Translations under genes and position numbers: made by a program
Notes under the pieces: generated by a model
What the model saw: only the letters and a program-made list of their open reading frames with translations
Database searches by the model: none
Told to the model about the DNA's origin: nothing
Part shown: in pieces, positions 1 through 64,000 of the stretch
Layout: each line of letters opens with the position of its first letter
How positions within the stretch are numbered: position 1 is the stretch's first letter
Source of the DNA: the human T2T-CHM13v2.0 reference genome, Homo sapiens
NCBI RefSeq assembly: GCF_009914755.1
Contig: NC_060946.1
Direction: 5' to 3' (one strand)
Length of the DNA stretch: 64,000 bases

Positions 1-424
1 ACCACCATGCCCAGCTAATTTTTGTTCTTGTTTTTGAGACAGAGCCTTGCTCTGTTGCCCAGGCTGGGGAGTGCAGTTATGCGATCTCGGCTCTCTGCAA
101 CCTCCATCTCCCGGGTTCAAGCAATTTTGGCTAATTTTTGTACTTTTAGTAGAGACTGGGTTTCTCCATGTTGGTCAGGCTGGTCTCGAACTCCCGACCT
201 CAGGTGATCCACCCATCTCAGCCTCTCAAAGTGCTGGGATTATAGGCATAAGCCATTGCGCCCATCCTGTAACGTCTTAAATTTCCACTACAAAGGTTCC
301 AGTTCATCCACATCCTTGCTAACATTTGTTATTTTACTTTTTTTTTGTTTTTACGTTACAGCCATTCTAGTTGGTATGTAGTGCTGTCTCATTGTGGTTT
401 TGATTTCTGTTTTCTTCATACTAA

Positions 425-697
<273 letters not shown>

Positions 698-1226
698 TGA
701 TCTGTCCGCCTCAGCCTACCAAAGTGCTGGGATTACAGGCTTGAGCCACTGTGCCTGGCCTGATGCACTAAAGTTTTAAATTTTTTAATTTAATTTTTAT
801 TTTTAGAGAAGGGGTCTTGCTCTGTCATCCAGGCTGGAGTGCAGTGGCTCAATAATGGCTCTCTGCAGCCCCAGACTCCTGGGCTCAAGCAGTCTTCCCA
901 AGTAGCTGGCACTATAGGCACATGCTGCAACCCCCAGCTAATTTTAATTATTTTTTCTGTAGAGATGGAGTCTTGCTGTGTTGCCCAGGCTAGTCTTGAA
1001 CTCCCAGGCTCAAGTGGTCCTCCTGGCTTAGCCTCTGAAAGCTCTGGGATTTACAGATGTGAGCCATCACACCTGGCCTTAAATTTTTAATAAAGAAGTC
1101 CAATTTATCTATTTTTAATTTTGTTGCCTATACTTTGGTTTGATTTTTAAGACACTGTTGCCAAATCCAAGGTCATGCAAATTTTCCTGAGTTTTCTTCT
1201 AAGAGTTTTATAGTTTTAGCTCTTAA

Positions 1227-1406
<180 letters not shown>

Positions 1407-2199
1407 TGAAGGCATGAGCCACCACGCCCAGCTAATTTTTGTATTTTTTTTTTTTTTTTTGTAGAGATGGGGTTTTGCCATATTGCACAGGCTGGTCTTG
1501 AACTCCTAGACTCAAGTGATCCGCCTGCCTTAGCCTCCCAAAGTGCTGGGATTACACCACTATGCCCTGCCTCATTTCTTATTTTAATAATATGAGTCTT
1601 TTCTCTTTTTCCTTTTATCAGTCTAGCTAAAGTTTTTTCAATTTTGTTGATCTCTTCAAGGAAGGTTTCATTAATGTGTGTGTGTGTGTTTTTCATTTAT
1701 CTCCTCTGTGCTTACTATTTACTTCTTTCTTGTGTTATTACTTTCTTTGTTCCTTAAAATATCCAGTTAGATTATTGATTTCAGACTTGCTTTTTCAATG
1801 TAGGTATTTAAAGCTGTAGATTCCCTTTGAGCACTACTTTTGCTGCATAACTTAAGTTTTGGTATGTCATTTTTTTTTCTGAGGATATTTTCTAATTTCC
1901 CTTGTGATTTCTTCTTTGACCCATTGCTTGTTAGAGAGTACGTTTAATTTCCCCATAATTGTGAGTTTTCTAGTTCTGTTATTGATTTCTAGTTCCCTTT
2001 CCTTCTCCCTTTCCCTTTCCTTTTTTTTTTTTTTTTTTAAATAAATAGAGATGGGGGCTGGGTGCAGTGGCTCACACCTATATTCCCAGCATGTTGGGAG
2101 GCTGGGGTGGAAGGATCGATTGAGCCTAGGAGTTCAAAACCAGCTTGGGCAATATAGCAGGACCCCGTCTCTATTTTATTAAAATAATAATAATAATAA

Positions 2200-2499
<300 letters not shown>

Positions 2500-3629
2500 T
2501 AGTAGACACAGGGTTTCGCCATGTTGGCCAGGCTGGTCTTGAACTCCTGGCCTCTTTCACCTTTTTGCAGTTACATTTGTAGTTAGACCTCTCACCTTCT
2601 TTCTGCAAGCTTATTTGCACAGCAGTTGCTCCTAAAATCCACGCCCTCCGGATGCCTCATTCCTCCTTTCTGCATTGCCCCTCTGGCCTTTGATGGGAGC
2701 TGCATCCTGCCTCCCTGGGCTCAGCACTTGCCTGTAATTGTCAGTTCTTTTCTGCTTCCTGCTAATTGTGCCACTCTGCCTTCTCTCTCCCCTACTTCCG
2801 TCTCCTGTAGCTGTAATGGTTGAGACCAATGAGGGCAGCCCTGTTTTCTGAGGGCACACTGGAGTTGTTTTGGGGAGAAAGAGTATCCCCCTACATTGAT
2901 GGGGCTGTTGAGCTCCTATCACAGCCAGACACAAGGTTCTATGGACAGAGGCCACAGAGAAGCCACCCTCCTGGAATCCATGGTCTCTTAAGCACTGAGT
3001 GTGGCTCCACCTGCAAGGCACTTAAGACCAAACAGAAGCAGGGCAGCGGTGGGTGGGAGGGTGACAATATCTGGACTGCATAGTGGAAGGCAGTGTGAGC
3101 AGAAACTATGAAAAAATATAGGCAGTGTGAGGACATATGTGTAGTTTGCATAGATGTACAGAAATTAAGGCCTTTGAGAGCACCATGTATGCACAGAGAA
3201 CGTTCTTGGGCTGTGCAGCAGAGGCCTGACGGCATCCTGGGGAATGGGGTGTCTGGTGGGATTTTTTGTTTGTTTTGTTTTTTTCACTTCTATTTTTGGT
3301 GTGAGTGCTGTATTTTTTCCATTCTTGGGAGAAAAGTGAATTATGTATGAGAAGTACTCATGGCTATTTGAGCCCAAAAGGAAGGAATGGTCTTTGTCAA
3401 ATTCGGTTAATGGAGATTGTGATTTTAATTGTAGATACAATTCAGAAGGTAGTTTATGAACATTATGAAATGAAAGATTGGAAAACCAGTTCTAAAATAC
3501 TTATTCCTGGCCGGGCGCGGTGGCTCATGCCAGTAATCCCAGCACTTTGGGAGGCCGAGGCAAGTGGATCACCTGAGGTCAGGAGTTTGAGACCAGCCTG
3601 TCCAATGTGGCAAAACCCCGTCTCTACTA

Positions 3630-4209
<580 letters not shown>

Positions 4210-4429
4210 TTATGAAAAATCCCCAAAACCAAGTTGTTGAAAACAGTACAAAGAAGTCATCTTCAGAAACCAATATTAGAACAAGATGAATCTCATGTGG
4301 CAGATTTTTTGATTCAAATAACCAAAAAGCCTGTTTTCAGAAGAGACAATAAATACTTAAAGGCAAGGAGGGACGTGGTGGCTGACACCTGTAATCCCAG
4401 CACTTTGTGGGGCTGAGGAGGGTGGATCA

Positions 4430-4645
<216 letters not shown>

Positions 4646-4765
4646 TCAAAGAAAAATCAATCAATCAATCAATCATACTTAAAGGCAATTTACAAAGTTA
4701 AGTTCTTGTGACTTTCGAACATGGAGTAAGGACATATTCCATGTTCAGAAGTCACAAGAACTTAA

Positions 4766-5136
<371 letters not shown>

Positions 5137-5287
5137 TGAGAGCATAGAAACCAGCCTGGGGCAGGGCCAGGCACGGTGGCTCACTCACGCCTGTAATCCC
5201 AGCACTTTGGGAGGCTGAGGCAGGCGGGTCACGAGGTCAGGAGATCGAGACCATCCTGGCTAACACGGTGAAACCCTGTCTCTACTA

Positions 5288-5629
<342 letters not shown>

Positions 5630-6194
5630 TTAGCCACAGGGAAAGGATGCTGCTGTGGAGTCGCCACCAAGCTAGGCAGAAGTGACAACAGTGCACAGGA
5701 CCCTTCAGTCCATCTGAAGCCTGGCATGAAGAAGGAGCAGCATGCTAGTTAGATCCAAACTAGGATCCAGCTCTTCAGGTCAGCCATGAGTCCTGTCTGT
5801 GGTGTCCTACAGCCAGCTAGGAACACACCACAAGGACGTGCCATGTAGCAGCAGTCCAAGTCAGACAACCAGAAGACACCTTGACTTCCTCTGTGGCTGC
5901 CAGAGAGCTGTATGGTGGTCTTCCCTGCTTCACAGCAGTGACATGAAACGGTGACTTCTGTGGGATGAAGGACTCTGGGTCTTTACTTGGGAAGGGAAAA
6001 CATGAAGTGGAATGGGGTTTTAGGATTCTTGAAAGGTTGCCATGGGAAAGGAAGATTAGATTTGACCACAGGGTTAGAGCTAGGACAAGTGGGTGAAAGA
6101 CCCCAGATAGTTCGGTGCCATATGGCAAAGAGCTTCCTCTTAGTCTTAGCTGCCACAAAATGGCTTTGTGCCATGGGAGGTTGATATCAAGAGC

Positions 6195-6540
6195 TGTGAA
6201 GGATCTGAGATTTTTACCCTACTTGCAGCCTGAAAAGGTGTCCTGCCAATTTATTGGATGTTGGTGGAAGACTCGAGAAAAGGGCCAGTTCCCCTCGTCC
6301 CCGCATCCCACAAAGGTGATGAGGATGGGCCCAGATGGATACCTGCAGATGTGGGGGGTTGTGTTCCGGGACAGGAAGGCTGAGTTTAGGGGAGGTCTCA
6401 GGCCAGTCACTCAATCGTACTTCACTTGCTCCATTTCCAAATGCAAGTGATGGCAGCACTGGCTTCCCAGGGTTGGTGTTAGGGGACCAGGAGGGGCGGA
6501 ATATGGGCTGGAGATGGCACGGAAAAGCACCTGGCATCTA
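6195..6540. mobile_element. Probable ERV-type LTR fragment (MER21/MER77-like; subfamily uncertain)
   Basis: TGTGAAGGATCTGAGATTTTTACCCTACTTGCA resembles an LTR terminus I recall; identified by eye only. Confidence 0.35.
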
Positions 6541-6711
6541 AGTACTTGAGAAACTTTGGTCAAATTTTTTTAAATTGGCTTTCCCAGGTTGAAATGATCA
6601 ACTCTTATTTACATGCATGCATTATAATGACTAGAAGCAAATACAGGAAAATGTTAGCCATACTATATATAAAAGAAAATCCACTTTAAAACCGGTATCT
6701 TTCTTTCTTTA

Positions 6712-7100
<389 letters not shown>

Positions 7101-8965
7101 TCATGAGGTCAGGAGATCGAAACCATCCTGGTTAACACGGTGAAACCCCGTCTCTACTAAAAACACAAAAAATTAGCCGGGTGTGGTGGTGGGTGCCTGT
7201 AGTCCTAGCTACTCGGGAGGCTGAGGCAGGAGAATGATATGAGAGGCAGAGCTTGCAGTGAGCCGAGATTGCGCCACTGCACTCCAGCCTGGGCGACAGA
7301 GCCAGACTCTGTCTCAAAAAAAAAAAGACAAGTGGATAAAAAGTCTGTCCTAGAATTTAGACATGGATTGAAAAGGTGTTTTTTGATTTTTTTTTTTTTT
7401 TTTTTTTTCTGAGACAGGGTCTCACTCTTGCCGAGGCTGGAATGCAGTGGTGTAATCATAGCTCACTGCAGCCTCAAACTCCTGGGCTTAAGCAATCCTC
7501 CCACCTCGGCCTTCCAAAGTGCTGGAGTTTAAGTTTTTGAACTAGTTTAGAGTGTGTAAAATTATCATAAGGAATTAATTTACATCTCAAATGACTTCCT
7601 CAATACAGCAGTATGAGCTTAGGGAGCACAAGACAGTCAAAGGCAGGCATAACAGAAAAACACTAGTCGTGTTCATGTGAAGATAATGCTGAAATCAGCT
7701 GGGCGTAGTGGCTCACGCCTGTAATCCTAGCACTTTGGGAGGCTGACTTGGGTGGATTTTTGAGCTCAGGAGTTCAAGACCATCCTGGGCAACACGGTGA
7801 AACCCCGTCTCTACTAAAATACAAAAAATTAGCCGGACGTGGCAGCCTGCGCCTGTAATCCCAGCTACTTGGGAGGCTGAGAGACAGGACAATCGTTTGA
7901 ACCCGGGAGGCGGAGGTTGCAGTGCTGAGATCCCACCATTACACTCCAGCCTGGGCAAGCGTGAGACTCTATCTCTAAATAAATAGATAATGCTAAAATC
8001 TTTGGTTTATTTGACATTGAAATGTTGCAGCTTAAGTTGGAGGCAAATTTTCTGCAATGTTTTATAATATATATATTTTTTACAACAAAACCATGTTTTT
8101 TCATTAACATCCCTTGTTATTTCTGAGTGGCCTTCCCAAAGGGCAAGTTTAGCTCTAATGTTGAAATTCACTTGTAGAGCTGTAGGCCTTTACCCGGAAG
8201 GTATATCTTATGTTTTAATTTTTGCATGCCTCTTTCACCAAAAATCTCTGGGACAGGCACATAGTTTGTGTGACTTATGCACACCTGAGCCACTCCTTTG
8301 ACCATCCACAGATCCCCAGACTAGGAAAGAGGCCCAGAGAAGTTCAGATGAGTTTGGCCAAGTTCCCTGGGTGGTGAGAGGCCTGGCCTGCCTCATGTAG
8401 TAACAGAACTGCTTCTTTTTTTTCCTTCCTCTTTTTGGAAGAAAAAAGAGGCAGGATCTCACTGTCTTGTCCAGGCTGGAAGGCAGTGGCGTGATCATGG
8501 CTCACTACAGCCTTAACAACTAACAACTTAAAACTATAGCCTCAAGCAGTCCTCCTACCTCAGCCTCCTGAGTGGCTGGGACTACAGGTGTGCACCAGCA
8601 GCACGCACAGCTAATTTAAAAAAATTGTTAGCAACAAAGTGAGATCCTGTCTTTACAAAAGGACTTGTTTTTGTTTTGTTTTGTTTTTTTGAGAGAACAC
8701 CTTGCTCTATCGCCTAGGCAGGAGTGCAGTGGTGCAGTCTTGGCTCACTGCAGCGGTGTGATCTTGGCTCACTGCAGCCGGTGCCTCCTGGGTTCAACCA
8801 GTTCTCATGCCTCAGCCTCCTGAGTAGATGTGATTACAGGTGCGTGCCACCACGCCCAGCTAATTTTTTGTATTTTTAGTAGAGACAGAGTTTCACCGTG
8901 TTAGCCAGGATGGTCTCGATCTCCTGATCTCGTGATCCACCTGCCTCGGCCTTTTTTTAGTATAG

Positions 8966-9336
<371 letters not shown>

Positions 9337-9736
9337 TAGAGGTGTGATCATGGCTCACTGCAGCCTCAGCCTCCTGGGCTCTTGTGATCCTCCTGCCTTA
9401 GCCTCCCAAAGTGTTGGGATTACGGGCATGAGCCACTGCACCCAGCCAAATCTGCTTCTCTTGAGCTTTGCCCATGTGTCAGGCATGTAGGACTTTATAG
9501 TCCTTATCTCTCATCATAAACTCTGGGTACAGGCTGTTGCTACTCCCATTTTACAGATGTACAGGAACATTCTCAGACTCTTTAAGCTAGGAAGAGGCAA
9601 AGTCTGAGGCTAGACCTGCTAACTTGGGGCCAGATGGCCTCATTCATGCTTCACCCCAGCTCCTCGGACAGGACCTGGCCCACAGTGGGGAACAGGGGAG
9701 GTTGGTCAGTCCTGGACAATCAGTGAAGACCTTTAG

Positions 9737-10024
<288 letters not shown>

Positions 10025-10164
10025 TAATTCTCCTCTTGAAAACTAAAAGCTGGCTGGGTATGGTGCATCACTCCTATAATCCCAGCACTCCAGCACTTTG
10101 GGAGGATCACTTGAACTCAGGAGTTTGAGGCCAGCCTGGACAACATAGTGAGACGCCATCACTA

Positions 10165-10431
<267 letters not shown>

Positions 10432-10690
10432 CTATTCCTTCCAAGTCCCTGCCATCTAGTCTTTAGTCCTCTCTGCCTGGGAGGCCTCTTCCACTCCTCA
10501 GCCTTATGTCATCTTATCCATCCTTTAAGGCCCTTGCTCCATGCCTCCCCTCCCAGGGCAGGGCTTGGATGTAGGAGAATGTGGAGAACTGGCGCACGCC
10601 AGCCTTGCTCCCCAGCAGAGGAGCTCTGTTTACTGGAGTGCGTACTTAGGCCACGGCTTGAAGATATGGGGCTGGGGTGTAGGGCTGTCA

Positions 10691-11188
<498 letters not shown>

Positions 11189-11479
11189 TCAGGCTCCTGG
11201 GGCCATCAGAGTGTCCAGGCCCCAAAGGTGGTTTTCGGGTGGTTCTAGGGGCAAGGGGCTAGGGCATGGTGCTGGCCCTGCCTGGTGATCACCTGTTGAG
11301 TGACCAGCTCAGGTCCCCAGGGTCCAGCCATTGAGCTGACTACTGTTTCTACCCTGGGAAGATTGAGCTGGCCAGGACTTGGCATCAAGGCAGTTATTTG
11401 GACTTCTAGTACTCACAGTGTATTCTGGTTGGGTTGTAACTTACCTCTGGTACAACTCTACTTGTATCTTCAGAAAAGA

Positions 11480-14110
<2,631 letters not shown>

Positions 14111-14335
14111 TGAAGAGACCAGGACATCAATCTCAAGCCCCTTCTCAGTTTAGCAGATAGCTTGCTCTAGAAATACTTTTGGGTGGCTGGGTTGTCCTGA
14201 AGGTGGCAGGGCTTCAGTTGATACTTGAATCCCTTGAAATAAATTGATTTTTCAGATAAACAATTAAAACATTCCTGTCTTGGCCATAGGTTTATGAACC
14301 ATGGTGTGTTCATTTTGATCTCTCTTTCCTTCCAG

Positions 14336-14522
14336 GACAACCCTCCATATGATAAGGGAGCCTTCAGAATCGAAATCAACTTTCCAGCAGAGTACCCATT
14401 CAAACCACCGAAGATCACATTTAAAACAAAGATCTATCACCCAAACATCGACGAAAAGGGGCAGGTCTGTCTGCCAGTAATTAGTGCCGAAAACTGGAAG
14501 CCAGCAACCAAAACCGACCAAG
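14336..14522 (+). CDS. UBE2L3: UBE2L3 (UbcH7) penultimate coding exon, codons 42-104, with HPN motif and catalytic Cys86
   Basis: ttccag|GACAAC...CAAG|gtaaga; 187 nt; [62 protein letters not shown]; Cys codon TGT at 14468-14470. Confidence 0.99.
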
Positions 14523-15675
14523 GTAAGACATGTGCCTGTGTCTTCCTCGGAGGGGGTCTTTGGGGGTGCTGCTCTGGGGTGGGGGCTTCTGGTACCAGAT
14601 CAGACAGAATCCAGAGAATCTTTCAGGTACACGAAAAATGTAGCTGAGGTCCTGTCAGACCTTGTGGGAATGGCTCATCTCAGCTGAACTTTTGACCTGT
14701 ATAGGGTTTGAGGAGGCCTTTCCAGTGCTCAGCCCTGGGCTGCCATCCACAGTGGGAACACACATGGACAGACAAGCCCAGTGGCTTGCTGCTGGTGCAG
14801 AGAGGTGCAGGCACTGGTCCCTGGAAGGGATGAAGGACTGTGGGGCTGCCTACAAGGGGAAGGGAGAGTGGGATTTAAGGTGGCCTCATGCAGTAGTTAG
14901 TGCCTGAACTCAGACTTGAAGGAGGAAAGGAGGTTGGAGAGGGCCTTCCAGGCTATAGGAAGGGCATGGGCTAGAGCCTAGTTGCTCGGGTGATGTGAGG
15001 GGAGGGACAGAGGCAGATGTAAGGGCAGTATTCCCAGATGAAGGCACGTAGTTGGCTTTAGTGGGCCTGGGATTCCCTGGAGTTGGATGTGGCTGTGCGT
15101 GGTGCACATGTCTGTGTGTGGCTGTGTGAACATAAACATGCTCATTCTTCTGGGAAGAATATTTGAGTCAGTATTGTGGTTGTCCTCCCTTTTGTCCCCT
15201 AGAAGTGACTAGTTTGTTATGGACTGTGTCTGGTTTTCATTTAATTCTAGACTTTCTTTTGAAGTCCTAATCTCATATTTTGATGGCTTCCTTTTAAGTA
15301 CCTAAACCAGTATAAAGTCTGTTTAGATTAGAGTGGATGAAGCTGGCACTTGAGAGGCTGCAAGTGGAGGGTTTCTTTTAGGGGTGCTGCTCTAGGGTAG
15401 GGGCTCATGGGTCCTTCCTGATGCCAGATCAGACGGAGTCCAGAGAACTCCTACCTTACCAGGTGCACGCAAAGTATGGCTGAGGTGCCACCAGTCCCTG
15501 TGGGAATAACTCAGCTGAACTTTTGACCTGCACAGGGATTGAGGAGGTCCCTTGTTTTAGTGATTGAAAAAAGCCTTGGAAGGTGGAGTTCAAAGCCTTG
15601 CGCAAGAAAAATCAAGCCTCACTTGTTGGAAGTAATCACCATGAAAGGTGCCCATTAGACTCCCACACTGAGTAG

Positions 15676-16415
<740 letters not shown>

Positions 16416-17079
16416 GCCTGGTTTTTTTCTGTACAGATTCCTAGCACTGTCGAAAACCTATAGCTGCATTTGATCAAGAGTGTTCAGTAATTCCTGGAGT
16501 CCTTGCCGAGTCATGTCTGTTAACCCATCGTGCCTGGGGAGTGGCAGTCCTTCCAGGCCAGGTTGCCCAGGAAAGCCCTGCACCTCAGGTTCTGGCCACA
16601 AAGAGTTCTGAGGCTCCTCCCTTACCTGTAGACTGAGAGGGTGGGGCTAGGGCCAGGGAGGCTCTCAGGAGATGGATGCACGTGCTTTGCCACCTCTCAT
16701 GGGGCTGCTGCATAGAAGGCCGTGGCAGGGTTATTCACTTTTTACCTTCCTATCCAGGTGCACTGCCAAAATGCTCTGCTTTTTCAGACTGTGGCTGCTT
16801 CTCCCCCACCCCCAAGAGCCAAATAACTTAGGGGCAGCTTTTAATTTTTTTTTGTAAAAAGTACTGTTGACTTGGGATTTTTAAGGTAAAAATTTTGGTA
16901 CAGGAGCTATTCTGTGTGCCATGATGGACAGAACTGGAATTGCTATTTTGTGATTTGGGACAGTTGAGGATTCCTTCCTAGAACATTATTATGTAGATTG
17001 TTTGTGGCATGGCCTTGATCCCCATCCTCACATACATCAAGAATGTTGTTCCTTGCACTTGACGGCCACATTCCCATGT

Positions 17080-17490
17080 TTGTTATCTATTACTGCATTA
17101 TAACCCCTATCAAAACTTTGTGGCTTAAAGTAATACCAGTTTATTAGTTTTTACTCTGGAGGTTGGCTGGGCTTAGCTACATGGTTCTACAGCTGACTGT
17201 TCATTCCTGGGGTCACTCATGCAGCTGTATTGAGGTGGGAACTCAACTTGGCTGGGAAGAGCTGGTAGGCATAGTGCACATGTGCGGAAATGGTATTAGC
17301 TAAGGCACTTCGGTTCTCTTTGTGTTCTCTTATTTTCCACAAGGCTACATTGGACCCCTTCATAGCATGGTGGTCTCAGGGTTCCAGGGTGAAGGCATAG
17401 AACTGGTACGGTGTCACTTCTGTGGATTCTTTTGGTCAGGCAAGTCCAGATTTAATGAGAGGGAAAATAGACTTCAGCTCTTGATGGGAG
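17080..17490. mobile_element. MaLR LTR remnant (older MLT1 family)
   Basis: TTATCTATTACTGCATTATAACCCC...AAAACTTTGTGGCTTAAA...CATAGCATGGTGGTCTCAGGGTTCC. Confidence 0.55.
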
Positions 17491-17784
17491 GAGTATGCAG
17501 GATGGGAGACATGATGGCAGAGGTGGGACAGGCAGGCAAGGTTGCTGAGTCCCCTTGCTGCCTCCTCAGGCCCACTTGGGCCTGCTTTTCCCAAATGGCA
17601 GCTCCTCTGGACATGCCATTCCTTCTCCCACCTGCCTGATTCTTCATATGTTGGGTGTCCCTGTTTTTCTGGTGCTATTTCCTGACTGCTGTTCAGCTGC
17701 CACTGTCCTGCAAAGCCTGCCTTTTTAAATGCCTCACCATTCCTTCATTTGTTTCTTAAATATGGGAAGTGAAAGTGCCACCTG

Positions 17785-19716
<1,932 letters not shown>

Positions 19717-19844
19717 ATATGGGATGCTCAGACTAGGGTGGATCCATTGAGACAAAGTAGATTAGTGATTGTCAGGGTCTAGGAGGAGGAGAATAGGAAG
19801 TGACTACTGAGAGTGGGTTTTCTTTTTGGGGGATGAAAATGTTC

Positions 19845-24650
<4,806 letters not shown>

Positions 24651-24998
24651 CTCCTCCCCAACCCCCCGCCAAGAAAAAAGGGCTGGGAGTGACTGAGGGC
24701 TAAGACCTCCCCAGGTGTTAGGTCAGGAAGGCTTCCTGGAGGCGGAAGCACATCACTGTGAACAATTATCCACTGTAGTGTTAGCTATTTGTTGTCCATC
24801 AGTGTCTTCTAATCACAGAGGAAAGATGAGTTTTCTGGCAGTCAGAATTTTGGATAAATAGGAGGCAGCTTTGGCTTAAAAGCACATTAGCTGTAAATCA
24901 GTTGTAAAGCCAGAGTTTTGTTCCCGGATTAGCTGCCTCTTGCCTGTGCCATTTCTGAGACTGTGTTAACCCCCCATGCCTTGTCCTTCTCTTGGCAG

Positions 24999-25153
24999 TA
25001 ATCCAGTCCCTCATAGCACTGGTGAATGACCCCCAGCCTGAGCACCCGCTTCGGGCTGACCTAGCTGAAGAATACTCTAAGGACCGTAAAAAATTCTGTA
25101 AGAATGCTGAAGAGTTTACAAAGAAATATGGGGAAAAGCGACCTGTGGACTAA
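24999..25153 (+). CDS. UBE2L3: UBE2L3 last coding exon, codons 104-154 plus stop
   Basis: ttggcag|TAATCCAG; phase matches the preceding exon; [51 protein letters not shown]. Confidence 0.99.
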
Positions 25154-27520
25154 AATCTGCCACGATTGGTTCCAGCAAGTGTGAGCAGAGACCCCGTGCA
25201 GTGCATTCAGACACCCCGCAAAGCAGGACTCTGTGGAAATTGACACGTGCCACCGCCTGGCGTTCGCTTGTGGCAGTTACTAACTTTCTACAGTTTTCTT
25301 AATCAAAAGTGGTCTAGGTAACCTGTAAAGAAAGGATTAAAAATTTAAGATGTTCTAGTTCTGCTCTCTTTGTTTTAAAAATCACTGCTTCAATCTACTT
25401 CAAAAGAATGGTGTTTCTTTTCTTGTCCAATTTTATCCAAAATCTTCAAGTTACATTTAACCCATAAGGTTTAAAAAAAAGGAAAAAAAACGGTTGTGGT
25501 TCCCTTTCTTCCCTACCCTTGCCACTCCCACTTTCTGGCACCGAGTTTATTTTTCACTTACTTACTTCCCCAGACCCCGGGCTCGCCTCCACAAAGGAGA
25601 AGAGACTGCCCTGGCGGTCCTGGTGGCTTTTCTTAGCATGTGTGGCACTGTTGCCCAGTGTGGGAGTTGGTTTAAATTCTCCTGACTCCAGTTTATAACA
25701 TCCTTTTAAAAAATTTAAAAACAAACAGCCACACCCCTCCTCCAGTCCTTCTCCTCAGTTCTTGTGTGAAACTCCAGCTGATGTTACCACAGTAACATCA
25801 GTTAATTGGGCAAGCCCTGATGTCAGTGTGTGTAACTGACCTCTGGCCTGGCCTGCACAGAGAAGCCCTATAATCACAGGTCTGTGGTGGCCCCGAAATG
25901 GGGGGCCTGCTAGTCAGGAGGATGCTGTGCACACTGTGTGTGATGAATCTCGCCAGAAAGGCTCCTGAGGTCCCAGGTTGGCACTTCTCCCTGCAGCCAT
26001 TGTAGAAGATCTGCTGGTCCTTGCAGGCAAAGCTACAGCCAGAATGTCCGTTTGAAACTCCTAGCTCATCTGTCACCGAGCTTCATCCGAATGTGCCACG
26101 GAGCTTGCTCTCCACTTCCTCCGTGCGGTGGCCCTGCCACAGCCCTCCCTCGGCACACTTTGACCCTTTGTAGGATTGGAATTAGCAGGACTCGGCTATT
26201 TAAAGCACCAGTCTGGGGTCGCCTGGGCCCCTGCTGACCCCCTCCTCCAGAGCAGCCAGCCCAGCCCGGGAACAAGACGGACTTCCTCTCCCTTCGGACT
26301 CACAGCCTTTGCAGAGTCAAGCTCCACTTGAAGCTCACTCAGTAATATCCTTTCAATGTGTTTTATATTGTTTTGACTGCCTTTTTTTGTAGAAATAAAA
26401 ATTGACCTTAGAATTTATCGTCAGATAAACTTGTAAAGATTTGAATATTAATGTCTTTTCAAGGCAAATGGGATTGTCCCCGCACTAGTAGAGAATCCAT
26501 GTCGCTCTGACACCCCAAGGAAGCCGACGATCCAAATGCCGTGTGTCACCAACCCCGCTTCTGCCACTGGCGGCTTCCCTTCTTGGCTCTTGGGGGGGAC
26601 TAGATCCTGTGGAGAAGATGACTTAAACTTTGCTTTTTGTTTTAATTTTAATTCTATAACTTGAGATCTTTCCGGGGCCTACAGGCGTGTAAGACAGCTT
26701 GGTCTGGTCTGTGCAGAAGTGGGGAGTGATGGGCAGGTTCGGCAGCCTAACATTGTTCAGGCGCATGGCCCCTGCGGTGTGTACACGAACTCGGCTTCTT
26801 TTGTCCTAGGTACGCCAAGGGCAGGTTTCTGGAGACTCCCTTGTGCCCGGGATGGCAAGGGCACCGGGCTGGCGTTTCCACATCTGTCTTCATTAGCAGA
26901 AAAGTGATGATGGATTTTATTTCACTCACACTCCAGTTTGTAATAAAATGCCAAATTCTGTCAGCTATCCAAACAAGCCACCATTTGTTCTTGTTGCTTC
27001 TCTGGATCCAGAAATGTTGCCATTCTTGGAAACTGTCCCATTGCTTCGTATTTCTGCCAACGTAGCTCTGCCTGCCTGTCAACCCCTCACTGCACTCTGC
27101 TCATCACGGGAGGATACCTGTGTGCCGGCAGCCCCTCAGGGACTCTCAGCCCTGGCACTGGCACCCCAGGGTTGGCCCCGTCAGCAGAGGCTTGGCTTTC
27201 GAGCCAGTGGGTGTCTCTCCTTTGGGCCTGGGCGGCTTGCTCCTGCCAGCCATGCCTTCAGGGTAGGCTCTGAGCAAGCTGGCGAACAGCCCTGGCTGCT
27301 CCAAAACCAAAAAGCTGGGTCCTCTGGAGGAGGGGCGAGCTGTGGAGCAGCCACCCACTGCTGCCCCAAGCTCACTCAGGAATTCACACCCGCCTGGTTT
27401 CTTGAAGTGTGCTGGGTCCTTCCCTCTGCTCCCTACTCCCCACCACGGCAGAGAATAGGCTTTCTAAGATGCTGCGATCCCGTTCTGCTGCCCGTAATAA
27501 AAATGCTCTCAGACACTGGT
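25154..27520 (+). other. UBE2L3: UBE2L3 3'UTR (about 2.4 kb, Alu-free)
   Basis: Follows the TAA; ends about 20 nt after AATAAA 27496-27501, followed by a GU-rich tract (GTTAGTCGTGTGGGTTTCTT). Confidence 0.85.
27496..27501 (+). terminator. UBE2L3: UBE2L3 distal poly(A) signal
   Basis: AATAAA with a downstream GU-rich element. Confidence 0.8.
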
Positions 27521-29259
27521 TAGTCGTGTGGGTTTCTTCCTTCCTGGGAGCGGGCAGTGCCAGGGGCCTATGCTCTTGGAGATGGGAGGGCTGGCTGGGG
27601 CCCAGGTCCTGGGGCTTCTGATCTCTCTCCCCATTCCCAGCCTCTCCAAAAGAGGTACATAGAAGTGTTCCTGCCTCCCTAGAGGGAAGGAGATGAGGTA
27701 TAATCAGCAAGAAAGCCGGAGACTTCAGACAGTCGGGGCCTGCAGAGGGCGCTCTTGGGCGTCTCGTTGAGGGGACAGGGACTAAAGTGTGGGTGCATCA
27801 CTTACATGCGTGGGTCATCCTGGAGCCTCCTGGGAGTGTTAACAATCCATGTTTAGAAGAGGCAAACCTGCGGTCCCAAGAGGTCACAGAATTGATAAGG
27901 GTGTGCCTGTGGGTGGAGCTGGGCCATGTCCATGAATGGTGCCAGCCAGAAACACTCTGAGTCCCCAGTACAGCCCACTGCCAGGGTGCTGCGGCAGTGG
28001 TGCTAACTCAGCAAGGGCTCAGCCAGACCCAGGACTTTTTTGGCTAGGCCTTCCCTGCCTGGAATTTGACACCAGCTGAGACTAGGCCTGCACTGTTCAG
28101 CTGGATCTGCAGGTCTTGGGGAAGGAAACTTCTTGGGGTGTCATTTTACTAGCCTTTAACATACCTAGCACTTTACCCTCTGAGTCTCAGGAGAGCCCTG
28201 TGGCATCCTTATCCCTGCTTTTAAAGACAACCAAGACCCCTGGCCTGTTTTTGTTCACATTCTGACTGCAGAGCCTGTTGCATTCCACCATTTGGCATAT
28301 TTCTTCCCACAGGGTCCCTCTGAGCCCAGAAACAGCCAGTTACCACCCTCCCCAGAGCCAGAGACCTTTAAGCCCCTCTGTCAACTTCCTCTTCCCTACA
28401 GCCACCAGCCACCATTTTTGGCCTTGTTCACTATTAATTGTTCAGCATGAAATAAGCATCCATTTCATCACTCCTGTACCCGCTGCAGCCTGACTTCTGT
28501 CACCTGCTGCCCCTTGCTGCTTCTCCTTTCATTTGGTGCCATCTAACCCAGCCCTGAAAGAAGCCAGAGCTGCTCTCAGCATTTCCCACCCTGTCCTGCC
28601 TGGCTCTTCCTTCTCTCTCTGCTTCCTGGATATGGCATGGGGGAACCGGGCACCAACCCAGAACAGAGGGGAGCTGAGGGTACCATTGCTCCCAGTGCAG
28701 TGCAGTGCCTAGCCTGGTCCATGCCTGGTAAGTGGCCATTTCCCAGATTATTGGAACGTGTTCTTGTTCATAGAGGGCCCCTAGGGAACCCTGGAGGCCT
28801 CAGAGGATCAGAGTAGAAAGGACCACCGTGCAGAGGCGATAACTGAGGCCTTGGGAAGGAAGTCACTTCCAGAGAGCATTCCCCACCCGGTGCTGGCCAG
28901 GTTCAGAAACCCCCCTGTGGCTCCACATGTTGCCGTGGGTTTCTCCTACATCTTCCTCTGTGTGTCACTGGATGACACTGGATGACTGTCCCTGTATGTA
29001 CCAGACTGGGAGCTCCTTGCAGACCAGGCCATGTCAGCTCCAGCCCTGGCCTAGCACAGAGTGGACCCTCCAGACACGAATGCCGAGTGGGCGGATAACA
29101 GTGAACCGCTTGGCTAAGACACTGTTGCTGCCCCCACAGCCCCTGTGGCCCACCAGTCACCACCCCAACAGGTCCTTATCACTTTCACCTCCTCGTGAGA
29201 TGGGCCTCATTATAATCAGGTGGGCCTGATTATCCTACCAGTCTATGCCCCCTCACTTC

Positions 29260-31360
<2,101 letters not shown>

Positions 31361-31591
31361 TGAGATTATAGTATTATGCCTCTTCCAAAGCAGCCTGGTG
31401 AGGACAATCTCCCACTCCCACCCTAAAAAGGAATAAAGAAAATTGCAGCATGAACAAAACCAGAATGGAGAATGGGCCATTTCCTGGAGTGGTTTGAGCC
31501 AAGAGGGAGCTGCTCTTTGTCCGTGCTTGTTTCTGTGAGGGTCTCCTGGGCACAGCTGATAAACCACCCAAGTTTGAAAGACACACGTTAT

Positions 31592-31597
31592 TTTATT
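31592..31597 (-). terminator. YDJC: YDJC poly(A) signal
   Basis: TTTATT on + (AATAAA on -), about 300 nt past the YDJC stop. Confidence 0.8.
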
Positions 31598-31901
31598 AAT
31601 ATAGCCATCTCTCCCCACTGCCCCAGTGGTGAAGGTGTTTGCATTGCAACATGGAGGGGCACCAAATGCTCTGCGGGCCCTAGCCCGCTGCCACAGGCTA
31701 GGCCTGCCTGCAGCCAAGAAGGCTGCTCAAACTCTAGATGCCATTTGGAGGCATGAGGACCTGAGCCCAGAGGTGGCAGTGTCCTACCCAGGGAAGTCAA
31801 CAGATCGTGCTCCAGGTCCCAGCTCTGGGCTGGGCCAGGACTAAATCCTGGCTCCCCTTTCTTGGTACTAAGGGGATTAGTGCTTGGTTGTCTGTAGGGG
31901 G

Positions 31902-32271
31902 TCAGAGTAGGGAGGGTTCCAGGAAGGGTTCCAGAGTGGGCTCACAGGGGACCTCCTCCCCTGGCCTCTTGGAGTCCAGGTCGTCGAGGGCGCAAAGCTG
32001 CACGCCATCCTGGGCAAGCTGGGCCCGCAGCGTGGGCGCGGTGAGGACGCGCAGCTCATGCAGCCGCTCCCAAGAGCAAGAGAAAGCGTCGGGGCCTTCA
32101 CCGCAGCCGCCGGTGGGAGGCACACTGGGGTAGCCGGGGTGCGCCATCAGCTCGGCTGTCAGGGTGTGGCCCGCTAGGGTACCTTCCAGGACCCGCGCCA
32201 GGGCCCCGGACACGCGGTGAGCGGACATGTGCCGGCCGCAAGTGCTCAGGCCCACGAAGGCGTCTGTCCAC
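31902..32271 (-). CDS. YDJC: YDJC coding exon 5 (C-terminus ...EPFLEPSLL*)
   Basis: Acceptor ccccacag|G; WTDAFVGLSTCGRHMSAHRV...ELMAHPGYP...; the five exons total 972 nt = 323 aa + stop. Confidence 0.97.
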
Positions 32272-32493
32272 CTGTGGGGGGCGGGACATCAGAGGTGGGA
32301 CCAGGCCGGGCCATGGCCAAGGGCTAGGTAGGCTAGGGAAGGGACGGCGGGGTGGGAGGGGGTAACTGGGGTGGCGGCAGCGGTCGACGCCAGACTCGCT
32401 TCCGGGTTGAGAAACGGACACAGCTAGCCAGGTGAACAGCCAGTGCGGAGGGACAGAGGCAGCTATGGTAGGAGACGGGGCGGGGAGCCTCAC

Positions 32494-32671
32494 CGCAGGC
32501 CGTGGCGGGAGAAGGGGCCCACGGCGGCCCGGGCGTCGCGCTCCACGGCGCAGGCGAAGGCACGCGCGGGGGCCTCCAGCCAAGTGCAGCCACCCACACC
32601 GCGCTCCAGCGGCAGTCGCGTAAAGCGCACCCCATAGGCCTGCAGCGCCTCGGCGAACACCTGGCACACGC
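32494..32671 (-). CDS. YDJC: YDJC coding exon 4
   Basis: cgcag|GCGTGTGC...CTGCG|gtgagg; 178 nt; GVCQVFAEALQAYGVRFTRLPLERG... Confidence 0.97.
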
Positions 32672-32791
32672 CTGCGGGCGGAGCGGGTCAGGGAGGAGCA
32701 CGTCCTTTCACCTGGGGGCATCGAACTTCCCCTACTCCCCCAGCCCCGCCTGGGAGTAACGCCCTCCAAACTGGGATCACTAACCACGCAC

Positions 32792-32891
32792 CTGGGAGCA
32801 CGTGCACGTGCTGGTGCCCGTCCGCGTGCGTGGGGGCCCTGCCCAGCAGCTCCCGGAAGCAGCTTAGTTGGGCCTCGAGCTCCTCCCGCAC
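32792..32891 (-). CDS. YDJC: YDJC coding exon 3 with the HxDxHQHVH metal-binding motif
   Basis: ctag|GTGCGG...CCAG|gtgcgt; 100 nt; [33 protein letters not shown]. Confidence 0.97.
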
Positions 32892-33085
32892 CTAGAGGGC
32901 GAGCGAGAGACACCTTGAGCGACCGGGAGTAGCTGCCGAGGATACCCTCCTCGTGCTTCCGTGTGATGGCTCCAGTGTTTGAATGCGGAAGTCATCCACC
33001 GCCAGCTCCTAACGGCCTCACAGTACCCTCCGGGCGGAGCTCTGGGGGTCCTCGCGAGCATCCTCCTGTAGCTGCGGCTCCGCAC

Positions 33086-33245
33086 CTGAGGCAAATCCAC
33101 GTCTCCGGCCGCCACCGCCTCCCGGAATCCCATCTTGCCAAGGAAGAAGCCTTCCGGGCCGAGCAGCGATGAGGCGCCACGGCGGGCCGGACCCACGGGG
33201 CGGCCCTCGGACAGGTTGGCGTGGAGGCCCGTGGGGATGCTGTGC
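33086..33245 (-). CDS. YDJC: YDJC coding exon 2
   Basis: ctcag|GCAC...CAG|gtgcgg; 160 nt; HSIPTGLHANLSEGRP...DVDLPQ. Confidence 0.97.
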
Positions 33246-33334
33246 CTGAGGGCGGAGCGCGAGCTGGAGCACTAGCGGCCGCGGAGCCGCGCGCCCCAAG
33301 CCGATCGCCGCCCTGCTAGAGGCCCTCCCCTCAC

Positions 33335-33498
33335 CTGCGGGCCAGCTCCGCCGCGCTCTCCGTGGCCGCACCGTTGACCAGCAGGGACACGCTGGTCACA
33401 GCCCCGGCCAGAAAGGCCTCCACGATACCCTCATCGCGTCGCGGGCAGTAACCAAAGTCGTCCGCGGTGACCACCAGGCGCATGCGAGGGCGGGACAT
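33335..33498 (-). CDS. YDJC: YDJC coding exon 1; YdjC/ChbG-family carbohydrate deacetylase homolog
   Basis: gcggccATGTCC; [29 protein letters not shown]...; the TADDFG motif is characteristic of the family; donor AG|gtgagg. Confidence 0.98.
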
Positions 33499-33499
33499 G

Positions 33500-33700
33500 G
33501 CCGCCTGGGTCCACCGCTCGCGCTCCCAGGGGAGTGGGCCGGACAGCCCAGGCCCCGCCCCCGGACGCTGCCCGGGCCCCGCCCCGACGCACACGCCCAG
33601 GTGCGGCTGCACTTCGCCTTTGTTCTCGCCACCTAGCGGTCCGGCGTGCCCCTGCAAGGACCCGGCAACTGCTCCCGCGCTAACCAGACCAGTGATGGAT
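33500..33700 (-). promoter_or_regulatory. YDJC: YDJC CpG-island promoter
   Basis: CpG-dense; GC boxes CCCCGCCCC at 33553 and 33577. Confidence 0.75.
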
Positions 33701-33766
33701 TCATTGCAATGCGGAACTTTCCTTGACTGCAAAAGTGATATTTAATATGTAAAATATCAAAAGGAA

Positions 33767-35600
<1,834 letters not shown>

Positions 35601-36119
35601 AAGAATACACAAGGCTCCACTGGGTTACTGGGTGTGCTGTAGGGAGATTTTATTGAATCCCATACTCCCATATTGGAAGAACACTCAAGCCCATTTACAG
35701 TGTGGGACTAATGCTGAGAGGTTGAGTCACATTGGCAGGAAAGAGCAGAGCCAGGAACTGAAGCTAGGTCTGTGACTTAGAGCCGGCACTCTTTCCACTG
35801 CAGAGGGGAGAGGTCTCAAGGCAGAACCTGGGGCTGTGCACACCGCGGGAAGGGCAGAGGCCCCTGGAAACGAACAGGAGCAGGAGGCCCAGGGCTGCGC
35901 AGCAACCAAGGAGGACACGAGGAAGGTGCTTGTGCCACCGGTGGAAGACGTGGCTTTGGCTTTTAGGCTCCCCTCGGGGCAGGAGCAGATCAAAGAGCCT
36001 AGCCCCAGCTTCGGTGGTGGGTGGGGGGTCCTCCCGGCAGCGGGGAGCGTGGGCACCAGCATCCTCAGCCTGCGGCTCCCAGGCGAGTGTGGGAGGGCAG
36101 AGCCCAGAGAATTGGAGGT

Positions 36120-36311
36120 GGGGCCAATGTGGGCCCCGCCCCCAACCATTGTGTCGGAGAGGGAAGTGGACGAGCTCCTCGGTAAGAACCAATGAGGATG
36201 TGGTATGCAAATAAGCAAGTGGAGGCCGCCAGCCGACTTCCTCGCACTGTGCAGCTGCTCCAGTGAGGGCGCAGACTGTACTGGCCTGTGCGGAGCAAGG
36301 CGGTGTTTCTG
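36120..36311 (+). promoter_or_regulatory. CCDC116: CCDC116 promoter and probable non-coding first exon
   Basis: CCAAT at 36124 and 36189, GC box 36134-36143, octamer ATGCAAAT 36205-36212, donor TG|gtgagt at 36311/36312. Confidence 0.6.
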
Positions 36312-36665
36312 GTGAGTCTGTTGATTCTGGGCTGGGGTGAAAGCCAGGTTGCCCAGGGTTTGGGAGGAGGGCGGGTCGAGCACACGCAGATCCAAAGATG
36401 ATCGGAGACAGGATTGTCCTCAGCGATTCCACCCCGATGACTCTGGAAACTGCCTGCCTGCAGACGCATGGGGGCCATGGAGCAGAGGAAGGGCTGGATG
36501 CATGAAGGAGGCGGGGTGCGGGGAGCGAGGGACCCGCAGACTCCAGGGCCACAGATGCGTGGACCTATTGGAGACCCTCAGGTTGTCTCCCCACCCCACG
36601 CAGAGAGGAATGCGCAGCTGAAGAGAGAGGTGGGCAGCAGGCCCGGTCACCTGCCAGGTGACCAC

Positions 36666-36737
36666 ATGGCCAGGTGCCGCCACCACTCGGGTTACCTGGC
36701 CGATGACGAGGCCAGCCACTCCATGTGCAGTGCACGG
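36666..36737 (+). CDS. CCDC116: CCDC116 first coding exon
   Basis: cacATGG; MARCRHHSGYLADDEASHSMCSAR|gtaagt; upstream acceptor cgcag at 36603. Confidence 0.93.
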
Positions 36738-37505
36738 GTAAGTGTGCCCAGCAGGGCGCCGACCCTTGAGGCCACAACATGTTCCCCACCAACCCTGGCA
36801 CCCAAGACCACAACCCCCATTTCTCATTGTCTATTGACTTCTCTGGGCCTCTTAGTGAAGTCCTTATTGCCTTGACTTCTCCTATGTCCCCCACTGCTTG
36901 CCCCTGTCACACTCAATTTCATTCCTTGTTTCCTCCTGACTTCCAGCGACCCAGAAGGTGCTTGGGTGGACTGGGACCCTAGAGTGGGAGCATGGAGTTG
37001 ACTAGGTGCCTATGGCTCAAGTTGGAGAAACAGGCCCGGGTAGCACAGGGCTCAAGACCTCAGGTGTTGTCTGCACTCAAGACCTCAGATGTTGTTTGCA
37101 GCCCTGCCATGGATACAGGGATGGCCTGCTGCATGGACAGATGAGGAGCTGGAGGGAGACTCCGAGAGATTCATGATTGCTCATCCTGCCACGTGTCAGG
37201 GCAGAAGCAGGCTTGCAGACTCCTTAGCCAGGACTTGTGTGTGTGAAATGTAGGTGTTAGGAAAGCTTCGGGGTGACCCTGAATAGACCTCCACTTTGCA
37301 GATGAGGACATTGGACCTCAAGAGGGGCCATCTTGCACACTGGCATCAGGCTGTAGGTGGCAGAGCCAGGGTCCAAACCCAGGGCTTCCAGACTCCAAAA
37401 TGCAGCTCCTTCCACTACTCACTCCCACCCAGGTCCTAGTGTTACCCCAGGGAACCCTTCACCTGTAGGGCACCCCTGCCCCCTGTGACATACCTGTCTG
37501 CTCAG

Positions 37506-38054
37506 GTGCAGCTGCCCAAGAAGCCACTGGTCCCAGAAATGCGGCCAGCCTGCAAGCCGGGCCGTGTGCCACACCCACCATCCACATGTGGCAGCTCAGC
37601 ACTCCAGGGCCAACGCCGAAACAAGAGGCACCCTCAGCCCTTTGGCCACTTTCTGGATTTCCTAACTGAGAGCCAGGTCCTGGACAGCCTGGAGACAGTG
37701 GTGGAGAAGGCGACTGAGCGCATGGCTGCCATGAAGACGGAGGCTGGGGTGCCGCTTGTGGAGGTGCAGGACCCAGTGGAGGTGCCAAGTGGTGGACGGC
37801 GGGCACATGCCCGGCCCAGCCTCAGCACCGTACACCGGCACCGTGTACGGCCGACCCTCTGCACTGGACACCCCAACAACTACCCATCCAGCTCCAGCTC
37901 CATGTCCAACTGCCATAGCAGCCTCATGGCCGGCTGTCTGGGCTCCCACAGCCGGGACAGTGACCTAGGTGCCCAAGGCTCATTGCCACCTGTGAGGGAC
38001 AAACTCCTGCTGGAGAAGAACCTCAAGTGGCTGCTACAGCTGGAGAGGGAAGGG
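37506..38054 (+). CDS. CCDC116: CCDC116 second coding exon
   Basis: ctcag|GTGCAG...GAAGGG|gtgaga; 549 nt, phase 0. Confidence 0.93.
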
Positions 38055-38168
38055 GTGAGAGCCAGGGCCATGGCTGGGTGGGGTGGACTCCCATGGAGAG
38101 CCCAGGGCTAGGGTCAGCCCTGGCTTGGCTGCTCCTGAACACTTCACAGAGTCACCCTCTTTCTGCAG

Positions 38169-38750
38169 AAAGGCCTCAGTCAGTCCTGCTCCCAGAGGGA
38201 CTCCCTGCTGTGGGATTCGCTGGGTAGCCAGACCAGCTTTCAGTGGACACAGGAGCAGCCCTTGTCCTGGTTCTCAGGGCTGCTGGGCTCAAGCTCTGGC
38301 GTGCCTGAAGCATCAGAGCCGAGGCCTGGAGAACAGGAGCCAATCTTCCGCAAGCGAGAGTTCAATAAGGAGATCAAGTCATTACTGAGCCAGCTGGAGT
38401 CCCTCGACCTGCCTGGCTACTGTCCGCTCCGTGAGCCCCATCGCACGCTGAACTTCCTGGCTGACCACCGCCTCTTCCCTGCCCTGCAAAGCGTGGTCAG
38501 CCAGGCTGTGGATAAGCTCTGTGGCGCCCACTGCCGCGACGGCCGTCCTCTGTTCCCCACCAGCTTGGAGCCCACCTCAGATCTGCCGCCTCTGGGCTCT
38601 GAGCCAGCTAAACCCACCAATGGCGGGCAGCCCTATGCTTCCCCCCGCCCCACAGTCTCCAGCCCCAAGATGCTTCAGAGAAAACGCAAGGACAGAGGAG
38701 GCTCCCCCTCCATGTCTAGTGCCCAGGTGGCCACCAGATTCAAACTCAAG
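38169..38750 (+). CDS. CCDC116: CCDC116 third coding exon
   Basis: ttctgcag|AAAGGC...CTCAAG|gtgaca; 582 nt, phase 0; the frame stays open to TAG at 39128 if unspliced. Confidence 0.9.
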
Positions 38751-39260
38751 GTGACACCCACGGAGAAGCCCAATGTCCCCAGCCCCTCACTCCACTCCAG
38801 GGAGGAGGCACCTGACTCAGATCCCAAATTACAAAACCCACCTGTTTCCCTGAGCTCCAGCCAGAGGGCCCAGCCCTGGCAGGGCCTGCACCTCACCCTG
38901 CCCACGCCAGGGATTGTGGTGGAGGTGGCCTGCAGCCAGGGCCACCTCAGGGGCCCTGTCACACCTCCACTTTCCTCCCCCTACCCCCGCTCTTCCTGCT
39001 ACCTTCTCCCTGAGCTCTCTCCAGTTGCCTCTTCATCTCCCGCCTCACTGTGTCCAGAGGTGACCTCCTCAAAAGTAGGACCGGGCATGAGTTTGCAGGA
39101 GAAGGGCTCCTTGACCCACCACTCCTAGCAGCCACTGTCACTAACAGGTGCTCAAGGTCAAGGTCTCTTGCCCTGCACTGTGGAAACCTCCTGGGCAGGG
39201 GTCAAGCTGATGGGGGCCCATGAATCCTGGCCTAGCTATTACCAGGTGTTGTCACAGATA

Positions 39261-39266
39261 AATAAA
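39261..39266 (+). terminator. CCDC116: CCDC116 proximal (intronic) poly(A) signal
   Basis: AATAAA 133 nt after the read-through stop at 39128, followed by a U-rich tract. Confidence 0.65.
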
Positions 39267-39915
39267 GGCTATTTTTTATGCTGGGTATTTTTTCTAACGT
39301 TTGTATGTGAATCTAGAGACGCTCCTACATGGGGGTGGAAAGTCCCGTCCCTTGTGGACAGCAGCCCAAGCCCAGCCGGGGCCTTGCCTCCTAGGTCTAG
39401 CTCCCTTGAATCCAGCTGCCTCGAGCAGGACTCTCCAGTCCCTGGACTTTGCTGAGGGGAAGTTGCCCAGGGAGGATGTGTACAAGACGTAGGTGGCCTC
39501 ACACTGGTGGGTCTCCAGCACGGTCCCTCGACCCTTTCCTCAGCCATCAAGGCCCCTGCAGCTGTCTCTGGGCACAGGCCTGGGCAGGAGCCTGCCCAAA
39601 CCCAGTTGTCAAGGCTCAGATTAGCCTTACCCTGTGACAGGTCCCTGCCCTTGCCCCAGGCCCAACAGTTGTAGGAGGTGTGATGGCGAGGTGAGCATGA
39701 GAGTGGGCAGTTGAGTGCAACAGCATAGCAGGTGTGGTAAGGCTGTACCCTTCGTGTGGCAAATGTGTTTGTCACACTAAGGGTACCCATTCATGTTTGT
39801 GATGGGCAGGGCTGGCAGGGCTCTGAGGAGGGCACAGTGGCTGGAAGGGGTGTCACAGAGGGATGGGGCTGGCAGGTGTGACATGTGTCCCTTTCCCTCC
39901 CCGGCTGCTATGCAG

Positions 39916-40554
39916 AGCCCCTGCAGCAGCAGCAGGTTCACGAAGAAGAAGCCGCTGCCCTCCATCTCGTCGAAGTCCAGCATGTCTCACTTCTCCAACC
40001 GCCTTTATGAGGAGCTCGCCGACTTCCTGACCCAGCAGGCAGCCTCCTTGGTCATCCGCAAGTACGAGTTCGAAAAGGACCTCAGTAAGCAGCTGGGCTT
40101 CTTCTCCTTCCCCATCACCCACGTGCTCAGGGACCTTTCCCTGGGCTTAAAGAAGGTAAAAGGCTCCCGCATCCACCTGTCCTCGGAGACCCACCGGAGC
40201 TGCCTGCTGCGTAAACTGGAGGAGTCCAAAAGGGCCCGGCAGGCCTCCCGGCTCAGCACCTCCCACCGCAGCACAGAGACACCCTCTGTGCAGCAGGAAC
40301 CAGCCACCCACACTGCCCAGGACCAGGCCACAGAGCCCTGCCGCTCCCTCTACACCAACTTGCCAGCCAGCCGGCAGCTCAGCCCTTTGGAGCCCAAGCT
40401 CTACATGTCTGCCTGCACCGGCATGGGTTCCAGTCCCCCCAAGTCCAAGGACATGGACAATGAGGGCCGTGATAAAGCCGAGATTGAAGATGAAGATGAG
40501 GATGAGTTCAAGGATGAAGACCAGGATGAGGACAAGGATGAGGATGGAGTCTAG
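39916..40554 (+). CDS. CCDC116: CCDC116 last coding exon with acidic tail; spliced product 613 aa
   Basis: tgcag|AGCCCC...EDEDEDEFKDEDQDEDKDEDGV*; 72+549+582+639 nt = 614 codons including stop. Confidence 0.92.
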   Translation, partial: SPCSSSRFTKKKPLPSISSKSSMSHFSNRLYEELADFLTQQAASLVIRKYEFEKDLSKQLGFFSFPITHVLRDLSLGLKKVKGSRIHLSSETHRSCLLRKLEESKRARQASRLSTSHRSTETPSVQQEPATHTAQDQATEPCRSLYTNLPASRQLSPLEPKLYMSACTGMGSSPPKSKDMDNEGRDKAEIEDEDEDEFKDEDQDEDKDEDGV

Positions 40555-40770
40555 AGCCTCCCAGAGCCTGGAGAGGAGGCCTCGGTCAGCCACTCCGTGG
40601 ACGTGGGCCACGGTGACCCACCATGAAGTCCCCACTAGCCACTCGATTCCCTGCTCTGTCAGAGTTGCTGCACATCACACCAGCCCCTGCCAAGAGCAGG
40701 AGTCACCACAGGCTGAATGCCCACGAGGAGCTCTGCTGAGACTCTCAAGGGAGCCAGTGAAAGAAATAGA

Positions 40771-40776
40771 AATAAA
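40771..40776 (+). terminator. CCDC116: CCDC116 distal poly(A) signal
   Basis: AATAAA followed by GU-rich sequence. Confidence 0.75.
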
Positions 40777-40869
40777 GCCTGTGTTGCTGGGACACAGGTT
40801 TGCTGTCCTGAGATTTCAGCCGCCATTTTATTTATTTACTTATTTGTTTATTTATATTTAAGATGAAGT

Positions 40870-44500
<3,631 letters not shown>

Positions 44501-45439
44501 GAGTATATATCCATCGCCTCTCAGATAGTACTTCAGCTCTTCCACCCTAGACTGGAGACCCCTCAAGTGCAGGGACTACCAAATCCAGGGCAGACTGACT
44601 TTTAACCGTTTGGACACCTAAATGCTGAAAAGATCAAGGTGTCTTATACTACATGTAACTCAAAATCAAAACAGTATTAAACACGAAACCCCCAAAATAA
44701 CATGTTGCTGTAATGAAAATGGCTTTACTCTGGATTTTCTGAACGCAAAATTCTGGATGATTTAATTAAATATGAACTTTTCTCTCTGCTTTGCCTGTGC
44801 TTCAACTACACCCTAGTCAGACTCTTGAGCCCAGAGCTATTTGCTCTGTGACCCCACAGGATCTGGAGTGAAGCTGCTGTAACAATGTCCCATGAATGAA
44901 TAAATAAACAGAGGTGTAAGTTTTCCTCCCTTGAAGGTTGAGCTGACAACACTCTGAGAAGGCGGCAAGAAGGAGACCTACTCATGGCCAGGAGACCTGG
45001 GACACGGTCGCCCAGGCATGGTTCCCACAGCCCCTTGGTCTCCTTTGACTCTGGTTTCCTAAGACAGCTTTGGGACTTTCTGGTGAGAAGCTGCCATTAT
45101 TCTCAACGCTACAGCTCCCTGCTGCCCTCTCCTGCCCGATGACCCAGTGACCACGAGATTTAGCCACGAAAGGAGTCAAATGTATAAGTGGCCAGGGGAA
45201 TTCAGAAACCCCAGGGTCTAGGGACTGTGGTGACCCAGTATCAGAGAGGGCCTAGGGCCGAATGACTGGAGGTTTCATTAATCCCGGGGTCCAGGGACTT
45301 AAGGACTGATCCCGATTCAGTGACCCCGGGATCTGTCGACTTTGTGACCACAAAATCTAGCGATCCAACAACCTCAAGACCCTGCAGCTGCGGGCCCAGG
45401 TTCTGAGGGGAGAGACTCATTACTGAGTGCCCAGGAGTC

Positions 45440-45836
45440 CAGGATCAAGGGGCGTCGTGAAAACGTGCCTGCAGGGTCCTAGGATCCTGAGCCGGTGTCC
45501 AGGGACTCACCGGCTGCGAGGAGCCGCGTCTTCACCAACTGTTCACGCTCACTCTCCGCGGCTCGGAGACTCAGCCGCCCTTCCCTGGGCACTCATTGGT
45601 AAGTCCTCGGAAGCGTGGACCAATCAAAACCCTCCTCGTGTCTCCAGTCCCCGCCCAGCTACGGCTCTCGCGAACCGGGGGCGGGCCCTCCCCGCGCTGA
45701 CCCAGTGGCAGTGCAAGCGGAGTGCCGCGCGGGCCGACTATTGGCTGCCGCAAGCGGGCGCTGTCAGAACCGGATTGGGCCGCGGCGGGGACGGAAGCGG
45801 CCCCTGGGCCCGAGGGGCTGGAGCCGGGCCGGGGCG
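45440..45836 (+). promoter_or_regulatory. SDF2L1: SDF2L1 CpG-island promoter with ERSE-II and several CCAAT boxes
   Basis: CGTGGACCAAT 45614-45624; ATTGG at 45595, 45740 and 45774; GC box near 45649; CGGAAG near 45792. Confidence 0.8.
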
Positions 45837-46023
45837 ATGTGGAGCGCGGGCCGCGGCGGGGCTGCCTGGCCGGTGCTGTTGGGGCTGCTGCTGGCGCTGT
45901 TAGTGCCGGGCGGTGGTGCCGCCAAGACCGGTGCGGAGCTCGTGACCTGCGGGTCGGTGCTGAAGCTGCTCAATACGCACCACCGCGTGCGGCTGCACTC
46001 GCACGACATCAAATACGGATCCG
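45837..46023 (+). CDS. SDF2L1: SDF2L1 exon 1: signal peptide and start of the first MIR domain
   Basis: MWSAGRGGAAWPVLLGLLLALLVPGGGAAKTGAELVTCGSVLKLLNTHHRVRLHSHDIKYGS; G|gtgcgt. Confidence 0.98.
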
Positions 46024-46361
46024 GTGCGTGGGGCCAGCGACTGGGAGAGCGCGGGGAACCGGGGCTCGGGGTTGGGAGTGTGGAGACAGGGTGGTCATGG
46101 GGGTCTGTGGGCCGTCTGGAAGCCGGGCGGCGGGGGCTCTAGAGTCGTTGGGAGGTCGAGGGGCCAAAGCTTTGAGGGTGTCGAGGATATTGAGGGTGGG
46201 GACGGTCGTCGGGGAACTGCGGGCCCAAAGACTGAGGGGGTGTCAGGCGGGGGCTGGGGGTGAGCCCTTGGGGTCCCCTGGGACATGTTCTGGTCCCAGG
46301 GCGAGGGTCCGGGGTTCCGCGATTGACGGAGACCCTGGGTGTGTGGGGTGTCACTCCTCAG

Positions 46362-46558
46362 GCAGCGGCCAGCAATCGGTGACCGGCGTAGAGGCGTCGG
46401 ACGACGCCAATAGCTACTGGCGGATCCGCGGCGGCTCGGAGGGCGGGTGCCCGCGCGGGTCCCCGGTGCGCTGCGGGCAGGCGGTGAGGCTCACGCATGT
46501 GCTTACGGGCAAGAACCTGCACACGCACCACTTCCCGTCGCCGCTGTCCAACAACCAG
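46362..46558 (+). CDS. SDF2L1: SDF2L1 exon 2
   Basis: ctcag|GCAGC...AACCAG|gtgagc; GSGQQSVTGVEASDDANSYWRIRG...NLHTHHFPSPLSNNQ. Confidence 0.98.
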
Positions 46559-47393
46559 GTGAGCCCCTCCCGGAGCCCCCAGAGAGACTCCTGGCCTGTG
46601 TGAGGGGCCAGAGACAGAGCCCTGGGTTCCAATCCGAGCCTCAGCTTCTTCGTGAAATGGAAATTTCACTTCAGAGATGGTTACTGAGCGCCCCCTCGGG
46701 GGACACAGAGTAACTCCGCCAGGATCCTGCCCTCAGGTGCTCCCGGCCCGGCAGGGAGAACGACGGGAGAGAGATCCGGAGAGACACGCCTGGATAGCTC
46801 TTCCTCTGGTGGCAAGTGGGACCCAGGAGGGGAATCCACACAGCCTTGAGGGTGGGGAATAGGAAACTCCACTGGGGAGGAGGAACTCAGGCTAGATCTG
46901 AAAGGATGATTAGGAGTCCTACAAGCCACAAAGGGGAAAGAGAGACTTCCCAGGCCAGCAGAAGAGATTGTGCCAATGCATGGAGGTCATTGGAATTCAG
47001 GGGATTGGAATGGAACAGTGGGTGCCCTTGGGGAGCTGGTGGAAGAAAATGTTTGAGATAGATAGACAGCTTGACTGTTAGCCTGAGGGGCTGAATTTTA
47101 GGCTGAAGGTAGGTCAGAGGGGTTAGGACTGGGAAAATGTGGAGGAGGAGGCCTTAGCTCCGTGGGGACCAGTGGTCTCTGCACAGACAGATGCAATGGT
47201 GTGTGCATGTGTCTGAAGAGCCCATGCTGGGGAGGGAGTGCTAGAGGTTGCGGGGGCAGGTCATGGTGTCACCTTTTGCAGCTGTGGGAGCTGAGGCTCC
47301 AGGAAGGGTAGGGAAGAACCCGAGGCTCGGTGTACTAGGTGCGAATGCCGCCTTCTGTGGTGACCACTGTCTTCTCATCCTTTGCACCTATAG

Positions 47394-47675
47394 GAGGTGA
47401 GTGCCTTTGGGGAAGACGGCGAGGGCGACGACCTGGACCTATGGACAGTGCGCTGCTCTGGACAGCACTGGGAGCGTGAGGCTGCTGTGCGCTTCCAGCA
47501 TGTGGGCACCTCTGTGTTCCTGTCAGTCACGGGTGAGCAGTATGGAAGCCCCATCCGTGGGCAGCATGAGGTCCACGGCATGCCCAGTGCCAACACGCAC
47601 AATACGTGGAAGGCCATGGAAGGCATCTTCATCAAGCCTAGTGTGGAGCCCTCTGCAGGTCACGATGAACTCTGA
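47394..47675 (+). CDS. SDF2L1: SDF2L1 exon 3 ending in the HDEL ER-retention signal; product 221 aa
   Basis: tatag|GAGGTG...GHDEL*; 187+197+282 = 666 nt. Confidence 0.98.
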   Translation, partial: EVSAFGEDGEGDDLDLWTVRCSGQHWEREAAVRFQHVGTSVFLSVTGEQYGSPIRGQHEVHGMPSANTHNTWKAMEGIFIKPSVEPSAGHDEL

Positions 47676-47777
47676 GTGTGTGGATGGATGGGTGGATGGA
47701 GGGTGGCAGGTGGGGCGTCCGCAGGGCCACTCTTGGCAGAGACTTTGGGTTTGTAGGGGTCCTCAAGTGCCTTTGTG

Positions 47778-47783
47778 ATTAAA
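47778..47783 (+). terminator. SDF2L1: SDF2L1 poly(A) signal
   Basis: ATTAAA about 100 nt after the stop. Confidence 0.7.
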
Positions 47784-47959
47784 GAATGTTGGTCTATGAT
47801 TGCGTTTCACTGTGAGCCTGAGGATGACCAGGAGGTGCCAGCCCAGGCCCAGTTGATCATTTCTTCCTCAGTGCAAAACCTGTCTCCAGCCCAGCCTGAC
47901 TGCTGAATCTGTCCAAACCCTTTATTATTTTTTTTTCGGGGGGCGGAGGGGAGGTTTGC

Positions 47960-52415
<4,456 letters not shown>

Positions 52416-52469
52416 ATCGTTAAACTTCTTGAGGATCATCTACAAGTCTATCCATCTCTCCCATTACTC

Positions 52470-52907
52470 ATCTGACCTGAGAGGATTTGAATGGAAGTAT
52501 ATTGTTGGGAGGTGATTCCAGAAAATGCTGGCACAGAGGAATGGGGCTGTGAGAGGGGAAGGGAAAGAAGCTAGTGAAAGGTGCATTATTGAGCAAGTTA
52601 CCCCTGTGGGCAACTGGAGCTCAATCCCACTGGGGATCTCTGGGACCCAGTGCAGAACGTGCATCAAAGTTATCCCACCCAGCTGGGTGCAGTGGCTCTC
52701 ATGTGTAATCCCAGTACATTGGGAGACCAAGGCGGGCGGATCACTTGAAGCTAGGAGTTCAAGACCGGTCTGGCCAAGAAGGCGAAACCCCAGCTCTACT
52801 AAAAAAAAATACAAAAATTAACTGGGCATGGTGATGCATGCCCATAATCCCAGCTACTTGGGTGGCTGAGGCACTCCAGCCTGGGCGACAGAGTGAGAGT
52901 GTCTCAA

Positions 52908-52950
<43 letters not shown>

Positions 52951-53200
52951 AAGCTATTCCACTCAAGGGGCAAGGAAGTGAGGTACTTACCTCCCAAAGT
53001 AGTTTCCCTCACAGGCTGGGTCTGCTGAGTGGGTGGGGGGAGCCACTCTGTAGCACTTTGCACTGGCCTTGTACACTGGGTAAGGGACTCCTGAAGCCAG
53101 AATAAGGCCCCCAGGCTGAGCCTCAGGTGCTGGCCATGAGCATCCTTTCTGTAGAGGTAAGTGCCAAGGGGATATGGGTGGGGCACCAACAGGGTAGACT
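52470..53200. mobile_element. ERVL-type LTR remnant (LTR33-like) interrupted by an Alu with a (TAAA)n tail at 52906-52951
   Basis: GGATTTGAATGGAAGTATATTGTTGGGAGGTGATTCCAG...GTTACCCCTGTGGGCAACTGGAGCTCAATCCC. Confidence 0.55.
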
Positions 53201-53208
53201 ACATCCTA

Positions 53209-54407
<1,199 letters not shown>

Positions 54408-55279
54408 CCCTGCAAATCCAAGGGGGCACTCCTCTGGTCCAGCCCCAGCTCCTATGGGCTGTCAAAGCCCACTCCTCCCTCTCTGTCTATTCCCCCACCT
54501 CCGTTACCACACATAGGTAAGCAGTGAGGTGAGGAGTGTTGACCAAGAGGAACCCAACAGTGCACAAGTGGGAATCCCTGGGCAACCAAAGCCCATGCTG
54601 TGGGAGCAGATAAGATTGTTCCAGGCAGAATGCAGGACAAGGCCAAAAATAAAAACTGTAGTGGCAGCAGAACTCACTTTCAGTGAACACTTACTAAATG
54701 CCAGGTGCTGGGCCAACAATTTACACAGCATCTCATTTGCTGCTGGCAACAGCCAGCCCTATGGGGCAGGTTTGATTGCCATCTCAATTTTGCAAGAAGG
54801 CAACAGGGGTTCATAAAGATTCAAAACCACCTCTGCCTGCCTCAAAAACATTTGCTCTCAGCCATTGGACCGATAATAAAGCAGGAGGCGTTGCAGGGGC
54901 ACAGTTGTCTAAGCACAGCTGCTCCCTTCCCTCTAGGAGCCGTTCAACAGCCCGGTGATCAATATACTTCCTAGTCATCAGCGAAGGGTAGGCGCTTAAT
55001 GAATGCTTCTCCGCAAAGTGGATCACAATCACGAAGAAACCAAAGCTTACACTTCCGTTCCCCATATCTCCCACAGATCCAAAAGACCACGGGGCCCAGG
55101 ACCCGGTCTCCATAGCCCAGCCATACCCGGGGGTTTTCAGGAAAGCCTCACTCGCGTCCTGCCGGGCGATCCGGGGTGGTTGAGTTGGGAGGGGGGCTAC
55201 CCCAGTTTGGAAGCCCACCACGTCCAAATATCCCATCCAGGAGGCGCAGAGAGCAACCTCAGCATGCATAACAAAGCAG

Positions 55280-55822
55280 CCCGCGGCCGCGTTCACAGCA
55301 GGCTTGGCGGGGGTTCGGGAATTTCCACAGGGTCTCGGCCTCCCCCACTGTGGGCTCGCGCCTGGCGCCCCTCACCGGGCTTCCAAGCGCTCTTGTCGGT
55401 GTCGCTAGAAAACTCGCAGAGATTGGAGCTGAGAAAAGGCGGGCAAAGTTCCTTTTGATAAGTTATGAATGGGGAAAAAGTGTTTGTAGAACTCATTGTT
55501 AAAACCACGGAGCCCGAGACTCGGCCGGCGCCGGGCCAATCGGAACCCGGAGGCTATTTTGAAATCTCTCCCGTCTCAGCCAACAGGCATGCAGGAGGCG
55601 AATCCCCGCGCCAGCGCCGGCCAATGAGCGCAGCGCTATGCTAAGGAGTCGGGGGCCCGGCCCCTCCGACTGTCAGCGGGTTAAAGATGGAGCCGGCAGG
55701 CGAGGGGCCGCCACGAGGTGCAGGGTCGTCTGGACGGGGACCCGGGGGCAGACGATGGCCGGGATCCTCTTCCGTCTAACCCTCCGCGTCCTGACCGGGC
55801 CCTGGGCGGAAGGGATGTCTGC
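55280..55822 (+). promoter_or_regulatory. CpG-island promoter and probable first exon of the miR-301b/130b host transcript
   Basis: CpG-rich; CCAAT at 55536 and 55621, TTTGAA 55558-55563, GGGAATTTCC 55317-55326, donor GC|gtgagt at 55822/55823; lies about 0.7 kb upstream of the hairpins. Confidence 0.75.
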
Positions 55823-56471
55823 GTGAGTCAGCTGTGTCTGAGGAGGGGATCCTGGGCTGGGCTGGGCGGCCCTACTCGGCGGGTCAGGCGGAGGGGCGCG
55901 GCCGGGATCCCGGGGGCCCTCTTTGGAGCAGGGAACTCTAGAAGGGCGGGGAGCCCCCATCCTCTGCTCCACTCTGGGCCTCCAGGCAGAAGAATATGTT
56001 AGAAAAGAATCCAGAGTGTATCTAGTGCAGGGCAAGGGGCCAGGGATGGAGTCGTCAGCTAGAAGGGGCGCGTCGTCCCGGGGTGGGGCCGCCCTTTTTC
56101 TCCTGGAGCCGCGGGCCGAGTCAGGGCGCAGGGTCGTCGGGCTGTACCCACCCCGCTCCGGGCGCTAGCCGGCTTTGGACTGCGGCTGAGTGCGGGTTCG
56201 TCTTTGTGTGTGCGCCCCCTCCCCTGCGTGGCCCGTCAGCTCCTGCTCCGGGATTGGAACAACCCCCTAGTCTGGGGTTTCTCCTCCACCTCAATCCGGA
56301 GCGTTCTGGGAAAGGCCTGGGTGTCCTGGGTTCTGAAGACCCCAAGGACACACCCCGCTGCGGTCTCCTTCCCTGCCCGGATGGACTGGACGGGGGCTCT
56401 GCCCCACCCACCCATCCATGGTTGAGCTTCCCGCCCTGCGTGTATTGGGGGTGGTGGGGTCCCCCCTGCTG

Positions 56472-56549
56472 GCCGCAGGTGCTCTGACGAGGTTGCACTA
56501 CTGTGCTCTGAGAAGCAGTGCAATGATATTGTCAAAGCATCTGGGACCA
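56472..56549 (+). ncRNA. MIR301B: pre-miR-301b (3p CAGTGCAATGATATTGTCAAAGC 56516-56538; 5p 56481-56502)
   Basis: Hairpin with the AGUGCAA seed of the miR-130/301 family; matches the recalled hsa-mir-301b sequence. Confidence 0.98.
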
Positions 56550-56794
56550 GCCTTGGGGATCTCCCTCCCTACAACCCTCACCTCCCACTCCCCAGGCAGG
56601 GCCCCTTGGGCTTGCAGGCCCTCCCCTCCCCCCTACCCAATTCGCTCCCTTCTCCATGGAAACTTGAGATTCTAGACAGGCCTGGGCCTCTGGGGTCAGA
56701 GGGCACCCTTTCCCCCCGGGCAGAGGCCCCGCCCCAGCCAGCCTGCATTCCAGGTCTCAGATCCCTGCAGACCACCCTGGGGGAGGCACTGGCA

Positions 56795-56876
56795 GGCCTG
56801 CCCGACACTCTTTCCCTGTTGCACTACTATAGGCCGCTGGGAAGCAGTGCAATGATGAAAGGGCATCGGTCAGGTC
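56795..56876 (+). ncRNA. MIR130B: pre-miR-130b (3p CAGTGCAATGATGAAAGGGCAT 56845-56866; 5p 56807-56827)
   Basis: Hairpin ACTCTTTCCCTGTTGCACTAC...CAGTGCAATGATGAAAGGGCAT; matches the recalled hsa-mir-130b sequence. Confidence 0.98.
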
Positions 56877-57355
56877 CAGCCTGCTACCCTGGGAGGGGGA
56901 AAGGGAGCTTGCTGCCTCACTCCACTTTCCAGTTGAGAAGGTTGAGGTGCCCAGAGGGTAAGTGTTTCCACTGATTAGGCACAGATGTGAAGCTGGACTG
57001 GACCCTCCATCAGAGGATCAGGTGGGTGCAGAGCTGGAGAATCATCCCTAAACTCTCCATCCTGTCATGGCTGGACAGGTGCAGGAGCAGACCTCCCCAG
57101 CTTCTGAAAAGCTCTTGTTTGAAGGTCTTTCCACATTGGGTCCCTGGGGTAAGACTGGAACTCCAGGCCTGGTCAGGGTCTTAGGGGAAATACACGCCCA
57201 GTCTTTTGCATGGAAGATCATTCTAGGCCTGGCTTGGGCCCAGTCCTTGCTGGAAGCTTGAACAGGGCCAGGCTCTGGAGAGAATGTTCTTCTGGGTGGC
57301 AGTTGGGTAAGGGGGTAAGGCAGGCCTTTCAGGAGGCAGCCTTCACCCCAGGACG

Positions 57356-57427
57356 TCAGCTGGAGTGGTACTATGGACTGACCAGTTGACTGATCAGTTG
57401 AGTGGACTCAGCTGGAGTGGTACTATG
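57356..57427. repeat. Exact 20-bp direct repeat flanking a 32-bp spacer built of 12-bp units
   Basis: TCAGCTGGAGTGGTACTATG at 57356-57375 and 57408-57427; spacer GACTGACCAGTT-GACTGATCAGTT-GAGTGGAC. Confidence 0.9.
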
Positions 57428-57916
57428 TGAGATGGATGGGTGGACTTGGGATACAAAGCCTGCAAATGATGTCTACCAACCATGCCAGTTTGTTCTCTTA
57501 CAGAGAGGTGTGCCCTGAACCTGCAGGAGGGACTGAGGTGTCTAACATTCCAACCGTCCCAGCTGGAATACAGGGTTGGAGCTGAACTTCCAAGGAGCCT
57601 GACCCCAGGCATGCTTGGATGACCACCTCTACCATCAAGACCTGACACGGTGCAAAAGGTTTCTACGTGCCCAGTCACAGTCATTCAAATCTTCTTTAGA
57701 GGAGGACTAGGTTTCCAGATGGGCTTTTGGGAGTTCCCCTCATCCCTAGCTGGGCGCATTGGGAAACTGCTTTACCCCTACCCTGGGGAGAGAAGCCCTG
57801 GCACCCGTGGGAGGAACAGGGGCAATGACACATGCTCCTTGGCTTCCTAGTCCTGATCCCTTGGGGTTCCTTGATCCTAGGGTCATCTGACTTAGATCCA
57901 TCCTCCCTTCCTCTAG

Positions 57917-60445
<2,529 letters not shown>

Positions 60446-60466
60446 CACAGTGGGTGTGTTTTTCAG

Positions 60467-61944
60467 TCAGTTATGGGTTCTAATCAGGAACAAGAAGTGT
60501 GTAAGATCGTCCCAGATGAGACGGTGAAGCCAGGACCTTCAGAAACGCATTCGAGGGGCAAGAGGAAAAGGACAGCGAGGTGGAGCAGGAGGAACAGGAC
60601 ACTGAGGAGGGGCCGGAGATGCAGCGAGTACAGAGCAAACAAGTGGCTGTAAAGGGGAGGAGAGCGCAGAATCTGGGGAGGCCAATGGAGAGTGAAGGAG
60701 AGGGAGGAGGGTGAAAAGTCCGAACTAGAGGGGTTAGGGGCAGAGTGAAGTTCTCGGGGCGTTGCCTGGATGAGGCCCGGGAGGCTACAGACAGCGAGGA
60801 GGGGCGCCCGTCGGAGGGGACTAGGGGCCTGCCGAGAGGTGGGGACCTTAAAGAAGTTGCTGACCAACCACGTCCTCGGCGCAGCCAAGAGCCCGACCCG
60901 GGTCAAAGGCCCGATGGCCCCTGCGGAACTGGGCCAGGACCCGCGCAGCCGCGTTCGCCCCCTCGAGGTCGTGAGCGCGCGTGCCCAGAGCAACGGGCAT
61001 TGTCGCCTGAGGCAGGCGACTGGGGATTGGCCCCGCCCCCGGCTTCCGCGCGGATTGGCTGGGGCGGGGCGGCGCGGCTGCAGTAGGCTAGAGAGTCCGC
61101 ACCTGCGCCGCGGCCGTGGGGAGAGAGGGTGCGTCCCGGCAGTCCCGCACGACGGGCCCCGCCTCCCCTGGTGACCCCACGCTCCGGCCTCGGGGGGAGT
61201 GGCGGTCGGCGCGCCGAGACCCTCGGGAGCCCCGCCCAGACGCCTGCTCCGCTTCCAGGCCACCCGGGCTCTCCAGCCGCGCTCGCTCGTAGAGATCCTA
61301 GACGAGTTCGACAGCGAGGTCCCGCAGAGCAAGACCTGCCAGCAGATCTCCGAGGAGGACTTGGAGAGGCAGGCGGACACCTACACTGGGCGCGCGCTGC
61401 GCCTCCTCTTCCGCAGCCCCGTCCGCAACCCGTCGCTGGCGGAGAGGGTGGTACAATTGGAACAGCGCGGGCTCTCTTTTTTCCGGATGCGGCCGCGGGG
61501 CATGGGACCGGCTGGGCGGGAACTGTCACTACCCGGGTCCGCCGTCCCCTAGGAAAGAGCTCCGACGATTGGAGCTTTGGGGGCCGGGGATGGGGGTGGG
61601 GTGGAGAGGTCGCCGTCGGCCTAGCTGGGGCTGCAGGGTAGGATCTATCAGAAAGCCGAGGCTGCACAGCCTGGGGAGTGGAGCGGGCAGGCGTCTCACG
61701 CCCCGGACCTCCCCCTGCCCTGCCTCTCCTACTCTTGTTGCAGGCGAAGTTCTTCTGTGTTGTGCAGGCGGAGCTGAACCATTGCAACAGCATGGGCGCC
61801 CTGGAGATGCACGAGCAGGTGGAGCAGCTGAAGCAGAGCATCCACCGCGTGCACCTCTACTCCCGGGGCGAGGATCAACCTCTCCCCGTGCTGGGCCCTG
61901 GGCGGGGGTCTGAGCCCAGTGCAGCCAGGCCGAGGGCTAGGTGA
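60467..61944 (+). pseudogene. Putative unitary pseudogene: three coding-like exons (about 60467-61011, 61259-61486, 61744-61944) downstream of the miRNAs
   Basis: Polypyrimidine/AG acceptors at 60466, 61258 and 61743; phase-0 joins give a continuous peptide with strong GC3 bias; frameshift near 60520-60553, TGA at 60712, donors GC (61012) and AT (61487). Confidence 0.65.
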
Positions 61945-61950
61945 CCACCT
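60750..61950. promoter_or_regulatory. CpG island with an internal CCAAT/GC-box cassette (61026-61070)
   Basis: High CpG density; ATTGG at 61026 and 61054, CCCCGCCCCC 61031, GGGGCGGGGC 61061. Confidence 0.7.
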
Positions 61951-62257
61951 CCATTCTTCCGGTTGGATTTGCCCTCCTTGGATCAGGTTTTATCCAGAGC
62001 AGGAAGGGGCCTGGGCAGTCTGGACCTGGGAGGAGAGGCGCTGCCCCTAGCTAGATTATTTAGTTAGGAGACTGACTTCAGCTCTGCTACTTCCTTCCTG
62101 GCTGTGTGATCCTGAGCAAGTTGGGCCACCTTTCCGAGAGAGAGAGCCCTCACTGCTCACCTTGGTGAGTGTTTTGGAGTGGTGGATGAAGGCCTGTAGG
62201 TAGGGCTGGCTCAAGCAACCAAGCAAACCTGAATCAATTAAAAAAAAAAAAAAAAAA

Positions 62258-64000
<1,743 letters not shown>

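What the first reader, a model, noticed from the sequence alone, without database searches (positions are those of the whole stretch)
60517..61488. Small set of disabling lesions suggests a recent, datable gene loss
Seen: the ATG-60473 frame closes at TAA 60650-60652. The acidic frame opens only after TGA 60517, implying one frameshift near 60520-60553. A single in-frame TGA lies at 60712-60714. Exon A ends GAG|gcaggc (GC, not GT) and exon B ends TTCCGG|atgcgg, one G>A change from a GT donor and exactly in the phase exon C needs. Without that donor, exon B reads on to TAG 61552, and the next canonical donor (gtagga, 61638) lies after this stop. Inference: few lesions and preserved CpGs point to loss within primates, while the miRNAs and promoter were retained.
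Basis: partly seen in the sequence, partly recalled or inferred. Interest (0 to 1): 0.75.

Follow-up and report, generated by a model that had tools for sequence, protein, structure and literature searches.

The report
Old, rearranged TODR1 pseudogene hosting microRNAs
This stretch is the dead human copy of the mammalian gene Todr1, broken by two small inversions and a frameshift tens of millions of years ago rather than recently, and it now serves only as the carrier transcript for two microRNAs.

Summary
The gene model built on them is mostly wrong.

The locus is the human remnant of Todr1 (mouse 2610318N02Rik). RefSeq already calls it a transcribed pseudogene, and PMC8784585 reports no human Todr1.

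So "exon A", its implied frameshift, TGA 60712 and its GC donor lie in a non-coding exon and a CpG-island promoter. They are not lesions.

It is not disabling on its own: an old, in-frame alternative GT donor at 61451 remains.

- start codon is GTA
- a 3-bp and an 18-bp deletion
- GC where the exon-2 donor should be
- a frameshift and stop in exon 3
- the 3' half of the gene lies on the minus strand just past the window

Monkey and ape gene models share the exon 4-5 inversion and the frameshift. Apes share a second, 308-bp inversion. The gene was therefore dead before the monkey/ape split. The result is an ordinary, already annotated pseudogene with a neat structural history.

The parts
56470..56551 (+). 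MIR301B hairpin, retained
   Evidence: Rfam mir-301, 87.6 bits, E 3e-19
56796..56876 (+). MIR130B hairpin, retained; overlaps host exon 2 (56833-56957 in the hub's table)
   Evidence: Rfam mir-130, 47.2 bits, E 2e-7
60467..60627 (+). Non-coding host-transcript exon. GT donor at 60628.
   Evidence: RefSeq table; AG|TCAG acceptor and CGA|GTACAG donor read; no intact orthologue matches it. A siamang model differs from human by a frame change inside it.
60700..61600 (.). CpG island and proximal promoter. It has two inverted CCAAT boxes (ATTGG) and GC boxes at about 61023-61075.
   Evidence: G+C 0.65-0.77 and CpG o/e 0.70-0.98; sequence read; RefSeq alternative first exons start at 61238 (hub table); four of six frames open for 141-222 codons
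61289..61291 (+). Lost start codon: GTA where orthologues have ATG
   Evidence: M1 invariant in 36 of 36 intact orthologues. All 9 non-human catarrhine models that include this exon have M here. Human reads V.
61289..61486 (+). Ancestral coding exon 1 (TODR1 aa 1-74): open but decayed. One codon (Phe17) is missing between 61336 and 61337. Six codons are missing between 61453 and 61454, a deletion shared with other catarrhines.
   Evidence: tblastn E 1e-21 to Otolemur; alignments
61451..61452 (+). Proximal GT donor, in frame with 61744; an old alternative donor still annotated in human
   Evidence: GTG|GTACAA; RefSeq exon 61238-61450; 'AERV|AK' junction in 17 of 138 models, 15 of them neither human nor gibbon
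61487..61488 (+).
   Evidence: TTCCGG|ATGCGG. Intact orthologues end exon 1 here (...SFLW|AK). Siamang reads V = GTx here, and macaque, colobus and orang-utan models splice here.
61744..61867 (+). Ancestral coding exon 2 (aa 75-115, phase 1 at its end), open
   Evidence: tblastn E 1e-17 to 2e-20; translation
61868..61869 (+). GC where the exon-2 donor should be. No RefSeq transcript in the hub's table uses it; they run on to 61940 or 62164.
   Evidence: CGGG|GCGAGG. Intact orthologues and monkey models join ...YS(Q/R)|D here. Whether outgroups have GT could not be read from proteins.
61870..64000 (+). Ancestral intron 2, up to the window's end. The rest of the gene lies just outside the window and was read from L003/L005. 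In window numbering:
- Exon 3, first part: 64311-64461 (+), with a stop at 64445-47 and a frame change shared with monkeys.
- 308-bp block inverted in apes: 64462-64769 (-), holding the rest of exon 3 plus about 250 bp of intron 3.
- Last coding exon, antisense: about 64770-65069 (-), with a 13-bp tandem duplication at 65036-61 and a stop at 64946-48. Its last 20 or so codons were not found.
- Exon 4, antisense: 65332-65403 (-).
   Evidence: - tblastn of intact orthologues and primate models
- Three-frame reads
- One Papio ORF maps plus 64312-64461, minus 64769-64467, plus 64768-65022
- Gibbon, siamang, orang-utan and the old human model cross 64461|64462 on plus
- Duplication D4

Best explanation
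The finding lies in LOC107985532, the human unitary pseudogene of TODR1 (mouse Todr1 / 2610318N02Rik). TODR1 is a single-copy placental gene of about 300 codons in five coding exons.

The ancestral coding sequence starts at window 61289. It runs 61289-61486 and 61744-67, then continues about 2.4 kb downstream, just past the window's end.

The gene was disabled in or before the last common ancestor of Old World monkeys and apes. The lesions of that age are:
- an inversion that turned coding exons 4-5 onto the other strand and cut off the end of the last exon
- a frameshift in exon 3
- an in-frame 18-bp deletion in exon 1, with relaxed constraint

A second, 308-bp inversion with one breakpoint inside exon 3 followed on the ape stem.

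The changes absent from every other catarrhine model are late decay of a gene that was already dead. These are loss of the ATG (GTA at 61289), loss of the Phe17 codon, and G>A in the distal exon-1 donor (61487). The date of the GC at the exon-2 donor could not be fixed.

The transcription unit survives because it carries MIR301B and MIR130B and has two active promoters. The upstream exon with the 'acidic frame' and the G+C-rich 'exon A' are non-coding exon, intron and promoter.

Shown here: homology, exon map, strand of each block, which models share which state. Inferred: direction and order of the events, and their ages.
For: Identity:
- The old human model XP_016884654.1 is 55% identical to mouse TODR1 over aa 1-115, E 8e-36.
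- The position between SDF2L1 and PPIL2 matches the mouse gene as described in PMC8784585 section 10.
- Whole-genome searches with Otolemur and mouse proteins hit only this locus, 4 of 4 matches each.

Ancestral structure:
- 36 intact orthologues from all four placental superorders have 79% mean column identity and an invariant M1.
- Only 61289-61486 and 61744-61867 match within the window.

Rearrangement:
- In human, aa 170-190, 191-214 and 215-260 of intact orthologues map to the minus strand at 64769-64716, 65403-65332 and 65050-64913. aa 1-168 map to plus.
- One Papio ORF maps plus 64312-64461, minus 64769-64467, then plus 64768-65022.
- M. nemestrina and colobus models do the same.
- Four ape or human models cross 64461|64462 on plus.
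- The monkey plus-strand block 64768-65022 is the antisense of the last exon.

Relaxed constraint: human differs at 11 of 38 columns that are invariant in 36 intact orthologues, and 6 of those differences are shared with colobus.

Late lesions.

Non-coding nature of exon A.
Against: - No primate DNA was available. All cross-species states are read from predicted protein models, which choose their own ATG and splice sites and can carry assembly errors.
- Synonymous states cannot be read. GGC and GGT both give Gly at 61867-69, so the age, and even the reality, of a GT>GC change at 61868-9 is not shown.
- No platyrrhine, tarsier, chimpanzee or gorilla model was found (0 of 122 hits; none among the 120 listed of 189). 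The upper bound of the loss, and the branch of the 'human-only' lesions, stay open.
- The right-hand breakpoint of the exon 4-5 inversion and the last 20 or so codons were not located.
- Exons 1 and 2 have stayed free of stops and frameshifts in human, gibbon, siamang and colobus. That could hint at some residual use.
Confidence: 0.85

Rival explanations
1. A gene starting at ATG 60473, with a long acidic exon A (to 61011), exon B and exon C, was lost recently through four or five small lesions: one frameshift, one TGA, a GC donor and a G>A donor.
For: All the named codons exist, and the frames of A, B and C are compatible. A siamang Gnomon model (P0130) does translate part of the acidic frame, spliced at 60627. 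The 61487 donor change is real.
Against: - No intact orthologue has coding sequence upstream of 61289 that is homologous to this frame.
- The annotated donor is at 60628, so 60712 and 61012 are not exonic.
- Open frames are the rule in this CpG island.
- The 3' half of the gene is inverted in monkeys and apes alike.
- 6 of the 11 human changes at invariant residues are shared with colobus.
Confidence: 0.04
2. The locus is not fully dead. Human transcripts still yield a short protein carrying the TODR1 N-terminal module. This could start from the in-frame ATG at 60619 in the exon 60467-60627 spliced to 61259, or from ATG 60770 as in the withdrawn model XP_016884654.1.
For: - The exon-1 and exon-2 frames are open over 125 and 100 codons.
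- The splice 60627|61259 keeps the acidic frame in phase with exon 1, and 61450|61744 is in frame.
- The locus is transcribed (RefSeq table; PMC8784585 section 10).
- The module is 55% identical to mouse.
Against: - 11 of 38 invariant residues are changed, the native ATG is gone, and Phe17 is deleted.
- M. fascicularis, Papio, Nasalis and orang-utan models are frameshifted inside exon 1 or 2, so the module is not conserved across catarrhines.
- ATG 60473 lies upstream, out of frame.
- RefSeq withdrew the protein and calls the gene a pseudogene.
- No Ribo-seq or peptide evidence was examined.
Confidence: 0.07
3. The minus-strand exons are an assembly error, or an inversion polymorphism of this one genome, not a fixed feature.
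For: Only one human assembly was read here.
Against: - The older GRCh38-based model XP_016884654.1 maps at 100% identity across the left junction, plus 64309-64665.
- Three ape species share the human layout at the left junction of the 308-bp block, and the orang-utan model also carries exon 4 antisense.
- Three monkey species share the exon 4-5 inversion.
Confidence: 0.02

Closest known systems
Mouse Todr1 (2610318N02Rik), 'Target of DROSHA 1'
   Same: It is the orthologue by position (between Sdf2l1 and Ppil2; PMC8784585 section 10) and by sequence (55% identity over aa 1-115). Remnants of all five coding exons are recognisable. The human locus hosts mir-301b and mir-130b (hub table), and PMC6914872 (passage) places mouse miR-130b in an intron of 2610318N02Rik.
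   Different: Mouse has an open 918-nt frame whose protein impairs haematopoietic stem-cell function (PMC8784585, sections read). Human has no start codon, broken splice donors, a frameshift, stops, and exons on the wrong strand. PMC8784585 compared a different 331-nt ORF, found it 'unlike TODR1', and concluded that there is no human homologue. The remnant described here is not mentioned in the passages I read.
Unitary pseudogenes of primates (single-copy genes lost in a lineage, intact in other mammals; GULO is the textbook case, recalled)
   Same: The locus sits at the syntenic position, keeps its introns, has no paralogue in the genome, carries several disabling lesions, and has intact orthologues in other mammals.
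   Different: The earliest datable lesions here include an inversion of two exons rather than only point lesions. The dead gene also stays transcribed as a microRNA host.
Non-coding microRNA host genes
   Same: The spliced, polyexonic transcript carries MIR301B and MIR130B (hub table). PMC6914872 (passage) already calls the mouse gene a 'noncoding RNA' host of miR-130b.
   Different: In most mammals the same transcription unit also encodes a conserved protein. Lemur and Rousettus models join the host's first exon to the TODR1 coding exons, and the lemur model also runs through the MIR130B region. The purely non-coding state is a catarrhine novelty.

Membership tests
Unitary pseudogene | Lies at the position of an intact orthologue in other species | tested here: met
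   Homology to 36 intact placental orthologues. The locus lies between SDF2L1 and PPIL2, like mouse Todr1 (hub table; PMC8784585 section 10).
Unitary pseudogene | Disabling lesions in the ancestral coding sequence | tested here: met
   GTA at the start; frameshift and stop in exon 3; exons 3b, 4 and 5 on the minus strand; 13-bp duplication and stop in the last exon
Unitary pseudogene | No functional paralogue or parent copy elsewhere in the genome | tested here: met
   Whole-genome six-frame searches with Otolemur and mouse proteins gave 4 of 4 matches at this locus each time.
Unitary pseudogene | Not a processed (retrocopied) pseudogene: introns kept | tested here: met
   Exon blocks are separated by 257 bp and about 2.4 kb, at the junctions used by orthologues
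TODR1 protein family (functional member) | Open frame of about 300 codons from the conserved Met to the conserved C-terminus | tested here: not met
TODR1 protein family (functional member) | Residues invariant across placentals are kept | tested here: not met
   11 of 38 invariant columns in aa 1-115 are changed in human
Recent (great-ape or human) gene loss with few lesions | Intact frame in gibbons and Old World monkeys | tested here: not met
   All 10 non-human catarrhine models are truncated, frameshifted or read antisense sequence. The exon 4-5 inversion and the exon-3 frameshift are shared with monkeys.
microRNA host transcript | Canonical pre-miRNA hairpins inside the transcription unit | tested here: met
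   Rfam mir-301 and mir-130, both above gathering score
MYB/SANT-domain proteins (claimed for LOC107985532 in PMC11377751) | A three-helix MYB/SANT fold in the protein | not testable with these tools
   - Pfam: no family for mouse, Otolemur or the human model below E 0.1.
- PDB profile search: best E 0.07, not significant.
- Structure prediction was not accepting jobs.
- The one supplement file held as text does not name the locus.

The most novel reading that the evidence does not exclude
TODR1 is a DROSHA-controlled brake on myeloid differentiation in mouse. On this reading it was killed in the catarrhine (or earlier anthropoid) ancestor by a small inversion, with one breakpoint in intron 3 and the other inside the last coding exon. 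It was then scrambled further by a nested 308-bp inversion on the ape stem. That would make it a cleanly datable case of gene death by micro-inversion, and would mean the whole catarrhine clade, not just humans, lacks this protein while keeping its microRNA cargo.
Probability: 0.7. Interest if true: 0.35.

Novelty: already known. Interest (0 to 1): 0.28.

Why it matters
Mouse work makes Todr1 one of two mRNAs whose cleavage by DROSHA keeps blood stem cells able to differentiate (PMC8784585; PMC6223193 passage). A mouse knockout screen lists 2610318N02Rik among its bone-mineral-density genes, with human orthologue 'N/A' (PMC7822523 passage).

Humans do carry the recognisable remnant, and the protein appears to have been lost in all Old World monkeys and apes sampled. 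This tells users of mouse and macaque models where this pathway can and cannot be transferred.

The case also warns against reading long open frames in CpG islands as exons. It corrects one detail in print: the human locus is not 'unlike TODR1', it is its wreck.

Tried and rejected
- Pfam found nothing for the human exon translations, mouse TODR1, Otolemur or the old human model. The best hits were E 0.1-0.24, below cut-offs.
- A profile of 36 orthologues against PDB sequences gave SIN3 at E 0.07, which I do not count.
- The ESM Atlas gave no usable hit.
The MYB/SANT claim of PMC11377751 is therefore untested.
- The supplement of PMC11377751 that is held as text does not contain the locus name.
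I used a second single protein instead.
- The last 20 or so codons of the ancestral gene (KDDSENDPGS...) were sought in window 63001-70000 with eight orthologue C-termini and not found.
- Inverted repeats that could have mediated the 308-bp inversion were sought. Only a 12-nt repeat near both junctions was found, which is too short to weigh.
- Searches for prior descriptions: '2610318N02Rik' (9 papers), 'LOC107985532' (2), 'Todr1' (8), 'TCONS_l2_00017631 / MIR130BHG / MIR301BHG / LOC70458' (1), and 'unitary pseudogene' + 'microinversion' (0). I opened seven of these papers, at the passages that name the gene (plus section 10 of PMC8784585). None of those passages describes the lesions or inversions, and the listed titles and abstracts of the rest point to other topics. 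Johanson et al. 2015, the original Todr1 paper, is not in the library and was not read.
- Considered and dropped: that the acidic exon is an ancestral coding exon, and that preserved CpGs date the loss.

Full report
**The observation.** All are present:
- ATG 60473-75 opens a 59-codon frame closed by TAA 60650-52.
- TGA 60517-19 precedes an acidic frame (DGEARTFRNAFEGQEEKDSEVEQEEQDTEEGPEMQR...) that ends at TGA 60712-14.
- GAG|GCAGGC is at 61009-17, and TTCCGG|ATGCGG is at 61481-92.
- The exon-B frame runs on to TAG 61550-52, and GTAGGA is at 61638.
- 61486 ends a codon and 61744 begins one.

The raw observation is therefore accurate. The open question is whether these places are exons of a former gene.

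**What the locus is.**
- Papers naming the mouse gene 2610318N02Rik led to PMC8784585 (section 10 read). [quoted passage not shown]
- RefSeq (hub table) calls the human locus, LOC107985532, a transcribed pseudogene that hosts MIR301B and MIR130B. Rfam confirms both hairpins.
- A search with the translation of 61259-61486 returned a withdrawn human model (XP_016884654.1), several catarrhine models and whale proteins.
- A second search with a whale protein returned 189 hits, of which the best 120 were listed. These are proteins of about 300 aa from Afrotheria, Xenarthra, Laurasiatheria, Glires, tree shrew, colugo and four strepsirrhine primates. No anthropoid was among them.
- Thirty-six of these align with 79% mean column identity.
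- The old human model is 55% identical to mouse TODR1 over residues 1-115, E 8e-36.
- Whole-genome searches with the Otolemur and mouse proteins hit only this locus.

This is therefore a single-copy gene without a paralogue.

**Where the ancestral coding sequence lies.** tblastn of intact orthologues finds only two coding exons in the window: aa 1-74 at 61289-61486 and aa 75-115 at 61744-61867. All 36 intact proteins begin with Met at the codon that is GTA (Val) in human, 61289-91. The nine non-human catarrhine models that include this exon also have Met there.

Nothing upstream is coding in the orthologues:
- Five match 60911-61039 in a different frame. This reflects DNA conservation of a promoter segment that holds two ATTGG (CCAAT) boxes and GC boxes.
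- RefSeq's exon there is 60467-60627, with a GT donor at 60628. TGA 60712 and the GC at 61012 are therefore intronic or promoter sequence.
- Region 60700-61600 is a CpG island, with G+C 0.65-0.77 and CpG observed/expected 0.70-0.98.
- At 71% G+C, four of the six frames of 60715-61552 are open for 141-222 codons. Frame continuity there carries no weight.
- A siamang model that does translate the acidic exon differs from human by a frame change inside it, as expected for non-coding sequence.

- Intact orthologues end exon 1 at ...RGLLSFLW|AK, which is exactly human 61486|61487.
- A siamang model that reads through has Val (GTx) where human has ATG. Macaque, colobus and orang-utan models splice at this site.
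- The G>A at 61487 is therefore supported. Judged from these models, it arose after the orang-utan split.
- It is not disabling on its own. The GT at 61451 gives an in-frame junction to 61744, is annotated in human (exon 61238-61450), and is used in 17 of 138 fetched models. Fifteen of those come from whales, carnivores, ungulates, bats and elephant.

- The start codon is lost.
- One codon (Phe17, invariant in 36 of 36) is missing between 61336 and 61337.
- Six codons (RKGKQT/A) are missing between 61453 and 61454, in human and in every other catarrhine model that is readable there.
- GC at 61868-9 stands where intact orthologues and monkey models splice exon 2 to exon 3. Gly is coded by GGC and GGT alike, so proteins cannot show whether outgroups have GT.
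- Human differs at 11 of the 38 columns of aa 1-115 that are invariant in the 36 intact proteins. Six of these differences are shared with colobus, and three (M1, F17, R99) are seen only in human among the five rows compared.

**The 3' half.** The window's own genome could be searched. I read on to 70000 in window coordinates through L003 and L005.
- Exon 3 starts at 64311 behind a good acceptor. Its entry frame reads DTKKTRKKPRQKKPEPNLLWDRLTSPCLPPTLLPPLPLPPP, then meets a stop at 64445-47. The ancestral continuation (ATTTMVSVVTSSPP) is in another frame.
- The rest of exon 3 (VYTMPTVFGPFPPLPCKS) is on the minus strand at 64769-64716.
- The last exon (LVDLTPLVLNPGGFHFSY...) is on minus from 65069 down to about 64770.
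- Exon 4 (VKNLDISRSEVKLNWNGLS...) is on minus at 65403-65332.
- The last exon carries a perfect 13-bp tandem duplication at 65036-65061 and a stop at 64946-48. Its last 20 or so codons were not found anywhere in 63001-70000.

**Dating from other primates' models.**
- One Papio ORF maps in three blocks: human plus 64312-64461, minus 64769-64467, plus 64768-65022. M. nemestrina and colobus models show the same switch.
- Monkeys therefore have exon 3 in one piece, as intact mammals do. Human differs by a 308-bp inversion (64462-64769).
- Gibbon, siamang, orang-utan and the GRCh38-based human model all run straight across 64461|64462 on the plus strand. This inversion is thus shared by apes and is not an artefact of this assembly.
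- The monkey block 64768-65022 is the antisense of the last coding exon. The last exon of the orang-utan model is the antisense of exon 4. So the inversion of exons 4-5, with one end inside the last exon, predates the monkey/ape split.
- The exon-3 frame change is shared too. Monkey and ape models enter exon 3 in the shifted frame (HQE[ED]EKEAKTEETRT) and leave it in the ancestral one.
- Individual lineages carry further private damage: a frameshifted exon 2 in M. nemestrina, Papio and one colobus model, and frameshifts inside exon 1 in M. fascicularis, Papio, Nasalis and orang-utan.
- A search seeded with the gibbon model found 11 anthropoid models from 9 species, all catarrhine and none intact. 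It found no platyrrhine, tarsier, chimpanzee or gorilla model among 122 hits. The upper bound of the loss and the exact branch of the 'human-only' lesions therefore remain open.
- From recalled divergence dates, the gene has been dead for at least about 25-30 million years.

**Verdict on the interpretation.** The loss is within primates, and the microRNAs and promoter are retained. It is neither recent nor due to few lesions, and the CpGs are kept because this is a CpG island.

**Mechanism, as inferred.**
1. On the stem of catarrhines or earlier: structural inversion of exons 4-5, a frameshift, and relaxed constraint.
2. On the ape stem: a second, nested inversion.
3. On the way to human: loss of the ATG, of the Phe17 codon and of the distal donor.
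4. Throughout: continued transcription as a non-coding microRNA host.

**Limits.**
- No primate DNA was available. All cross-species states come from predicted proteins.
The fold and biochemical role of TODR1, including the MYB/SANT suggestion of PMC11377751 (passage read), are untested.

**Novelty.** The pseudogene status is in RefSeq, and the absence of a human Todr1 is in print (PMC8784585). In the passages I read from seven of the papers found by five literature searches, none gives the exon-by-exon remnant, the two inversions or the catarrhine-wide age. The original 2015 Todr1 paper could not be read.

Noticed in passing
window 55638-55820 and 56720-56872: N-terminal extensions of a Lemur catta model (P0057) and a Rousettus model (P0064) map to the host transcript's first exon. 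For the lemur, the extension also runs straight through the MIR130B hairpin region. In other mammals the TODR1 coding exons and the pri-miR-301b/130b transcript are therefore joined in one transcription unit. The 'stem-loops' that make mouse Todr1 a DROSHA target might be these microRNA hairpins. PMC8784585 has 0 occurrences of 'miR-130b'.
   Followed up: partly
window 61304: The GRCh38-based model XP_016884654.1 has Lys (LDKFD) where this genome has Glu (LDEFD). This is a G/A difference at a CpG between two human assemblies.
   Followed up: no
window 61023-61075: Two ATTGG (inverted CCAAT) boxes and GC boxes lie about 170-215 bp upstream of the RefSeq alternative start at 61238. The adjacent segment 60911-61039 is conserved enough to appear as the same accidental peptide in 5 of 41 N-extended models: whale, rabbit (two), pangolin and clouded leopard. 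RefSeq marks 60989-61318 as a 'silencer'.
   Followed up: partly
L005 2036-2061 (window numbering 65036-65061, outside the window): A perfect 13-bp tandem duplication (AGTCAGATCAACC twice) sits at the start of the antisense last exon, duplicating the codons for VDLT (D4).
   Followed up: yes
L005 1466-1477 and 1780-1791 (window numbering 64466-64477, 64780-64791, outside the window): A 12-nt repeat (CCTGGGGCTGCC / CCTGGGGCTCCC) lies just inside the left junction and just outside the right junction of the 308-bp inversion. In the monkey orientation the two copies would form a short palindrome at the junction with the antisense last exon (D6).
   Followed up: no
protein P0008 (Physeter) and P0127 (Orcinus): The sperm-whale model has Arg instead of the conserved start Met and is truncated (171 aa). 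The killer-whale isoform is also short (237 aa). This may be independent decay of TODR1 in toothed whales, while baleen whales look intact.
   Followed up: no
PMC11377751, section 'DNA-binding domains': LOC107985532 is listed as a new MYB/SANT-domain protein. If that rests on the withdrawn 343-aa human model, the last 119 residues of that model are out-of-frame exon 3 plus antisense intron (plus 64309-64665). Only a domain in residues of about 106-200 could be genuine. The residues used could not be found.
   Followed up: partly
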